Shown in pieces: positions 1-64,000 of a DNA stretch of 64,000 nucleotides. Both the position numbers and the translations under genes were made by a program. The stretch is from contig JAFGLJ010000029.1 of assembly GCA_016928075.1 (NCBI GenBank), positions 4,399 through 68,398 on the forward strand, given 5' to 3'. Every line of letters begins with the position of its first letter. Positions within the stretch are counted from its first letter, which is position 1. The notes beneath the pieces were generated by a model. It searched no databases and had not been told where the DNA came from. It saw only the letters and a program-made list of their open reading frames with translations. The stretch is from Bacteroidales bacterium (GTDB lineage: Bacteria > Bacteroidota > Bacteroidia > Bacteroidales > VadinHA17).

Positions 1-90
1 CCTGCATGAAAAATTATTATCTCCTTTTCTTTGTCACTTTTGCATGACACCAGGAAGATCATGGATGATATAAACAAGGGCAGAAATATG

Positions 91-489
91 CTATTTAGCT
101 TTCTCATCAGGTCTTTTATTTATACTCCAGAAAAATTTCCTGGTTATTTCCTTCATAGATTTATTGAACTGGTCAGTAAGCTCATTATAGGCATTAATAA
201 GTTCAATTCCTTCCTGTGTAAGCTCAGTATGCCCTCCTTCGGATCCCCCACGATGCTTTTCAACAAGATTAAACCCCAGTTTCTCCTCCACTTCCCTGAT
301 CATCCCCCAGGCTTTTCTATAACTCATATTCATCCCCGCAGCTGCAGAGGACAATAACCCGGTCTCCCTGATTTCATTAAGCAGGCCAAATCCTTCCCAG
401 TCCAGAATTTTCTCATTATCGATTGTTTCGAGATTGATCTGGTATTTCAGGAAAACATTGTAATATTTTGAACCCTTTGGACCTGCCAT
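91..489 (-). CDS. modE: ModE-family winged-helix regulator (short, HTH-only form)
   Basis: LLNEIRETGLLSSAAAGMNMSYRKAW...LVEKHRGGSEGGHTELT is the ModE N-terminal HTH signature; 132 aa, no MOP domains. Confidence 0.85.
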   Translation of the reverse strand: MAGPKGSKYYNVFLKYQINLETIDNEKILDWEGFGLLNEIRETGLLSSAAAGMNMSYRKAWGMIREVEEKLGFNLVEKHRGGSEGGHTELTQEGIELINAYNELTDQFNKSMKEITRKFFWSINKRPDEKAK

Positions 490-526
490 AATTATTGGGT
501 TGAAAGAGTTGAGAAAGTTGAGTTTA

Positions 527-808
527 TTATTTATAAATACATCTGTAAGCTGTTTGTTCCTTGACTTTTAGCTTAAAGGTTGCGTCTTTTTCAACAATGA
601 AAGTCTCCCCTTCTTCGTAGTCTTTCCATCCGGATTCACCCGGTACCAGAACTGTTAGCACACCGGAGATAACAGTCATATATTCAACGGTTGAAGTGCT
701 GAACTCGTATTCACCGGGGGCCATAACACCAATAGTGGCCTGCCCGTCTTTATTTTTAAATGCAATGGATTTTACATTGCCGTCAAAATATTCATTTACT
801 TTAAACAT
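527..808 (-). CDS. ppnP: Pyrimidine/purine nucleoside phosphorylase (YaiE/PpnP cupin)
   Basis: MFKVNEYFDGNVKSIAF...ATIGVMAPGEYEFST...EYMTVISG; start moved to ATG at 808. Confidence 0.9.
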   Translation of the reverse strand: MFKVNEYFDGNVKSIAFKNKDGQATIGVMAPGEYEFSTSTVEYMTVISGVLTVLVPGESGWKDYEEGETFIVEKDATFKLKVKEQTAYRCIYK

Positions 809-876
809 AATGATAACAATTATATTAATTAACAATCAGAGCGGATTGTCTGCAAATTTAAAGTTTTATTGCATTT

Positions 877-3193
877 CTAAAACAAATACGTGAGCTCCAT
901 TCTTATAAATATGCCATAATTTATAAATCCATCATCAACGAGTGCAACTTTGTCGAAGATATTTTCAACATCAAATTTAATGTTAATGTGGCCTAGAGTT
1001 TTCCAGAACCTGACATCAACCGTAGAAAAAGGATCAATCAGCAGGGTATTCATATCATCGGCATAATGTTCGCCTTTATAATTCATTACAGCACTTAAAT
1101 TCACTATTTTATTTCTCCAGCTCATTCCTGCCGATAACTTGTGTTTGGGCACATAAGTCAAATACTTGCCTGTAATATCTTCACTCTGGCTGCTTATTTC
1201 CGGATCAAATTCAGTTATTATAGATTCGTTATAACTGTAATTTGCAAATAATCCTATTCCCCTGTTAAAATCATAGCTCAATTTCATTTCAGCACCCTTT
1301 ATTTCAACCTCGCCTATATTTTCAACCTGTCTTACAGGTCTCATGCGGCTTCCCATTTGAAGGCTGTCGCCTGTACTCACGTAATACATAAAATCTTTAC
1401 CTTTTGAAAAATAGACTGATGGGGACACTGATAACCCTTTAAAATGAAAGTCGGCGCCAAGCTCATACGAATCAAGGTTTTCAGGTTCCAGCATTGGATT
1501 AGCTTTTTTAAATCCACCCCTTACAAAACCTGAACGACATAGGTCGTCAAGTACGGAAGGGCGGAATCCATGGGAATACACTGCATAAACACGCAGGTTT
1601 TCCATGAATCCATACTGGGCTGACAATCTAGGACTTATGGCATTCCAGCTATGTTCATCCTGGTCCCTGTCCTCGAGGTCGACAAGAATGCTTGTTGCTG
1701 AAGTAGGATCTTTGATGTAATAAGCACCATCGAAATATTTTGCATTATCAAACCTCAGTCCAACGAGCAATATAAGTTTATCATTAAATGCTTTAATTTC
1801 ATCCTGTATAAATAAGGCATAATTATTCATTTTACCTCTGTTATATACCTTATCCGAAACCAGCTGGTATACATCAACGGCATCAACGCTTCCCTGCCTG
1901 ATATCGAATCCAGCTGTAAGGGTAGACGCTTTGCCCAGCGGCATTGATGCATTAACAAGCAACCCCATATCCCTGCGATCGGATTCAACTTTATAATACT
2001 TGCTATCACTGTCACTGTCATTCACTTTTAGATATCCTTCCTGCCTGAAATACAAACTGGAGTTTATTGAAACATTGCCCATCGATCCTTTATAGTTCAT
2101 CCTTGCCGAATAAGTATCGTGGTCAGCACTGCTTCCCACGGGATCAAAATAAATAAACCCTGTACCGCGCCTGTCATTGTAATAATTCAGCAATAACTCC
2201 ACCCTGTTATCTTCATTTATCTGGTAACCTGTTTTCAAATCGGCTCCATATTCCTGCATATCATTATTAATGGTTGTTGAAGCCGTGTCGGGTTCAGGAA
2301 TATAGTTTTCGTCCTCGTCCATAATAGCCAAATTTATATAGCCATCGCTCTATCTGTAATAACCGTTAACAGAATAGTAAAAACCTTTACCGGACTCAGC
2401 AGCATAATTACTGGCAATGTTAACTCTTCCACCCAAAGTATTTAGAGAACCATATTCGCCTTGCATAACCCTGGAATTCTTTTGCCGGCATTTTTGTTAC
2501 CACATTTATCACTCCCCCGAGTGCATTACCCCCATACAGTGATGAACCAAGTCCTTTCGTTATCTCTATCTTCTGCAGCTGGTCGGGTTGTATCAGGCTC
2601 CAGTTAACCGAGCCGCCATCAGACTTATTTATGGGAATTCCATCTATCAGTACAAGTACCCTTGCCTGGTTAATCCCGCTCATACCACGCATGACTATAT
2701 TGTTCTTATGAGATATAAAGCCACCAGGGTTATAAACATCAACACCAGAAACGCGGTTAAGGTAGCCCATTATATCTACAGAGGGTGCCTCGGCAAATAC
2801 CCTGGGCCCAACCAGCTCAAGACGGATGGGCACTTCTTCAAGTTTTCGTTCTGTCTTTGTCCCGGTAACAACTATCTCATCAGCCTGTATTATGGCCGGC
2901 GGCATTTCAATGGTGATCCTCAGATTCCTGGATGAGCTGAAATTAATTTGTCGTGTAATCGTCTCGTATCCTACAAATGACACCGTTAGTTGGTAAGGCC
3001 CGTCTTCAAGTCCATTAAACTCAAAGCGGCCATTGGAGTTGGTACTTGTCCCGGAACTTCCAGGATCCAGTATTACCGTGGCCCCGGGAAGTGTCATTCC
3101 GTTTGATCCATCAACAACCAGTCCATTGAGGTCCTGTGATTTAAGCATACAGGACATTAAGAACAAAACTGACAGGATAAGAATTTTTTTCAT
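877..3193 (-). pseudogene. TonB-dependent receptor (CarboxypepD_reg-like + plug + barrel), disrupted
   Basis: 2420..3193 encodes signal peptide, CarboxypepD-like domain and plug (IEITKG..SSLYGGNALGGVINVVT); 877..2331 encodes a barrel ending in F. They are joined by a frameshift at ~2458 and an in-frame TAG at 2350-2352 (...YYR*SDGY...). Confidence 0.85.
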
Positions 3194-3206
3194 AGTATTT
3201 GATTTT

Positions 3207-3230
3207 GGATATGTAATTTTCTACATAACG
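3207..3230. promoter_or_regulatory. Putative ModE box upstream of the TonB receptor
   Basis: GGATATGTA-N6-TACATAACG, close to the ModE consensus CGnTATATA-N6-TATATAnCG. Confidence 0.7.
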
Positions 3231-3281
3231 AATATAAAGATATAATTTTTAACAGAAATTGATTTTTATCAGAACAGCTTT

Positions 3282-4382
3282 TCACTCAATTAAGATAATA
3301 TAAGCGAGCTTTGCTCCTTTTAGATGCCTGTCGGCGAAAAAGTCGATGCCAGGATGCACCATGAAACGGCCGTCTTCATCATCAGGTTCATCAAGAAGGA
3401 TTACCTCGGCCATATCTGTCCGGTTCAGTATTTCAGACAATGAAAAGACAACTCTGTATGCGTCTTTTGCACCTATTGCTATCATTCCCCTCGCCAGGTC
3501 ATCATTTGTAAAACTGAACCTCTGCCTGAGCACTTCAGCGAGTGGCACACCTGTATAGTTATCTATGCTTCTGAGCCCTTTGTGCATGCCGAAAAACACT
3601 AAATCATGGCTCACCCTGAGGTCATTGACAGTCATGGAATTGTCAATAACAGTTGTCTTATTACCGGGTCCTCTGATCTCTATCTCAGGCGAAAACAGAG
3701 GTCTCAACCCTCTGCTACCGGGAAAACTTTGCGGGAAGGATCTTATGATAATTTTAGAAGGCTGGTCAATGTTTCTTACAGTAATATAATCATTTGAAGC
3801 TACCAAACGGGTCTTTTCGGGCAGAGTCCATTTTTCATCACTTGCCACAGGGAAAATTGGTTGAACATGAGTAGCAAGTATGATATCATGATTGTGAGTG
3901 GTAAAGAATAATTCTCCCCAGCTGAACACTGCCCTGTTTCCCCTGTCATTTTCAACAATCACGAAAATATCGGAGGTAAGACCAAATTCGCCTTTATTAT
4001 ATTTCGAAACCACGTAATCCTTTACTATATCAGAGAGTGAATAGCCGATATACTGAAATGCACCTCTGAATTCAGGTTTGCCATTCCTTTTCGCAGGGAA
4101 GTATTCCTTCACCACTACTGTGCGCTTAAGCAGTTTATCGACGTAAGCCTGACCATGGTTAAGGATTTCACCGCTTACATATGGCATATTCCCTTTCAGT
4201 TTTACAGCCCTATCATTATCATAGGGATCATTATTGTATTGAGCCCTAATCACAGGATTATCAAGATAATTCTGAAGGTATTCGGGCTTAAGTGTTTCTC
4301 CAGAAATAACATCAGGATCCTGGGCAGGCAGGCAGGTAAAGGAAAATAGCAAAATGAACAAGGGGAAGCATATTTTTCTCAT
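3282..4382 (-). CDS. Exported protein with two molybdopterin-oxidoreductase-like (Oxidored_molyb/PruR-like) domains
   Basis: Signal peptide; internal duplication YIGYSLSDIV..NRAVFSWGEL / YTGVPLAEVL..DAYRVVFSLSEI..ADRHLKG; no Cys in the mature chain. Confidence 0.6.
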   Translation of the reverse strand: MRKICFPLFILLFSFTCLPAQDPDVISGETLKPEYLQNYLDNPVIRAQYNNDPYDNDRAVKLKGNMPYVSGEILNHGQAYVDKLLKRTVVVKEYFPAKRNGKPEFRGAFQYIGYSLSDIVKDYVVSKYNKGEFGLTSDIFVIVENDRGNRAVFSWGELFFTTHNHDIILATHVQPIFPVASDEKWTLPEKTRLVASNDYITVRNIDQPSKIIIRSFPQSFPGSRGLRPLFSPEIEIRGPGNKTTVIDNSMTVNDLRVSHDLVFFGMHKGLRSIDNYTGVPLAEVLRQRFSFTNDDLARGMIAIGAKDAYRVVFSLSEILNRTDMAEVILLDEPDDEDGRFMVHPGIDFFADRHLKGAKLAYIILIE

Positions 4383-4409
4383 GTTTATAATGTGAATTGT
4401 AACAGGAAG

Positions 4410-4433
4410 CGAATATACTTTTTTTGCATATCG
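4410..4433. promoter_or_regulatory. Possible (weaker) ModE box
   Basis: CGAATATAC-N6-TGCATATCG, 27 bp upstream of the 4382 start; left half-site degenerate. Confidence 0.45.
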
Positions 4434-4567
4434 GTTGCAAACCGCAAGGAATTATTTCAAAAAATGAAGAAAGATCTTAATACCATGAACAGTGAAGAGA
4501 CTGGTAAATTATTCCCGGCATACATTAAGGATCCTTATCCGGCAAGGCCACATTTATTCAAGAAGGA

Positions 4568-6721
4568 TTATTGATAATCTCTGACCACTTCAATTAATTC
4601 CGGAAGGTCCATGCCGATCTTTTTAAGGAATTCTATCTTAGGCACCCCTTTCCTGTTCCATCCTCTTCTCTTGTAAACGGCATCGAGGAGGTTTTCGTAT
4701 TGTTTTTCCCTGTACTTACGAGTTATGGCTATTTTCTCTTCAACTGATTTGCTCTCAGGGTCAACACCTATCAATTCTTTCATCTGCTTATCGTACCTTT
4801 CAGCCCTTGATTCGTATTCTTCCACTGTGACAGGTCCGGCTGCGCGATACGGCTGCCTGTCATGTTCTCGTGTTCCATACCCTCTCCTGAGGTTGAATAT
4901 CCGCTGGAAGTTATACACTCTTTCAGAATCTTCTATTAGCCTGCGCTTATCAAATTCCCTGCCCGTAACTGCCTTATATATTGTTACATAATTATCAACA
5001 TGCTCGGGTACTTTTGCCGGTTCATCTGTTTCAGCATTATCTGCAGGTTCAACATCATTCCAGGGCAGTTTGCATAGTCCTACAAGCCCAAACCAAGTTC
5101 GGAACATCGGGAAATAATGCAATGCTTCAGCTTTATCCTCGAATGTTGGGATCTGGTTATTGACCATATCCATAAAGATAAGCCATGCTTCATCGTGCTG
5201 GGGTCCCTTGTTGGTCATGGCGAACCCACCCTGCTGAGCGAGGGATTCCTTGGAAATATACTGTGAATATTCCAGTCCTTTATTCTCCATACCTATATCA
5301 TTAAGAAAACCAGGATCACCCCATCCTTTCTCAATGAACAACTCTTTCATTTTCCTTATACCCATACCGGCTATCTTACCAAATCCTTCCCCACGGGCCA
5401 TCCTATGCATGAGTTCCATTGCTGCATCAGCATTGCCAAAATTCAATTTTAGCCCGCCGGTTTTTTCTTCATCAAGTATTCCATTCTCAAAACACTCCAT
5501 TATAAATGCAAGGAGTGTACCCCAGGTAATGGTACATATACCATATGTATCACAATAGAAATTAGATTCGAGGATATAATCAGTGCTGAAAATACCGCAG
5601 TTTGACCCTAGTCCTCCTGCACTTTCATATTCCGGTCCGTCGACAATGACCTTTTGTCCTTTATAGGGACCTGTTCTAACTTTATAGTTATCAACACCTT
5701 TCGAGCACGACATGTTGCAGCCTATCCAGCATCCATCGGGTATTCCCTGGGTAAAGAGTTTTTTCCATTCTTCTGAATGAATTTTAAAAGCGTCAGGGTG
5801 GCTGCCGAACTTGTAATTATTCGTGGGCAGCAGATCATGATCGTTCATAATTTCTATCAGGTGTGCAGTGCCCACTTCTTTCATTCTGGATTGCTCGTGG
5901 TCGAGCTCACGCATTTCACGGTTAAAGCGTTGCCCTCTTTCCATAATAGCCTGTAAATCAATAACATTATTCAGATTTCCCTTAACGCCGGGCACCTTAC
6001 AAACAAGGGCTTTGATTTTTTTATTCCTGAACACCGTACCTGTTCCTCCCCTTCCTGCCTGTTTCATCCTGACAACTTTCCTTTTGGGATCATAGAAACT
6101 GAAATTGAGCATCCCTATGAGTGAATTATCCGCACCTCTTCCCGTGGACACAACAGCCACATTCTTTTTATCCCTTTCATCATCTGCATACATCTCAGTC
6201 AGCTGCTCAGCAAGCACATGGCTATCGAGGGCTTCTGCAGGTGCTTCGTATATCTCTATACTGTGGTTTATACCGTCAATATATATAATAACATCCTTTT
6301 CAGCCTTACCCTGTATTTCGAGTGCATCATAACCTGCAAATTTGAGAAATGGGCCAAAAAAACCCCCGACGTTACTGTCCATAACTGAATCGGTCTGAGG
6401 GGATATTGTTACCACAAGTGACTTACCGGTGCCTGAATACTGTGTTATTCCACCTACTGGTCCGGATGAAATTATTATTTCATTTTTTGGATCATTCCAG
6501 GGAGTGCGGGGCTCGGTAGCATCCCATAAAAGCCTCAAACCATATCCCTTTCCACCTATGAACTTCTCTTTCATTTGTTCATGGACATCCTTTTCCTTTA
6601 TCTCATTCGTTCCGACATTCACATAAAGGATCTTATCAGTATAACCTTTATTGAGTGGAGTCCATTCATATGAAAATTCTTTAAGTAACTTATGTTTTTC
6701 TTTAATTGCCTGTATATCCAT
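4568..6721 (-). CDS. aor: Aldehyde:ferredoxin oxidoreductase family (tungstopterin enzyme)
   Basis: FIGGKGYG, SNVGGFFG, AGRGGTGTVF, CxxxCxxxC, DGPEYE, CDTYGICTI, YKRRGW motifs. Confidence 0.92.
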   Translation of the reverse strand: MDIQAIKEKHKLLKEFSYEWTPLNKGYTDKILYVNVGTNEIKEKDVHEQMKEKFIGGKGYGLRLLWDATEPRTPWNDPKNEIIISSGPVGGITQYSGTGKSLVVTISPQTDSVMDSNVGGFFGPFLKFAGYDALEIQGKAEKDVIIYIDGINHSIEIYEAPAEALDSHVLAEQLTEMYADDERDKKNVAVVSTGRGADNSLIGMLNFSFYDPKRKVVRMKQAGRGGTGTVFRNKKIKALVCKVPGVKGNLNNVIDLQAIMERGQRFNREMRELDHEQSRMKEVGTAHLIEIMNDHDLLPTNNYKFGSHPDAFKIHSEEWKKLFTQGIPDGCWIGCNMSCSKGVDNYKVRTGPYKGQKVIVDGPEYESAGGLGSNCGIFSTDYILESNFYCDTYGICTITWGTLLAFIMECFENGILDEEKTGGLKLNFGNADAAMELMHRMARGEGFGKIAGMGIRKMKELFIEKGWGDPGFLNDIGMENKGLEYSQYISKESLAQQGGFAMTNKGPQHDEAWLIFMDMVNNQIPTFEDKAEALHYFPMFRTWFGLVGLCKLPWNDVEPADNAETDEPAKVPEHVDNYVTIYKAVTGREFDKRRLIEDSERVYNFQRIFNLRRGYGTREHDRQPYRAAGPVTVEEYESRAERYDKQMKELIGVDPESKSVEEKIAITRKYREKQYENLLDAVYKRRGWNRKGVPKIEFLKKIGMDLPELIEVVRDYQ

Positions 6722-6810
6722 TTGTTCTTTCTTAAGTTTTATTTTCCTGTCTCTATTTTATTCGCAAGTCTAAGTTAGAGACCAAATATAGAGCATAAAA
6801 TGACATAAAT

Positions 6811-6834
6811 CAATATGTTAGAAAATACATATCG
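6811..6834. promoter_or_regulatory. Putative ModE box in the divergent aor / DUF364 spacer
   Basis: CAATATGTT-N6-TACATATCG. Confidence 0.7.
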
Positions 6835-6921
6835 AAGAAAAGGTAAAAGACAAAAAGAGAGGTAATATATATCATTTATTTGACCAGGTAAAAGAATTAT
6901 TTTTGAAGGAAATATAATTAG

Positions 6922-7644
6922 ATGGATGAACCAATAAAGTATTTTTATTCTATTAAGGGTTTTGACAGGGCTGATATCAGTGAATGTGTTCTAGGCGAAA
7001 AATATGTTGCTATAATGAACAATAGTGGGAATATTGGGGTATGCGCCACACTTGGCAATAAAATGAATGATAAGCTTCTGGCTGGAGAGCAACCCGATAT
7101 TGGCAATCAAATACACAGGATAATCCTTAACGCGTACTATAATTCCATTTGCAACTATGAAAGGAATTATGAGGATATAAAAGATATTTTTGACTGCATT
7201 GATTTCAGCAAATATCGAAGGATAGTTATGATTGGTTATTTTGAAAGTTTATATGACAAGTTTTCCTTAAACAATATCCACCTGGAAGTGTTTGATATTC
7301 ATAAAGAAAGTCATATACTGTCGGATCTTTCAAATATGAAAGAATCATTGAAGGAGGCCGAAACCATAATACTATCAGGTACAACTATTTTTAATAATAC
7401 TTTTAACGATATAGTTGATCAAACGCCTGATAAATGCAATATTTTCCTGCTCGGCCCATCAAATATTTTATCTGAAGAAATGTTCAGATATCGTAATATT
7501 AAGGTTGTTTTCGGTTCGGTATTCAATCCCGGAGACCGCCGTGTGCTCAACAGCATTGCCAGTGGCCATGGAACGAGGGGATTTCTTCCATATCTTAATA
7601 AAGTGTATATTATAAAGGATAATTACAGGAATGAAATTCAGTGA
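6922..7644 (+). CDS. DUF364 family Rossmann-like protein
   Basis: IVMIGYF...IILSGTTIFNNT...FLLGPS pattern typical of DUF364. Confidence 0.75.
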   Translation: MDEPIKYFYSIKGFDRADISECVLGEKYVAIMNNSGNIGVCATLGNKMNDKLLAGEQPDIGNQIHRIILNAYYNSICNYERNYEDIKDIFDCIDFSKYRRIVMIGYFESLYDKFSLNNIHLEVFDIHKESHILSDLSNMKESLKEAETIILSGTTIFNNTFNDIVDQTPDKCNIFLLGPSNILSEEMFRYRNIKVVFGSVFNPGDRRVLNSIASGHGTRGFLPYLNKVYIIKDNYRNEIQ

Positions 7645-8236
7645 AATAAAAAGTCATCTGGGAGGATACAGTGTTGGGATTGCCGGCGCAGGCGGACTCG
7701 GGTCGAACTGCGCCATAGCCCTTGCCCGCAGTGGCATAGGTCATTTAGTAATCGCTGATCATGATATTGTTGATAGCGGTAATCTGAACAGGCAGTATTA
7801 CTTTATTGACCAGGTAGGCATGAAAAAAACTGAAGCATTGAAGATGAATATAGAAAGGGTAAACCCGGAGACAAAGATTGATATTTATGATACAGAGCTA
7901 ACCAGGGAAAACATCCCTGTAATTTTCAGAGATTGCGATATAATAGTTGAGGCATTTGACAAAAGTGAAATGAAGCAGATGCTTGCAGAGACAGTATTGA
8001 GCCTTTGGCCTGAGCGGCCGCTTATCATGGGATCCGGGCTTGCCGGTTATGGAAAAACGAATAAACTGAAAGAAAGTTTCATGGGAAGAACTCTAATAGC
8101 CTGCGGTGACCAGGAATCAGAAATTTCGGATGAATTACCTCCTATGGCTCCGCGAGTAGGAATAGTTGCGAACATGCAGGCCAATGCTGTTGTTGAGATA
8201 TTAATGAAAAGGAAAAGTCATGAAAATAACACTTAA
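7631..8236 (+). CDS. thiF: ThiF/MoeB-family sulfur-carrier adenylyltransferase
   Basis: GIAGAGGLGSN, DHDIVDSGNLNRQ, APRVGIVANMQAN. Confidence 0.88.
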   Translation: MKFSEIKSHLGGYSVGIAGAGGLGSNCAIALARSGIGHLVIADHDIVDSGNLNRQYYFIDQVGMKKTEALKMNIERVNPETKIDIYDTELTRENIPVIFRDCDIIVEAFDKSEMKQMLAETVLSLWPERPLIMGSGLAGYGKTNKLKESFMGRTLIACGDQESEISDELPPMAPRVGIVANMQANAVVEILMKRKSHENNT

Positions 8237-8423
8237 TAACAGGCCAGAAGAGTTTGTCCAGGGTGAGATCACTGTAAGTGAAATGCTTAGAATAAAGAGG
8301 TTTACATACCGTATGCGCCTGGTTAAGATAAATGGCAAACTCATTAAAAAGGATGAATATGATAAAGCAATTATCCGTGAGGGTGACAATGTGCAGATGC
8401 TCTACCTGATGAGTGGCGGTTAA
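8220..8423 (+). CDS. thiS: ThiS/MoaD-type sulfur carrier
   Basis: 67 aa ubiquitin-like size, C-terminal GG. Confidence 0.85.
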   Translation: MKITLNNRPEEFVQGEITVSEMLRIKRFTYRMRLVKINGKLIKKDEYDKAIIREGDNVQMLYLMSGG

Positions 8424-8467
8424 TATATATAATTGATTATATTACAAATTTGTTTTAGGTTTGTAAT

Positions 8468-8812
8468 ATGAATGATTTCATTAAAACTTTCATAAATAAG
8501 ATACCTCCCATACTCAGGAACAGGTATTTCCTTACCCTTGTGGTATTCCTGATATGGATATTGCTTTTTGACAATAATAATCTTATTGACAGGTATCATT
8601 ATATGAAAAATCTTCGTCAGCTGGATAAAGACAAACGCTATTACCAGGAAAGAATAGAAGAAGACAGCAGGAAATTAAACGAACTCAAGACCAGCGATGA
8701 CAATCTTGAGAAATTTGCTCGCGAACAGTATTTCATGAAGAAAGAGAACGAAGACATATATATCATAGTGGGCGAAGATGATGAGAATTATTCAGAAAAT
8801 GATAAGAAGTAA
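8468..8812 (+). CDS. ftsB: FtsB/DivIC septum formation initiator family
   Basis: TM helix, coiled coil, LEKFAREQYFMKKENE. Confidence 0.85.
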   Translation: MNDFIKTFINKIPPILRNRYFLTLVVFLIWILLFDNNNLIDRYHYMKNLRQLDKDKRYYQERIEEDSRKLNELKTSDDNLEKFAREQYFMKKENEDIYIIVGEDDENYSENDKK

Positions 8813-8813
8813 T

Positions 8814-10070
8814 TTATCGTTCCATATCCCTGTATATCTTCAATAACCCTCCTGCGTTAACGGATGCATCAGGCTTACCCGTTTTCTTCAGGAAATCAGC
8901 CGCTGCTTTCTCCACCGGGATTTTCTCCAGGTAATATCGTGAGTGCAGGAAGTTCATGTACTTCACTATTCTGAACATATTAAACCAGTTGAAAAATCGT
9001 TTACGGAAAGAATCTTTTGATCCGGTGTTATTCTTTATCTCCGATAATTTCTGAGGCCATTCATTTTCGGCCAGAAATTCCTGCAGGCTTTCATGCAGGC
9101 CTTCAATGATTTGTCCGGATTTATTCATGTCGGCATCATATAATAACATTGTTTTATCAAAAAACTCCTTCAAGTATTCAAAACCTTTGGTATCATAAGT
9201 ATTGTAAGCCATTTTATCTTCTTCAGTCATTTTAGCTATTACGGGTCCGGTACCAAAGGGGACCCTGTCTGAAATTCTTGGTGAGGGTATTACGGTTGCA
9301 GTATTAAGGTAAAAATATCCCCCGGCAGGTATAAGCTTCTGAATGAAGTAAAAATCTTCTGCTCCCTTTCTTTTACTCATCCCCCCTGCTTTGGCATAAG
9401 TTTCTGCCTTAACTGCCATGGCTGAGCCAATGGTCTGGAAAACCCATGGATAGCCGGTATATTTCAATGACTGGTAATAATATCGCAGGTGCAGCTCATA
9501 CAGGGTAATTGCATCGTAAGTAGCCTGTGGAAGCTCACCGGTGAGTGGATGTTCAAAATATATTGAGCATGCCTTACGGTCGCTTCGTTTATAAAGTTTA
9601 TAGTACAGCTCTTCCAGGTAATTTTCCGAAACCCTGCAATCAGCATCAAGGGATACTATCACACCTTCGGGATTGTTTATATTGTTAAATCGTCCAAGAG
9701 CTTCATCCATCGCCATCTTTCTGGCCATACCTACTCCCCACCCGGGATTATTCTGAATTCCCGCATCATAAAAAAGCATATTAACAAATGCATCCTTATT
9801 GTCCTTCCTCCATGAAACCAGCTCACTTACAGTAGTATTGTTTTCTTTTACCTGTGATATGGTGACACGGGCCGGAGCATTAACAAGAATTATTACTTCA
9901 ACCTGGCAAGGCGGATTTTTACACTTGAGCAATGAATTGAGGGTAAAAATAATCCCGGGTTCATTAAAAGCCGGGATTATGATTATTATTCCGGTATCTT
10001 TTGCCGGTATATCTGGAAACAATGTATCAACAAGTGTTTTGTTTGCCAGATAGGTGGATGCAAAACCCAT
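8814..10070 (-). CDS. Glycosyltransferase family 2 protein
   Basis: IIIPAFNE, SLDADC (DxD), AEDFYF. Confidence 0.8.
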   Translation of the reverse strand: MGFASTYLANKTLVDTLFPDIPAKDTGIIIIIPAFNEPGIIFTLNSLLKCKNPPCQVEVIILVNAPARVTISQVKENNTTVSELVSWRKDNKDAFVNMLFYDAGIQNNPGWGVGMARKMAMDEALGRFNNINNPEGVIVSLDADCRVSENYLEELYYKLYKRSDRKACSIYFEHPLTGELPQATYDAITLYELHLRYYYQSLKYTGYPWVFQTIGSAMAVKAETYAKAGGMSKRKGAEDFYFIQKLIPAGGYFYLNTATVIPSPRISDRVPFGTGPVIAKMTEEDKMAYNTYDTKGFEYLKEFFDKTMLLYDADMNKSGQIIEGLHESLQEFLAENEWPQKLSEIKNNTGSKDSFRKRFFNWFNMFRIVKYMNFLHSRYYLEKIPVEKAAADFLKKTGKPDASVNAGGLLKIYRDMER

Positions 10071-10678
10071 TATTTTTCGCTATTCTCTTCCCTGTATTTA
10101 TAATTAACCCCTTTCATCACTACTTCGGTTATATCCAGGGAGTCATTTGCATACATCACAGGACTGCCAAAACTTTTTGCCAGTATATAATCATAGTTGT
10201 TGTTAACTGAAACCTCTTCAAGGTAATCGTAGATATAGTGCAGTATCCTCCTGTTCATCACCTGTTCTTCTTCCATCAGCTGTGTTTCAAGTTCATTTCT
10301 CAGGTTAAGAAGGTCCTGTTGCTGCTGGAGAAGGTCCTGTTCCATTTGTGCTGCTGTAGCCCTGGTAACAAGGCCCTTTCGTACTTTCTCTTCATAATCG
10401 CGTGCTCCGCTTTCATATTGCCTGCCTTTAGTATTCAATTCAGCCTCAGAATTTTGTTGTTTAACCATAAGTTCATCCCTGAGGTCGAAATACATATCAA
10501 AATTCAGAATGATTGAATCTATTTCAACGTAAGCGATGTTACTCTCGGTCATTCCCTGTTCAAAAGATTCTTCTTCAGAAAGTTTTTTGTCGCCATTCAA
10601 GGCAAATTCCCATATAAACAAGAATGCCACTGCAAGGATTGACACTATTCCCAATATTAAAGGTAACTTCTTCATCAC
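10070..10678 (-). CDS. OmpH/Skp-family chaperone (N-terminally anchored type)
   Basis: IAYVEIDSI, coiled coil, YDYIL..MYANDSLDIT. Confidence 0.85.
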   Translation of the reverse strand: MMKKLPLILGIVSILAVAFLFIWEFALNGDKKLSEEESFEQGMTESNIAYVEIDSIILNFDMYFDLRDELMVKQQNSEAELNTKGRQYESGARDYEEKVRKGLVTRATAAQMEQDLLQQQQDLLNLRNELETQLMEEEQVMNRRILHYIYDYLEEVSVNNNYDYILAKSFGSPVMYANDSLDITEVVMKGVNYKYREENSEK

Positions 10679-10754
10679 TAATTGTTAATTGGTTATAATT
10701 TAAACAGGCAACAAAGATAAAGGAATTTGATGAATTACGAAACAGTATATCCTT

Positions 10755-11750
10755 TTAGAATTCGGGGCATGGAACAGCATGAAACATTCTTCTCCTGGTG
10801 CCTAATGATGAAGTAATAAACTCATATACCAGTGAAATTTCATGTGAGCCACCAGTGGATGCTATGAGATTGGAGATAGTGAAATCATAAGAATAGCCAA
10901 TATGCAGTTTTTCGGTTTTCACACCTATAAGTGCAATAAGTGCATCGCCTGCCTGGCTGGTAACGAAAGGAATTCCCCTGTACCACAAGCCGAAAATTAA
11001 AGGATCCCTGTAGTAATAAAGTCCGAGGTCTGACTGCCAGAACCGATCCTGGTATTTAATATTACCTGCAATTGATATTACTTCCGAGTACCTGTTCAGC
11101 AGTCTTCCCCTCCTTGATATCTGGACTCCGCCAAAAACATTTACCTTTACCGGAACGTGAGTATCCCAGTCGCCATAGAATGACTGACGCGGCTGAAAAA
11201 GGTGATCAAGGTTAAATCCTCCCCATATTCGGTCATTATAAGCCATTGCTGAGAAAGCAAAATCTACATCTGCCACTCCTTCGAAGGGAGGTGGGTAAAC
11301 CGAGGGGGTGGTACCCCTGGCGGTAATCATGCTGTTCCATATCAGCTTGCCGTAATTAAGTCCAAGGTAGATAAACTTGAAATTAATCCCCGGCCGTATA
11401 TGCCAGTCCTGGTTAAGCTGGATATCGTATGAATAAAGAAGGCCTATATTGGTAGTGCTCAGGTCGCCCGATCCGGCAACATCATAGGTTGCCAGAACGC
11501 CTATTCCCGAGCGGAAATTAGGAAGATACCTGTCATAGCTGAAACTATATGTATTGAACACACCTGTTACAGAGGGCCACTGATTCCTGTAATTTATTGA
11601 AATCCTGTTTTCTTCAATGGCGCCCGTAAATGAAGGGGCAAGGTATAGTGCATTGGCATAGAACTGCGAAAAGTGCGGATCCTGAGCTTTTAATCCGGCA
11701 GAAACGAATACGCAAAACAAGATTATTGTATATCTAATTCGTGTTAGCAA
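10755..11750 (-). CDS. porP: T9SS membrane protein PorP/SprF family
   Basis: QDPHFSQFYANALYLAPSFTG, YRNQW, GYSYD, GSHEISL, C-terminal CPEF. Confidence 0.9.
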   Translation of the reverse strand: MLTRIRYTIILFCVFVSAGLKAQDPHFSQFYANALYLAPSFTGAIEENRISINYRNQWPSVTGVFNTYSFSYDRYLPNFRSGIGVLATYDVAGSGDLSTTNIGLLYSYDIQLNQDWHIRPGINFKFIYLGLNYGKLIWNSMITARGTTPSVYPPPFEGVADVDFAFSAMAYNDRIWGGFNLDHLFQPRQSFYGDWDTHVPVKVNVFGGVQISRRGRLLNRYSEVISIAGNIKYQDRFWQSDLGLYYYRDPLIFGLWYRGIPFVTSQAGDALIALIGVKTEKLHIGYSYDFTISNLIASTGGSHEISLVYEFITSSLGTRRRMFHAVPCPEF

Positions 11751-11917
11751 GTCAGATTCTGTTTAGACCAGTAAGTACGAAATTAACGAAATGTACTAAA
11801 ATAAGTTACATTTTTCACATATTTATTGCATAAAAACTAACAAAGCGTTTGATTTTTGAACATTCAAGGATAGAAGACTAAGGATTTGGATTGGCGATAA
11901 GCCTCATAATTAAACAA

Positions 11918-13243
11918 TTACCATTTTGGAAGCAGGGTAAGGTCCCCACCTTTTACAAATGGTTCACCGGTTTTATACATTCCGCGAACTTTCCATATAT
12001 ATACTCCCGGTTCTGCTTTCTGGCCTTTATAATACCCATCCCATCCTATTTGGATATCATCTGTTTCAAAAACAAGGATTCCTCTTCTGCTGTAAATACG
12101 CAGATTATATGATGTGACACCTGACCATACCGGATGGAATACTTCTTCATTCTGGTCACTCCTGTTCGAATAATAGCCTCCCGTAGGGCCGCCTTCATTC
12201 GGGACGAAAGCATTAGGGAATTTAATGAAGCAGGTATTATCGCCGAATGCATTTGTGATAACCATGCTATCTGTACATCCCTGCTCAGATATAGCTATAA
12301 GTGTAACAGAGTATGATCCCGGTTTTTTATAGAAATGTGATGGTTCAAACTCATCGCTGGTATTACCGTCACCAAAATTCCATTTCCATGCGACCGAATT
12401 CTGAGAGTAGTTATAAAAGCGTATCTCTTCATCAGGTATTGCGGGATTACCCTCACTTACTTCGAATCTGGCCATCGGTTTTGGATAGACATTTACTGTT
12501 TCCCTTGCAGTTACCCTTGACCCGTTCTCCCCAAAAAGTATCAGTCTCACTTCATATCTGCCAGGTTCATCATATACCCAAACAGGGTTCAGCTCGGTAC
12601 TGATACCACCATCATCAAATTCCCAGATACATGAATCATAATTATGCGACAGGTTTATGAACGAAACATTGAGTGGAGCACATCCAGTATTTACATCGGG
12701 TTTAAAATTTGCCATTGGCGCCGGTTTTGCAAGAGATTCCAGGCTAACTTTTTTATCCATGGGTAAGCGCTTCAGGTTATCATCAGTACGCATTTCAGCT
12801 ATATCATTGACAGTAATATCTTTTCCCTGTTCTTGAATCTCATCTTCAATTATCCCCTGAGGATGTTTTTGTTCATTTATGCCCTTCGAGGTTATACGCT
12901 GTTCCTCGTTTGTTCTCTTTTCAGGTGGCAGGTTATAATCTTCTTTATTTATAATGTTTCGTGAAGCCACTGGTAAAGAATCAGAATCGATAATTATTTT
13001 CTGTGATTCCCTGGATGTTTCTGCATTTTTTATGGTAAGTACTGATATTGTAACTGAAGCAACGGTAATGAGTCCTGCGAGGTAATATATATTGAAGCTT
13101 CCCGGCCTGAAATGCATAAACTCCCTGAAGCGGAGTTTCTTTACAAAACGCGGCCAGAAATTATCAGGAACATTATGCTCTCTGTTACCGAGCTTAGTCC
13201 TGTATAATTCCTCAATATTTTTATATTTCCCCGTATTATTCAA
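11918..13243 (-). CDS. Membrane-anchored PKD-domain protein with gliding-motility (type B) T9SS CTD; anti-sigma-like N-terminus
   Basis: N-terminal IEELYRTKL..E..VP..FW, TM helix, two PKD repeats (WEFDDG, WNFGDG), FPNAFVPN...IYSRRG...GWDG. Confidence 0.8.
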   Translation of the reverse strand: MNNTGKYKNIEELYRTKLGNREHNVPDNFWPRFVKKLRFREFMHFRPGSFNIYYLAGLITVASVTISVLTIKNAETSRESQKIIIDSDSLPVASRNIINKEDYNLPPEKRTNEEQRITSKGINEQKHPQGIIEDEIQEQGKDITVNDIAEMRTDDNLKRLPMDKKVSLESLAKPAPMANFKPDVNTGCAPLNVSFINLSHNYDSCIWEFDDGGISTELNPVWVYDEPGRYEVRLILFGENGSRVTARETVNVYPKPMARFEVSEGNPAIPDEEIRFYNYSQNSVAWKWNFGDGNTSDEFEPSHFYKKPGSYSVTLIAISEQGCTDSMVITNAFGDNTCFIKFPNAFVPNEGGPTGGYYSNRSDQNEEVFHPVWSGVTSYNLRIYSRRGILVFETDDIQIGWDGYYKGQKAEPGVYIWKVRGMYKTGEPFVKGGDLTLLPKW

Positions 13244-13252
13244 GCTCTGTGT

Positions 13253-13786
13253 TTATTTATAATTCTCCAGTTTCTTACGCAAGAAAGCTTTTGCGCGTGA
13301 ATATTGTGATTTTGATGTATTTACGTCTATATCAAGCATTTCTGCTATTTCCTTATGTTTGTATCCTTCTATTGCATAAAGGGAAAAAACTACTTTATAG
13401 CCCGGCGGCAGTAAATCAAGTACTTTCTGAAGTTCTTCATCTGTGTACCTTGAGCCAATGTAACTATTATCACCTCCTTCACTGGTATATAATTCTTCGA
13501 TCTCGATATAATGCTTGTGCTTGAGATTCTTATGATAATAAGTAATAGCGGTGTTTATTACTATCCGCCTCATCCAGCCTATAAAAGAACCTTCTCCGCT
13601 ATAATCTTTTATATTAATATATATCTTCAGCAAACTTTCCTGGAGTATGTCTTCAGCTTCCGGGATATCTGTAGCATACCTTACACATATTCCCATCAAT
13701 ATTCCCGAATATTTCTCAAAAAGCATTTTCTGAGAAAGCCTGTCATGTTTAAGACATCCTTCGAGTATTTGCCGGTCACTTATCAT
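13253..13786 (-). CDS. ECF sigma-70 factor
   Basis: AEDILQE, SFIGWMRRI, LPPGYKVVF..EGYKHKEIAEML..TSKSQYSRAK; ATG 13786 preferred. Confidence 0.92.
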   Translation of the reverse strand: MISDRQILEGCLKHDRLSQKMLFEKYSGILMGICVRYATDIPEAEDILQESLLKIYINIKDYSGEGSFIGWMRRIVINTAITYYHKNLKHKHYIEIEELYTSEGGDNSYIGSRYTDEELQKVLDLLPPGYKVVFSLYAIEGYKHKEIAEMLDIDVNTSKSQYSRAKAFLRKKLENYK

Positions 13787-13804
13787 TACGGAGACCAAAT
13801 TAGA

Positions 13805-13831
13805 GACTTGCAATTATTTAAAATGGTTGCA
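13805..13831 (-). promoter_or_regulatory. Putative ECF autoregulatory promoter
   Basis: TGCAAC-N18-GTC upstream of the ATG at 13786. Confidence 0.5.
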
Positions 13832-14018
13832 CAAATTTAAGAGCTTAATAGAAATATTGTAGATTTAAATTTGAACTATTTTACCCCGTATACTAAATTT
13901 ATCGAGAAATGTTCCAATTTTTCCGCCAAATCATATTCTCGTAACGACAAACATTATTAACTTGGCGCCCAAATTTTAATTTTTTTACGTAAAAAAGTAG
14001 AACTTAAATACCTGACCA

Positions 14019-14930
14019 ATGTTCAACAGATTTATTGCATCCATTTTACCATATTTCCCCCAGAAATTTGTATGGATATTCTCAAAGCCATATGTATCGG
14101 GGAAGACTGCACATGACGCAATCAGGGTATCCAAAGATTTCAATTCCCATGGAATTAAAGTAACTCTTGATGTTCTCGGAGAGTTTATCAAGACCCTTGA
14201 GGAAGCTGAAGCCAGCAAAAAAGAATACCTTGACCTCATAGACCTTACGGAAAAGAATAAAATAGATGGCAATTACTCAATCAAGCCAACCAGTTTTGGT
14301 CTGCTCCTGGACAAGGAAATATGTTACCATAATATTCGCGAGGTTGTAAAGAAAGCTGTTGAATACAATAATTTTATCAGGATTGACATGGAAGATTCGC
14401 CATGTACTGATCTTGAAATAGAATTATTCAGGAAGCTTCATAAAGAATTTCCTAAAAATGTAGGCATAGTTTTCCAGGCTTACCTTAAGAGAACGCTTGA
14501 TGATATTAAAGGTTTAATGGATCTGCACTCTGAAGAAACACCCCTGAATATCAGGTTATGCAAAGGAATATATGTTGAGCCTGCAGAAATAGCATTTAAA
14601 AAGTATGAAGAGGTAAATGAAAATTTCCTTATAGACATTGAATATATGCTCCAGAACAAGATATATTCAGGTATAGCCACTCACGACAAACCCCTTATTG
14701 AAGGATCATATGAACTCATTAAGAAGTACAATGTGCCGAAAAATATGTATGAATTCCAGATGCTTTACGGGGTTACGCCAAAGTTGAGGCAAAGTATCGT
14801 TGATGACGGTCACGTTATGAGAATATACGTACCTTTTGGAAAAGACTGGTTTGGTTATTCAACCAGGCGGCTTAAGGAAAACCCGAAGATGGCTTCTCAC
14901 ATTATTAAGGCGATATTCTATAAAGGGTGA
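14019..14930 (+). CDS. Proline dehydrogenase (monofunctional)
   Basis: RIDMEDS, IRLCKGIY, IATHD, EFQMLYG, YSTRRLKENP. Confidence 0.92.
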   Translation: MFNRFIASILPYFPQKFVWIFSKPYVSGKTAHDAIRVSKDFNSHGIKVTLDVLGEFIKTLEEAEASKKEYLDLIDLTEKNKIDGNYSIKPTSFGLLLDKEICYHNIREVVKKAVEYNNFIRIDMEDSPCTDLEIELFRKLHKEFPKNVGIVFQAYLKRTLDDIKGLMDLHSEETPLNIRLCKGIYVEPAEIAFKKYEEVNENFLIDIEYMLQNKIYSGIATHDKPLIEGSYELIKKYNVPKNMYEFQMLYGVTPKLRQSIVDDGHVMRIYVPFGKDWFGYSTRRLKENPKMASHIIKAIFYKG

Positions 14931-14950
14931 AATCAGTTGAATCGTTTAAT

Positions 14951-14985
14951 TGTTGAAACGGGATAAATGAAAACCCGATTCAACA
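14951..14985. terminator. Hairpin between convergent genes (possible bidirectional terminator)
   Basis: TGTTGAA-A-CGGG...CCCG-A-TTCAACA. Confidence 0.45.
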
Positions 14986-14991
14986 TTATTT

Positions 14992-15705
14992 TCATTTATT
15001 AATTTTATTCCTATACAATTCCTTCATCCGCTCCACATCCTTCTGTGGTATCATGGGTTTGGGTGGTTCGGGTCGCTCAGGCAGTCCTTTGGAAAAGTAC
15101 AATATTGCTGCAGGTATCGTAAGGAAGTTCAGGCCCACCATCCTGTCGGATGGTATAGCTCCTTTCTCGTAGGCATCTGATATTTGCCTGCGTTTTAAGA
15201 TGTCATAATTTGCAGAAGGTACTCCCAGCCGCTCCTGGCCATAGATACCCTCGTACACCGATGCTGCAATATTATTCCTGGCATTAATTAATTCGGGATC
15301 AACTGATGGGCTTTCCATGAGTATCCCCGTTCTAAGGTCAGGCAATAAAGGGACAACAATAACTTCACCAATGGCCGTGGTATCGGTTTGCAGAAATATA
15401 CCTGCCATATACACTTTACCTGTAAGTGTATCCGAGGGGGTAAAAATGTAATCCCGGTAACCGATGTAGGTGAATCTTAGAGTATCGTTTTTCGCCATAT
15501 ATACTGCAAAACCCCCCTTTTCATCGGTAACATTAGCAAATATTTTATTAAGTATGAAGTGCGCATTTGGCAAAGCTTCCAGGCTGTTGGCATCCATAAC
15601 CACTCCCTGGATCAGGATAAGGTTTTCCGGCACCTTTTGCTGGGCTGATAGCAATGCAGAGTTCAGCAAAAGAAATACTAAGGCAGTATTTATCCTGGCA
15701 GGCAT
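14992..15705 (-). CDS. Exported protein with carboxypeptidase-regulatory-like domain
   Basis: Signal peptide; IQGVVMDANSLEALP...TDEKGGF...DTLRFTYIGY. Confidence 0.7.
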   Translation of the reverse strand: MPARINTALVFLLLNSALLSAQQKVPENLILIQGVVMDANSLEALPNAHFILNKIFANVTDEKGGFAVYMAKNDTLRFTYIGYRDYIFTPSDTLTGKVYMAGIFLQTDTTAIGEVIVVPLLPDLRTGILMESPSVDPELINARNNIAASVYEGIYGQERLGVPSANYDILKRRQISDAYEKGAIPSDRMVGLNFLTIPAAILYFSKGLPERPEPPKPMIPQKDVERMKELYRNKINK

Positions 15706-15714
15706 TTTTTTGTA

Positions 15715-16287
15715 TTACAAATCAATTATCAGGTCATCAAGGCTTCTTTTAGGAACATGATGAATATCCTTTTCATCCCTCCAGTATTTTATATCCCCTT
15801 CTTTAACCTCATCTATAACCACTTTCTCCCTGGGTTTGCCCATGGCTATTATAAGCAATATCTCATACCTTGAGGGTATGTTAAGGTCCTGTCGTAATTT
15901 ATCCTTTTTTATGGATCCGATAATACATCCGCCGTACCCTTTCTCCGTAGCACCCAGTAGCATGCTCTGGGCAGCTATTCCGTGGTCTACTCCAAAAGAT
16001 TCACTTATCTCATTATCCCCCAGAATAATAATATAAGCTGAAGGTTGTTCCCCTTTTCCCGGGCCATCCCAATCAGTGAGATAGCCTGCCCATGCGGTTG
16101 AAGGGAAGACTATTTCGCATTTGGAGGGATCATTTACAATTATGAATTTCAAAGCCTGTTTATTGGATCCGGAGGCTGACAGGCGGGCAAGATTAACCAG
16201 TTCAACAAGTTGTTCCCTGTCAATTCTCTCATCCTGGTAGAATCGCCTGTAACTTCTGTTTTTTAATACCAGATTGCTTATATCCAT
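15715..16287 (-). CDS. Nitroreductase family protein
   Basis: NRSYRRF, ARLSASGSNKQ, DHGIAAQSMLL. Confidence 0.88.
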   Translation of the reverse strand: MDISNLVLKNRSYRRFYQDERIDREQLVELVNLARLSASGSNKQALKFIIVNDPSKCEIVFPSTAWAGYLTDWDGPGKGEQPSAYIIILGDNEISESFGVDHGIAAQSMLLGATEKGYGGCIIGSIKKDKLRQDLNIPSRYEILLIIAMGKPREKVVIDEVKEGDIKYWRDEKDIHHVPKRSLDDLIIDL

Positions 16288-16288
16288 A

Positions 16289-16864
16289 CTAATACCTTGA
16301 CGCTATAATATCCCAGTCGACTATTTCCCAGAAGGACTTGATATAATCAGGCCTTTTATTCCTGTAATCAATATAATAGGCATGTTCCCAGACATCACAA
16401 GTGAGGATAGGTTTGAAGCCATCACGCAATGGATTTTCGGCATTTGATTTCTGGACTATTGAAAGGCTTCCGTTATTATTTTTCACCAGCCAGGCCCATC
16501 CTGAACCAAAAAGACCTGCAGCTTCTTCACCGAATTTCATCTTGAAATTTTCGAAGGAACCGTACGATGCTATCATGGCTTCAGCAAGTTCGCCTGCAGG
16601 CTCTCGTCTCCCATCCTTTGAAAAACTTTCAAAATAAAACGTATGGTTCCATACCTGGGCGGCATTATTGAAGATAGCACCATCAGCATTCTTAATTATG
16701 GTAACCAGGCCGGCCTCTTCAAACTGTGAACCGGGAAGAAGGGAATTGAGTTTGTCAACATATGCCTGATGATGTTTACCATAATGGTAATCAATTGTTT
16801 CCTCACTAATGTAAGGTTTCAGAGCATCTCTCTCGAATGGCAGTTTTGGTAATTTATGATTCAT
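16289..16864 (-). CDS. sodB: Superoxide dismutase, Fe-type signature
   Basis: HYGKHH, FNNAAQVWNH, DVWEHAYY; true start ATG 16864 (ORF extension is the translated repeat). Confidence 0.93.
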   Translation of the reverse strand: MNHKLPKLPFERDALKPYISEETIDYHYGKHHQAYVDKLNSLLPGSQFEEAGLVTIIKNADGAIFNNAAQVWNHTFYFESFSKDGRREPAGELAEAMIASYGSFENFKMKFGEEAAGLFGSGWAWLVKNNNGSLSIVQKSNAENPLRDGFKPILTCDVWEHAYYIDYRNKRPDYIKSFWEIVDWDIIASRY

Positions 16865-16908
16865 GATCCAGTTTATTTTGAGTTTGTAATATAAATATAA
16901 TAATTTAT

Positions 16909-17004
16909 TGGAATACTGGAATGATGGAATACTGGAATGCTGGAATACTGGAATACTGGAATGATGGAATACTGGAATACTGGAATACTGGAATACTGGA
17001 ATAC
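16909..17004. repeat. Tandem 8-bp repeat TGGAAT(AC/GA/GC) x12
   Basis: Counted directly: 9 TGGAATAC, 2 TGGAATGA, 1 TGGAATGC. Confidence 0.97.
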
Positions 17005-17108
17005 TTGAACCGAGCTGCAGGGGTATGCCACAGGCAAGCGAGTGCTGCGAGCTCAACGAAACTCCTCCTTAGCGGAGTGAATCAATGATGGATTGTTGGG
17101 AGGATTGA

Positions 17109-17948
17109 TCAGTGATACCCTGCAAAGATATCTTTGCGTACAGCAGGGATGGCATTTACGGCTACACCTTTTTCATACAGGATTATCACTGCATCACGGC
17201 CCTTTTTGCCAAGATCGCGACTAAAATCATTAACATACAATCGGATGTGTTTCTTCATAACCTTCCGGTCCATCGAAGCCGCATATTTCCTGACGAAATC
17301 ATACGGTGATTCCGGGTTGTTATATGCATAATCCAGACTTGAGGCAAGTATTTTTTCCACCTTTAAAGCTATTTCATTCCCCAGTTCCCTTCTTATAGCT
17401 ATGCCGCCAAGCGGCACAGGCATTCCTGTTTGCCTCTCCCATTCCTCTCCCAGGTCAGCCACTTTATAGAGACCTTTATCACGGTAGGTAAACCTGTTCT
17501 CATGGATCAGCAGCCCGGCAGCAGCTTTTTCTTTCAAAACAATGTCTTCTATATCAGAGAAGAGATATTCATGTCTCTCCGTAAGCCACGGATAGATAAC
17601 GCTCAACAGAAGATTTGCCGTTGTGAATCTCCCGGGAATAGCTATTGGTTTACCTTTAAGTTGATCAGGCTCCTGTTTGTCGCAGGCCACCAGTAATGGC
17701 CCGTTGTTAAAGCCCAGGGCAGATCCAGAATTTAGGAGAATATATTTGTCAGACACATGGGCATAAGCATGGTAGCTTATCTTTGTAATATCGACCTTTT
17801 CATCAAAGGCTTGCCTGTTCAATTCCTCCACATCGGTTAGCTGGCATTCAAAGGCCAGGTTAGAAGTGTCGATTTTCCCATTTACCATTGCATCAAAGAT
17901 GAAAGTATCATTAGGACATGTTGATATTCCAAGGCTCAGTGTTTTCAC
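17109..17948 (-). CDS. mqnD: 1,4-dihydroxy-6-naphthoate synthase (futalosine pathway)
   Basis: STCPNDTFIF, DVEELN, IHENRFTY, PLGGI. Confidence 0.9.
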   Translation of the reverse strand: MKTLSLGISTCPNDTFIFDAMVNGKIDTSNLAFECQLTDVEELNRQAFDEKVDITKISYHAYAHVSDKYILLNSGSALGFNNGPLLVACDKQEPDQLKGKPIAIPGRFTTANLLLSVIYPWLTERHEYLFSDIEDIVLKEKAAAGLLIHENRFTYRDKGLYKVADLGEEWERQTGMPVPLGGIAIRRELGNEIALKVEKILASSLDYAYNNPESPYDFVRKYAASMDRKVMKKHIRLYVNDFSRDLGKKGRDAVIILYEKGVAVNAIPAVRKDIFAGYH

Positions 17949-18604
17949 GTAATTATAGCATTGAAGTGATTAACAAGTGCCTGCTCAAGTTGTTCAAGAG
18001 CCAGATCTATATCCCATAATGATTTATTCCTGGGTCCGACCATGTTTGATATTGCCCTTATACCAATGCATGGAATTCCCTGTTTATTACATACATAATA
18101 AGCAGCGGCACCCTCCATGCTCTCTATATCAGGATTATGCTCTGACCGGATCGCCTCACGGATTTCAGCAGAACCTGTGGCTGTACTGACTGTTACAGCT
18201 TTTACAGGGGAAAGATAAGCAGCCAGTTTTTGAACTATTTCCTGGTCGGCATGAAAGATACCTGTGGGAGTATAGTTATCATCATCATCTTTGATGCCTG
18301 CCCGGCTGAGGGGAATAAAATTTTTGCCATCGCACACACCCAGGTCAGCAAACATGTCAGATACCGGCACCACAACGGTTCCAACAGGTAAGTTACCAGT
18401 GTAACTACCGGCTATACCAATGTTTATAAGAAGGTCTGGCTTGCCATTATGGGCGAGGTAGTTCATTATGGCATAAACTGTTGATACCGGGCCTATACCG
18501 CTTATCAACAGAGGGGCTTTGTTTTTAAAGCGGCCTGCATTTACTTTGTTCATACATTCCGTTTCCCTGACTGTGGCTGCCGTTATCAATACCGTATCGA
18601 TCAT
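17945..18604 (-). CDS. mqnB: Futalosine hydrolase
   Basis: PNP/MTAN fold (INIGIAG, ESMEGAA, IRAISNMVGPRNKSLW), overlaps mqnD start. Confidence 0.85.
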   Translation of the reverse strand: MIDTVLITAATVRETECMNKVNAGRFKNKAPLLISGIGPVSTVYAIMNYLAHNGKPDLLINIGIAGSYTGNLPVGTVVVPVSDMFADLGVCDGKNFIPLSRAGIKDDDDNYTPTGIFHADQEIVQKLAAYLSPVKAVTVSTATGSAEIREAIRSEHNPDIESMEGAAAYYVCNKQGIPCIGIRAISNMVGPRNKSLWDIDLALEQLEQALVNHFNAIIT

Positions 18605-18695
18605 ATTATCACTTTTAAATAAAAAGTAATGATTAAAGATATTGTTTTTCCCGATAAAAAGGGGCAATTTTGAGGCAAACAAAAATGTGTGGTTT

Positions 18696-19106
18696 ATGAT
18701 ATATCTAACCAGAAGAGAAAGGTTTAGTGCTGCTCACAGGATGTTCAGGCCTGATTTCAGTGACGAAAAAAATGCCGAAATCTATGGACTGTGTTCAAAC
18801 CCCGGATGGCATGGACACAACTATGAGCTTTTTGTTACTGTCAAGGGTGAAATGAACAGGGAACTTGGTTATGTAATAAATCTCAAAAAGCTAAAGAAGA
18901 TCATTCAAGAATATGTTATCGAACCGCTTGACCATAAGAATATCAATACACAGGTTGATTTCATGAAGGGCAGACAGGCTTCAACCGAGAGCATTGCAAT
19001 AGCTGTTTGGGAAGTGCTGGAACCTCAAATACGTAAAGAAGGGGTAGAATTACATTGTGTCAAGATTACCGAAACAGAAAATAATTATATAGAATATTAC
19101 GGATAA
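18696..19106 (+). CDS. 6-pyruvoyl-tetrahydropterin synthase / QueD family
   Basis: FSAAHR, CSNPGWHGHNY, LDHKNIN, STESIA, ETENN. Confidence 0.9.
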   Translation: MIYLTRRERFSAAHRMFRPDFSDEKNAEIYGLCSNPGWHGHNYELFVTVKGEMNRELGYVINLKKLKKIIQEYVIEPLDHKNINTQVDFMKGRQASTESIAIAVWEVLEPQIRKEGVELHCVKITETENNYIEYYG

Positions 19107-19118
19107 AACGATTAAACA

Positions 19119-19757
19119 ATGGAAATAATAAATAATGGCTCAGGGTTAAAGATTAATGGAGGGTATAATAGGATTGAAACATGGGATGATGAAAAAACCG
19201 AAAAAATGGCAGATCTCTACCGTGAAATTTTAAAGTTAATCGGTGAGGATGCCTGCAGGGAAGGTTTGAAAGACACCCCCAAAAGAGTTGCCAAAGCTTT
19301 ACAATTTTTAACCCAGGGCTATAACCATGATCCGCACGAGATACTCAGAAGTGCCATGTTCCGGGAAGATTACCGGCAGATGGTGATTGTTAAGGACATA
19401 GAAGTTTATTCTATGTGTGAACATCACATGCTCCCATTTTTCGGGAAAGCACACGTAGCCTACATACCTGATAAATATATCACAGGCCTTAGCAAGTTGG
19501 CACGGGTTACCGAAGCCTATGCCAGGCGCCTGCAGGTGCAGGAGAGGCTGACCACACAGATCAGGGATTGTATACAGGATACTCTCAATCCCCTGGGTGT
19601 GGCGGTTGTGATTGAAGCCCAGCATATGTGCATGCAAATCAGGGGGGTTCAGAAACAACACTCTGTTACCACAACATCAGCTTTTACCGGTTGCTTCCTG
19701 AAGCACCTGCCAACACGTGAGGAATTTACTCATTTAATAGGATCTAATTTGCATTAG
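19119..19757 (+). CDS. folE: GTP cyclohydrolase I
   Basis: [33 protein letters not shown]. Confidence 0.96.
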
Positions 19758-19758
19758 C

Positions 19759-20646
19759 ATGAAGGCATATGTTTTCCCCGGTCAGGGAGCACAGTTCAGC
19801 GGGATGGGAAAGGACCTGTATGAATCAGATGATAAATGCAGGGAAATGTTTGATAAAGGAAATGAGATTCTTGGTTTCGATATTACTGACATAATGTTTA
19901 ACGGTTCAGAAAATGACCTGAAGCAGACAAATGTCACCCAGCCTGCAATATTTCTTCATTCCACAATACTGGTGGCTGCACTGGGCGAAAGGTTTAAGCC
20001 CGATATGGTTGCCGGTCATTCACTGGGTGAGTTTTCTGCCCTGGTGGCAAACCGCACTCTCGTGTTTGAAGACGGGCTCAGGCTTGTAGCCCAGAGAGCT
20101 CATGCCATGCAAAAAGCATGTGAGATAAGACCATCAACCATGGCTGCTATCATAGGCCTTGAGGATAACATAGTTGAGGAGGTATGCAAAAGCATTCATG
20201 AAATTGTAATACCGGCCAACTATAATTCACCTGGGCAGGTAGTTATTTCAGGATCTGTTGAAGGAGTAGACAGTGCAATCGAGATTTTAAAGCAAAAAGG
20301 TGCACGTTTGGCAGTTAAGCTGGCAGTAGGTGGAGCCTTCCACTCCCAGTTAATGGAACCGGCGAGGATTGAACTGGAACAGGCTATTAATGAGACCAGG
20401 TTTTCCGATCCTGTATGCCCTGTATACCAGAATGTAACAGGCAAACCGGTAAGCAATCCCATGCGGATCAGGGAAAACCTTGTGGCACAGCTCACTTCTC
20501 CTGTAAAATGGACACAAACTGTTCTAAACATGATAAAGGACGGTGCCGATCACTTTACCGAAGTCGGACCTGGAAATGTGCTTCAGGGACTTATTAAGAA
20601 GACTGATCAAAAAGTATCTGTAGATTCAGCCAGTAAATTCTTTTAA
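19759..20646 (+). CDS. fabD: Malonyl-CoA:ACP transacylase
   Basis: FPGQGAQ, GHSLGE, GAFHS. Confidence 0.96.
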   Translation: MKAYVFPGQGAQFSGMGKDLYESDDKCREMFDKGNEILGFDITDIMFNGSENDLKQTNVTQPAIFLHSTILVAALGERFKPDMVAGHSLGEFSALVANRTLVFEDGLRLVAQRAHAMQKACEIRPSTMAAIIGLEDNIVEEVCKSIHEIVIPANYNSPGQVVISGSVEGVDSAIEILKQKGARLAVKLAVGGAFHSQLMEPARIELEQAINETRFSDPVCPVYQNVTGKPVSNPMRIRENLVAQLTSPVKWTQTVLNMIKDGADHFTEVGPGNVLQGLIKKTDQKVSVDSASKFF

Positions 20647-23600
20647 CTATCATCTGCCAGTCTTTCATTCTCGCCGTCATTGCCTGGCTTGAGTATAATG
20701 CCCTTATGAATCCTTCCATCGATCATTATTTTAAGGGGTTTATCAAACCTGACATGCCTGATATATTCATCCTGGTAAACATGCGGGGTATTATTAAGAA
20801 AGTCCACATCATAGAAACCCTCATTTATAAATGGATTAATTGTAAAGTATCCCACCCTGAATGATGTTATGTTCTGGAAGAAGTGAGTACCCTGGCTAGG
20901 ATCAATCCGGTAATTGTGCAAGCCCGACTCAACTATTACCCTTGCCTGCGAGATATGGGGCCATTTAATTGGTATCCCCAGCCATGGATCAGTTGATCCC
21001 CAGCGCCCCGGTCCTATCAGAATATAATTTTTAGCATCCTTGATAAACCCGCTGTTGATTTTATCAAGCAGGTCTACTATTTTTTCATTGTTAGCTGGTT
21101 TAAATGAATCAGGTTTGATATAAATGAGATCATGGATGCCTCTTATCATACCATTTCCCAGGGCTGAATCAGACATAATAATTGTATCTTCTTCTTTGAC
21201 GTCTGCCAGGTTGATCTTGGTTGTCTGGTCACTTTCAACAATAGGCCTTATCTGAAGGAAATTAAAAATATTTGGCAGGCTCGACTCGGTTTCGAGGTTG
21301 GCTGCAAATTCGATCTCAATAGGATTAGCCATTTCCTTCTGCCCCAGTTCAAGCAAGAAATCAAGTACTTTTGCAAGAGGGAATGACCCATATTTCAGGA
21401 TATTATCAAATGTTATAACACGTTTCCCCTTTTGAGCTATCCCGGGTCGTATCACATTATTATGAAGATCGTATGTTGAGGCAACCTTTTTCAGTGTACT
21501 CACACTTACATCATCATTTATCTTAAGCTTCTTAATATTTACTCCATCGTCTACGGAAGGCACGAAACTGTCGGTATTCAGATCAAGGGCATAATAGATC
21601 TTTTGAGTTTCTTTCAAAGCTACTGATGGTGAATACATCTGTAATATCTTGGTAGGATATTTTGGCGAAAACCTGAGTGATATGCCTCCATCAACTATAA
21701 GTTTCCCCAGTCCCATCGCAATATTGGCTATTCCATCCTCAGCCTTTTCTGATCCTATTGGATAAAAGTTGATTGACCGTGCAACTCCTGATAAAGTAGG
21801 ATAATAAATATTACCGTGCCTTGTTCCACATACCTCCTGTATTATAATCCCCATCTTTTCCTCGTCTATTACATTGGCTGTTGCGGTCATATAGGCTTTG
21901 CTGCTCTTGTAATAAACAGAGGCATACACTTCTTTTATTGCATCCGAAAGCATCTTTACCATTACCGGGTTATCGCCCACCCTTGGAATCATATAGGTTG
22001 AATAAATACCTGCAAATGGCTGGTAATGGCTATCTTCCAGCTTACTCGAAGATCTTATGGCCAGGGGATGTGACCTTGATACTGCCAGTAATGCATAAAG
22101 GTCCTGGTAAACCCAGCCAGGCAGTTCAGCTTCTACAAATTTCTTCAGAATTTCCTCATCGGGCAGGTCACTTATTCCAACAGAGTACAGATTATTCCTT
22201 TCCATGAACTCATCGAATACATCAGTGCTCAGAACAACCGTCCGGGGTATTGTGATAAGTGTGCCCGGATATTTATTAAATAGCTTATGTTTCTTTATCA
22301 GACTGTTAATAAACGCCAGGCCCCTGGCCTTACCCCCTATAGATCCCTCGCCTATCCTGCTGAATATCTGGTACTCATCAAAGGTGTTACGGTCAAATTT
22401 TGCAATCACGCCCCTGCCTTTGCCCAATCTGAAGCTTGATATGGCCACATAGATAAACCTTCTCATTTCTTCAACAGAGTCAAAATCTTCAATCCTGATA
22501 AATTTGAAAAGCTGGGCAACCGGAAATAGTGCTCTGGCATTCAACCACTTGGAGAAATGGTTACGTTCAGCATGATAAAAAAGGGATTTATCAGGAAGGG
22601 TAAGCAGTTTTTGCTGGAAACTCTGCAGGTCGGTAGCAACACCTATTGCTTCCATGGTATCAGGATCTCTGAATACAAAAGGACCGAAGGCAAGGTTCTG
22701 TATAATAAAGTTTCTCAGTTCTATAGAAAGGTTTTTCGAATACTTATTCAGGAATCCCACTCCCAGTTCGTTAGCTATCTCCCTTGATTTAATATCAGAT
22801 GACTGAAGCAGCAATGGCATGTTACTGTCATCGTTCTTTATCAGTTTACACAGGTCAATGCCTGCGTCGGTTTTATGTTTGCCATCTTTTTTGTAAGATA
22901 TATCCGATATTATCCCGAGCACATTATATTTATATTTCTCATATAATGATATAGCATCCTCATAATTTGTGGCCAGTAATATTTTTGGCCTGCCCCTCAT
23001 TTTGAGCATTTTCTGGTGTGGATTAACAGCTTCCTGCTGAAAATCCCTTGATTGTTTAAGAATTATCCTATACAGGTTAGGCAGGTAAGTTGATACATAA
23101 CGTATTGAATCTTCCACCAGAATGATGGCTTGTACACCAACGAAATCAATATCGTACTCTGCATTCATCCTGTCTTCCAGCAATTTGATAATAGCCAGGA
23201 GCAGGCTGGCATCACCCAGCCAGCAGAAAACGTAATCGACAGCACTCAGGTCTTCCTTCCCCAATCGCAATGACACTTCCCTGGAGAAATAAGTCAGGGC
23301 AACTATAGGTATTGCCGGGCATTTCTTTTTTATCGTGCGGGCAATGGCGAAAACATCTTTCTCCCTGAAGTTGAGCATTGAAATAACAAGGTCTATCTTT
23401 TGCTCATTCAGAATTTGCATTGCTTCATCAATACTGTCCGTCTGTACAAACGAAGGGGGATACCTGAGGTTAAGTGAGACATATTCATTAAATATCTGTT
23501 CATCAATACGGCCATCTTCCTCGAGCATATAATTATCATAATTGCTGCAAATGATAAGGACCTTATGGATGCGTTTCTGCATCAATAGGTTGAAAGAAGT

Positions 23601-23651
23601 ATCACTGAAGTCATACTTCTGCAATTCCATTATTCCTTCGATTAGTGCCAT
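20643..23651 (-). CDS. Receiver-like + PEP/pyruvate-binding (PPDK_N ATP-grasp) domain protein
   Basis: IGGKARGLAF, AIRSSS..ED..FAG, IEIEFA, LQIRP; N-terminal REC-like segments; C-terminal GPGRWG...SQGTHFF. Confidence 0.8.
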   Translation of the reverse strand: MALIEGIMELQKYDFSDTSFNLLMQKRIHKVLIICSNYDNYMLEEDGRIDEQIFNEYVSLNLRYPPSFVQTDSIDEAMQILNEQKIDLVISMLNFREKDVFAIARTIKKKCPAIPIVALTYFSREVSLRLGKEDLSAVDYVFCWLGDASLLLAIIKLLEDRMNAEYDIDFVGVQAIILVEDSIRYVSTYLPNLYRIILKQSRDFQQEAVNPHQKMLKMRGRPKILLATNYEDAISLYEKYKYNVLGIISDISYKKDGKHKTDAGIDLCKLIKNDDSNMPLLLQSSDIKSREIANELGVGFLNKYSKNLSIELRNFIIQNLAFGPFVFRDPDTMEAIGVATDLQSFQQKLLTLPDKSLFYHAERNHFSKWLNARALFPVAQLFKFIRIEDFDSVEEMRRFIYVAISSFRLGKGRGVIAKFDRNTFDEYQIFSRIGEGSIGGKARGLAFINSLIKKHKLFNKYPGTLITIPRTVVLSTDVFDEFMERNNLYSVGISDLPDEEILKKFVEAELPGWVYQDLYALLAVSRSHPLAIRSSSKLEDSHYQPFAGIYSTYMIPRVGDNPVMVKMLSDAIKEVYASVYYKSSKAYMTATANVIDEEKMGIIIQEVCGTRHGNIYYPTLSGVARSINFYPIGSEKAEDGIANIAMGLGKLIVDGGISLRFSPKYPTKILQMYSPSVALKETQKIYYALDLNTDSFVPSVDDGVNIKKLKINDDVSVSTLKKVASTYDLHNNVIRPGIAQKGKRVITFDNILKYGSFPLAKVLDFLLELGQKEMANPIEIEFAANLETESSLPNIFNFLQIRPIVESDQTTKINLADVKEEDTIIMSDSALGNGMIRGIHDLIYIKPDSFKPANNEKIVDLLDKINSGFIKDAKNYILIGPGRWGSTDPWLGIPIKWPHISQARVIVESGLHNYRIDPSQGTHFFQNITSFRVGYFTINPFINEGFYDVDFLNNTPHVYQDEYIRHVRFDKPLKIMIDGRIHKGIILKPGNDGENERLADDS

Positions 23652-23652
23652 A

Positions 23653-26600
23653 TTAACTGCAATCAGTACATTCTATAATTGATATTCTTTTCTTACCGTC
23701 CATTCTGACTATAAGAGGAGAACTGAACCTTATATGCCTGAAAAATTTACCTTTGCTAAGCACTTCTCCCCTTTTGAGTTTTTCCCATTTGACAAACTCA
23801 TCTTTTAATGCCTGGTCGATAGAGAAATACCCCACATTCATTGAGGTAACATTATGGAAGAAATGAGATCCCAGGGATGCATCGAGAGGAAATTCAGGCA
23901 GGCTTACTTCCACTATAACCTGTGCCTGCGATATTTGTGGCCAGGCAACAGGCACACCAATAAACCTGTCCCTGGTACCCCATCTGCCAGGTCCTATAAG
24001 TATATATTTTTTGCCTTCCGCCAGCATTTTATCATTTATGGCTTCTATTTCTGAGGCCATTGCCTCGGTACGGGTATTATCGAATTTTTCAGGCTCGATA
24101 TATACCACATCGCTAATATTATCAACCTTACCATTACCCATACTTCTTCTTGATATGAGCAGGCATTTATCCTCATCAATTTTATCAAGGTTAATGTTAT
24201 AACCTGCCCCGCTTCCAACAAGTGGTTTTACCTGGAGCAGGTAGAAGCTGGCCTTCCCATTTTTATCGAGCTTAAGATCAACAGCATATTCAATCTCAAC
24301 CGGTGTTCCGAATGCTTCTTTTACAACATCAAGTACGGTAGCTATTGTATCGGCCAGGGGTATATAATCATACCTGAGGATATTTGCAAAATTCACCACT
24401 CGCGGGCCTGAGCTGTCTATTCCCGGCTCAATGGAATCATTATCAGGATTATACACAGAGGCACAGTGTTTCAGGGTTCCATGCCTTTCAGCGTCCGCTA
24501 TTTCAAGTTTAACAAGGCCTGCATTTTCACCTTCAAGCAGGTTTATTTTCTCTTTTTTCATGTCCACGGCATAGAAATAAACCTGGGAGTTCTTGGATAT
24601 ATCTTTCTGTGAGACGATGTCAAGTGAAGGATAGGCAGGTGAGAACCTGTATGCTTTTTCACCTTCAACAACATACTGCCCGAGACCAATAGCAGCAACA
24701 GCGAAACCTTCATCCGGTTTCATATGAGCAACGGGGTAGAAATTATATGATTGTGCTGTACCACTTATATGCGGATAAAATCCATCTTCAAACCTGTTTC
24801 CCACAACCTCCTGCAGCACAATTGCCATCTTTTCCTGCTCTATCATATAGTTGATAGCCTCAAAATAGGTACGTGCGCTTTTTGAATAAATAGAAGCAAA
24901 AACCAGTTTGATAGCATCCATAATAATTCTCAGCCTCACCTCAAAATCAGGATTATTATTCGGCAGCAGGTATGTCCCGAAGATACCTGAGAAGGGCTGG
25001 CTCATGGAATCCTCAAAAAGGCTGGACGAACGAATGGCTATTGGCCTGTCCATAAGTTTCAGAAACGACCTCAGTTTTTTCTCCAGGTTATATGATAGAT
25101 TACTGTTCAGGAACTTTCTTTTCAGTTTATCATAATCCTTTTCTTCCTTAATAACTGCTCCTAGCTTATTGGTTTCTATAAAAAGGTCGAATTCATCGGT
25201 GCCAATTATTACTGTTACAGGGCTTTTTATATTAATGCCGGGAGTCAGCTTTCCCAGTTCAAAACCGTATATCAGTGTATTTATGAATGCCAGTCCTCTC
25301 CCTTTGCCTCCCAGAGAACCGCTTGCCAGGCTTACCACGTTAGTTTCATCAATGGCAGCCGATTCCACGTAGTTTACCACTTTACCCTTATCCATCTCGC
25401 GCCGGCGTTTTGATATAAGGTCCAGAAGAAAGTTTCTCAGCTCTGCAAGGTCAGAAAAATCACTAACCTTCATGGGATTAATGATTTTGGCGATCTTGAC
25501 CTCGCCCCTGGCCATAAGCCAAAGAGAGAAGTGATTCTTCATTGCATGATATACTAGTGAATCTTCAGGTATTGTTTTAAGGTACTGCTCAAATTCATTC
25601 ATTGATTTTGCCACAGCGATCTGCCGTCCCATATTATCGCGATAGACAAAATGTCCGAACCCCAGGTAATAGTTAATAAACGATTTCAGGTCCTGGAGCA
25701 GGCTCTGTGAATTCTTATTTATAAAGTTTGACTTCAATGAATGTGCATATTTGGAATTCTCAGGATCGGATGACTGGAGTACTGTGGGGAGGTTTGGCAA
25801 TTCACTTTTAACATACTGGATAAGTTCATATCCGGCTTTGCTGTCCATCTCGTCACCTTTAGAGAATCTCATGTCTGATATTACACAGAGCATATTGTTT
25901 TTATACTTGTCGAAAATTGCCAGCGCATCTTCGTAGTTGGTTGCGAGCAGTATCTTTGGTCTGGCTCTCATTTTAAGAACCTTATACAATTCATCGGTAC
26001 TGACATCTTCAATCAGATGTTTTGTCTGTTCCATCACCAGGGTGTACAGAGTAGGCAGGTAACTGGAATAATATTCAGCCGAGTCTTCAACCAGCATAAT
26101 AACTCTTGTAAGGCCTTTCTTTGTATCATTCTCAACATTCACCCTGTCCTCAAGAAGCTTAACCATAGCAAAGAAAACCCTGGTCTCCCCGGTCCAGACA
26201 AAATAATCGTCGAACGGGAATCCTTTTGATTTTTTCTTCTTGATAATAGCCACATCCCCCGGATTACTAAGCAACAGGAAGGTAGGGATATAGGGATATT
26301 TCTGTTTAATCCTGAGGCATAGTTTCATGGGATTTTCTTTCTCAACTCCAATCATTACAATTATCAGGTCGAAATGCTTCGACTTCAATCTTTCCATTGC
26401 CTCTTCGAGACCTGAAACACCGGTAACTCTTGGCATTGATGTAAGGTTAAGTTGATGATATTCGCCAAAAATATATTCAGAAAACCTTCCCTCGCCTTCT
26501 ATTGAATAAGCATCATACAGGTTAGCAACCAGTAATATTTCCTTTACCTTAAAAGGCATCAGGTCATGGAAAATATCTCTCTCGGCGTTATACCGTTCGA

Positions 26601-27099
26601 GAAAAAGTTGCAGGAGCTGGCGTGATGATGTTCCCGGCTTTAGTTGTTCATCCATTGTAGCCGTTTCGGGTATATTCATCATTTCCCTTGCAAGTATACT
26701 GTTTATGAAACCTGTGAGCAGGCTTGCCAGGTTTTCTATAAGATCTTTTTCTTCTTCAAGGAAAGGGCCATAATCAATAGTTTCGAATTCCTTCGTATAG
26801 AATATTTCTATTGAACCCTTAGTATTATCAATTGTTTTATAGGACTGCTGGAGGACCCACTTTGTCTCCACAAAGTCAGTTGTCATGAAAACTTTGTTCC
26901 CGTATGTTATTCTTGCTACAGTAAACTCAGGATACTGCCATGCCGGAGGCAATGTATGAACAATTTTCTGCAATGTTTCATCAATTGACTTTCCTTCTTT
27001 CAGAATTGCAGTTGTACGGTTTATGCATGCCAGTTCCTTAAGGCGTTCTTTCTGATCATGCAATAATTGTTTATATCCACTATCCTGACTTTTGTCCAT
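23653..27099 (-). CDS. Paralog of the above with an extra N-terminal GAF-like sensory segment
   Basis: KERLKEL..LPPAWQYPE N-terminus; LGGKGRGLAF, AIRSSS, VEIEYA, GPGRWG...SLGSHFF. Confidence 0.8.
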   Translation of the reverse strand: MDKSQDSGYKQLLHDQKERLKELACINRTTAILKEGKSIDETLQKIVHTLPPAWQYPEFTVARITYGNKVFMTTDFVETKWVLQQSYKTIDNTKGSIEIFYTKEFETIDYGPFLEEEKDLIENLASLLTGFINSILAREMMNIPETATMDEQLKPGTSSRQLLQLFLERYNAERDIFHDLMPFKVKEILLVANLYDAYSIEGEGRFSEYIFGEYHQLNLTSMPRVTGVSGLEEAMERLKSKHFDLIIVMIGVEKENPMKLCLRIKQKYPYIPTFLLLSNPGDVAIIKKKKSKGFPFDDYFVWTGETRVFFAMVKLLEDRVNVENDTKKGLTRVIMLVEDSAEYYSSYLPTLYTLVMEQTKHLIEDVSTDELYKVLKMRARPKILLATNYEDALAIFDKYKNNMLCVISDMRFSKGDEMDSKAGYELIQYVKSELPNLPTVLQSSDPENSKYAHSLKSNFINKNSQSLLQDLKSFINYYLGFGHFVYRDNMGRQIAVAKSMNEFEQYLKTIPEDSLVYHAMKNHFSLWLMARGEVKIAKIINPMKVSDFSDLAELRNFLLDLISKRRREMDKGKVVNYVESAAIDETNVVSLASGSLGGKGRGLAFINTLIYGFELGKLTPGINIKSPVTVIIGTDEFDLFIETNKLGAVIKEEKDYDKLKRKFLNSNLSYNLEKKLRSFLKLMDRPIAIRSSSLFEDSMSQPFSGIFGTYLLPNNNPDFEVRLRIIMDAIKLVFASIYSKSARTYFEAINYMIEQEKMAIVLQEVVGNRFEDGFYPHISGTAQSYNFYPVAHMKPDEGFAVAAIGLGQYVVEGEKAYRFSPAYPSLDIVSQKDISKNSQVYFYAVDMKKEKINLLEGENAGLVKLEIADAERHGTLKHCASVYNPDNDSIEPGIDSSGPRVVNFANILRYDYIPLADTIATVLDVVKEAFGTPVEIEYAVDLKLDKNGKASFYLLQVKPLVGSGAGYNINLDKIDEDKCLLISRRSMGNGKVDNISDVVYIEPEKFDNTRTEAMASEIEAINDKMLAEGKKYILIGPGRWGTRDRFIGVPVAWPQISQAQVIVEVSLPEFPLDASLGSHFFHNVTSMNVGYFSIDQALKDEFVKWEKLKRGEVLSKGKFFRHIRFSSPLIVRMDGKKRISIIECTDCS

Positions 27100-27146
27100 A
27101 TGCCGGCAGAGATTTTAGATCTCTTAAAGATACCTCTTTATCAAAT

Positions 27147-27177
27147 AAAAAAAAAGGTGCCCTGGAGAACACCTTTT
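27147..27177 (-). terminator. Intrinsic terminator after korB
   Basis: Minus strand GGTGTTC-TCCA-GGGCACC followed by a long T run. Confidence 0.8.
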
Positions 27178-27199
27178 GATTAAATAATTGATTATTGTC

Positions 27200-28216
27200 C
27201 TATTTTGCTTCCCAGGTTGATCCACTTTTGAGGAGGTCGGCAACATTCTTTATTTTACTTATTTTCTGAATTTTAGCGATCTGGCTTTCTACTGACATAT
27301 CATACGTAGGGGCTGAAACACAACGTATAACACCAAGGGCTACAGGATAACCCGGGTATCTCATATTCGCCAGCATGGTGTGCATCCCGGGATTATTCTC
27401 TTCACAATCATGCACAAGAATATCTTTTTCAGTAATACCGTTACCCAGTTTTACTACTTTGAGTTTCAGTCCATCGAGTTTAAGACCTTTATCCCCGTTT
27501 TTGCCAAATATCATTGGTTCACCCTGTTTAAGAACAATAGTAGTTTCATCCCTTGTTTCGCGGTCGGTGAGTTCTTTATGCACTCCATCATTAAATATTA
27601 CGCAATTTTGAAGTACTTCAACCACTGATGTTCCTTCATGAAGGGCAGCCTGTTTGTATACTTCAGTTGAGAGGTGCACATTGGAATCTATGGTTCGGGC
27701 AAAAAATTTGCCTTTGGCGCCTATTACCAGTTCGCCCACTGAAAAGGGTTCCTCTACTGTACCAAATGGTGATGTTTTTGTTATGGCTCCTCTGAATGAA
27801 GTCGGAGAGTATTGCCCTTTGGTGAGGCCATATATCTGGTTATTAAAAAGTATTATATTGATATCGATATTACGTCTTACAGCATGAATGAAATGGTTCC
27901 CTCCGATAGCCATTGCATCACCATCGCCTGTTATTTGCCATACGTTTAAATCATGGTTGGCAATTTTAACTCCCGTTGCAATTGCTGAAGCACGTCCATG
28001 GATGCCGTGAAATCCGTAAGTACTGAGGTAATAAGGGAACCTTGAAGAGCAACCGATACCTGAGATAAAAGCAAATTTCTCTTTCGGGATCTTCAGCTCG
28101 GCCAGTGCTCTTATTATTGCAGCCAGTACGGCATGGTCGCCGCAACCGGGGCACCATCTTACTTCCTGGTCACTTTTAAAATCATTGGGGCTATATTCCA
28201 CTATTTCTTCGTTCAT
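27200..28216 (-). CDS. korB: 2-oxoacid:ferredoxin oxidoreductase beta subunit
   Basis: WCPGCGD, SGIGCSSR, GDGD..IGGNH, NNQIYGLTKGQ. Confidence 0.93.
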   Translation of the reverse strand: MNEEIVEYSPNDFKSDQEVRWCPGCGDHAVLAAIIRALAELKIPKEKFAFISGIGCSSRFPYYLSTYGFHGIHGRASAIATGVKIANHDLNVWQITGDGDAMAIGGNHFIHAVRRNIDINIILFNNQIYGLTKGQYSPTSFRGAITKTSPFGTVEEPFSVGELVIGAKGKFFARTIDSNVHLSTEVYKQAALHEGTSVVEVLQNCVIFNDGVHKELTDRETRDETTIVLKQGEPMIFGKNGDKGLKLDGLKLKVVKLGNGITEKDILVHDCEENNPGMHTMLANMRYPGYPVALGVIRCVSAPTYDMSVESQIAKIQKISKIKNVADLLKSGSTWEAK

Positions 28217-28219
28217 ATC

Positions 28220-30061
28220 TTATTCCTCCAGTAGCTTAACACATTGTTCTTTTATTTCTTTACACGTAAAAGGCAATCCCTGGATTTTATTTATCTGTTT
28301 GAACTTTAGTTCCTCGAATTCCATTCTCAGATATCGGATGAATTGCCCTGCATTCAGTTCAGCTACAACCAGTTTTTCAAACCCTGAAAAGACTTCAGCC
28401 GTATTGGCCGGCAGGGGATTTATATAGTTGAAATGAGCGAGGCTGACTTTCCTACCCTCTTTTCTGAGTTCCCTGACAGAAGTCAGGAGGTGGCCGTATG
28501 TTCCTCCCCAGCCTATGAGCAACATATCACCTTCATTATCACCGTATGTTTGAAGGTCAGGCACTTTAGTTACTACCCTTGCCACTTTTTCAGCCCGCAT
28601 TTTCACCATATATTCGTGATTTTCCGGTATATATGACACTGTACCTTTGACAGTTTTTTCCAGACCGCCTATCCTGTGTTCCCTGCCCCTGGTGCCCGGA
28701 ATAGCCCATCTCCTGATCAGCGTTTTAGGATCTCTTTCATAAGGAATAAATACATCATCACCTTCCTTGACCAGTGGAGGCTTTATTTCAGGCAATGAAT
28801 CCATTGATGGTATCTTCCATGGTTCTGATCCATTTGCGAGGAATCCGTCAGAGAGCAAAATAACCGGCACCATATGTTCAAGGGCTATTCTTGCGGCTTC
28901 AAATGCATATTTAAAGCAATTGGATGGTGTGCTGGCGGCCATCACCACCACCGGGCATTCACCGTTTCGCCCGTATAATGCCTGCATAAGGTCAGCCTGC
29001 TCAGTCTTGGTCGGGAGCCCGGTGGAAGGGCCTCCACGCTGAACGTTAACAATCACTATTGGGAGTTCTGTCATAACAGCCAGTCCTATAGCTTCTGACT
29101 TTAATGCCAGCCCGGGGCCTGAAGTAGTGGTAATAGCCAGGTTCCCCGCAAAGCTTGCACCCAGTGCAGTACATATACCCGCAATCTCATCTTCCGCCTG
29201 GAAGCTTTTTACACCCAGGTCTTTTCTTGCTGCAAGAGTTTCAAGTATACCTGATGCGGGGGTTATGGGATATGATCCTATAAATAATCCAAGGCCCGCC
29301 TTCTCAGCTGCGGCAAGGAAACCCCATGATAGAGCAGTATTACCATCAATAGTACGGTATAAACCCTTTTCAATACTGGCAGGACTGACTTTATATATAG
29401 GGGTCATTGCTTCAATGGTCTCGGCATAGTGATAGCCCGCCCTCAGTACTTTGGAGTTAGCTTCTATAATCTCCGGTCGCTTACTGAACTTGCTTTTAAG
29501 ATATTCCTCCGTGTATTCAAGGTCCCGTCCGAATAAGAAGTAAACCATACCAAGCGCAAACATATTCTTGGTCCGGATAACTGTCTTCGGATCCAGGCCA
29601 AGGTCTTTAAGGGTTTCCCTGACCAAAGTTGTGATAGGTGCAGAGATAATATTATACCTGTCAAGCCTGTCTTCTTCTATGGGATCTTTTTCATATCCCG
29701 CTTTCTTAATATTCTTTTCGGTAAAATTATCCTCATCAATAATGATTACACCACCATCACGGATATACTTTGAATTTGCTTTTACGGCTGCAGGGTTCAT
29801 TGCAACCAGGACATCTGCAAAATCACCGGGTGTATAGACCTCTGACTGCCCCACATGTACCTGAAAGCCTGACACTCCACCTACTGTACCCTGTGGAGCA
29901 CGTATCTCTGCAGGATAATCAGGGAAAGTTAACAGGTCGTTACCAAAAAGGGCTGAGGTATTGGAGAATAAAGTCCCGGTAAGCTGCATTCCGTCACCAG
30001 AATCCCCTGAAAAACGAATTACCACTTCTTCTCGTTCGATGACACGCTCACTCTTACTCAT
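28220..30061 (-). CDS. korA: 2-oxoacid:ferredoxin oxidoreductase alpha subunit
   Basis: GDSGDGMQLTG, YPITPA, QAEDEIA, QRGGPSTGLPTK. Confidence 0.93.
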   Translation of the reverse strand: MSKSERVIEREEVVIRFSGDSGDGMQLTGTLFSNTSALFGNDLLTFPDYPAEIRAPQGTVGGVSGFQVHVGQSEVYTPGDFADVLVAMNPAAVKANSKYIRDGGVIIIDEDNFTEKNIKKAGYEKDPIEEDRLDRYNIISAPITTLVRETLKDLGLDPKTVIRTKNMFALGMVYFLFGRDLEYTEEYLKSKFSKRPEIIEANSKVLRAGYHYAETIEAMTPIYKVSPASIEKGLYRTIDGNTALSWGFLAAAEKAGLGLFIGSYPITPASGILETLAARKDLGVKSFQAEDEIAGICTALGASFAGNLAITTTSGPGLALKSEAIGLAVMTELPIVIVNVQRGGPSTGLPTKTEQADLMQALYGRNGECPVVVMAASTPSNCFKYAFEAARIALEHMVPVILLSDGFLANGSEPWKIPSMDSLPEIKPPLVKEGDDVFIPYERDPKTLIRRWAIPGTRGREHRIGGLEKTVKGTVSYIPENHEYMVKMRAEKVARVVTKVPDLQTYGDNEGDMLLIGWGGTYGHLLTSVRELRKEGRKVSLAHFNYINPLPANTAEVFSGFEKLVVAELNAGQFIRYLRMEFEELKFKQINKIQGLPFTCKEIKEQCVKLLEE

Positions 30062-30401
30062 ATTTACGATTTATAAATTCAATTCACAAGAACGGTTCAA
30101 TAAGGTCTACAAAATAAATGCATACGAAGACTTTTGATTTTCATATGCATCGTGAAGACTTAAGTATGTCTTTACTCCTATTTTCGATACTCCAAAAAGA
30201 TTGCAGTTTCTATTACTGCAAAATTAACTAAATTCATTTGTGAAAATTCAATATTTACTCTTTTTTTAAACATGATTTTGGTCATGTATTTTATTTTTAA
30301 CCACGAGTGTAGCAAGAATCAAACCCGTTACCAAGGTATCAGGCTGCCAGATCATGGCCAGGAGATCCCTGTTCCGGGGAGATACCTGCTTTAGCAGGGA
30401 T

Positions 30402-31217
30402 TTAGTTCCAGATATCGGCCACTTCAAGGTTAATATCACCTCCTTCAAAAAACATTCTGGCTATTTTCTCGAAGTAAGTCGTATAATCAGAGACAAAAAA
30501 TTTATCTTCTGTTTTTATTTCTCCTTTGTTGAGCAGTTTATTCTTCCCCAGCATCTCCTTAAGCTCCAGGGCCACGATCCTTGCTGAATCTACCACTTCA
30601 ATATCAAAATTATAGAACTTGCTTATCTGGTTCCTTATCAGCGGATAATGTGTACAACCCAGTACAAGTGCCTGTATACCTTCAAGTTTCTTATCGGAGA
30701 GATAGGTACGGATGATTGCATTTGATATGTCATCGAAAATAAATCCCTCTTCGATCATTGGTACGAGGAGGGGTGTAGCAAGAGATACAAGCTCGGTTCC
30801 GCGTGACTTCTCTTTGAAGCCCATCTCATAAGTGCCGCTGGTGATTGTTCTTTTAGTTCCTATCACACCGACCCGGGAATATTTTTTCGTGGCAACATAG
30901 TCGATTACGGGGCTTATCACATCAAGAAGCAGTACTTGTTCCCCGTATTCATTTTTCAGGACTGAATAGGCTGAGGCAGAAGCTGAGTTGCATGCTATAA
31001 GAATCAGTTTGGCGCCATGTCCGATCAGGAAATCAGTAATTTTACGGCTATAATTAATTATTGCCCCTTCTGATTTATCCCCGTAAGGCAGATGTGCAGT
31101 ATCGCCGAAATAAACCAGTGATTCATCAGGCATTATCTGCTTAATGGCATGTGCCACTGTCAGTCCCCCGACTCCGGAGTCGAATACACCAACAGGTTTA
31201 TTATTCAGGCTGTTCAT
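30402..31217 (-). CDS. murI: Glutamate racemase
   Basis: FDSGVGGLTV, PYGDKS, IACNSAS, LGCTHYP. Confidence 0.96.
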   Translation of the reverse strand: MNSLNNKPVGVFDSGVGGLTVAHAIKQIMPDESLVYFGDTAHLPYGDKSEGAIINYSRKITDFLIGHGAKLILIACNSASASAYSVLKNEYGEQVLLLDVISPVIDYVATKKYSRVGVIGTKRTITSGTYEMGFKEKSRGTELVSLATPLLVPMIEEGFIFDDISNAIIRTYLSDKKLEGIQALVLGCTHYPLIRNQISKFYNFDIEVVDSARIVALELKEMLGKNKLLNKGEIKTEDKFFVSDYTTYFEKIARMFFEGGDINLEVADIWN

Positions 31218-31221
31218 AATG

Positions 31222-31250
31222 AAAAAATGACCATCCGCCAGGGATGGTCA
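31222..31250 (-). terminator. Intrinsic terminator-like hairpin between skp and murI
   Basis: TGACCATCC-N5-GGATGGTCA then T6 on the minus strand. Confidence 0.7.
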
Positions 31251-31270
31251 CCTGTATTATTCAATCATAA

Positions 31271-31789
31271 TTATACTATGCCAAGTTTGGCTTTAACTTT
31301 TTCAAGTATATTTTCACTTTTTGTTTCGTCAAAGTATATGATCGGCCCTCGTGAAAGGTCAAAGATATAAGTAAAACCATCTTCCCTGGCCACATCTTTA
31401 ATAGCTTTTTCAGCTTTCTGTATGACAGGTTGCATAAGTTCCATTTGCTTGCTCTGAAGCTGCTGATCGGCATTCTGCTGAAAATTGGTTATTCTTTGTT
31501 GAAGGCCCAACAGTTCTTCCTCTTTTGTCTGGCGTACCAGATCCGAAAGTTTCTCAACCTGATTTGTATAATCATTTAGCTTATTATTGTATTCAACCTG
31601 CATTATCTCAAGTGTATTCTGCAGTTCTGTCCGCAGCGCTTCCATTTGGGAAATAATTGTATCCCTCTCCGGCATTATTGAGAATAGCTCATCAGAATTG
31701 ATATGTCCGAATTTAAAATTCTGGGCTGCTGCATTCTGACCAAATGCAAAAATCATCGCCAACGCCACTAGTCCAATTAGTCTTTTCAT
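31271..31789 (-). CDS. skp: OmpH/Skp chaperone
   Basis: KFGHINS, coiled coil, GFTYIFD; start at MKRLIGL. Confidence 0.9.
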   Translation of the reverse strand: MKRLIGLVALAMIFAFGQNAAAQNFKFGHINSDELFSIMPERDTIISQMEALRTELQNTLEIMQVEYNNKLNDYTNQVEKLSDLVRQTKEEELLGLQQRITNFQQNADQQLQSKQMELMQPVIQKAEKAIKDVAREDGFTYIFDLSRGPIIYFDETKSENILEKVKAKLGIV

Positions 31790-31835
31790 TATTATCTGTT
31801 TAAATATTTTAAATTTTCCCTGCAAATGTAATTAA

Positions 31836-32351
31836 TTAATTCTTATAACCTAATTTTTCAAGTACTTCATCACTAAGATCATACCTGGGGTCAGTATACA
31901 GCATATTCATTCCTGCGGAGGTATCGAATATAACAGCATAATTACCATCGGCTGCTATTTCTTTTACTGCATTATATATCTCGTCCTGTATAGGTTGTAT
32001 TAGTTCCTGTCGTTTATTAAACAGTTCACCTTCAACGCCAAAGTATTTATTCTGAAGTTCTTTAGCTTCCTGTTCATTGTTAATGATCTCCTCTTCACGT
32101 TTGATTTTTGCTTCACGCGAAAGCAGGACCACTTCATTCTGGTAGGTTTTATACATCTCTTCCACCAGATTATAAGCATCTGATATCTCCTTTTCCCATC
32201 CTTTTGAAAGCTCATCGAGTTTTTCCTGTGCAGCTTTATAAGATGGTATATTATTAAGGATATATTCTGTATCTACGAATGCATATTTCTGTGCAGCGGC
32301 TGTGCCCGCCAGAAATATCAAAGCTGTAAAAAGTAAAGTTATTTTTTTCAT
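31836..32351 (-). CDS. skp: OmpH/Skp chaperone
   Basis: KYAFVDTEYIL, LIQPIQDEI, YDLSDEVL. Confidence 0.9.
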   Translation of the reverse strand: MKKITLLFTALIFLAGTAAAQKYAFVDTEYILNNIPSYKAAQEKLDELSKGWEKEISDAYNLVEEMYKTYQNEVVLLSREAKIKREEEIINNEQEAKELQNKYFGVEGELFNKRQELIQPIQDEIYNAVKEIAADGNYAVIFDTSAGMNMLYTDPRYDLSDEVLEKLGYKN

Positions 32352-32370
32352 GATTAATAAATTTAATTTT

Positions 32371-34863
32371 CTAAAATTGTTGTCCCATTACAAAATGGAA
32401 TTGTGACCCAGCCACATCCCTTCCGGGTACAGGGTCAAAACCGTAAGCCCAGTCAATACCCAGCAGTCCAAACATAGGCAGGTTTGCCCTCAAGCCCACT
32501 CCTGCTGACCTGTGCATTTTGAAAGGGTTAAATTCTTTAAGTTCGTACCAGGCATTTCCTGCTTCCAGAAAGGTAAGGAGATAAATTGTAGCCTGTGGGT
32601 TCAGTGTAAGCGGATACCTTAATTCGAAAGTAAGTTTTGAATACACGTTCCCCACGTATACAGTTTTATTGTCTTTCACAATGGTCGGGGTGAGGCTTCC
32701 ATTTTCATACCCCCTCAACGCTATCACGTCACGTCCATAAAAGCTATAACCTGTCATACCATCTCCTCCCAGGTAAAAATTTTCGAAAGGTGAAGGTCCG
32801 ATATCCTTATTATAAAAGCCCAGGTATCCGAATGATACTCTTGTGTTTAGGACAAACTTGTCAAACAGTTCATAATAATAATCTCCTTTGAAAAGCCATT
32901 TATGGAATTCAATCCACCTGTATTTTTCCTGGTCGGTGGCATCTGAATAATCTTTTCCTGTGAATAATGAATAAGGAGGGGTAAGCTGCAATGAAAGGCT
33001 GAACGAGGAGCCCCTGCGTGGATAAATAAGGCTTGGTCCACTTGAGAATCTCGTTATTCTTGTGGTCAAAGACAGCATGTTGGCTTCGCCGTTTCTGAAA
33101 AGAAAGTTATAATAAGAATAATTATTAAGGCTGTATCTCTGGTAGCCCAGTTCTGCATAAAGGCTGAAGAAATCATCCGGCCATTCCAGGCGTTTCCCGA
33201 TACCTGTTGTCACACCGTCGATAATCATCGACTGACGGCTTTCAGTCCCCTTTCTGTCACCATTGGTCATAACGGAACGATAGGCTGAAACGGAGAATGT
33301 ATTTGGCTTTTTACCACCCAGCCATGGTTCCACAAATGAAACATTATATGACTGGTATACGCGTCCGTTTGATTGTGCCCTGATACTCAAAGATTGTCCG
33401 TCACCACTGGGATATGGTCTCCACTCTGAAAGTTTGAAGAAATTCTTCATGGCAAAATTATTGAACCTCACCCCCACAGTTCCCACCAGCATTCCTGCTC
33501 CCCAGCCTCCTGATATTTCAAACTGGTCATTTGCTCTTTCTTCAAGCGCATATTCAAGGTCGACATTCCCTTCCGCCGGATTCATAATAGGTCGGGGGTT
33601 TATCTTTTCCGGGTCGAAATGACCGAGCACAGCCACCTGACGTGCCGACTTCATAATTGCATCTTTACTGAAAAGGTCTCCGGGCAGGGTATATAGCTCA
33701 CGCCTGACAACATGTTCATTGGTACGGTTATTGCCTTTTACGATAACCTTGTTAAGGGTTGCCTGTTCACCTTCCTGTATCCTTATTTCCAAATCGATAG
33801 AATCATTCTGGATATCGGTCTCAACGGGTACCAGGTTTGAGAAAAGGTAGCCGGTATTCAGGTAAAGTGAGGATACAGCATCTTCATCATAGTTCAGTCT
33901 TTCGTTAAGCAGTGTCTGGTTATATACATCACCCTCGTTAATATTGAGGACTGCTGAAAGCAATTCCTTAGGGTATATACTATTCCCCACCCAGTCGATA
34001 TCACCGAAATAGTACTGACCGCCTTCTTCCACCATGAGAGCCATCACCACCCTGTCTTCAGACATATCCATAATAGTATCATTGAGTATCCTGAAATCGC
34101 GGTACCCGTTTTCATTATAGAAAGTGACAAGGCTTTCCTTATCCTCTTCAAACAGATCTTCCACGTATTTTGAAGCCTTGAAAATATTAAGATTCTTCTT
34201 TTTCGTATTTTTCATAACCCTTCTGAGTCTCTTGTCAGAGAATGCCTCATTACCCTCGATGACTATATCGCTAATCTTGACCCTGTCATTTTTATCAATA
34301 TGCACATTAAGTTTGATGCTATTGGGGTTTACCGGGTCGTCTTTCTGGATTATTCTCACTTCGGTGTTCAGAAATCCTTTTTCAACAAAATGATCCCTTA
34401 TAATTGTTATGGCGTTTGATAATATATGGTCGGTAACCTGACTTCCGCTTATCAGGTTAACCTTTTCAATGATATCTTGTATTTCGTTCTGTTTAACCCC
34501 AAAGTATTCGACAGAAGATATACGTGATCTTTCTCCCAGGTATATATTAAGAAATATTGTATCGGATCTGATATCGGTTGCGGTGATTTTAACTTCAGAG
34601 AACAGGCCCTGGCTCCATAATTTCTGGACGGCCTGTGTAATTACTTCACCCGGCACCAGTATCCTTGAATATTTTCTTATTCCTGACAATCCTACTATTG
34701 CGTTTATGTCAAGATATTTAACACCCGACACAGTTATGTCTCCTACCACATATTCAGCAGGATCCATATAGTCCATTATCCTGGCATCTTCCTGTGCCCT
34801 TATTTTTAATGGTGAGAAAAATAATATTATTGCTGTCAGAAGTATTGAAAATTTTACAAACAT
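32371..34863 (-). CDS. bamA: Outer-membrane assembly factor BamA
   Basis: POTRA repeats, LRGYEN, C-terminal F; start at MFVKF. Confidence 0.95.
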   Translation of the reverse strand: MFVKFSILLTAIILFFSPLKIRAQEDARIMDYMDPAEYVVGDITVSGVKYLDINAIVGLSGIRKYSRILVPGEVITQAVQKLWSQGLFSEVKITATDIRSDTIFLNIYLGERSRISSVEYFGVKQNEIQDIIEKVNLISGSQVTDHILSNAITIIRDHFVEKGFLNTEVRIIQKDDPVNPNSIKLNVHIDKNDRVKISDIVIEGNEAFSDKRLRRVMKNTKKKNLNIFKASKYVEDLFEEDKESLVTFYNENGYRDFRILNDTIMDMSEDRVVMALMVEEGGQYYFGDIDWVGNSIYPKELLSAVLNINEGDVYNQTLLNERLNYDEDAVSSLYLNTGYLFSNLVPVETDIQNDSIDLEIRIQEGEQATLNKVIVKGNNRTNEHVVRRELYTLPGDLFSKDAIMKSARQVAVLGHFDPEKINPRPIMNPAEGNVDLEYALEERANDQFEISGGWGAGMLVGTVGVRFNNFAMKNFFKLSEWRPYPSGDGQSLSIRAQSNGRVYQSYNVSFVEPWLGGKKPNTFSVSAYRSVMTNGDRKGTESRQSMIIDGVTTGIGKRLEWPDDFFSLYAELGYQRYSLNNYSYYNFLFRNGEANMLSLTTRITRFSSGPSLIYPRRGSSFSLSLQLTPPYSLFTGKDYSDATDQEKYRWIEFHKWLFKGDYYYELFDKFVLNTRVSFGYLGFYNKDIGPSPFENFYLGGDGMTGYSFYGRDVIALRGYENGSLTPTIVKDNKTVYVGNVYSKLTFELRYPLTLNPQATIYLLTFLEAGNAWYELKEFNPFKMHRSAGVGLRANLPMFGLLGIDWAYGFDPVPGRDVAGSQFHFVMGQQF

Positions 34864-34864
34864 G

Positions 34865-35617
34865 TCAATTCTCTTTTTCATGCACCTGTTCACTTGTTTT
34901 TCCAAATCTTCTCTCTCTTTTCTGATACTCAATTAATGCCTTATATAATTCTTCTTTACCAAAATCAGGCCAAAGTGTTTCAGTAAAGTATAATTCGCTG
35001 TATGCAATCTGCCATAGCAGGAAATTGCTTATGCGCAGTTCACCACTGGTTCTGATAAGCAATTCGGGGTCAGGTATATCCCTGGTAGTAAGGTAATTCT
35101 CAAATATCTTATCATCAATATTACCCGGATCTATTTTACCTTCTTTTATTTTATAGGATATATCCCGTACAGCTTTCACCATTTCCCACCGCGAGCTGTA
35201 ACTAAGTGCAACAATCAGGGTCATTCCACTGCACTTTGAAGTTCGTTCGAGGGTGTAATCCAGGCTTTCTCTGACTTCAGCTGAGAGTCTGTCAATATCA
35301 CCTATAACTTTAAGTATGATATTATTATCGACAAGTTTTTTTGTTTCATTATTTAATGAATTGACCATCAATTCCATGAGCGCCTCCACTTCTTCCCATG
35401 GCCGGTTCCAGTTTTCAGTTGAGAAAGCATACAGGGTAAGGTATCTTATGCCCAGTTCAGCTGCTCTTTCAATAATCTCCCTGACTGCGTCAACTCCTTT
35501 TTTATGGCCGTAGTTACGATCCTTGCCTCTCTGCATAGCCCATCGGCCATTACCATCCATTATAATGGCAACATGTTTTGGCAAGCGCTTTAAGTTTATA
35601 CTCTCTTTCAGGGACAT
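34865..35617 (-). CDS. uppS: Undecaprenyl diphosphate synthase
   Basis: [35 protein letters not shown]. Confidence 0.96.
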
Positions 35618-36303
35618 TATCTGCGTTTTCTTTTTTTATCATCCCAATAATCATCATAAGCGGGGCAGCTTTGCAGGTTATGGAACATTTTCCATGTAAA
35701 GGTCACACCTGTAAACATATACCAATCATTATTATGAGTCCAAGAATGATGATCATCATAAATATTATCAGTTAAGCCGTCAAAGTTATCATAAAATGTT
35801 TTACGAGCGCCATATTCAAGCTCTAATCCTAAATTTTTATAGATATTTACTTTGACTCCAACCGTGAAGGGGATAACAGGAGTAATTTTCATGTCCTCAC
35901 CAGTTGTTAAGCACAATCCTCCTCCCAGTGCAAAATAAGGTGAATAATCCCACCATTTACCTGTTGTTGTATAAGGTAAAAAATTGAATTCGAATTGAAC
36001 AGCCCACTCCAGGACTGAGGATTTAAATGATTCAGCCCGGGTTTGCTGATAATTATTATTGAAATCGAGGTCATTTGCCCTGAGTTGACCGTAGAAAATA
36101 TTTGTTCTTAAGGCATGCCTGGGATGGAAATTGTATCGATATATAATTCCCAGGGCAGGAGATGATCCATAAAAGAACCTCTCAGGGTTAATATCGCCCA
36201 TATAATAAGAAATACCCCCGAAAACGCCATAATCTGAATTTCTTTGAGCGTTCAGAGGGATAATAAAAACAAATAGAAAAACAATCCCTAAGTACCTCTT
36301 CAT
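35617..36303 (-). CDS. DUF6089 / PorG-like beta-barrel
   Basis: [23 protein letters not shown]; conserved position upstream of uppS. Confidence 0.75.
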
Positions 36304-36325
36304 TTAAAACAATATTCCGTATTTA

Positions 36326-37072
36326 TTACTTTCTAAAAGTCGGTAATCCTTTCTCCGATGTTTTCAGTTTATGAGTATAAACGAAGGTCATAAAGTAATA
36401 AACGTCATTTCGTCTTGAATATTGCGAGGTATATCCGTCAATATAATCTGATGTTGTATATCTTAAACCAAAATCAAAACCGATGAGGGAATTAGGTGAA
36501 AACACATAGTTAAATCCCAGGCCTACCGGTATGGCAAGTGCCACTCCCGAGGTTGTCATGTCGCGGTCTTCGAGTGCATCATTCGGTCTCACATTAAAGA
36601 AAGTGGGGCCCAATCCCGTATATATACATCCATCGAGCCTGGCAATTAATGAGGTTATAACCCTTTCGCCCTTTATAAACCTGTAGCTACTCTCAGCGTT
36701 GTTTTTCAGGAAATAGTATTCACCCTTGATTATGGATTCAAATAATGATGTTGAGGATTCATAGCCCCTTGACTCGTTACTTCCCTTAATATCTGAAGCA
36801 TGCATATAGCCATAGTTCAGGTCGAAAGCAATTCCCACTCTTTCCACAATCCTGTAGCGCATCCCTGCCTTAATATTAAAACGCGTCTGGTTAATCATCA
36901 GATCTTTGAATCCCCAGGCATTTTCACCGATGCTGAAGCCGCCAATATCTCCAAAAACCTGTGCGGTACCAATTCCGCCGTAAATTTCGTATCGCCGCAG
37001 TTTCCATAGCTGTCCGCTGGCAACCGGGTATAAGAAAGCGAATAAAAAAAGAATCAGGAAAACCCTTTTCAT
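36326..37072 (-). CDS. Second DUF6089-like beta-barrel
   Basis: FGDIGG, RYTTSDYIDG, NDVYYF. Confidence 0.7.
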   Translation of the reverse strand: MKRVFLILFLFAFLYPVASGQLWKLRRYEIYGGIGTAQVFGDIGGFSIGENAWGFKDLMINQTRFNIKAGMRYRIVERVGIAFDLNYGYMHASDIKGSNESRGYESSTSLFESIIKGEYYFLKNNAESSYRFIKGERVITSLIARLDGCIYTGLGPTFFNVRPNDALEDRDMTTSGVALAIPVGLGFNYVFSPNSLIGFDFGLRYTTSDYIDGYTSQYSRRNDVYYFMTFVYTHKLKTSEKGLPTFRK

Positions 37073-37152
37073 AGTATTGTGCATAAGTTATTGCTTATAC
37101 AAATATAATAATCGAAAAATAACAATCCTAAAAGAATGTATGAAAATGACAT

Positions 37153-38016
37153 TCAATTTCTCCTATCGGCCCCCCACATCAACTTATTACGTAGTGTGCT
37201 GAAAAAATCCTGGCCTTCCACATTTATTGTTTTTATAGTATAATCAGCCTTTGATATAACCAGTTCCTTGAAGAAAGGCAAACGCACCGATCTGAAATCA
37301 CAGGTTACAAGGTATTCAGCACTTCTGCCCTCAACTTTCATTCGAAGCCTGCTGGTACCCGGAAGAACTATTGGCCTTACACTGAGTGTATGCGGGGACA
37401 AAGGTGAAATAATTATGCTTTCATCAGCGGGTGACAGGATTGGGCCGCCGGTGCTCATATTATATGCAGTTGATCCGGTGGCAGTTGATATTATCAATCC
37501 ATCTGCCCAGTAGGTATTCAGGTAAAGATCATCCACGAATACATTTACCCTGATCATATTCAGATCGGCTTTCTGTATAGTGATATCATTAAGTGCCACA
37601 TTTGAGGAGCCCAGAATACCGAAGGGTTCAGTTAGTTCTATCAGATGACGGTCTATAATTGTATATTCACTTCTGACGATTTTTTCAAGAGATCCGGTTA
37701 TATCATCATGTATATTAGCGAGAAAACCCATTCTTCCAGCATTTACACCCGCAATTGGAATCCCCGAATCTTTAACCTGCAGGACAGTTTCAAGGAATGT
37801 GCCGTCACCTCCAACACTGAGAACAAGATCGGGTATAATATTCTCTTTATAAAGGTTCCTGAATAGCCCGTATGAAGCTATATCAACAATTTTTGCAAGA
37901 TTTTCATGCAGCAGAATATTCAGATTATGTGGTTTCAGAACCGACAGGATATTAATCAAACAATTGGTTGTGTTTTTACCATTGTCAGACCCGAAAATTG
38001 CTATTTCCTTGAGCAT
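37153..38016 (-). CDS. nadK: NAD kinase
   Basis: GGDGTFL, GRMGFL, DGLIISTATGSTAY. Confidence 0.95.
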   Translation of the reverse strand: MLKEIAIFGSDNGKNTTNCLINILSVLKPHNLNILLHENLAKIVDIASYGLFRNLYKENIIPDLVLSVGGDGTFLETVLQVKDSGIPIAGVNAGRMGFLANIHDDITGSLEKIVRSEYTIIDRHLIELTEPFGILGSSNVALNDITIQKADLNMIRVNVFVDDLYLNTYWADGLIISTATGSTAYNMSTGGPILSPADESIIISPLSPHTLSVRPIVLPGTSRLRMKVEGRSAEYLVTCDFRSVRLPFFKELVISKADYTIKTINVEGQDFFSTLRNKLMWGADRRN

Positions 38017-38029
38017 AAATAATCATTTT

Positions 38030-38695
38030 TTAAATATCCAGGTAACGCATAAAAGAGTCGAAGCGGTCAGAATAGAAACTATCCATATCATCATGTTCAC
38101 CATGCCATGCCGTGACTTCGTACTTAAAACGCTCAAATGTCTTGATGATGGGCATCAGGTTATTGGTATTCAGCTTAATAGTTACCTCCATCCTGGTGGA
38201 ATCAGGATGAGATGATATATAAAGGTTCAGTATTTTCGCATCATTACTTTCAATTATCTGGGCAATCTGTGAGAGGGAATAATCATTCTGCAAAATATCC
38301 AGTACTATCAGCCCTCCCGGTTCTTTTATTGATGACATTTTTGCCAGCTCGTCAATAAGATCACTTGCCATAATCACGCCTTTGTAATGGTTATGATCAT
38401 CCAGCACGGGCACAACAGATAGTTTCAGCCTTGCCGCCAGGCTTATTACATCAAATATATGCTGATCGAGTCTTACATAGGGTTTTATCAATGACAATTT
38501 ATGGTTCCCAATAGGTTGCTCCGGATCATTCAAGTCATAAATATCGGTATCTGAAATAAGCCCAAGGAATTCAAGATTATTTACTATGGGTAAGTGCGAT
38601 ATGCGGTAAACCTCCATCCAGTTTAGAGCCTTCTGACCTGTATCAGAGGTTCTTAGTGCAGATACCACTTCAGATATAAGTTCTTTTGCTAACAC
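38030..38695 (-). CDS. CBS-domain protein
   Basis: ISHLPIV, VVPVLD pairs; DYSLSQIAQIIESN. Confidence 0.85.
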   Translation of the reverse strand: MLAKELISEVVSALRTSDTGQKALNWMEVYRISHLPIVNNLEFLGLISDTDIYDLNDPEQPIGNHKLSLIKPYVRLDQHIFDVISLAARLKLSVVPVLDDHNHYKGVIMASDLIDELAKMSSIKEPGGLIVLDILQNDYSLSQIAQIIESNDAKILNLYISSHPDSTRMEVTIKLNTNNLMPIIKTFERFKYEVTAWHGEHDDMDSFYSDRFDSFMRYLDI

Positions 38696-38808
38696 CGTTA
38701 TCCCTAGTTATTATGAATATTAATATAACACATCTAAAATACGGAAAAAAATACTTATTGTTGTTTAATTCATTTCTTATATGAAAATTTGTATAAACAG
38801 AAAGAATT

Positions 38809-39525
38809 ATGACAAGACTTAGTGTTAACATCAATAAAATAGCCACCATAAGAAATGCCAGGGGGGGCAATATTCCTGATGTACATAAGGCAGCGATAGA
38901 ATGTGAAAGGTACGGGGCAGATGGAATAACCGTGCATCCCCGTCCTGACGAACGGCACATAACCTATGAAGATGTAAGGATTATAAGACCTGATATTAAG
39001 ACTGAATTCAATATAGAAGGATATCCGTCAGATAAATTTATCAGCCTTGTTTGCGAGGTAAAACCCCACCAGGTAACCCTCGTTCCAGATCCGCCTGATG
39101 TTCTGACATCAAATGCCGGATGGGATACTGTCAGGCATGCCAGTTTCCTGAAAAATATCATAGATATTTTCAAAGGACATGGTATTCGCACTTCAATATT
39201 TATCGACACTGATATTGCCAAAATAGAAGCCGCAATCAAGACAGGATGCGACAGGCTTGAGCTTTATACCGAGCCATACGCCTCGGGGTTCCAATCCGAT
39301 CCTGAAAAAGCCATCGGGCCTTTTATCAGGGCTGCTGAAGCAGCAAGGGACCTGGGGCTTGATCTTAATGCAGGTCATGACCTCAACCTGGATAACCTTA
39401 AATACTTCTCAAAGAATATACCATGGCTCAAGGAAGTTTCAATAGGACATGCACTGATATCTGATGCCCTCTATTATGGCCTTCAAAACACAATAGGTAT
39501 GTATAAAAGACTGCTGGTAAAATAA
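38809..39525 (+). CDS. pdxJ: Pyridoxine 5'-phosphate synthase
   Basis: [39 protein letters not shown]. Confidence 0.96.
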
Positions 39526-39545
39526 TAAAATCACGGTATCACGCA

Positions 39546-40349
39546 ATGGAATTGTTTTACCGCGAATACGGCGCTGGCTTCCCCTTTGTAATACTGCATG
39601 GATTATATGGATCATCCGACAACTGGGTTTCAATAGCCAAGGCTTTATCAGACACATACAGGATTATTTTGCCTGATCTGCGGAATCATGGCAATTCACC
39701 TCATAACCAGATTCATACATATACATCAATGAGTGAAGACATTTTTGAACTGGTAAACAAGCTTGAAATAAGCAAATTTGTACTGGTAGGGCACAGCATG
39801 GGCGGTAAAGCAGCTTCTTTTTTCGCCAGGCAATGGCCTGAGATGCTTGCAGGTCTAGTAATTATAGATATATCTCCCTTCAGAACAGGACCTGAACACA
39901 TTGCGTCTGACACTATGCACGCCCGTATACTCGAAAAGATGAGTGAAACCGATCCCTCACTATTTGAAAACCGGGAAGATGCCGATAAAATTTTCAGGGA
40001 GATAACTTCCTCCGGGAAAGTAAGGAATTTCTTATTAAAGAACCTGCAGAGAAATAATAAGGATATCTTTGAGTGGAAGCTTAACCCGCGTAATCTTTAT
40101 GATAACCTGGAAAATATATTCGACGGATTTGAGATACCCGGTCATGGTGAAGTTGAACATGTGTATGGTTACCCCGTATTTTTTCTCAGAGCACTTAATT
40201 CCGATTATTTAAGTGAAAGCGATTATGGCCCCATACAGAAGCTTTTCCCTGCGGCTGAAATAATCGAGGTGCCCGATACCGGTCACTGGATGCATGCTGA
40301 GAAACCTGAACTGATAATTAAGCTCCTCAGGGATAATTTCCCTGTTTAA
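39546..40349 (+). CDS. Alpha/beta hydrolase (YbfF-like esterase)
   Basis: HGLYGSSDNW, DLRNHG, GHSMGG, GHWMHAE. Confidence 0.9.
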   Translation: MELFYREYGAGFPFVILHGLYGSSDNWVSIAKALSDTYRIILPDLRNHGNSPHNQIHTYTSMSEDIFELVNKLEISKFVLVGHSMGGKAASFFARQWPEMLAGLVIIDISPFRTGPEHIASDTMHARILEKMSETDPSLFENREDADKIFREITSSGKVRNFLLKNLQRNNKDIFEWKLNPRNLYDNLENIFDGFEIPGHGEVEHVYGYPVFFLRALNSDYLSESDYGPIQKLFPAAEIIEVPDTGHWMHAEKPELIIKLLRDNFPV

Positions 40350-41083
40350 TCAATAAAACGTGTAACAGATTCTATCCTTTCCAGGGGAATAATATTATTA
40401 TTCCTGAATTTCAGGAAAACCTGGACAAGAGCGATAACATCTTTTTCACAATATTTTGCTATTCGAGGAAGATCATTTTCTTTCCAGTATATATCAGCTA
40501 CCATTGATCCATCAATATCATCTTTAGGCGTGGGAATGTTAAAAAGGCCCGCGAGAAGCTCAAGTGAGGTATAGCTTTTATAATCACCAAATTTCCATAG
40601 TTCCATTGTATCCAGCAGGTTTATCTCCCATGGTTTTTCCCCGGCATTGTCAAGCACAGCCGGAATCTTCAAACCATTAATTACCATACGCCGCGCTATA
40701 TAGGGATAATCAAATTCTTTCCCATTATGAGCACATAATAATGCTTCTTTATTTGCACTGAAGTTATTGAGCATAACTGAAAAATCTTCCAGTAACTGTT
40801 TCTCATTATCGCTGAAAAATGATTTAAGCCTTAAAGACATATTATTATCATGGCCGGTAATAAAGCCAGCTGAGATGCATATTATTTTGCCGAATTCAGC
40901 ATAAATACCTGCCCGTTCAAAAACATCAGCAGCATTTTGTTCCTCCGATCGGAAATGTGAGGATTTCTTATCCCACAGAACCTGGAATTCAGGGCTCAGT
41001 TCATCAAAGGAACCCACAACAGGAGCTGTTTCTATATCAAGAAATAAGATGCGTGAAGGATTGATATCGTTAAGTAATTTCAT
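40346..41083 (-). CDS. PolB-like 3'-5' exonuclease
   Basis: FLDIET, HNGKEFD, YCEKDV. Confidence 0.88.
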   Translation of the reverse strand: MKLLNDINPSRILFLDIETAPVVGSFDELSPEFQVLWDKKSSHFRSEEQNAADVFERAGIYAEFGKIICISAGFITGHDNNMSLRLKSFFSDNEKQLLEDFSVMLNNFSANKEALLCAHNGKEFDYPYIARRMVINGLKIPAVLDNAGEKPWEINLLDTMELWKFGDYKSYTSLELLAGLFNIPTPKDDIDGSMVADIYWKENDLPRIAKYCEKDVIALVQVFLKFRNNNIIPLERIESVTRFID

Positions 41084-41163
41084 AAGTTATAGAATTATAT
41101 CAAGCTAAGGCTAAGGTATATAAAATTGGTTAAAGATGCCATTATATTGACCGGTGGAGCCGG

Positions 41164-41217
41164 GTGCGGATCTTCCTCCTACGCTCTTCGAGCTTCGGAG
41201 GGCAGAGGGAGACGCAC
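41164..41217. repeat. REP-like nested GC-rich hairpin
   Basis: GTGCG..CCTCC..GCTC-TTC-GAGC..GGAGG..CGCAC in an AT-rich spacer. Confidence 0.5.
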
Positions 41218-41252
41218 ATCATCGAGTAATACTCAGCCTCAGCCTTTGTCTC

Positions 41253-41864
41253 TTATGAGTTTAAATATTTCTCAATTGAAGATACCAGCATTTCGATGGC
41301 AACCTCGTTCTCTCCCCCCCTTGGAATAATTATATCGGCATATCTTTTAGTCGGTTCAATAAACTGCAGGTGAGAGGGCTTAACAGTATCATAATATCTT
41401 TTAAGAACCATATCTATATTCCTGCCCCTTTCTTCTATATCCCTGCTTATGACCCTTGCAAGACGATCATCGGGATCGGCGTCTACATAGGCTTTTATCC
41501 GCATCTTCCCCCTGAGCTCTTCATCTGTCAGGACAAGTATGCCTTCAATTATTATGACCCTTGCTGGTTTAACCGGTGTATATTCATCAGCTCTTGTGCA
41601 TGTGATATATGAGTATTGAGGCATTTTAACCGTCAGTCCACGGCGGAGGTCGTCAATATGCCTATTCAGCAGGCTGAATTCGATGGAACCGGGATGATCA
41701 AAATTAATTTTTTGCCTTTCCTCGAGCGGCAGATGCCTGTTATCTTTATAATAGGCATCCTGTGGTATCAGTATCACATTTTCATCGCCCAGAAGGTCCA
41801 TTACCTTCTTTGTAACGGTGGTTTTGCCTGATCCTGTGCCACCTGCAATTCCTACAATCAACAT
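41253..41864 (-). CDS. udk: Uridine kinase
   Basis: GIAGGTGSGKTT, NFDHP, FIEPTKRYADIIIP. Confidence 0.95.
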   Translation of the reverse strand: MLIVGIAGGTGSGKTTVTKKVMDLLGDENVILIPQDAYYKDNRHLPLEERQKINFDHPGSIEFSLLNRHIDDLRRGLTVKMPQYSYITCTRADEYTPVKPARVIIIEGILVLTDEELRGKMRIKAYVDADPDDRLARVISRDIEERGRNIDMVLKRYYDTVKPSHLQFIEPTKRYADIIIPRGGENEVAIEMLVSSIEKYLNS

Positions 41865-41939
41865 ATTTTATTACTTTTGTATGCAATAATTCAGTCAAAA
41901 ATACTAATTATTGTTAATGATTAAATAAATCATTCCTTT

Positions 41940-42935
41940 ATGACAAGTTTATATCCCCTGAAATTCATACCAATCCTGAAAGAAAGAGTATGGGGTGGCA
42001 ACAGGCTATCACAGGAATATGGTAAAAAGGCAGATGAAAAAGCCAGAATAGGTGAAAGCTGGGAATTATCAGGTGTACAGGGTGATATTTCCATCGTGGC
42101 AAACGGTTTCCTGGAAGGAAATAACCTTGAGGAGATTATCGAGGTATACATGGGCGACCTGGTTGGAGAAGAAATCTATGAGAAATTCGGCAGGGAGTTT
42201 CCTCTCCTGATTAAACTCATTGACGCCAACGAAGATCTTTCGATACAGGTTCATCCCCCTGATGATATGGCCAGGGAACGACACCATGCATATGGAAAAA
42301 CGGAAATGTGGTATGTACTGGAAGCAGAAAAAAACTCAAAGATATATACAGGGTTTAACAGGGAGATGACTGAAGAGCTATATGTTAAAGCCCTGAAGCA
42401 AGGAGATATTGCTAAAATATTAAATATAGAAAACCCTGAGCCCGGCGATGTTTTCTTCATTCCGGCCGGACGTATTCATGCAATAGGCAAAGGGGTGATG
42501 CTAACTGAAATACAGCAAACATCAGATATCACTTACAGAATATGGGACTGGAACAGGAACGGACTCGATGGCAAACCGCGTGAGCTTCATACCGAACTGG
42601 CTGTTGATGCAATTGATTATAATACTTATGCGTCGTACAAAACAAGAGTAGAGCCAAAACCGAATGGGACTGTCAATATTATTGATTGTAAATACTTTAC
42701 AACAAATATTATTGAACTGGATCAAACCATTATCAAGGATTATTCACTTATTGACAGTTTTGTTATATATATTTGTGTCAGTGGAAGTGCAAAGCTGGAA
42801 TGGGATAGCAGGTCTATGAATCTGGAAAAAGGTGAAACAGTGCTAATACCTGCTTTAATGACAACCATAGGTATAAACCCTGCTCCATCAGCCAGAATTC
42901 TTGAGGTTTACATAAGGAGAATAATTGAAGAATAA
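41940..42935 (+). CDS. manA: Mannose-6-phosphate isomerase, type I
   Basis: FPLLIKLID, LSIQVHP, GKTEMWY, EIQQTSD. Confidence 0.93.
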   Translation: MTSLYPLKFIPILKERVWGGNRLSQEYGKKADEKARIGESWELSGVQGDISIVANGFLEGNNLEEIIEVYMGDLVGEEIYEKFGREFPLLIKLIDANEDLSIQVHPPDDMARERHHAYGKTEMWYVLEAEKNSKIYTGFNREMTEELYVKALKQGDIAKILNIENPEPGDVFFIPAGRIHAIGKGVMLTEIQQTSDITYRIWDWNRNGLDGKPRELHTELAVDAIDYNTYASYKTRVEPKPNGTVNIIDCKYFTTNIIELDQTIIKDYSLIDSFVIYICVSGSAKLEWDSRSMNLEKGETVLIPALMTTIGINPAPSARILEVYIRRIIEE

Positions 42936-42956
42936 GCAGCCAAAATCAACACAATA

Positions 42957-43706
42957 ATGATAAAAAGGATATTTCTTCTGGCACTGTTAATAATACTGGC
43001 AGCAGGTTGTCAGAACGCCGTCGATAAAAAAGCCCGGGAAGATAATAAAGAGGAGGGAAATAAAGTCCAGGTTAAAAAGTATTATAATGAAGGTAAGCTT
43101 GTTAAGGAAGTTACTTTCAAAAATGATATAAGAAACGGAATTTGTCGTAACTACTATGATGACGGCAGGCTGAAAAGAACTATATGGTATGAAAACGGGC
43201 TGAAGGAAGACACAGCCAAATGGTATTATCGCGAAGGTATGGTATACCGTGCCACCCCCTATAAGAAAGATAAGATACACGGAGTACAAACTAAATACTA
43301 TAAGTCAGGCCGTGTTCAGGCCACCCTACCCTATGAAAGCGGCCTCAGGGCACAGGGGCTGAAAGAATATCTTCCCGATGGCAGGGAACCGGAAACATAT
43401 CCAACAATTGAGTATACAATAAGGGACCTTACAGATACCCCGTCAGGTTTGGTGAGAATATTCACCAGGCTAAGCAATGAATCAACAAATGTCAGGTTTT
43501 ACCGGGGGTCACTTATAGATGGAGTATTTGACCCGGATAAATGCCAGGATATCACTACATCTTCAGGCATGGGCTTTGTCGAACTGAAGCCCAATTCTGA
43601 AAAGGGTAAAGGCTATGTTGATATTATCGGGGTATATTCAACAAGGTTGAGAAATACAAAGATTCTAACCACAAGAATAAAATTACCTTATAATAACCTG
43701 TACTAA
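42957..43706 (+). CDS. Lipoprotein with MORN-variant (YwqK-like) repeats
   Basis: Lipobox AAG-C; repeated YY.DG.L...Y..G..HG. Confidence 0.75.
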   Translation: MIKRIFLLALLIILAAGCQNAVDKKAREDNKEEGNKVQVKKYYNEGKLVKEVTFKNDIRNGICRNYYDDGRLKRTIWYENGLKEDTAKWYYREGMVYRATPYKKDKIHGVQTKYYKSGRVQATLPYESGLRAQGLKEYLPDGREPETYPTIEYTIRDLTDTPSGLVRIFTRLSNESTNVRFYRGSLIDGVFDPDKCQDITTSSGMGFVELKPNSEKGKGYVDIIGVYSTRLRNTKILTTRIKLPYNNLY

Positions 43707-44089
43707 TGGATGTTCCTATTGAAGAGGGAGAAACGATTGTAATCACAACCAGGGTGAATGACAATGACACCGCCAGAGTGTATGGTTCAGGACTTCTGGA
43801 TGTGTACTCAACACCTGCCATGGTGGCATTAATGGAAAAAGCTTCAATGGAACTTGTCCAGCCGCATCTTGAAGAAGGTCATGGCACAGTAGGTATATCA
43901 TTGGATATAAGGCATATGAAAGCTATCCCTGTTGGTGAAGAGATAAAATGCATCAGCAAATACAAAGGAAGGGAAGGCAACCAGCTCACCTTTGAGGTAA
44001 AGGTGCTGCGGGGTCAAGACACAGTAGGTGAGGGAATACATAAAAGGTACATAATTGATGAAAAGAGGTTTCTCTTAAAAATAAAATAA
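43706..44089 (+). CDS. Hotdog thioesterase (FlK-like)
   Basis: VYSTPAMVALME, GTVG...H, GIHKR. Confidence 0.88.
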   Translation: MDVPIEEGETIVITTRVNDNDTARVYGSGLLDVYSTPAMVALMEKASMELVQPHLEEGHGTVGISLDIRHMKAIPVGEEIKCISKYKGREGNQLTFEVKVLRGQDTVGEGIHKRYIIDEKRFLLKIK

Positions 44090-44093
44090 TATA

Positions 44094-44702
44094 ATGGTCA
44101 TCCGGTCAGCCAGATTCATTAAAAGCAGTACAAAACTAAGTGACTGCCCCCGGGCTGACAGAGCGGAATATGCTTTTATCGGCAGGTCAAATGTAGGCAA
44201 GTCTTCACTTCTGAATATGCTTGCCGGAAGAACAAAGCTCGCGAAGATCTCATCCACCCCAGGTAAAACTCAAACTATCAACCACTTTCTTATAAATGAT
44301 GACTGGTATCTTGCCGATCTGCCTGGTTATGGTTATGCCAAAGTGTCAAAATCATCACGTAAACGGTGGTCAGGATTTATAGCTGAATACATAACGAAGA
44401 GAGAAAATCTGGTATCCCTGTTTATCCTTATTGACTCCAGGCATGAGCCATTCAAATCAGATTATGAATTTATGGAGTTCCTTGGATTTAACAGGATACC
44501 ATTTGCAAGGATATTTACAAAATCAGATAAGGTAAGCAACAGCAAGCTTACAGGAAATATTGCTGTTCATGATAAACTGATGCTCGAGACATGGGAAAGC
44601 CTTCCACCTGCATTCATCAGTTCAGCCGGCACCCAAAGGGGCCGTGAGGACATACTAAAATATATTGAAGAAACATTAACTTTTTTCAAAAAGCTACCTT
44701 AA
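44094..44702 (+). CDS. engB: Ribosome biogenesis GTPase YihA/EngB
   Basis: GRSNVGKSS, PGKT, DLPGYG, TKSDK. Confidence 0.95.
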   Translation: MVIRSARFIKSSTKLSDCPRADRAEYAFIGRSNVGKSSLLNMLAGRTKLAKISSTPGKTQTINHFLINDDWYLADLPGYGYAKVSKSSRKRWSGFIAEYITKRENLVSLFILIDSRHEPFKSDYEFMEFLGFNRIPFARIFTKSDKVSNSKLTGNIAVHDKLMLETWESLPPAFISSAGTQRGREDILKYIEETLTFFKKLP

Positions 44703-44769
44703 GGTAATTATGATTTTTGTAGTTTTGTAGAGAGCGTAAAACCTGTTACTAAAACCGAAATCCTCTAAA

Positions 44770-45708
44770 ATGAATGGAAAATCACCTTTGAAGATATTCT
44801 CCTGCAGAGCATCACGATATATAGCTGAAAATATTGCCAAACACCTCGGGGTAAGACTGGGTGAAAGCAGTGTAACAGAGTTCAGTGATGGTGAATTTCA
44901 ACCACGTATTGATGAATCAGTGAGAGGCTGCTCCGTTTTTATCATTCAGTCTACCTTCCCTCCAGCTGAAAACCTGATGGAGCTGTTGCTGATGATAGAT
45001 GCAGCAAAAAGGGCATCTGCTTACAAGGTTATAGCTGTAATACCATATTTTGGACTGGCCCGCCAGGACAGGAAAGACAGGCCAAGGGTATCGATAGGGG
45101 CAAAAGTGGTAGCTGATCTTCTGGAATCAGTAGGTGTTGACAGGGTGATGACTCTTGATCTTCACGCTGACCAGATACAGGGATTCTTTAATGTCCCGGT
45201 GGATCACCTCTATGCTTCCTTCCTGTTTGCCAATTATATCAAGGAAATGAACCTGAGTAACATTACGATATCAGCACCCGACATGGGAGGTTCAAAAAGA
45301 GCTAATGCTTATTCGCGCCACCTGCAGTCAGAAATGGTGCTAAGCTATAAACTCAGGAAAAAACCAAATGTAATAGAGGAAATATCAATTATAGGAGAAG
45401 TTAAGGACAGAAACGTTATTATTATCGATGATATGGTTGATACAGCGGGGACCATGACACTGGCCGCCCAGGTAATAAAAGACAATGGGGCAAAAAGCAT
45501 TCATGCTTTTGCTACCCATCCCGTATTGTCGGGTCCCGCTTATGAAAGAATAGAAAATTCACCCATAGAAAAACTCGTCGTTACCGATTCAATACCAAAT
45601 GTAAGACCATCTCCCAAGATTGAAATACTTTCTGTTGCAAAGCTTTTTGCTGATACTATAGATGCCGTATACCATAATGAATCAATTAGCACTGGCTTTG
45701 TTTTTTAA
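44770..45708 (+). CDS. prs: Ribose-phosphate pyrophosphokinase
   Basis: FSDGE, ARQDRK, DLHADQIQGFF, DDMVDTAGT. Confidence 0.96.
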   Translation: MNGKSPLKIFSCRASRYIAENIAKHLGVRLGESSVTEFSDGEFQPRIDESVRGCSVFIIQSTFPPAENLMELLLMIDAAKRASAYKVIAVIPYFGLARQDRKDRPRVSIGAKVVADLLESVGVDRVMTLDLHADQIQGFFNVPVDHLYASFLFANYIKEMNLSNITISAPDMGGSKRANAYSRHLQSEMVLSYKLRKKPNVIEEISIIGEVKDRNVIIIDDMVDTAGTMTLAAQVIKDNGAKSIHAFATHPVLSGPAYERIENSPIEKLVVTDSIPNVRPSPKIEILSVAKLFADTIDAVYHNESISTGFVF

Positions 45709-45720
45709 CTCAATTTATCC

Positions 45721-45728
45721 TATATTTG
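45721..45728 (+). promoter_or_regulatory. Bacteroidota -7 promoter element for rplY
   Basis: TATATTTG matches TAnnTTTG. Confidence 0.7.
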
Positions 45729-45755
45729 CAGGCCAAATTTTTAATTAAACAATTA

Positions 45756-45819
45756 TTGTCGAACGTGTGATGGGAGGTCATAGCAATATGATCTTGAGTA
45801 GCACAACAAAAGATGACAA
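45756..45819 (+). promoter_or_regulatory. Structured rplY leader mimicking 5S rRNA loop E
   Basis: GUGU-GAUGG-[9-bp stem, GCAA loop]-GAGUA-GCAC; outer UUGUC/GACAA pairing next to the AUG. Confidence 0.65.
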
Positions 45820-46494
45820 ATGAGAACTCTCGAAATTATTGCCGAGCAAAGAAAACAGACAGGTAAAAAAGAAACCAGAAAACTAAGGGATGAAGGAAAT
45901 GTGCCATGTGTAATGTATGGAGGTAAAGAGACATTACACTTTTATTCACATGAAAATAACTTTAAAGAACTGGTTTACACACCTAATGTATATGTCGTTA
46001 CCATTAACATGAATGGAAAGAAATATAAGGGTGTGCTCAAAGATATCCAGTTCCACCCTGTTACTGACAGTATATCCCATATAGATTTTATGGAGGTATC
46101 CGATGAAAAGCCTGTAACTGTGGTAGTGCCCGTTAACCTGACAGGAGAGTCAGTAGGTCTTAAAGCAGGAGGTAAATTGAGACTTAAGAGAAGAAGGCTG
46201 ACTGTCAGAGGCTATATGGATAAACTGCCGGATAAACTGGATATTGATATTACAGATCTTGACATAGGTCAGACACTTAAAGTGCATGAGCTCAACTATG
46301 AAGGTATCGAAATACTTGATCCACCCAGGGCTATGGTTGTAGCTATTATTTCATCCCGACTTGCATTGAAAGGGATGGAAATTTCTGAAGTAGTTGAAGA
46401 AGCAGCTGAAGGTGAAGCCGAAGGCGAAGAGGTAAAAGAAAGAGCTGAAACCGCTGAAGCAAAAGAAGCAGAGGAAGAAGCCGAAAACAACTAG
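45820..46494 (+). CDS. rplY: 50S ribosomal protein L25/Ctc
   Basis: VPCVMYGG, DIQFHPVTD..HIDF; acidic tail. Confidence 0.96.
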   Translation: MRTLEIIAEQRKQTGKKETRKLRDEGNVPCVMYGGKETLHFYSHENNFKELVYTPNVYVVTINMNGKKYKGVLKDIQFHPVTDSISHIDFMEVSDEKPVTVVVPVNLTGESVGLKAGGKLRLKRRRLTVRGYMDKLPDKLDIDITDLDIGQTLKVHELNYEGIEILDPPRAMVVAIISSRLALKGMEISEVVEEAAEGEAEGEEVKERAETAEAKEAEEEAENN

Positions 46495-46525
46495 AACAAT
46501 CTTTTAACCCCAAAAACCCCATACC

Positions 46526-47125
46526 TTGAAATATTTAATTGCAGGATTGGGTAATATTGGTGAGGAGTATATAAATACACGCCATAATATCGGATTTATT
46601 ATACTGGATGCCTGGGCCCGGGTATCCAATGTTGAATTCACTGACAGAAGGTATGGCTCAGTGGCTTCATTGAAACACAAAGGCCGCACATTTGTACTGC
46701 TTAAACCATCAACATTTGTCAACAGGAGCGGAAATGCAGTAAAATACTGGCTGAAAAAAGAAAAAATTCCTGAAGAAAACCTGCTTGTTCTTGTTGATGA
46801 CCTTTCGATTCCATTCGGGTCAATGCGTCTCAGAGCCAAAGGCGGAGATGCTGGGCATAATGGACTCGCACATATTAATATGATACTGGGACACGGCAAC
46901 TATGCCAGGCTAAGATTTGGAATAGGCGATGATTTCATGACCGGTGGACAGGTTAATTATGTACTGGGCAAACTAACAGAAGAAGAAGAGAAAATACTAA
47001 ACAAACGACTCGACCTTGCCCTTGAAATGATCAAGTCGTTCGGTACCTTAGGGGTTGAACTCACTATGACAAAATATAATAAAGAGGCAAAAGCGCTGGA
47101 TGATGGTGAAGAATACAGTTACTGA
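46526..47125 (+). CDS. pth: Peptidyl-tRNA hydrolase
   Basis: GLGNIG.EY..TRHNIGF, GHNGL, RLRFGIG; TTG start. Confidence 0.95.
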   Translation: MKYLIAGLGNIGEEYINTRHNIGFIILDAWARVSNVEFTDRRYGSVASLKHKGRTFVLLKPSTFVNRSGNAVKYWLKKEKIPEENLLVLVDDLSIPFGSMRLRAKGGDAGHNGLAHINMILGHGNYARLRFGIGDDFMTGGQVNYVLGKLTEEEEKILNKRLDLALEMIKSFGTLGVELTMTKYNKEAKALDDGEEYSY

Positions 47126-47492
47126 TCAGAGAATTGATAAATTCCTATGGTCGGTACGGATATATAAAACAAGAAGCATGGCTACTGAGGCTTGTAAAAA
47201 GGGAAGAGTAATAATAAACGATGTACCTGTAAAACCTGCCAGGTTTATAAACGAAGGCGAAATAATACAGGTAAAAAAAACACCGGTGCTATATACATAC
47301 ACGGTCAAAAAAATTCCACCGTCAAGAGTGTCGGCCAGAATGGTGAATGAATATATTGAGGACAATACCCCTGATGAAGAAAAATTAAAACTGGAAATGA
47401 AGAATAATACATATGACAGTTACAGGTATAAAGGTTCAGGGCGACCTACAAAAAAAGAAAGGCGAGACATCGACAAACTAATGGGGATATGA
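47100..47492 (+). CDS. hslR: S4-domain heat-shock protein Hsp15
   Basis: RIDKFLWSVRIYKTRS, GRPTKKERR. Confidence 0.92.
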   Translation: MMVKNTVTDQRIDKFLWSVRIYKTRSMATEACKKGRVIINDVPVKPARFINEGEIIQVKKTPVLYTYTVKKIPPSRVSARMVNEYIEDNTPDEEKLKLEMKNNTYDSYRYKGSGRPTKKERRDIDKLMGI

Positions 47493-47598
47493 AATAAACA
47501 AAGTATATTTTATTATTTTGTAATTTTGAAATGAATCTCAGTACCACCTGGACTCCACAAATAGCAGTCTTTCAGGCAGTATAAAATAATGAGAGGGT

Positions 47599-48942
47599 AT
47601 GGGTAAGAACAATATTGAAAAAACCTCGGCAGGCTATGCAATTCTGAAAATACTGGCCAGTATCTGGCATAATTACATTCACTACAGGAAAGTAATAGTT
47701 ATTGGCAGGGAAAACCTGAAAAACAATTTCCCAAAGATAATAGCTCCAAATCACCAGAATGCCCTGATGGATGCAATGGCCATCGTATGCTCCTCACCTG
47801 GTCAGCAGGTTTACCTTGCACGGGCTGATATCTTTAAAAAGAAGCTTATCGCTTCCATCCTATATTTTCTAAAAATACTGCCTGTATATCGAATAAGGGA
47901 TGGATATGACAGTCTTAAGCAGAACAGTGACATATTCAGAAAAACAATTGATGTACTTAAAAACAAAAAGCCACTTGTAATTCTGCCTGAAGGCAATCAT
48001 GCCGGTTTCAGGAGACTGAGACAGTTAAAAAAGGGTATTTTCAGGATAGCCCTGCAAACCGAAGAGTCTGAAAACTTCACAATGGGTCTAAAAATTATAC
48101 CTGTAGGGCTTAGCTTTTCTGATTATCACCGTTTCAGGTCTGTTCTGACAGTTATGTACGGAGAACCTATTGATGTGCTGGAATACAGGAAATTATATGA
48201 AGAGAATCCCCAGTTAGCCTATAATGCCTTCAGGGAAAGGTTGTCCACTGAACTGAAGAAATATATGGTTCACATTGAATCGGAAAAAGATTATGAAGCT
48301 CTTGATGAACTCAGGGAGATTGTGAACGGGAAATACTGCACTGACAGTGAAAATCCCAAAGTAAACCGTGACAAAAGGCTTATTAAACAAATGGAGTCGC
48401 TAAAGGAAAATGAACCTTCACATTATAGAAAAATATGCAACCGTACGCTTAAGATTAAGGAACTGGCAAAAAAGCTGAATATAGGATATTACCACCTGAA
48501 CCGCAAAAAACCCAGACTGGTATTTCATTTCCTGGCCATTGCCGGTCTTATTGCCCTGTCTCCGGTATTTCTTGCCGGGTGGGTTCTTAATTATATCTTT
48601 TATAAGATCCCCAAGCTTCCACTTAAAAATATAAAGGATATAATGTTCCATGGTTCAATAAGATATGTAATATCACTTGTTCTGGGATTAATATTCTTAC
48701 CTGTATATGCAGTAATTGCTTTTGTCTTTATACCGATGTGGTGGTTAGCGCTTATTGTTGTACTGTTAATAATACCTGCCGGTATCTTTGCATGGAATTA
48801 CGCGCTTATGTGGCAAAAATTGCTTGAAAGGATAAGGGTCAGGAAGTATATAAACAGGATGAACAAAGAATACAGGCAGTTAATGGGAGAATATTCAAGC
48901 CTGCTGGATGATGTCAGTGTTTTAAAGAATGATATACAATAA
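47599..48942 (+). CDS. Glycerolipid acyltransferase (PlsC-like) with C-terminal TM helices
   Basis: NHQNALMD (HX4D), LARAD, ILPEG. Confidence 0.85.
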   Translation: MGKNNIEKTSAGYAILKILASIWHNYIHYRKVIVIGRENLKNNFPKIIAPNHQNALMDAMAIVCSSPGQQVYLARADIFKKKLIASILYFLKILPVYRIRDGYDSLKQNSDIFRKTIDVLKNKKPLVILPEGNHAGFRRLRQLKKGIFRIALQTEESENFTMGLKIIPVGLSFSDYHRFRSVLTVMYGEPIDVLEYRKLYEENPQLAYNAFRERLSTELKKYMVHIESEKDYEALDELREIVNGKYCTDSENPKVNRDKRLIKQMESLKENEPSHYRKICNRTLKIKELAKKLNIGYYHLNRKKPRLVFHFLAIAGLIALSPVFLAGWVLNYIFYKIPKLPLKNIKDIMFHGSIRYVISLVLGLIFLPVYAVIAFVFIPMWWLALIVVLLIIPAGIFAWNYALMWQKLLERIRVRKYINRMNKEYRQLMGEYSSLLDDVSVLKNDIQ

Positions 48943-49723
48943 TAAAATATTCTGGGTTACCGGTGCTTCGTCAGGCATTGGTAAAGCAGTTGTTTACGAG
49001 CTTTTAAAAAGGGGAGCCGGTGTTATAGCCTCATCAAACAGGGCTGATGAACTGGAAGAGGTAAAGAAAAATAGCCGAGAGAAAATGCATTTGCTCAGTA
49101 CTGTTATTTTTGACCTTGAGGATACGGGTATTATCGAGACGATAGTGGCACAACAGTTTAAGAAACATGGTCGTATAGATGTGCTTATCAACCTCGGAGG
49201 TGTAAGCCAGAGGGCAAAGATCACCGAGACACCACTCTGGCTTGACAGGAAGATAATGGAAATCAACTATTTCGGTACTATTGCCCTGAGTAAAGCAGTG
49301 CTTCCCTATATGATTGAACAGGGATCGGGTCATATAATGGCAACGAGCAGTATAGCAGGGCGGTTTGGCTTTCCCCTACGCTCAGCTTATTCTGCATCAA
49401 AGCAAGCCTTGCATGGCTTTTTTGAGACCCTGCATATTGAAAACCGGGAAAATAATGTAAAAGCTTCAGTAATCATACCGGGAAGGGTGAAAACCAATAT
49501 TTCATTTAATGCTTTAACTTCTACAGGCTCAATACATGGGCAGTTGGATGCCGGGCAGGCAAGAGGTATATCTCCTGAAAAAGCTGCCAGGATGATACTC
49601 AGAGGATTAGAACGTAATAAAAGGGAAGTACTTGTCGGTGGAAAAGAGCTAATAATGTTGTTTGTAAGGAAGTTTTTTCCTTCAATTTTCTTTAATATTG
49701 CATATAGAATGAAACCCTACTAG
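48929..49723 (+). CDS. Short-chain dehydrogenase/reductase (DHRS7-like)
   Basis: WVTGASSGIG, YSASK. Confidence 0.9.
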   Translation: MIYNNKIFWVTGASSGIGKAVVYELLKRGAGVIASSNRADELEEVKKNSREKMHLLSTVIFDLEDTGIIETIVAQQFKKHGRIDVLINLGGVSQRAKITETPLWLDRKIMEINYFGTIALSKAVLPYMIEQGSGHIMATSSIAGRFGFPLRSAYSASKQALHGFFETLHIENRENNVKASVIIPGRVKTNISFNALTSTGSIHGQLDAGQARGISPEKAARMILRGLERNKREVLVGGKELIMLFVRKFFPSIFFNIAYRMKPY

Positions 49724-49776
49724 ATATCAGTAATGCAATATTAAAGAGTTCCATACTTAAGTAAATAGTTAATATA

Positions 49777-50865
49777 ATGAAAAATTATCTTATAAGTGGT
49801 ATTCAGCAGATGGGAGTCGGGGTCAAGAATCTCCACGAAGCATGGGAATGGTACAGGAAATTTTTCGGCATGGATGTACCAATATTTGAAGAGGAAGCTG
49901 AGGCAAAGCTTATGCTTCCATATACAGGTGGTAAGCCCCGCATGCGCCATGCTGTACTTGCCATGAACCTGCAAAGCGGCGGAGGATTTGAAATATGGCA
50001 ATACAAGGGACGGCAGCCAAAGGAAGTTAAAAGGGAAATACTGGCAGGTGATCTGGGTATTTTCGCATGCAAGATGAAAGTCAAAAATATCGGTGATGCA
50101 CTTAATAATTTTAAAGATAAGGGTGCAAAGGTGCTTGGCGAACCTGATAAAGATCCGCTAAACAGAAATACATTTTTTATAAAAGACCCTTATAACAATC
50201 TCTTTCAATTTGTTGAAGCTTCTGACTGGTTCCTAAACGAGAAAAAAGTAAACGGGGGAGCGTACGGAGCAATAATTGGTGTTTCTGATATTGAAAAATC
50301 ACTCAGGGTGTATTCAGGAATACTGGGTTACGATAATGTCTTATACGACAAATCAGGCGTATTCAAAGATTTCAATAATCTTCCCGGGGGTGATCACGAA
50401 TTCAGGCGTGTTTTATTAAGGCAGAGTAAACCTTTCAGGGGGGCCTTCAGCAGGTTATTTGGAGACAGTGTAATAGAACTTATAAGCGTTAAGGAAAGAA
50501 AGCCTTCAAAAATATTTGAAGACCGATACTGGGGCGACCCCGGCTTTATACACTTATGTTACGACATAAAAGGAATGGACCAGCTAAAGGAGCACTGCCT
50601 GAAAGAAGGTCATGCTTTCACTGTCGACAGCAAAAAAAGCCATGATATAAAAGGGTTTGATATGGGTGAAGCAGCAGGTCATTTTGCCTATATTGAAGAT
50701 CCTGACGGTACACTGATCGAATTTGTCGAGACCCTGAAATTACCGATAATTAAGAAACTGGGTTGGTATATCGACCTTAGCAAACGCCACCCGGAGAAGA
50801 ACCTGCCGGCATGGATAATTAAGAGTCTGAGGTATATGAAAGTTAAGGATAAGAAAGATAATTAA
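49777..50865 (+). CDS. VOC/glyoxalase-family protein (two modules)
   Basis: IQQMGVGV, KDPYNNLFQ, EDPDGTLIEFVE. Confidence 0.85.
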   Translation: MKNYLISGIQQMGVGVKNLHEAWEWYRKFFGMDVPIFEEEAEAKLMLPYTGGKPRMRHAVLAMNLQSGGGFEIWQYKGRQPKEVKREILAGDLGIFACKMKVKNIGDALNNFKDKGAKVLGEPDKDPLNRNTFFIKDPYNNLFQFVEASDWFLNEKKVNGGAYGAIIGVSDIEKSLRVYSGILGYDNVLYDKSGVFKDFNNLPGGDHEFRRVLLRQSKPFRGAFSRLFGDSVIELISVKERKPSKIFEDRYWGDPGFIHLCYDIKGMDQLKEHCLKEGHAFTVDSKKSHDIKGFDMGEAAGHFAYIEDPDGTLIEFVETLKLPIIKKLGWYIDLSKRHPEKNLPAWIIKSLRYMKVKDKKDN

Positions 50866-52101
50866 CTACGAACTTGATGTTTCACTGGCTTTTACAGCTA
50901 GCTTTTCATTTTCGCGCAGTACCCTCATTACGTTACCTCCCCATATCTTTTCTATCTCAGCCCTGGAATAACCGCGCCTGAGCAGTTCAATGGTAATGTT
51001 TTTCATCTGCGACACATCCATGGCACCCTCTATGCCTCCTCCCCCGTCGAAGTCGCTACCTATACCAACATGATCAATTCCAATTAATTGAACGACATGA
51101 TCAATATGATCAACGGCATCTTCAACTGTAGCAAGTTTACGGTATTTCTCCCTTACCTCATAATATTCCCTCCTGGCCATGTTAAATTCCTCCTCTGAAA
51201 GGCCTTCAAAATCATTATATTTCTCCCTTATTTCTGCCAGTTTTTCCTCGAGGACAGGGTTTGGCTCAGGTTGCTTAAGGTAATTACTCAGGATGCATAT
51301 CTGTATTACACCACCATTATCCTTGAGGGCCATCAACATTTCGTCGTCAAGGTTGCGCGGGCTCTCGCACAGTGCCCGACAGGATGAATGAGAAGCAATA
51401 ACAGGGGAGGTGCTTATTTCTATTACATCATAAAATGCCTCATCAGAAATATGGGATACATCAACCATCATCCCCAGCCTGTTCATTTCCTTCACCACTT
51501 TTTCGCCAAATTCAGATAAGCCATTATGCTCAGGACCACGGTCATCTGTAGACGAATCGCATATATCATTATTTCTGGAATGAGAAAGGGTGATATACCT
51601 TGCCCCCAGGTCATAGAATTCTTTCACTTTAGTAAGATCCATGCCAACAGGATAACCATTCTCAATGCCTGTAAATGCAATTCGTTTCCCTGTTTTTTTG
51701 ATACGGTAAGCATCATCAACGGTGTAAGCCCTTTCCGCCATCCCTGAATTTTTCTCTACATTTTCGTGTATTCTCCGGAAGGTCTCAACTGCCCTATTGT
51801 ATGCATCCTTATACCCTTCCGGTGTTCTGGGTCCCTGCCCGATAAACACAGCAAAGAATTCAGCATCAAGGCCTCCTTCCACCATTCTTGGAAAATCGAC
51901 ACAACCATCTTCATTCTCTACCCCAAGATCAAAATCTGACCTCATAAGCCTCATCGGTGTATCACAATGAGTATCAACAGTCAGGACAGCCTTATGGATC
52001 TTATCTGCCTTTTTTGTAATTCTTGCTTCCTCGTCACCGCATGACGAAAGTGCAAATGATATAAGAATTATTACCGAGATAAGGAGATTTCTTTTCATCA
52101 C
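50866..52101 (-). CDS. Membrane dipeptidase (M19), lipoprotein
   Basis: LSS-C lipobox, DTHCD, DVSH, IGSDFDG, IWGGN. Confidence 0.93.
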   Translation of the reverse strand: MMKRNLLISVIILISFALSSCGDEEARITKKADKIHKAVLTVDTHCDTPMRLMRSDFDLGVENEDGCVDFPRMVEGGLDAEFFAVFIGQGPRTPEGYKDAYNRAVETFRRIHENVEKNSGMAERAYTVDDAYRIKKTGKRIAFTGIENGYPVGMDLTKVKEFYDLGARYITLSHSRNNDICDSSTDDRGPEHNGLSEFGEKVVKEMNRLGMMVDVSHISDEAFYDVIEISTSPVIASHSSCRALCESPRNLDDEMLMALKDNGGVIQICILSNYLKQPEPNPVLEEKLAEIREKYNDFEGLSEEEFNMARREYYEVREKYRKLATVEDAVDHIDHVVQLIGIDHVGIGSDFDGGGGIEGAMDVSQMKNITIELLRRGYSRAEIEKIWGGNVMRVLRENEKLAVKASETSSS

Positions 52102-52193
52102 AACATTTTATTTGGTAGAACTTCAAAATTAGATAAAATGCATTCAGGAAAGAAGAAATTGAACTACTGCAGAACAGTTTTTAACAAAGATTA

Positions 52194-52270
52194 ACAAAGA
52201 AGCCCCTGACGTTAAGGTCAGGGGCAGCCATGAAAAGAATGGAAAAATTGCTTTTGGACAGTAAAAAGCA
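52194..52270 (-). repeat. Direct repeat copy 1 (77 bp), sRNA/terminator-like
   Basis: Matches 55209-55284 except one loop substitution and a 1-nt indel; contains GCCCCTGAC-N6-GTCAGGGGC hairpin with a T-rich tail on the minus strand. Confidence 0.95.
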
Positions 52271-52585
52271 CGAAATCTGTTTTCTGATAGGAGAAAGGAT
52301 CAGAAACCTGATCAGTTTTAAGGAGATGCTTTACTGTCTAAGGTTATGATTAATTGTTAAAATGCTGAATCAGTAACAAGAAGGGGACAAAATGATTGGA
52401 TTTTTTTATAGTAAACAGGAGTGATGAACCTATTAATTTTTCATTGACCGTGTGTTATAGGCAAGTCTTTTCAATTATTCTTTTGGCTGGCAATAGTCTT
52501 TTTTACTGCTTCGAGGTGAAGATATGCTATCGATAACTAACGGATGTACAGCAAATGATTTAATATTATTAATTTGAAACTTAAA

Positions 52586-54664
52586 TTACCAGACAAATCT
52601 ACAATTACTTAGTCCTGTTATAGATACACAATTTTTACAGCCGTAGATCTTTGTTATTTTCTTATCTAAAAATCCTCGACTATTATATATAACTGTAGAT
52701 GAGGACTTTTGTAAAGCTTGAAATTCTGGCTTAAGAATAACTTCCCCGGATTTTCTTATAATATTACCATTTTCATCTAAACAAAGGAACTTTTGATTTT
52801 TTGGTTTGCCAAATTCGTAAAGTATGGTTTGAATGGAGTTTCCGGAAACAAGGTCTTTTATACCTACCCAATCAATAAGGGAAGGATTGTAAGGATTGCT
52901 ATAAAATTCCTTTTTTAAAATTTCTATCCCGTACACATTTAATAAGACGGCATAACTCGCACGACCATATGAATCATATTGCAAGACCTCGGTCACGTAT
53001 GAATCTTCTTCAATAATTCTTTTGATCTTAGGAATAACATTCGCGGCAACTTGTGTTTTTGAATCTGCCAGAATTCTTGCAGCTTTGATTCGCATTTCTG
53101 CATCATCAGAATCTAATGTACTTATGTATATATCAATACATCTTGGATTATTCATATCAAGTAAAGCAACTCTTGCTGCTTTTTTTACATTTGAATCAAG
53201 ATCCTCGTTCATTGTAGATATAAGATTCTCCAAAGCTTTCGGGTCATTTATTTCACCTAGAGTTCTTGCTGATCCCTGTCGAATAACAGCATCCTCATGT
53301 TTTAAGGCACTTATTAAAGGATCAACTGCTGACATGTCCAATTCTTTCAATTTATCCCATTTCTGAGCAGCTATTAAGTAGGCAAATTTTTGATCTGGAT
53401 TTTCCGGCACCCACTTTAAAGAATCTAAAACCTTGGTAATTTGTAATCCTGCTGCGGCATTCTCATCATTCAGGGCGGCGATTAATGAATTAATATCTAG
53501 ATAGCCCACACATAAAAGCCCTTCAAATGCATTTTTACTAAGATGCTCTGATTGGGACTTTAAAAAGGGTAATAAATGTAAAACTATATCACCATCTTTC
53601 AGGGCTGTGAGTACATCATCAACATTTGATTCACATAATTCGCGCAGAGAATACATGCTATAAGATTGTACATTAGCATTCTCGTCGTTCATAGCACTAA
53701 TTAGAGGATCAACACATTCGGCAGTCCCGATCTTCCACAGAATAGTTACAATATCTTCTCGGATTTGTGCATCCTTTTCAGTTTCTAATTGAGTTTTTAA
53801 AAAAGGCACAAATTCTTCTCTACTAATTCTTTTTATATTTGGATTTGTAGGACTTAGAATAAATCTAAGGTCTTTATTAGCACGGATTATATCAAATAAA
53901 GATTCCAATGTACTAAGGTTTAGATGATCTGCATTATACATAAGTGAATAAGCGGCTGTCTGACGAACTATATTGTCTTGATCTCCTAAAGCAAAAATTA
54001 ATGGTTGAATATTACGCGGATCAGGAATCAGTCCAAGAGCTTTTGATATACTAAGTCTACAATTAGAATTTTCACTTTTATACAGTAATTTAATCATAGG
54101 TTCAACTGCACGAGTATCTTTTAGCTCGCCAAGTGCTGTTGCAACGCTTGCCTGAGATTCTTTATCATTCTGTAAAATTTCAATCAGTGGCTCGACAGCT
54201 CGGGGATCTTTTAGCTTGCCAAGTGCTGTTGCAACTCTTGTCCGAGAGTCTTTATCATTTTGTAAAATTTTAATTAGTGGTTCGACAGCTCGGGGATCCT
54301 TTATTTCACCAAGAACATTTGCCGCATTTTCTCGAATTTTTTTGTTCTTTCTCATTTCACTTAATAGTATGTCTACTGAGGGTTGACCGATTATTATAAG
54401 TGCTTTCTCTGCGCGCGATGCACGAGTATCATAAAGAGGATCTATATAATCTTTTGTTTTTGCTTTAAATACATCAATTAAAATTTGAACCACTTCAGGA
54501 GTACCAATTCTCCCTAAAGCAAGGGCAGCATCATTTATTTCTCCAATGTCGCAACTGTTTATCAATGAATTTTTTAGTTCTTCAACATCTTTTTCTTGAG
54601 AATACAATGGAGTTAGTATAAAGAAAATGCCAAAGAACACGATAACAAATTTTATGTACCACAT
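52586..54664 (-). CDS. Exported HEAT/PBS-lyase-repeat protein
   Basis: Signal peptide; repeated ALG.IKDPRAVEPLI..L. Confidence 0.88.
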   Translation of the reverse strand: MWYIKFVIVFFGIFFILTPLYSQEKDVEELKNSLINSCDIGEINDAALALGRIGTPEVVQILIDVFKAKTKDYIDPLYDTRASRAEKALIIIGQPSVDILLSEMRKNKKIRENAANVLGEIKDPRAVEPLIKILQNDKDSRTRVATALGKLKDPRAVEPLIEILQNDKESQASVATALGELKDTRAVEPMIKLLYKSENSNCRLSISKALGLIPDPRNIQPLIFALGDQDNIVRQTAAYSLMYNADHLNLSTLESLFDIIRANKDLRFILSPTNPNIKRISREEFVPFLKTQLETEKDAQIREDIVTILWKIGTAECVDPLISAMNDENANVQSYSMYSLRELCESNVDDVLTALKDGDIVLHLLPFLKSQSEHLSKNAFEGLLCVGYLDINSLIAALNDENAAAGLQITKVLDSLKWVPENPDQKFAYLIAAQKWDKLKELDMSAVDPLISALKHEDAVIRQGSARTLGEINDPKALENLISTMNEDLDSNVKKAARVALLDMNNPRCIDIYISTLDSDDAEMRIKAARILADSKTQVAANVIPKIKRIIEEDSYVTEVLQYDSYGRASYAVLLNVYGIEILKKEFYSNPYNPSLIDWVGIKDLVSGNSIQTILYEFGKPKNQKFLCLDENGNIIRKSGEVILKPEFQALQKSSSTVIYNSRGFLDKKITKIYGCKNCVSITGLSNCRFVW

Positions 54665-55208
54665 AATTACCCTCCTTTTCTGTATAAAATAACTGTTAAT
54701 ACATTCGTATGACCAACTAATAAATAGGTCACGAAATTGCCATTTATGATTTGTTAACTTTAAGATAAATTTTTAAGGATTTTAGAATTATTAATCACTA
54801 TATTATCATACTATACTCTTACTTCACAGCAATGTAGATAGATGCACTTTAGGGCTTCCATTTCTTATAAGTAAAGTTAAATCATATTTAAACCAAAGTC
54901 AATTTTATTATAAGCTTAGTGGCTCAGAGTAATTAAGTTATGAAAGTAATTAATACTATACAAACAAGAATCATTGATAGCTATCCTGTCCTTTAAGGTA
55001 TGTCTCGATGCTTCATATCAGGCTAAAATAGAACCAGAGTTTTATTACTTATTTAAAGAAAGTAATTTACGCAATTCTATTCAAATATAGCGACAATCAT
55101 GTTCAAGAAGAGTATCAGAAACTCAGATTCTGAAATTCTCTCATCAGGCATAATTGCTGGAAAAATTATCTGTACCCCGAAGGTATCCCATTTTACTACA
55201 GGATATAT

Positions 55209-55284
55209 ACAAAGAAGCCCCTGACGTTGAGGTCAGGGGCAGCCATGAAAAGAATGGAAAAATTGCTTTTGGACAGTAAAAGCA
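55209..55284 (-). repeat. Direct repeat copy 2 (76 bp)
   Basis: Near-identical to 52194-52270. Confidence 0.95.
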
Positions 55285-55537
55285 TCATTTAAGCCTAAAG
55301 CTTAATAATCTTTTAAACATTACGTTTATCACCATTCTTATATAACATGGTAAAAGTATGAAAAATAAGGCCAAAAAGCAATTATCTGAATTTTAATTCA
55401 ATAAATATCCGCATTTTTTACACCAAAGACTGATAAATGATGGTAAACCAGCGTTTTCAGTATATTAAAGACTTCCCTCTTTAAAAAAATTAATGTCGCG
55501 TCCGGTAAGTAGTAAAAATACTATTTTTGTCCTCATT

Positions 55538-56404
55538 ATGCTCAGAGATAAATTAATCAACTGGTCATTACTTTTTCTATTATCTCTTATCTGGGGAACA
55601 TCATTCATACTTATGAAGAAGGGCCTGAGGTCTTTTGATGCCCTCCAGATTGCTTCTCTTAGGATTTTTATCAGTTATATTTTTCTCCTGCCTGTAGCTA
55701 TTCTTAATATAAGAAAACTAAATCCGGATAACGTGCTGAGCCTGATTATAATAGGGTTGATAGGTAATGCTCTGCCTGCCTTTTTATATCCTTTTGCTCA
55801 AAGGAGAATAGACAGCTCTGTGGCTGGCATGCTCAATTCATTAACTCCTCTTTTTACTTTGTTAACGGGTATACTAATATACAACCGGAAAGCCAGGTTG
55901 AGCCAGGTCGCAGGAATACTTATCGGTTTGGCAGGTGCTGCCGGGTTACTCTACAGGGGTTCTCTTTCATTTAATCCGCTGGGATTGCTTATCGTACTTG
56001 CTACATTTTTCTACGGTATAAGTTCCAACCAGGTAACTCTCATTAAAAATCTTAACGGTATCGTTATTGCTTCACTGGCATTTTTCATTATAGGCCCTTT
56101 TGCCGGTATTTCACTTCTTTTGAGTGACTTCGGGCCAGCGATGGAGACTGAAAACTGGCTGCGCAACCTCGGCTTTATTTCCATATTATCAGTTTTTGGT
56201 TCAGGTATTGCAGTAGGTCTATTTAATATACTTATAATAAGAACATCACCGGTATATGCTGTCTCTGTAACCTACCTGGCCCCCCTGGTGTCAACACTTT
56301 GGGGGTTTGCAGATGGTGAGAATATTACTCTCTTTATGATTATTTCTGTAATTTGTATTCTCGCTGGTGTTTACCTTACGATACAAAGGAAAACCCCGGG
56401 ATAA
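55538..56404 (+). CDS. EamA/DMT transporter
   Basis: LIWGTSFILMK, ~10 TM helices, NSLTPLF. Confidence 0.9.
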   Translation: MLRDKLINWSLLFLLSLIWGTSFILMKKGLRSFDALQIASLRIFISYIFLLPVAILNIRKLNPDNVLSLIIIGLIGNALPAFLYPFAQRRIDSSVAGMLNSLTPLFTLLTGILIYNRKARLSQVAGILIGLAGAAGLLYRGSLSFNPLGLLIVLATFFYGISSNQVTLIKNLNGIVIASLAFFIIGPFAGISLLLSDFGPAMETENWLRNLGFISILSVFGSGIAVGLFNILIIRTSPVYAVSVTYLAPLVSTLWGFADGENITLFMIISVICILAGVYLTIQRKTPG

Positions 56405-56418
56405 ATTAAATATTCAGG

Positions 56419-58029
56419 ATGAAAAACAAGTTATGGTTAGTTTCTTTGCTGGGTGGTTTGTTATGCGGGCTTGCCTGGTATGAAAAGTCTACAGGGCTGG
56501 TAATGCTGTTTGCTCTTGTGCCTTTTCTATATATCTTCAATTACACCAGCAATAAAAATGATCCACACAGCCTGTTATTCCTGAGGGTGCTGCCAGGTTT
56601 CATTTTATATAACATCCTGACTATATCCTGGTTGCGCAATGCAACTATAACAGGTGCATTATATGCAGTTACAGCTAATGCTTTCCTGATGTCAACAGTA
56701 TTCTGGATTGCATCAGTGATTTACAGAAGGTCATCATCGTTCCTGGGATATACCAGCCTCCTGAGTTTCTGGATCATCATGGAACATATAAACACCAGGG
56801 TAAGTATATTAACTCCATGGCTTAATCTCGGCAATGCACTGGGTAACGATATACTCTTTATCCAGTGGTACGATGTAACAGGTATAACAGGAGGCACATT
56901 ATGGATACTCCTTTGTAACCTTTCTCTGTTCTTTCTTATCTTCTCACCAGATAAAACAAAGAGAAACCTCATAAGACAAACAGTTATAATCCTTTTATTG
57001 ATGTTGATTCCTTCATGTTTTTCAGCATGCAAGTATCATAAATATGAACGTATTGGAGAGAAGTCTGAATTTATTATAATCCAGCCCAATATTGATCCTT
57101 ACAATGAGAAATTCAGTGGTTACCCCTTTGAAATGCAATTAAGGGAAATGTTGAGTATTGCTCAAAAGAATATAATTGATGATACTGACTGGATAATACT
57201 TCCTGAAACAGCAGTGGATGATCCTTTCTATGAAGAATACGTGCTTAAGAATAAGTATTACCTGATGATTGATTCTCTGCTTGATGATTACTCCGGAATA
57301 AGCCTGGTTACTGGTGCCACCACAATGAGATCATTTCATGAATCGGACACTAACCTGCCACCGGGAGCTTCCAGAATCGAAGGCAGCAGGGTTTATTATG
57401 AGGTTTATAACAGCGCCATGCAGGTTAATCCGGGTTCAGATGTTCATTTCTATCACAAATCGAAACTTGTTCCAGGAATAGAAAAGAAGATCAGGGCATT
57501 GCCGAAATTTATTAAAGATAAGATAATACCTGACCTGGGAGGCACAATGACAGGTTATGGCTCACAGGATGATAGAACTGTTTTCTTCCACCCTGACAGT
57601 ATTGCAAGGGTTGCCCCGGTTATTTGTTATGAATCAGTTTACGGGGAATTCGTGACAGAATATATCAGGAATGGTTCAAATGTCATAATAATAATTACAA
57701 ATGATGGCTGGTGGGAAAATACTGCCGGGTATAAACAACATCTGATGTTTGCCAGGATCAGGGCTATTGAAAACAGGAGGTCGATAGCCAGAGCAGCCAA
57801 CACAGGCATTTCATGCTTTATCGATCAGAAAGGCAGGATAATAAAACAGTTAGGCTGGTGGGAAAAAGGGGTTTTGAGTCAATCTTTAAGCCTTAATAAC
57901 AAAATGACTTTTTACTCCTCGAATGGGGATTATATATCAAGGTATGTAAGTATCTTCGGAGTATTCATACTTATAATAACATTCATAGCAGCACCAATAA
58001 GGAAATTGCGAGACCCTTATATTTTTTAA
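56419..58029 (+). CDS. lnt: Apolipoprotein N-acyltransferase
   Basis: QPNIDP, PETA, KSKLVP, ICYES, TNDGWW, RAIENRR, AANTGIS. Confidence 0.93.
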   Translation: MKNKLWLVSLLGGLLCGLAWYEKSTGLVMLFALVPFLYIFNYTSNKNDPHSLLFLRVLPGFILYNILTISWLRNATITGALYAVTANAFLMSTVFWIASVIYRRSSSFLGYTSLLSFWIIMEHINTRVSILTPWLNLGNALGNDILFIQWYDVTGITGGTLWILLCNLSLFFLIFSPDKTKRNLIRQTVIILLLMLIPSCFSACKYHKYERIGEKSEFIIIQPNIDPYNEKFSGYPFEMQLREMLSIAQKNIIDDTDWIILPETAVDDPFYEEYVLKNKYYLMIDSLLDDYSGISLVTGATTMRSFHESDTNLPPGASRIEGSRVYYEVYNSAMQVNPGSDVHFYHKSKLVPGIEKKIRALPKFIKDKIIPDLGGTMTGYGSQDDRTVFFHPDSIARVAPVICYESVYGEFVTEYIRNGSNVIIIITNDGWWENTAGYKQHLMFARIRAIENRRSIARAANTGISCFIDQKGRIIKQLGWWEKGVLSQSLSLNNKMTFYSSNGDYISRYVSIFGVFILIITFIAAPIRKLRDPYIF

Positions 58030-58035
58030 TAAATA

Positions 58036-58064
58036 ATATGCAACCCGGACGTAATGTTCTTGTC
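58036..58064 (+). promoter_or_regulatory. Putative ECF promoter
   Basis: ATATGCAAC-N15-TTGTC; both boxes and the spacing recur at 60270-60298. Confidence 0.7.
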
Positions 58065-58087
58065 ATTTAGTATGTGATAATAATTCC

Positions 58088-58648
58088 GTGACCCAGGAAC
58101 AGACTAAAATAGACTTTACTGTAATAGAGGCCTGTAGGAAAGGTAACAGGCTCGCACAGTACACCCTCTACAATCAATATTCAAGAGCAATGTATAACCT
58201 GGCTTACAGGATGATGAATAATAAAGAAGATGCTGAGGACATGTTGCAGGATGCTTTTACAGATGCTTTTACCAAGCTCGGTTCTTTCAGGTATGAATCA
58301 ACATTTGGTGCATGGCTTAAAACAATACTAATAAATAAATGCATTAACCAGCTCAGGAAAAAGAAAGTGGAAATGGTAACTGAAGATATCCCTGAGAACT
58401 TAAATGATAATATTGACGATTCGGAATTGACTTTCCATGGCGACATTCAGAAGGTATTCAGAGCTATTGAGAAACTACCCGATGGTTACAGGATTGTCTT
58501 TACCCTTTACCTGCTTGAAGGATATGACCATTCAGAAATCGGGGATATCCTTGGAATATCAGAGTCAACATCAAAAACACAGTATCACAGGGCAAAAATA
58601 AAGTTAAAAAAAATACTTGCAGAGGAGGATCTGAAATGGACAAACTAG
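58088..58648 (+). CDS. ECF sigma-70 factor
   Basis: AEDMLQDAF, TFGAWLK, LPDGYRIVF..EGYDHSEI. Confidence 0.93.
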   Translation: MTQEQTKIDFTVIEACRKGNRLAQYTLYNQYSRAMYNLAYRMMNNKEDAEDMLQDAFTDAFTKLGSFRYESTFGAWLKTILINKCINQLRKKKVEMVTEDIPENLNDNIDDSELTFHGDIQKVFRAIEKLPDGYRIVFTLYLLEGYDHSEIGDILGISESTSKTQYHRAKIKLKKILAEEDLKWTN

Positions 58649-59178
58649 AGAAATACATACTTGACAACAGGGATGACCTTGACAGGTACAATCCCGATAG
58701 TTCAGTCTGGGAAAACATAGAAAAGAACACAGGTAAGAAGAAACCATCATTCCGTAAAATCTTTTCCAGGGCTGCTATAGTGGTGTTAATTACAGGCCTT
58801 TCTTTCGTGGCATATTTTTATTTTACAACAACTTCACAAACTGATAATGCCGGATCTACTGACGGATACCTGCCCTCACATCTCAGGGAAACCGAATTAT
58901 ATTACTCTATAAAAGTGAACTCTCTTCTTGAGAAGACAAAGCCCCTTCTTACTGATAAACCGGATCTGGAAGAAGAATTGATGAAAGATATTTCTGTGCT
59001 CGACAGTATATGCATCCACATTAAGAATGACCTGAAAGATAATATAAGTAACCAGGAAGTAATAGAAGCCCTGATACTTAATTACCGTATTAAAGTTGAT
59101 ATACTCGAAGAAATGTTGGCTGTTCTTGAAGAGAAAGAAAACCGGAATCCTAAAAATAGTCCATACCATGAATTATAG
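58636..59178 (+). CDS. Putative anti-sigma factor
   Basis: MDKLEKYI..D..P...WENIE N-terminus, single TM, overlaps the sigma stop. Confidence 0.75.
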   Translation: MDKLEKYILDNRDDLDRYNPDSSVWENIEKNTGKKKPSFRKIFSRAAIVVLITGLSFVAYFYFTTTSQTDNAGSTDGYLPSHLRETELYYSIKVNSLLEKTKPLLTDKPDLEEELMKDISVLDSICIHIKNDLKDNISNQEVIEALILNYRIKVDILEEMLAVLEEKENRNPKNSPYHEL

Positions 59179-60256
59179 AAATATTATATTAAAGTGTATT
59201 ATGGCATTTATGATCTGTGGCCCCACACTTAATGCACAACCAGTAACAGAAACAAGGTCGATGGAAAAATCATTCGCCCTGACTGGCGAAATGAGACTTG
59301 AGGTAATTAATAAATACGGTAAAGTACACCTCGCCCCGTCACCTGATGACTCAGTTCATATCCATGTTGAAATGAAGGCAAGCGCAAAAAATCCCTCCAG
59401 GCTTCGCAAACTAACAGATGGTATTTCCTTCAACCTTTCCTCAACCAATTATTTTATTATTGCTGAAACAAATTTTAACAGGGGGCCTGCAGATGTTTTG
59501 GAAAGCCTTAGAATTATTACTAATAATTTAATATCGACTGAAAGTAAGATAGAAATTGATTATTACGCCAGGATACCAGGAAGTATTAAGGTTAAGATTG
59601 ATAACAGGTATGGTGACATATACCTTGAAAGCCTGGAAAACGATTTAAATATTTACCATTCAAACGGATCACTTAAATCTGAGGAATTAACCGGAGATAA
59701 TTATTTTGTTCTTAATTTTTCTGATGCCACTTTCAAGTCATTAAAGAAATCACGCATTGATATTAATTATTCTGATCTCAGAATTGACTATGCTGAAGAG
59801 CTAATGATAACCAGTGTTTCATCAAAGTTATATGCCGGCACCATAGTAAGCCTTGATACGGACTCAAAAAGAGATAAATATACCATAGATAAAATCAGCA
59901 CATTTGATGCTGTGAGTTATTTCAGCTCATTCAATATATATGAATTGTACAATACCATGAAATGTAATACACGTTACGGGAACGTGGATATCAATAAAAT
60001 GGACACTGATTTCAGCCTGCTTTCCCTGGAAACATCCTTTACAGATGTCAGGATAGTAACTCCACCAGGATCATCTTTCAATATCGACATTAAACTGGAT
60101 GATTGCCCGGCAGTGATACCATCAGAATTGCAGCTGGAAGAAACAATCCTGGATGCCGAAAATAATCAATACCTTTATCAGGGCATTATAGGGGACAAAA
60201 ATACCCGATCAAGGATAATACTTAATCTGACCAAAGGTAACCTGTCGCTATATTGA
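59168..60256 (+). CDS. Exported DUF4097/adhesin-like beta-solenoid protein
   Basis: Signal peptide; NKYGKV, NRYGDI, TRYGNV repeats. Confidence 0.65.
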   Translation: MNYRNIILKCIMAFMICGPTLNAQPVTETRSMEKSFALTGEMRLEVINKYGKVHLAPSPDDSVHIHVEMKASAKNPSRLRKLTDGISFNLSSTNYFIIAETNFNRGPADVLESLRIITNNLISTESKIEIDYYARIPGSIKVKIDNRYGDIYLESLENDLNIYHSNGSLKSEELTGDNYFVLNFSDATFKSLKKSRIDINYSDLRIDYAEELMITSVSSKLYAGTIVSLDTDSKRDKYTIDKISTFDAVSYFSSFNIYELYNTMKCNTRYGNVDINKMDTDFSLLSLETSFTDVRIVTPPGSSFNIDIKLDDCPAVIPSELQLEETILDAENNQYLYQGIIGDKNTRSRIILNLTKGNLSLY

Positions 60257-60269
60257 TTTTCCAAATCAA

Positions 60270-60298
60270 ATATGCAACTTAAAGAAATTGCAGTTGTC
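60270..60298 (+). promoter_or_regulatory. Putative ECF promoter (second copy)
   Basis: ATATGCAAC-N15-TTGTC. Confidence 0.7.
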
Positions 60299-60320
60299 TT
60301 TTAATAAAAACAAACTCTAA

Positions 60321-61115
60321 ATGAAAATGAGAGCATCAAAACTTATAATTGCAACGCTTATTATCAACATAATAGCTGGTTTCAGCTCATGCATCATTAA
60401 TGTTTTTTGCATTGATGGTAATGGAATAATAGAGTCAGAAGAAAGATCAAGTCCCGATTTTTCAAAGATCACAAATACAACTTCGGCTGAAGTGATTCTT
60501 ACAACCGGAGAACAAACCGGTATAGTAATTGAAACCGATGGCAATCTTTTACAATATTACCGAACGTCAGTCAGCAGTAATACACTCGTTATTGAGACCA
60601 GGGGAGCCAACTGCATACGCCCATCATCTAAACCGGTTATTTATATCACCGCGGAAAATATCGATGGTATTTCAATAACAGGATCAGGTGATTTATTTGC
60701 CGATAATATGCTGGGCAATAATATCGAGTTAAAATCTTCAGGCTCGGGTAACATGTTTATCGATTATGCCGAAGGGAATGACATTGAAATAAAAATCAGT
60801 GGTTCTGGTGATATTGCGGTATACGACTCATGGTCAGATGCTGTGGAAGCAAGACTTTCAGGATCCGGTGATCTGTCTATCAGTGGTGAATCGGCTTCAG
60901 CCAATTTCACGTTATCAGGATCCGGTGAATGCTTTGCCGGTGAACTCCTGGTTAGTGTATCCAATATACTTATATCAGGGTCCGGTGATGCATACACGAA
61001 TGTCAGTGATGAACTTATAGCTTCAATTTCAGGGAGTGGTAATATATATTACAAAGGCAATCCCGAAATATATAGTAACATCACAGGCAGTGGCAGGATA
61101 ATCAAGCTTTATTGA
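60321..61115 (+). CDS. DUF2807 (GIN head domain) lipoprotein
   Basis: FSS-C lipobox; repeated SGSGD motifs. Confidence 0.85.
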   Translation: MKMRASKLIIATLIINIIAGFSSCIINVFCIDGNGIIESEERSSPDFSKITNTTSAEVILTTGEQTGIVIETDGNLLQYYRTSVSSNTLVIETRGANCIRPSSKPVIYITAENIDGISITGSGDLFADNMLGNNIELKSSGSGNMFIDYAEGNDIEIKISGSGDIAVYDSWSDAVEARLSGSGDLSISGESASANFTLSGSGECFAGELLVSVSNILISGSGDAYTNVSDELIASISGSGNIYYKGNPEIYSNITGSGRIIKLY

Positions 61116-61162
61116 CCACAATTGTTTTCGTATTCTTTATTCGCGGAAAACATTATATAATC

Positions 61163-61696
61163 ATGCATTATATAAAAAACAGAGTAAGTCCATTCATAAT
61201 AAGCCTGACTGCCAGTCTCCTGTTATCTCACAGCCCGGCAGAAGCACAGTTCGCTGAAAGCCATTTAGGTGTAAGAGGTGGAATGTATGGAGGAATATAC
61301 TATCAGAATATAATACCGGCAGGTACGGCTGAAACATCATTTTTTGCCATGATATCGGCCAGCAGGGAGAGTGTTCGTGCTACTGTATTAAAATTAACCT
61401 ATGAAACCAGTCTAAGTGAGATTGCCGATAATCTATTCTTTGTCTGGGGGTATGGTGGCCATGCAGGTTTTTCTGTAACAGACCATACTTATTTCCTGGG
61501 CAGGAAGTATCAATTCGAATATTCACGATTCAGGCCCCTTATGGGGATGGACGGATGGGCAGGCCTTGAGTACAGATTCATAACCGTACCATTCTCTATT
61601 GGGCTTAATCTTAAACCGTATTTTGAACTGATGTTTCCCGGATTTGTCAGCATGGTACCCGGTGATATAGGACTGACCTTTGCTTACACATTTTAA
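61163..61696 (+). CDS. Hypothetical small outer-membrane beta-barrel
   Basis: Signal peptide, GLEYRF..PFSIG..LKP, C-terminal YTF. Confidence 0.65.
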   Translation: MHYIKNRVSPFIISLTASLLLSHSPAEAQFAESHLGVRGGMYGGIYYQNIIPAGTAETSFFAMISASRESVRATVLKLTYETSLSEIADNLFFVWGYGGHAGFSVTDHTYFLGRKYQFEYSRFRPLMGMDGWAGLEYRFITVPFSIGLNLKPYFELMFPGFVSMVPGDIGLTFAYTF

Positions 61697-61721
61697 CTCA
61701 GAAGAAACAAAAACATTAGAA

Positions 61722-62384
61722 ATGAAAAAACCTTTATTCATAATCCTTGTATCAGCTTTATCAGTAAACCTGGCAATGTCACAGGTGGAAGAAGAAAAGA
61801 AAGAAACAACCAGGGTTGAACGTGACCAGTATGAAATGAAGACACTATTCAACAGCAACCGGTCAAATGGGGGTTATGGCGCATTCTGGATAGGATATTC
61901 AATCATTGATGACAAAAATGCATTTCAGTTCGGAGGACGCGGATCATGGGTAATACAACATTCTTTTGCCATTGGTTTTGGTGGCACGGGCTTCATCAAT
62001 GAATATCATTATGACGCTGTGCTTGACAGGGATGTTTTCCTTACCGGAGGCTACGGTGGTGTATATCTGGAACCTATAGTGCTTCCTCAATCACCGGTGC
62101 ACCTCGCATTTCCAGTATTGATTGGAGCCGGGGGTGTATCTTTCGTTTCTTACGATGATGTCGACTGGGATTCAAATTATGTTGAGGATTATGAGGCTTT
62201 CCTGATAGTTGAACCATCCGCAGAGCTTGAACTCAACCTGGCCAGGTTTATGCGGATTGGCATCGGTTTATCATACCGGTACCCACTTCCTTTTAATGTG
62301 TCCCAATCACCGGCAGGTGCTGCTGATTCAAAAGCAATAGAAGGTTTAGCTTACAATTTAAGCTTTAAGTTTGGCTCATTTTAA
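61722..62384 (+). CDS. Hypothetical outer-membrane beta-barrel
   Basis: Signal peptide, GYGGVYLEP, C-terminal KFGSF. Confidence 0.65.
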   Translation: MKKPLFIILVSALSVNLAMSQVEEEKKETTRVERDQYEMKTLFNSNRSNGGYGAFWIGYSIIDDKNAFQFGGRGSWVIQHSFAIGFGGTGFINEYHYDAVLDRDVFLTGGYGGVYLEPIVLPQSPVHLAFPVLIGAGGVSFVSYDDVDWDSNYVEDYEAFLIVEPSAELELNLARFMRIGIGLSYRYPLPFNVSQSPAGAADSKAIEGLAYNLSFKFGSF

Positions 62385-62392
62385 TCTGAAAG

Positions 62393-64000
62393 TTAGAAAT
62401 TCGCCAGCCCTTCATCAAGCCAATCAATATAATCTTTGATATTAAGATTAAAGGCCATGGGTTCAACAAGTGGATTGCCTTCATGATCGGTTATAGCATA
62501 TAGGGGCTGGGTATTGGTGCCAAACATTGAAATTTCATGATCGGTATTGATCTGACCAAGTGTCTTCTTCACCTTGCCATCAATGTCGGAAGTAATCCAT
62601 TCATCTTCCGGTAGCCTGGTTCTGTCATCACAGTATAAAGCAATGATCACAAAATTATTTCTCAGTCGCTTCAGCACTTCGGGATCAGACCAGACCTTTG
62701 ACTCCATCTCTTTGCAGTTACTGCATGCATGTCCTTTGAAATCAATAAAGACGGGTATATTCCTTTCTTTGGCACAGGCCAGTCCCTGTTCAAGGTCGAA
62801 ATAACCAGTAAGCCCATATGGCAATTCGAACTTATCTGCATATTTAGGTTCCGAACATGCATTGTTTTCTACGGCTCGATACTCAGCAACAGGAGCCATT
62901 ACCAGAGATGATTTATTTTCAATGAGATCAAACCTTGCTGATGATTTTGAAGGCAGCAATCCCGAGATACCTTTAAGAGGTGCACCAAAAAGCCCAGGAA
63001 TAAGGTACACGGCAAAAGAGAAAACAGCTATTATGAGAATGAACCTGATGATTCCTATATGTTGCAGGTCACTATCATGTGCAAATTTAATCTTACCCAT
63101 GAGGTAAAGGCCAAGGAGGATGAACAGGACAATCCATATAGCCAGGTAAATATCTCGTGTCAGTATATTAAGCCCGTACACTTCATCTATTGTGGTAAGG
63201 AATTTCATACTGAAGGCAAGCATTAAAAAGCCGAGCACCACTTTAACAGAATTGAGCCAGCCTCCTGATTTGGGCAATTTGCTCATCACTGCGGGGAAGA
63301 GGGCAAAAAGGAAGAAAGGAATGGCAAAGCCCAGTCCAAAGCCAAACATGCCCACTGTGGGACGTAACACATGTCCACTGGCTGCTTCAACCAGCAAGGC
63401 CCCCACGATAGGTCCGGTGCAGGCAAATGAAACGAGCACCGTGGTTAAACCGAGAAAAAACGAAGCTATCATTCCGCCTTTATCAACCTTTGCATCGGCA
63501 CTGCTTACCCATTTGTTTGGTAAAATAATCTCATAAGCACCAAAAAATGAAGCAGCGAAAACTACAAACAGAATGAAAAACAGTATGTTGGGTATCCAGT
63601 GTGTACTGAGTGCATTAGCAAAACCAGCACCCGCACTGGTCAGTGATACAATAATCCCAACGGATGAATATATTAATACTATTGACAAAGCGAATATCAG
63701 CGCCTTAATAAATGATTTGCCCCTGGTTTCAGTGCCCTGCGAAAAAAAGGCTACTGTCATTGGTATCATAGGAAAGACACAGGGAGTTAGTATTGCTGCC
63801 ATACCAAGGAGGAATGACACCAGGAACAACCCGATAAGTCCCCTGTTGCTGGCATCAAAACCCCGGCTTCCGGTGGAAGATATATCCTCCACCCTATCAT
63901 CACCGGGAATACTTATATTAAATTCCCGGTCCTGCGGTGGTGAACACCTTTCATCATCACAGGCCATGAAAGTTACATACCCTTTAACACTGAAATTATC
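62393..64000 (-). CDS. dsbD: Thiol:disulfide interchange protein DsbD (5' end outside window)
   Basis: TPCVFPMIP, SFACTGP, LPKSGGWL, thioredoxin CSNC. Confidence 0.92.
   Translation of the reverse strand, partial: DNFSVKGYVTFMACDDERCSPPQDREFNISIPGDDRVEDISSTGSRGFDASNRGLIGLFLVSFLLGMAAILTPCVFPMIPMTVAFFSQGTETRGKSFIKALIFALSIVLIYSSVGIIVSLTSAGAGFANALSTHWIPNILFFILFVVFAASFFGAYEIILPNKWVSSADAKVDKGGMIASFFLGLTTVLVSFACTGPIVGALLVEAASGHVLRPTVGMFGFGLGFAIPFFLFALFPAVMSKLPKSGGWLNSVKVVLGFLMLAFSMKFLTTIDEVYGLNILTRDIYLAIWIVLFILLGLYLMGKIKFAHDSDLQHIGIIRFILIIAVFSFAVYLIPGLFGAPLKGISGLLPSKSSARFDLIENKSSLVMAPVAEYRAVENNACSEPKYADKFELPYGLTGYFDLEQGLACAKERNIPVFIDFKGHACSNCKEMESKVWSDPEVLKRLRNNFVIIALYCDDRTRLPEDEWITSDIDGKVKKTLGQINTDHEISMFGTNTQPLYAITDHEGNPLVEPMAFNLNIKDYIDWLDEGLANF

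Follow-up and report, generated by a model that had tools for sequence, protein, structure and literature searches.

The closest described systems to the locus analysed here are the WtpABC and TupABC importers under ModE-type control. The Mo/W uptake literature consulted describes no outer-membrane step of the kind considered below, and the terms 'outer membrane', 'TonB' and 'porin' do not occur in PMC6147048; the nearest counterpart, among TonB-dependent systems for non-iron metals, is the ModA/IcmP molybdate delivery of Pseudomonas, mentioned in the introduction to PMC11734730. The ModE motif of M. acetivorans, RTTATGT-N8-RCATAAY, has been tested by EMSA (PMC12327845), and HTH-only ModE proteins were noted earlier in Desulfovibrio. 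PruR, a periplasmic pterin-binding SUOX-fold protein of Proteobacteria, was crystallised with neopterin and has a shortened cleft that is likely too small for Moco (PMC11194511). A Gly-Gly ThiS-family carrier and a ThiF-type enzyme are known beside single-subunit AOR-family genes (Iyer et al. 2006, PMC1779556), a neighbourhood comparable to the 'worX and thiF' of PMC13328260, and DUF364 (PF04016) has been described beside molybdate/tungstate transporters (PMC2954201; bioRxiv 10.1101/2024.03.05.583561). Both the aor-thiF-thiS and the DUF364 links, which an initial annotation of this DNA also brought together, are already in print.

Layout and regulation of the island

The island begins in the window, the whole 64,000-nucleotide stretch analysed, and has its genes in the order thiS-thiF-DUF364 <> aor-X-(receptor)-ppnP-modE-wtpA-wtpB-wtpC-moeA-moaA (Table 1), an order that recurs in 17 related loci. 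The island extends past the left window edge with wtpA, whose start overlaps the end of modE, followed by wtpB, wtpC, moeA and moaA. As in WtpABC/TupABC systems, WtpA scores above its curated cut-off and moeA and moaA, both of whose products were recognised, share the operon; the best matches of WtpB and WtpC are tungstate models, at scores under the curated cut-offs. Unlike those systems, the operon also encodes an exported tandem SUOX-like protein, here called X, and that of relatives includes a gene for a dedicated TonB receptor or porin. All the genes that the initial annotation had named as a cluster (modE, receptor, exported protein, aor, DUF364, thiF and thiS) were found, and its reading of a Mo/W locus with ModE-type boxes is supported. 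The ppnP gene (527-835), which it overlooked, recurs in 15 of the 17 related islands.

Table 1. Features of the island, with positions in the window
Feature	Position	Strand	Evidence
wtpA, 5' end	1..107	-	TIGR03730 313.3 bits (cut-off 242.75)
Rest of wtpA, then wtpB, wtpC, moeA, moaA	left of window, G000:C44:1-4505		
ModE-like regulator, 132 aa	91..489	-	PF00126 31.2 bits (cut-off 26.6); TIGR00637 73.9 bits (cut-off 98.5)
ppnP-like cupin (pyrimidine/purine nucleoside phosphorylase family)	527..835	-	PF06865 117.5 bits
TonB-dependent receptor pseudogene (CarboxypepD_reg + Plug + barrel)	877..3193	-	frameshift and in-frame TAG
ModE-type box, exact TATGT-N8-ACATA, upstream of receptor gene	3210..3227	.	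motif scan
X, exported protein, 366 aa	3282..4382	-	Sec-type signal; two tandem SUOX/PruR-like domains (about 58-222, 223-366)
Conserved promoter/operator element upstream of X	4410..4433	-	left half-site CGATATGCA common with other boxes
AOR-family (tungsten-containing oxidoreductase family) enzyme, 717 aa	4568..6721	-	AFOR_N 162.1 bits; AFOR_C 323.8 bits
ModE-type box, exact TATGT-N8-ACATA, divergent aor/DUF364 promoter region	6814..6831	.	motif scan
DUF364 protein, first in DUF364-thiF-thiS operon	6922..7644	+	PF04016 75.8 bits
ThiF/MoeB-type adenylyltransferase	7631..8236	+	NF006395 255.1 bits (cut-off 159)
ThiS/MoaD-type sulfur carrier, 67 aa, Gly-Gly end	8220..8423	+	TIGR01683 39.2 bits (cut-off 37.45)

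The aor gene is the sole AFOR_C gene found in the genome (75.7% complete). As in the published AOR neighbourhood, a Gly-Gly carrier and a ThiF-type enzyme lie beside it and a separate MoaD/MoaE pair is encoded elsewhere; here, in addition, DUF364 is co-transcribed with thiF-thiS, the three reading frames overlapping, and a ModE-type box separates thiF-thiS from the divergent aor. DUF364 stands in a Mo/W context as in the published cases, linked here to aor and thiF-thiS and not inside an ABC operon. Because no ThiG was found in the genome at 75.7% completeness, ThiF and ThiS are unlikely to serve thiamine. The classical route had been supposed to be missing; instead WtpABC, moeA and moaA adjoin the cluster and MoaC, MoaB, MoaD and MoaE are encoded elsewhere in the genome, so that by gene content the organism appears to make its own pterin and to have a classical metal route. 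In our view it is fairly probable that this region serves an uncultured, Bacteroidales-like bacterium of sediment as an island for acquiring and using tungsten.

The two exact boxes resemble both the M. acetivorans motif and the E. coli ModE consensus. The window contains three TATGT-N8-ACATA matches against 0.12 expected, a number reached in 0 of 100 shuffles, the third match (34735) lying inside an 853-aa ORF; the looser pattern TATGY-N8-RCATA matches the genome at 17 places, of which only the boxes at 3210 and 6814 are outside long ORFs. Across related loci (1.33 Mb), 20 of 22 box matches fall in promoter regions of Mo/W genes. The box at 6814-6831 is separated by 93 nt from the start codon of aor, and 16 of those 20 matches, in as many loci, are counterparts 100-119 nt before aor; L010 has the box with one mismatch, and a similar box precedes the receptor in L008 and L058. 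A further palindrome had been claimed at 4410. Of the 17 upstream regions that were aligned, 14 have kept the element there (4410-4433), but it is not the same kind of palindrome, since only its left half-site is common to the other boxes and its right part is not palindromic. Profile matches gave no Mop/TOBE domain in the 132-aa ModE-like protein, which consists of the HTH DNA-binding domain alone, as noted for Desulfovibrio. That this ModE-like protein has no metal-sensing domain counts against the control by metal supply proposed below.

The TonB receptor gene is present in the cluster as annotated, but it has decayed in this genome. A frameshift near 2459-2466 puts the Plug part (2420-3193) and the barrel part (877-2331) out of register, and at 2350-2352 an in-frame TAG replaces a Gln of intact orthologues (a CAG-to-TAG change). 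L010 has an intact orthologue of 772 aa, to which the pseudogene is 75% identical and in which the TAG codon corresponds to Gln; an independent contig at depth 64 showed 0 differences from the broken sequence. The receptor is missing altogether from 12 of 17 related islands. Common to this locus and ModA/IcmP is an outer-membrane protein dedicated to a trace oxyanion metal (the substrate here being putative); unlike that system, there is no secreted ModA here, and the receptor copy is dead.

Fold and genomic context of the exported protein

X gave no Pfam, NCBIfam or PDB sequence match (PDB: 0 at E ≤ 10). In a Foldseek search with its predicted model (pLDDT 86.8), every match at E ≤ 0.0024 was a sulfite oxidase, YedY or PruR chain. 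The C-domain aligned with chicken sulfite oxidase (Z 12.7, 137 aligned, rmsd 2.8) and with PruR 7kom (Z 11.7, 116 aligned). For the N-domain modelled alone (pLDDT 92.4), the top ten of 48,161 chains searched were all SUOX or PruR (Z 8.5-11.7; PruR, Z 10.2), the next being at Z 5.0. The two halves match each other (hhalign probability 81%, E 1.2e-5), and PF00174 was found on 21 of 30 Atlas matches and weakly in 8 of 34 family members. By these models X consists of two tandem SUOX-fold domains, and the duplicated molybdopterin-oxidoreductase-like domains proposed earlier, as well as their pterin-binding-like (SUOX/PruR) character, are upheld by fold comparison, not by sequence. Common to X and PruR are export, a SUOX-like fold of ~150 residues per domain (Z 10-12) and the lack of a molybdenum-ligating cysteine, no cysteine being conserved in the X family. 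In the C-domain, Asp307 is invariant and Tyr309 nearly so, and Phe348/Phe349 are also present. The nearest solved look-alikes of X's size bind pterins, not oxyanions, which counts against its handling a tungsten species.

Homologues of X were found at 138 loci, of which 80 were examined. Mo/W genes (Wtp or Tup transporters, moaA, moeA or aor) lie within 10 kb of X in 48 of the 80, so the linkage of the exported protein and receptor homologues to Mo/W genes, on which the initial annotation had staked its reading, recurs elsewhere; its alternative of tungstate as the substrate also fits, the linked transporters being of the Wtp and Tup types. The order wtpA-X-wtpB-wtpC occurs in 11 loci, and TupABC, with TupA matches under the curated cut-off, is immediately downstream of X in 8. 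A TonB receptor adjoins X in 18 loci and an Alginate_exp-type porin in 4, and this pairing with an outer-membrane channel spans four phyla by taxon names that come from MAG records, which may be mis-binned. In four Acidobacteria loci an HTH_17+PBP_like regulator is immediately upstream, three of them also with an AOR gene. On a quick tree the Mo/W link is scattered through the family, and most of the unlinked loci (24 of 80) belong to two derived clades, with 12 and 8 members; one unlinked clade has a Gate-family gene, a GntP permease and glycerate kinase as neighbours, and another shows fusion to asparaginase. Since a second X copy in this genome likewise sits among housekeeping genes, the fold family is not tied to tungsten as such. 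From gene neighbourhoods, X appears to be an undescribed periplasmic protein that accompanies tungsten transporters in several bacterial phyla.

Candidate roles of X

X might be a PruR-like periplasmic pterin sensor that responds to excreted pterins, to their redox state or their presence, and adjusts tungstate uptake without handling the metal. The fold likeness of both domains, the Sec signal and the missing conserved cysteine are shared with PruR, but PruR lies beside a DcpA-type c-di-GMP enzyme, whereas X lies in tungsten-uptake operons and, in the annotated loci, has neither a DcpA-type partner nor any other protein of signalling as its neighbour. X is tandem and PruR single-domain, their relation is not detectable at the sequence level, and transport explains better than signalling why X is so steadily accompanied by genes for an outer-membrane channel and a binding protein; we hold a sensor to be unlikely.

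Slightly less likely still is a periplasmic role unrelated to tungsten, with the position in the island due to operon drift, as the unlinked homologues and the paralogue might suggest. Against it, X is linked both to Wtp and to Tup, which are unrelated families of tungstate transporter, and to three regulator types (ModE-like, LysR, HTH_17+PBP_like) across Bacteroidota, Acidobacteriota and Elusimicrobiota; X is paired with a TonB receptor in Aminicenantes too, and is preceded here by a conserved operator-like element with a ModE-box half-site. The tree requires 11 changes of the context label, where shuffled labels required 40.8 and none of 200 shuffles came so low; this is a weak test because related rows share labels.

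The least likely reading, and an improbable one, is that of the initial annotation, which replaces the classical route by receptor-mediated import of a ready-made Mo/W-pterin cofactor (or metallophore complex), followed by periplasmic binding to X and processing by DUF364: X does have two Moco-binding-fold domains, a resemblance to PruR with residues Asp307, Tyr309 and Phe348/Phe349 recalling its Asn-x-Tyr and Trp by position only, and receptor neighbours in 18 of 80 loci, but such scavenging is not supported because the organism appears to make its own pterin (moaA, moaC, moaB, moaD, moaE and moeA are all in the genome) and to have the classical metal route, the linked inner-membrane transporters are Wtp/Tup oxyanion importers with no pterin carrier in the island, X is kept where the receptor is broken or gone, the Elusimicrobia partner is a porin, which cannot power the import of a large cofactor in short supply, and the domains of X are the size of PruR, whose cleft likely cannot hold Moco (PMC11194511).

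Of the initial annotation, the genes, the fold duplication, two boxes, the linkage and a Mo/W locus with tungstate as a candidate substrate are supported, and preformed cofactor import is not.

We favour a role for X in tungstate uptake. The HTH-only ModE-like protein would bind the boxes before aor/DUF364, X and the receptor, and uptake, cofactor synthesis and enzyme production would thereby be coupled to metal supply. Tungstate would enter the periplasm via general pores, a dedicated TonB receptor having presumably carried it in ancestors and in some relatives. X would leave the cytoplasm by the Sec route, carrying no cofactor, and work on the periplasmic path from the outer-membrane channel to WtpA, where it most likely captures or conditions the tungsten, as oxyanion, thio-form or chelate, before passing it on. 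Tungstate would then be brought in by WtpABC, MoeA would put it into de novo pterin, and ThiF/ThiS, as a MoeB/MoaD-like pair, may serve AOR-specific cofactor maturation together with DUF364. With a mechanism drawn from fold and neighbourhood, we think it rather probable that the locus is a tungsten island under ModE control and X a new periplasmic accessory for tungstate uptake.

A probable tungsten gene island with a ModE-like regulator

The island that holds X, an exported protein, is with high confidence a unit for tungsten uptake, for the cofactor and for the enzyme, governed by a ModE-like regulator. Beyond the left edge of the window come wtpA, overlapping with the end of modE, and then wtpB, wtpC, moeA and moaA, the last interrupted by the contig end. 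The source genome, in which the window is C44:4399-68398, is metagenome-assembled, with 76 contigs, 2.76 Mb and 75.7% completeness.

Features of the Mo/W island within the window
Feature	Position	Strand	Remarks
ModE-like HTH protein, 132 aa	91-489	-	Pfam/NCBIfam
ppnP (ppnP-like cupin)	527-835	-	
TonB-dependent receptor, two pieces	877-2331; 2420-3193	-	barrel; CarboxypepD_reg + Plug
X, exported, 366 aa	3282-4382	-	without Pfam or NCBIfam match
TATGT-N8-ACATA, exact	3210-3227		before receptor
AOR-family enzyme, 717 aa	4568-6721	-	AFOR_N 162.1 bits, AFOR_C 323.8 bits
TATGT-N8-ACATA, exact	6814-6831		between aor and DUF364
DUF364	6922-7644	+	divergent from aor
ThiF	7631-8236	+	divergent from aor
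ThiS, C-terminal Gly-Gly	8220-8423	+	divergent from aor

WtpA exceeded the cut-off of TIGR03730 (313.3 bits against 242.75) and fell just under that of NF003196 (351 against 355), while for WtpB and WtpC the tungstate models ranked best yet remained below cut-off (276.8 against 340 and 324.7 against 440). That the AOR cofactor may carry tungsten instead of molybdenum is suggested by one feature, the adjoining Wtp-type transporter. Beside aor we found both features of an AOR-linked set, a carrier with a C-terminal Gly-Gly and an adenylyltransferase, and this adjacency of aor and ThiS/ThiF was kept in 16 related islands and in three further loci (L061, L072 and L080). The reading frames of DUF364, ThiF and ThiS overlap. 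An AOR-adjacent MoaD and MoeB set, apart from the main Moco operon, has been proposed to make the pterin of the tungsten cofactor (Iyer et al. 2006, PMC1779556), and a 2026 classification of tungsten oxidoreductases describes single-subunit enzymes "adjacent to worX and thiF" (PMC13328260). DUF364 beside molybdate or tungstate transport genes has likewise been published, with no function assigned to it there (PMC2954201; bioRxiv 10.1101/2024.03.05.583561).

Two other observations concern this region. In 15 of the 17 related tungsten islands a ppnP-like cupin gene separates modE from the receptor or X; it is not obvious what a nucleoside phosphorylase would do in such a place. Further along the window, 10755-13243 holds a PorP/SprF gene of type IX secretion. 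It adjoins a gene for a PKD-repeat protein whose weak match to a CHU_C-type sorting domain falls just under the Pfam cut-off, and the two are flanked by genes for an OmpH-like protein and for a glycosyltransferase of family 2.

The ModE-like protein matched PF00126 (31.2 bits, above 26.6), its best NCBIfam match was TIGR00637 at 73.9 bits (below the cut-off of 98.5), and neither Pfam nor NCBIfam gave a C-terminal Mop/TOBE match. HTH-only ModE proteins are on record, their mode of metal sensing being left unexplained in that account (PMC545781). Palindromic putative operators of the form TAT(A/G)T-spacer-A(C/T)ATA stand before the Mo/W genes, as in the ModE type. The window contained three exact matches to TATGT-N8-ACATA against 0.12 expected, and none of 100 shuffles reached three; the third match (34735-34752) lies inside an 853-aa ORF (32371-34932) and was taken as chance. 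The looser pattern TATGY-N8-RCATA occurred at 17 sites genome-wide, and outside long ORFs these were only the two boxes at 3210 and 6814. Across 1.33 Mb of 80 related loci there were 22 box matches, 16 of them 100-119 nt before aor, two before a receptor gene, one before wtpA, one between wtpA and X, and two within genes; in L010, one of the related islands, the aor box was present with one mismatch. The resulting consensus, approximately CGwTATGyA-N6-wrCATAwyG, resembles both the Methanosarcina acetivorans ModE motif RTTATGT-N8-RCATAAY, which EMSA shows to be required for binding (PMC12327845), and the E. coli ModE consensus cited in PMC545781.

The element upstream of X (4410-4433) was kept in 14 of 17 aligned upstream regions and has the left half-site of the boxes only. 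Its spacing may also suit the Bacteroidetes -33/-7 promoter consensus. In the receptor-less relatives no further box was found from X to ppnP at one mismatch or fewer, so that in these relatives an X-ppnP-modE-wtpABC-moeA-moaA operon probably begins with X. Neither a Moco riboswitch nor any other Rfam family was detected in window 1-9000 (E ≤ 0.1), nor, at gathering scores, in two related loci (L082 and L001).

Cofactor synthesis genes and the receptor pseudogene

The initial annotation had proposed that the TonB receptor, X and DUF364 could scavenge preformed Mo/W-pterin or a metallophore. This reading fails because the classical genes (moaA, moaC, moeA and others) are present: MoeA and MoaA are encoded within the island, MoaC and a MoaB/MogA-type protein on contig C33, and MoaE and a 77-aa MoaD-type carrier on contig C69. 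Judged from gene content, the pterin pathway of this genome is complete, and the enzymes encoded comprise one AOR and three PF00384 proteins. ThiG was not found in the 75.7% complete genome, so the island ThiF/ThiS pair is unlikely to serve thiamine; two additional ThiF-family genes are present elsewhere in the genome.

Three other loci were seen during this survey. A PF00384 molybdopterin oxidoreductase gene with one in-frame TGA (C64:2412-3755) may encode a selenocysteine enzyme, for example formate dehydrogenase. A ThiF-family match with one in-frame TAA (C3:81832-82524) may be a broken gene or two adjacent genes. Finally, some 3 kb away from moaD and moaE there is a gene of the 6-pyruvoyl-tetrahydropterin synthase family (C69:6610-7059, L084), whose product could act in queuosine synthesis or in making a pterin other than Moco.

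The state of the receptor also tells against scavenging, as the window copy is a pseudogene. Both Plug and beta-barrel domains are recognisable (PF07715, 74.2 bits; PF00593, 173.5 bits), and the copy is 75% identical to the L010 orthologue, one of three intact orthologues of 772-784 aa. The reading frame changes at about orthologue residue 244 (window 2459-2466), and a TAG stands at 2350-2352, where the orthologues have Gln within NGYYRQSDGY. Selenocysteine or other recoding of the split receptor, considered since NCBIfam lists U-motif receptors, was rejected on account of the frame change, the TAG and the Gln in the orthologues. An assembly error was also rejected, as a separately assembled public contig (run X1, depth 64) is identical over 1800-3300; this contig is probably from the source sample, and so not from an independent one. 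A 157-nt contig from run X2, another run belonging to the same study, spans the TAG, not the frameshift. Of 17 related islands, three (L010, L014 and L058) have the receptor intact and 12 have none; it is cut by the contig end in L008 and reduced to a 99-nt remnant in L002, while X is retained in all 17. Decay or loss of the receptor within one lineage while X stays indicates that the roles of the two proteins are separable.

Family and predicted fold of X

X belongs to a small family, with 53 clusters in a word-seeded search and 421 representatives at E ≤ 0.001 among 1.84 billion; every named member is called hypothetical and none has a Pfam domain. It carries a Sec-type signal without a twin-arginine motif. 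The initial annotation had described an exported protein with duplicated molybdopterin-oxidoreductase-like domains, a description borne out at the level of the predicted fold by structural Z-scores and by a profile comparison in which the two halves of X matched each other (probability 81%, E 1.2e-5, 96 columns). The AlphaFold model of X (pLDDT 86.8, pTM 0.82) gave Foldseek matches at E ≤ 0.0024 to sulfite oxidases and dehydrogenases, nitrate reductase, YedY and PruR, a periplasmic pterin-binding protein of the sulfite-oxidase (SUOX) fold. With VIA-align, the C-domain (223-366) scored Z 12.7 against chicken sulfite oxidase, with 137 residues aligned at rmsd 2.8, and Z 11.7 against PruR 7kom, with 116 of 134 aligned. 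The N-domain (58-222), modelled alone at pLDDT 92.4, was compared with 48,161 representative chains in a search that does not lean on Foldseek: the top ten were all SUOX-family or PruR (Z 8.5-11.7), the best having 129 aligned and rmsd 2.7, and the eleventh fell to Z 5.0. The models thus predict that both domains have the Moco-binding domain fold of the SUOX family (PF00174).

At the sequence level, window X had no match to PF00174 at E ≤ 1, eight of 34 family members matched it weakly (lowest E 0.0038), and the domain is present in 21 of 30 Atlas neighbours. Because the family profile gave 0 matches to PDB sequences at E ≤ 10, kinship of X with SUOX and PruR is argued from fold together with the weak Pfam and Atlas signals. 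Among the 34 aligned members no Cys column is invariant or nearly invariant; the conserved molybdenum-ligating Cys of SUOX enzymes is missing. Conserved in the C-domain are Asp307 (invariant) and Tyr309 and Phe348/349 (nearly invariant); from their position, we would guess that Asp307-x-Tyr309 and Phe348/349 are equivalent to the contact residues of PruR.

PruR is itself a periplasmic SUOX-fold protein without the cysteine; small pterins lie between its Tyr and Trp, an Asn contributes a hydrogen bond, and the cleft is shortened such that Moco is probably excluded (PMC11194511). Like PruR, X is exported, has a predicted SUOX-like fold with PruR-sized domains and lacks a conserved cysteine. Unlike PruR, it has two domains rather than one, and its neighbours are aor, the receptor and wtp genes, not a DcpA-type enzyme. 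With X, SUOX-fold proteins that lack a cofactor would have a second biological context in addition to PruR signalling.

Gene neighbourhoods of X and a possible role in tungsten acquisition

Scanning one genome per species, we found 138 relatives of X and surveyed the best 80 loci of the 138, calling neighbours by tblastn with the island proteins, by Pfam/NCBIfam on selected loci and by a second tblastn round. Mo/W genes lay within 10 kb in 48 of these best 80: 16 full islands and L015 (cut at X) with the window's gene order, and 31 further loci. In the same 80, eight had a TonB receptor only and 24 had none of these genes.

Several arrangements recurred. First, wtpA-X-wtpB-wtpC was found in 11 Bacteroidota loci. 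Second, a receptor-X order was present in seven Bacteroidota loci (gap of 0-58 nt), most with wtp genes close by, in six loci of Aminicenantes type and in one Acidobacteria locus that also holds wtpA, moeA and moaA; the island-type order is X-receptor. Third, Elusimicrobia showed LysR-X-TupA-TupB-TupC-MoeA-MoaA, with an Alginate_exp-type porin after X in four loci. Lastly, in four Acidobacteria loci a regulator with HTH_17 and PBP_like domains preceded X, followed by TupABC and/or an AOR gene. These regulators may be TunR/TaoR-like; a literature search on the tungstate regulator name TunR gave nothing usable. For the TupA-type proteins, TupA was the sole NCBIfam match, scoring about 200 bits where the cut-off is 400, whereas another two proteins of WtpA type exceeded their cut-offs.

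In a quick maximum-likelihood tree, Mo/W-linked members were scattered across the whole family, and most unlinked ones fell in two derived clades of 12 and eight. Members of the 12-row clade (L020:8600-15957 and 11 similar loci) place X between a Gate-family (nucleoside recognition) membrane protein and a GntP permease; also found there are genes for glycerate kinase (DUF4147/MOFRL), for an alcohol dehydrogenase of the zinc type and for an oxidoreductase of the GFO/IDH/MocA family. The eight-row clade is kin to a 642-aa Bacteroidales fusion of X domains with a C-terminal Asparaginase_2; this fusion (L041:9944-11869, with similar genes in L042, L044, L045 and L048) adjoins MutS2 and M28 peptidases. 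Two unlinked loci stop at a contig edge directly after X, one of them (L068) with the Elusimicrobia LysR-X-porin order. The source genome has a second X-family gene to the right of the window (C44:136531-137505, 293 bits to the family profile), among genes for peptidase M1, DUF4290, an EPSP-synthase-family protein, GrpE and DnaJ, with no Mo/W neighbour.

The new part of the island is X itself, by its models a cofactor-free tandem SUOX-fold periplasmic protein, linked to both tungstate importer families, spread over four phyla and often accompanied by an outer-membrane gate. In the usual picture of tungsten and molybdenum uptake, porins allow diffusion and an ABC importer then takes over, and the openly accessible literature that we searched describes no TonB-dependent or SUOX-like component of tungstate or molybdate uptake. 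X probably assists tungstate acquisition at a step between the outer membrane and the binding protein, and for X an oxyanion, a thio-form, a chelate or a pterin would be candidate ligands. A prediction of the WtpA-X complex scored 0.00 against a mark of 0.32, which speaks neither for nor against binding. As a tentative proposal, and one we regard as rather doubtful, X could be a Moco-free descendant of the molybdoenzyme fold re-used as a periplasmic tungsten chaperone. A TonB receptor or porin, as a dedicated gate in the outer membrane, would supply it with tungstate, or with the thio-tungstate or chelates prevalent in sulfidic sediments, and X would hand tungstate to WtpA or TupA, in a three-compartment uptake pathway with no description in the literature searched. 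Across several anaerobic phyla, genes for both known types of tungstate importer are accompanied by genes for a conserved periplasmic protein and for a dedicated gate in the outer membrane, a pairing which suggests that tungsten acquisition has a first stage so far unrecognised.

Follow-up and report, generated by a model that had tools for sequence, protein, structure and literature searches.

The window analysed here, a stretch of 64,000 nucleotides of Bacteroidales DNA, contains the gene prs (44770-45708, + strand) and, after a spacer of 111 nt, the gene rplY (45820-46494, +), which encodes a two-domain ribosomal protein bL25 of the CTC type with 224 amino acids (Pfam Ribosomal_L25p, 1.3e-23; Ribosomal_TL5_C, 7.8e-21). 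The solved chains nearest to the rplY product are those of bL25 in the ribosome structures 9i5t and 7jil. The C-terminus of the protein is a long acidic tail rich in Glu and Ala (approximately residues 186-224, encoded at 46375-46491) that lies outside both Pfam domains. rplY is followed by pth, the gene for peptidyl-tRNA hydrolase (46526-47125, +; Pfam Pept_tRNA_hydro, 8.5e-56), the start codon of which is apparently a TTG at 46526, 31 nt past the rplY stop, the product beginning with MKYLIAGLGN. The next gene encodes an S4-domain RNA-binding protein that is Hsp15/HslR-like by its domain only (47100-47492, +; Pfam S4, 1.3e-09). It begins 26 nt within the 3' end of pth, and the two reading frames overlap at 47100-47125. 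Since a terminator scan revealed no terminator-like site on the + strand between rplY and pth, both genes are probably transcribed as one unit and would hence both stand under the leader described below; the S4-domain gene is possibly the third member of this unit. Among related loci that carry the same leader, pth is located 3' of rplY on the same strand in all 45 that offer sufficient downstream sequence. In 34 of these 45, which repeat the gene order rplY-pth-S4 domain, the S4-domain gene is also found further 3' on that strand; some of the other loci end too early to tell.

The spacer between prs and rplY harbors a hairpin at 45765-45804 that ends 15 nt 5' of the rplY start codon, an AUG at 45820. 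Its basal helix consists of the 5' arm GUGU (45765-45768), which occupies the position of helix V in 5S rRNA, and the 3' arm GCAC (45801-45804; family consensus RCAC, with a conserved A next to it). This helix is followed by an internal loop similar to loop E of 5S rRNA, with GAUGG as the 5' strand (45769-45773; family consensus RAUGG) and GAGUA as the 3' strand (45796-45800; family consensus NAGUA). A variable stem-loop (45774-45795) takes the place of 5S helix IV and loop D and comprises nine base pairs, two of them G-U (45774-45782 with 45787-45795), and a GCAA loop at 45783-45786. Between hairpin and AUG lies an A-rich spacer of 15 nt (45805-45819), the translation initiation region, in which a Shine-Dalgarno (SD) sequence is absent. 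The minimum-free-energy fold of 45735-45835 gives the same structure and additionally pairs UUGUC (45757-45761) weakly with GACAA (45815-45819). An earlier interpretation of this DNA, the sequence-only reading, had named both arms of the basal helix, both loop strands, the 9-bp stem, the GCAA loop, the UUGUC/GACAA pairing and the AUG, and all of these are present in the sequence where it had placed them. The spacer also contains an out-of-frame AUG at 45813-45815 (GAUGACAAAUG), 7 nt 5' of the rplY start. Some leaders from the same genus share it and others (L002, L003) do not, and it is probably not functional.

Further upstream, the sequence TATATTTG (45721-45728, +) matches TAnnTTTG, the consensus of the Bacteroidetes -7 promoter box. 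Its presence implies a dedicated rplY transcript, which would start near 45735. A scan for sigma-70 promoters yielded nothing relevant, the sigma-70 consensus being inapplicable to Bacteroidetes.

By itself, this single sequence is not beyond chance. The z-score of the single-sequence fold is -1.59, equally good folds arise in 12 of 200 shuffled sequences, and the bare pattern GATGG-N10-40-GAGTA occurs five times in the window as compared to an expectation of 2.6. The significance of the hairpin rests on its conservation. L25 genes were found in 28 of 31 related genomes, and their upstream regions were read. The arrangement GUGY-RAUGG-variable stem-NAGUA-RCAC is present in 21 of 27 such regions, that is in every genome of the same genus and in six other families; another six families among the 27 regions lack it. 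A covariance model (R1) was built from 19 distinct copies (alignment A1). In the window's own genome it has one match with 65.7 bits and none other at E<=10, and in a sample of 151 Bacteroidales genomes it matches 69, each exactly once. The latter number is a lower bound, because R1 missed at least one long-stem copy (G280, with an insert of 69 nt) that was seen by eye and by a second model (R2, from 81 sequences). R2 itself matches 63 of the 151 genomes as compared to 69 for R1 and adds two weak new matches. Overall, the hairpin is present in about half of the Bacteroidales families sampled.

Outside of the Bacteroidales, R1 matches none of 147 genomes in a sample of the class and none of 146 in a sample of the phylum. 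The L25 gene was present in 151 of 151 genomes of the class sample (a tally that includes G260, on which no claim rests). Among 59 regions upstream of rplY that were read in 56 non-Bacteroidales families, there was one clear variant (L104) and one doubtful look-alike (L141). The variant, from another order of the class (G176:C19:6085-6335, minus strand), precedes rplY and reads GUU-GAUGG-stem-GAGUA-AAC; loop and first G-U pair are the same and the basal helix is GUU/AAC. A clear copy is absent from three other genomes of the same family (L139-L141). The sequence-only reading had attributed the element to Bacteroidota, which is too wide, as the hairpin was found in Bacteroidales only, apart from this one variant in one other order. 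Since 82 of the 151 sampled Bacteroidales genomes gave no R1 match and the other orders searched are likewise without one, any regulation exerted by the hairpin must be dispensable. Among named public records, R1 at E<=0.01 finds the hairpin in 47 of 80 Bacteroidales-type rplY loci, with every match on the gene strand and just 5' of the start codon. The named relatives with such loci are Bacteroidales metagenome-assembled genomes, with labels including Rikenellaceae, Marinilabiliales, Prolixibacteraceae and one Candidatus Bacteroides; the record labelled Candidatus Bacteroides avicola carries the hairpin.

The link to rplY is without exception in the aligned set. Sixty-seven of the 69 matches in the order entered the locus set (the match in G111, located at a contig edge, was left out) and, together with the first set, yielded 81 searched loci and 81 aligned matches (alignment A2), all of which directly precede an L25 homologue in the same orientation. 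Addition of the named loci and removal of duplicates resulted in 125 unique leaders. For 124 of these, L25 is detected downstream by tblastn, the exception, L158, being an rplY upstream stretch with only 30 nt of the gene.

In A2, 95.1% of the cells form standard pairs, and in the upper stem both partners have changed in eight of the nine pairs. Double-change cells in this stem number 160, versus 46 +/- 6.5 when columns are shuffled and 8-34 when the partners are slid by one to three columns, and the covariation score is 0.425 versus 0.03-0.13 for slid partners. As these counts come from a model-fitted alignment, an alignment-free test was added, in which uninterrupted pairs were counted inward between the anchors RAUGR and NRGUARC. 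It gave a median of eight uninterrupted pairs as opposed to 0.74 in shuffled sequences for 124 of the 125 leaders (one failed the anchor pattern), with segments of 13-69 nt from anchor to anchor and 48 distinct 6-nt arms. The terminal loop is not conserved, GCAA being particular to this genome. The comparison of Bacteroidales rplY leaders that the sequence-only reading had suggested thus bears out its expectation: the loop is near-invariant, the stem covaries and all 81 aligned copies precede rplY. That the hairpin is a genuine conserved RNA motif is, in our view, virtually certain.

The letters that do not vary are concentrated in the internal loop and the basal helix. On the 5' strand of the loop (A2 columns 9-13), the first position is a purine (G in 63 leaders, A in 18), the following A, U and G are found in 81 of 81 leaders each and the last G in 79. 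On the 3' strand (columns 108-112), a variable position (G 60, A 12, U 9) precedes A (80/81), G, U and A (81/81 each). The resulting loop pairs are G-A (63) or A-A (18), then A-U (81), U-G (81) and G-A (80/81), and the first pair of the upper stem is G-U in 70 of the 81 leaders. The basal helix is formed by G-C (81/81), U-A (80/81, with one compensated C-G) and G-C (81/81), followed by a more variable closing pair (U-G 40, U-A 33, C-A 6, C-G 2), and column 118, just after its 3' arm, is A in 75 of 81.

On the ribosome, bL25 occupies loop E and helix IV of 5S rRNA, as seen in the E. coli complex 1DFU and for the homologues TL5 and CTC. Loop E consists of seven non-Watson-Crick pairs centred on G75-A101 according to one study (PMC1976436), and its strands in E. 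coli are GAUGGUA and GAGAGUA (1DFU; PMC1920249). 5S rRNA was found neither in the window's own genome, the assembly of which is 75.7% complete, nor in four of the five relatives first tried; the comparison therefore used G013 and four other genomes. In the 5S rRNA of the same genus the region reads CC-GAUGGUA-C opposite G-AAGAGUA-GG, and three other Bacteroidales have GAUGGUA and GAGAGUA just as E. coli. Letter for letter, the leader loop equals pairs 72/104 to 76/100 of loop E, which are the five nearest to helix V. The ten letters GAUGG opposite GAGUA, the strand polarity, the flanking helices and a terminal loop at the helix IV end are all shared with 5S rRNA. On the other hand, pairs 77/99 and 78/98 on the helix IV side, which in 5S rRNA are non-canonical U-A and A-G or A-A pairs, are absent from the leader and replaced by the standard pairs G-U and A-U (A-U/G-C in the family). 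The statement in the sequence-only reading that the loop matches exactly is therefore overstated, since five of seven pairs are copied. The full bacterial motif of seven consecutive pairs is not found, only the five helix V-side positions being present; the loop E sub-motif of G-A, A-U and U-G followed by G-A occurs with isosteric substitutions only. It may also be noted that R1 finds no match in 5S rRNA itself at E<=1.

From the identity of the letters, the leader pairs would be expected to adopt loop E geometry. The purine at the position of residue 72, G or A against an invariant A in the leaders, repeats the alternation between G-A and A-A that the same-genus 5S rRNA shows at its mirror position. 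Two further differences concern the surroundings of the loop. The stem of the leader is of no fixed length, the two loop strands lying 13-69 nt apart, unlike in 5S rRNA. Furthermore, the basal helix GUGY/RCAC bears no resemblance to 5S helix V, which reads CC/GG, and the nearly invariant GUG/CAC must therefore be constrained by something other than mimicry. Two of the genomes for which 5S rRNA was retrieved (G133, L241; G176, L243) have the variant loop E GAUGAUA/GAAAGUA, in which A-A replaces G-G at 76/100. Co-variation of the leader loop with the 5S loop was considered and is not seen, as the leaders of both genomes keep GAUGG/GAGUA. In an NMR study, L25 is said to recognise loop E through its minor groove, chiefly on one strand, and in the NMR and crystal work a helix (tip) of the protein reportedly contacts the major groove at the junction of loop E and helix IV, where the two pairs replaced in the leader are located. 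If these contacts apply here, the five retained pairs would represent the minor-groove module and the conserved G-U pair might stand in for the junction.

The position of the hairpin relative to the start codon is conserved as well. Measured from the final C of RCAC, the spacer up to the AUG is 15 nt long in the median and 13-18 nt long in 98 of 124 leaders. Adenine is frequent at -12 (84%), -11 (81%), -6 (62%) and -3 (63%), and the hairpin ends at about -16. According to a study on Bacteroidetes, most genes of this phylum, rplY included, lack a Shine-Dalgarno sequence, and little structure together with A at -3, -6, -12 and -13 promotes initiation (PMC7797042). Of the unique leaders, 124 include 60 nt or more of sequence upstream of the hairpin, and 117 of these have a TAnnTTTG box no farther than 90 nt upstream; its distance from the hairpin is 17-41 nt in 116 of 124 and 83 nt in one. 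With the box so close, the hairpin would lie not far from the 5' terminus of an mRNA dedicated to rplY. Loci that lack the hairpin (L018-L023, most of L099-L157) usually have rplY 3' of prs, with a short intervening spacer devoid of a TAnnTTTG box. The hairpin leader thus seems to go together with a promoter of its own for rplY.

We consider it likely that the hairpin serves as a translational operator by which L25 regulates its own synthesis and which mimics 5S rRNA. The rplY mRNA would be transcribed from its own promoter, with a start about 30 nt 5' of the hairpin. The hairpin would then offer a copy of the five helix V-side pairs of loop E (R-A, A-U, U-G, G-A and G-N), flanked by the basal helix on one side and the variable stem on the other, with the elements in the same 5'-to-3' succession as helix V, loop E, helix IV and loop D of 5S rRNA. 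Whenever more bL25 is made than free 5S rRNA can take up, the N-terminal domain of the protein could bind this mimic, the hairpin and 5S rRNA competing for bL25. Because the hairpin ends approximately 15 nt before the AUG and beside the A-rich initiation determinants, the bound protein would block or trap the 30S subunit, and the result would be lowered translation of rplY and probably also of the co-transcribed pth. In this scheme the rplY product is the presumed ligand and rplY the presumed regulated gene. As expected for a ribosomal-protein leader in general, the element is a covariation-supported structure in the 5' untranslated region of a ribosomal-protein gene, and its likeness to the rRNA site of that protein is partial, extending over five of the seven loop E pairs.

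Leaders of ribosomal-protein genes that mimic rRNA are known, for example the operators of L1, L20, S8 and S15, and the hairpin is an element of the same kind; to our knowledge, no other described leader mimics 5S rRNA. Rfam 15 gave no match at gathering thresholds in the whole 64-kb window, tRNA families included. Within 45650-45900 at E<=10 there is only a chance match of 15 nt to porB on the opposite strand. This agrees with the supposition that no Rfam family would cover the hairpin. Full-text searches on autoregulation of rplY/L25, on Bacteroidetes leaders and on loop E, in a collection with few subscription journals, turned up no account of such an element.

In E. coli, bL25, which binds loop E of 5S rRNA, represses its own translation (Aseev et al., 2015; PMC4408793). 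The sequence-only reading knew of such autoregulation only from Gammaproteobacteria, and it is indeed documented for E. coli and close relatives only. The enterobacterial rplY leader, which was found again by Eckert and Weinberg (2020; PMC7247131), resembles that of the Bacteroidales insofar as a hairpin in the 5' untranslated region precedes a weak or absent Shine-Dalgarno sequence and autogenous translational repression by L25 is proposed in both cases. However, the enterobacterial hairpin HII 'does not resemble' loop E, relies on an SD-like element GAGA(G) and is found only in species with a short one-domain L25 (PMC4408793). The Bacteroidales leader, in contrast, stands before a long two-domain L25, contains a literal partial copy of loop E, lacks GAGAG and belongs to a lineage that does not use Shine-Dalgarno sequences. 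Accordingly, when compared by the description of HII, the leader in the window differs from the enterobacterial type in its two-domain L25 and in the absence of GAGAG from 45805-45819. The two leaders are separate families, set apart by description, that follow the same presumed logic; as they are unrelated in sequence and structure, an independent origin is indicated. Counting against the operator, purified E. coli L25 caused no band-shift of its own mRNA in vitro, though this is a different RNA from the one considered here (PMC4408793). In the Bacteroidia, further leaders of ribosomal-protein genes have been put forward: Table 1 of Eckert and Weinberg, with 20 candidates, contains L13 and S4 leaders from this class and none for L25 of Bacteroidetes (PMC7247131). 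These candidates are also lineage-restricted structures in the 5' untranslated regions of ribosomal-protein genes with presumed binding of the own protein, but for their two S4 hairpins of Bacteroidia/Flavobacteria the authors report no likeness to rRNA, unlike for the L25 hairpin.

Other explanations have to be weighed against an L25 operator. That the conserved letters represent an operator for a transcription factor at the DNA level, or that a single hairpin resembles loop E by chance, is scarcely credible. The five occurrences of the bare loop pattern in the window against 2.6 expected and the fold z-score of just -1.59 would agree with this idea, but the conserved blocks lie 13-69 nt apart and their pairing is kept by compensatory changes, which fits an RNA and not a DNA site of fixed geometry, and each genome has one match, always on the sense strand of rplY. 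Action on transcription, with the L25-bound or the free hairpin leading to premature termination, pausing or attenuation, appears very improbable to us. The hairpin would indeed be transcribed early, some 10-35 nt after the presumed start, and some ribosomal-protein leaders of other phyla act by attenuation. Yet the tract 3' of the hairpin is rich in A instead of U, the terminator scan is without a site on the + strand, a conserved alternative pairing is absent, and the distance to the AUG is constrained in a way that a terminator would not need.

The third explanation accepts a conserved RNA element of the rplY-pth mRNA that does not sense L25. It might be a stem-loop for 5' stabilisation or processing, or the site of another protein such as the S4-domain protein or an assembly factor, the loop E-type loop being a generic module. 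Structure and placement of the hairpin are established while its ligand is one that we infer, and besides rplY the unit includes pth in all 45 loci and the gene for the S4-domain RNA-binding protein in 34 of them. Mimicry of 5S rRNA moreover does not account for the invariant GUG/CAC helix, and just five of the seven loop E pairs are present. We nevertheless regard this explanation as unlikely. A stabiliser has no need for ten invariant letters that match the 5S rRNA site of the very protein encoded by the next gene; 11 of the 45 retrieved loci contain no S4-domain gene, whereas rplY follows the hairpin in 81 of 81; and the constant separation of hairpin and AUG, about 15 nt, suggests control of initiation.

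Returning to regulation by L25, a more comprehensive reading of the sequence comparisons is one towards which we lean, if only slightly. Among operators of ribosomal-protein genes, the hairpin would be the first to mimic 5S rRNA, independent of the enterobacterial L25 operator and at home in a lineage without Shine-Dalgarno sequences. Loop E would be trimmed in it to a minimal bL25 site of five non-canonical pairs and the G-U pair. bL25 would gauge free 5S rRNA in this manner and set the output of rplY-pth and possibly of the S4-domain gene, thereby tying central-protuberance assembly to functions in ribosome rescue.

The hairpin adds to the leaders of ribosomal-protein genes, and its distinguishing point is the clean mimicry of 5S rRNA. 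Documented autoregulation by bL25 concerns an operator without 5S likeness for which binding in vitro could not be demonstrated (PMC4408793), and the Bacteroidales hairpin would be a much clearer case, as it is a short, literal copy of part of the L25 site and readily testable. Should the proposed function hold true, a regulator of the ribosomal-protein type would be added to a phylum with unusual translation initiation, and the part of loop E that bL25 needs would be defined. For annotation, a covariance model is at hand for a family missing from Rfam.

A last point concerns the outer pairing. The sequence-only reading had described pairing of UUGUC with GACAA immediately before the AUG. The pairing as such stands for the window, is weak and particular to this genus and family, and is kept in leaders of the same genus, where it does not covary and is mismatched in L002. 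Its generality does not stand: an outer helix between flank and start region was considered as a family feature and rejected, since only 13 of 124 leaders have an outer pairing that surpasses 95% of shuffled sequences, where about six are expected, and the mean energy is -3.6 as compared to -3.1 kcal/mol in shuffles. Some lineages, for example L017, L033 and L066, possess a longer extension of the basal helix. Within the genus of the window, UUGUC/GACAA could add to the occlusion of the start region.
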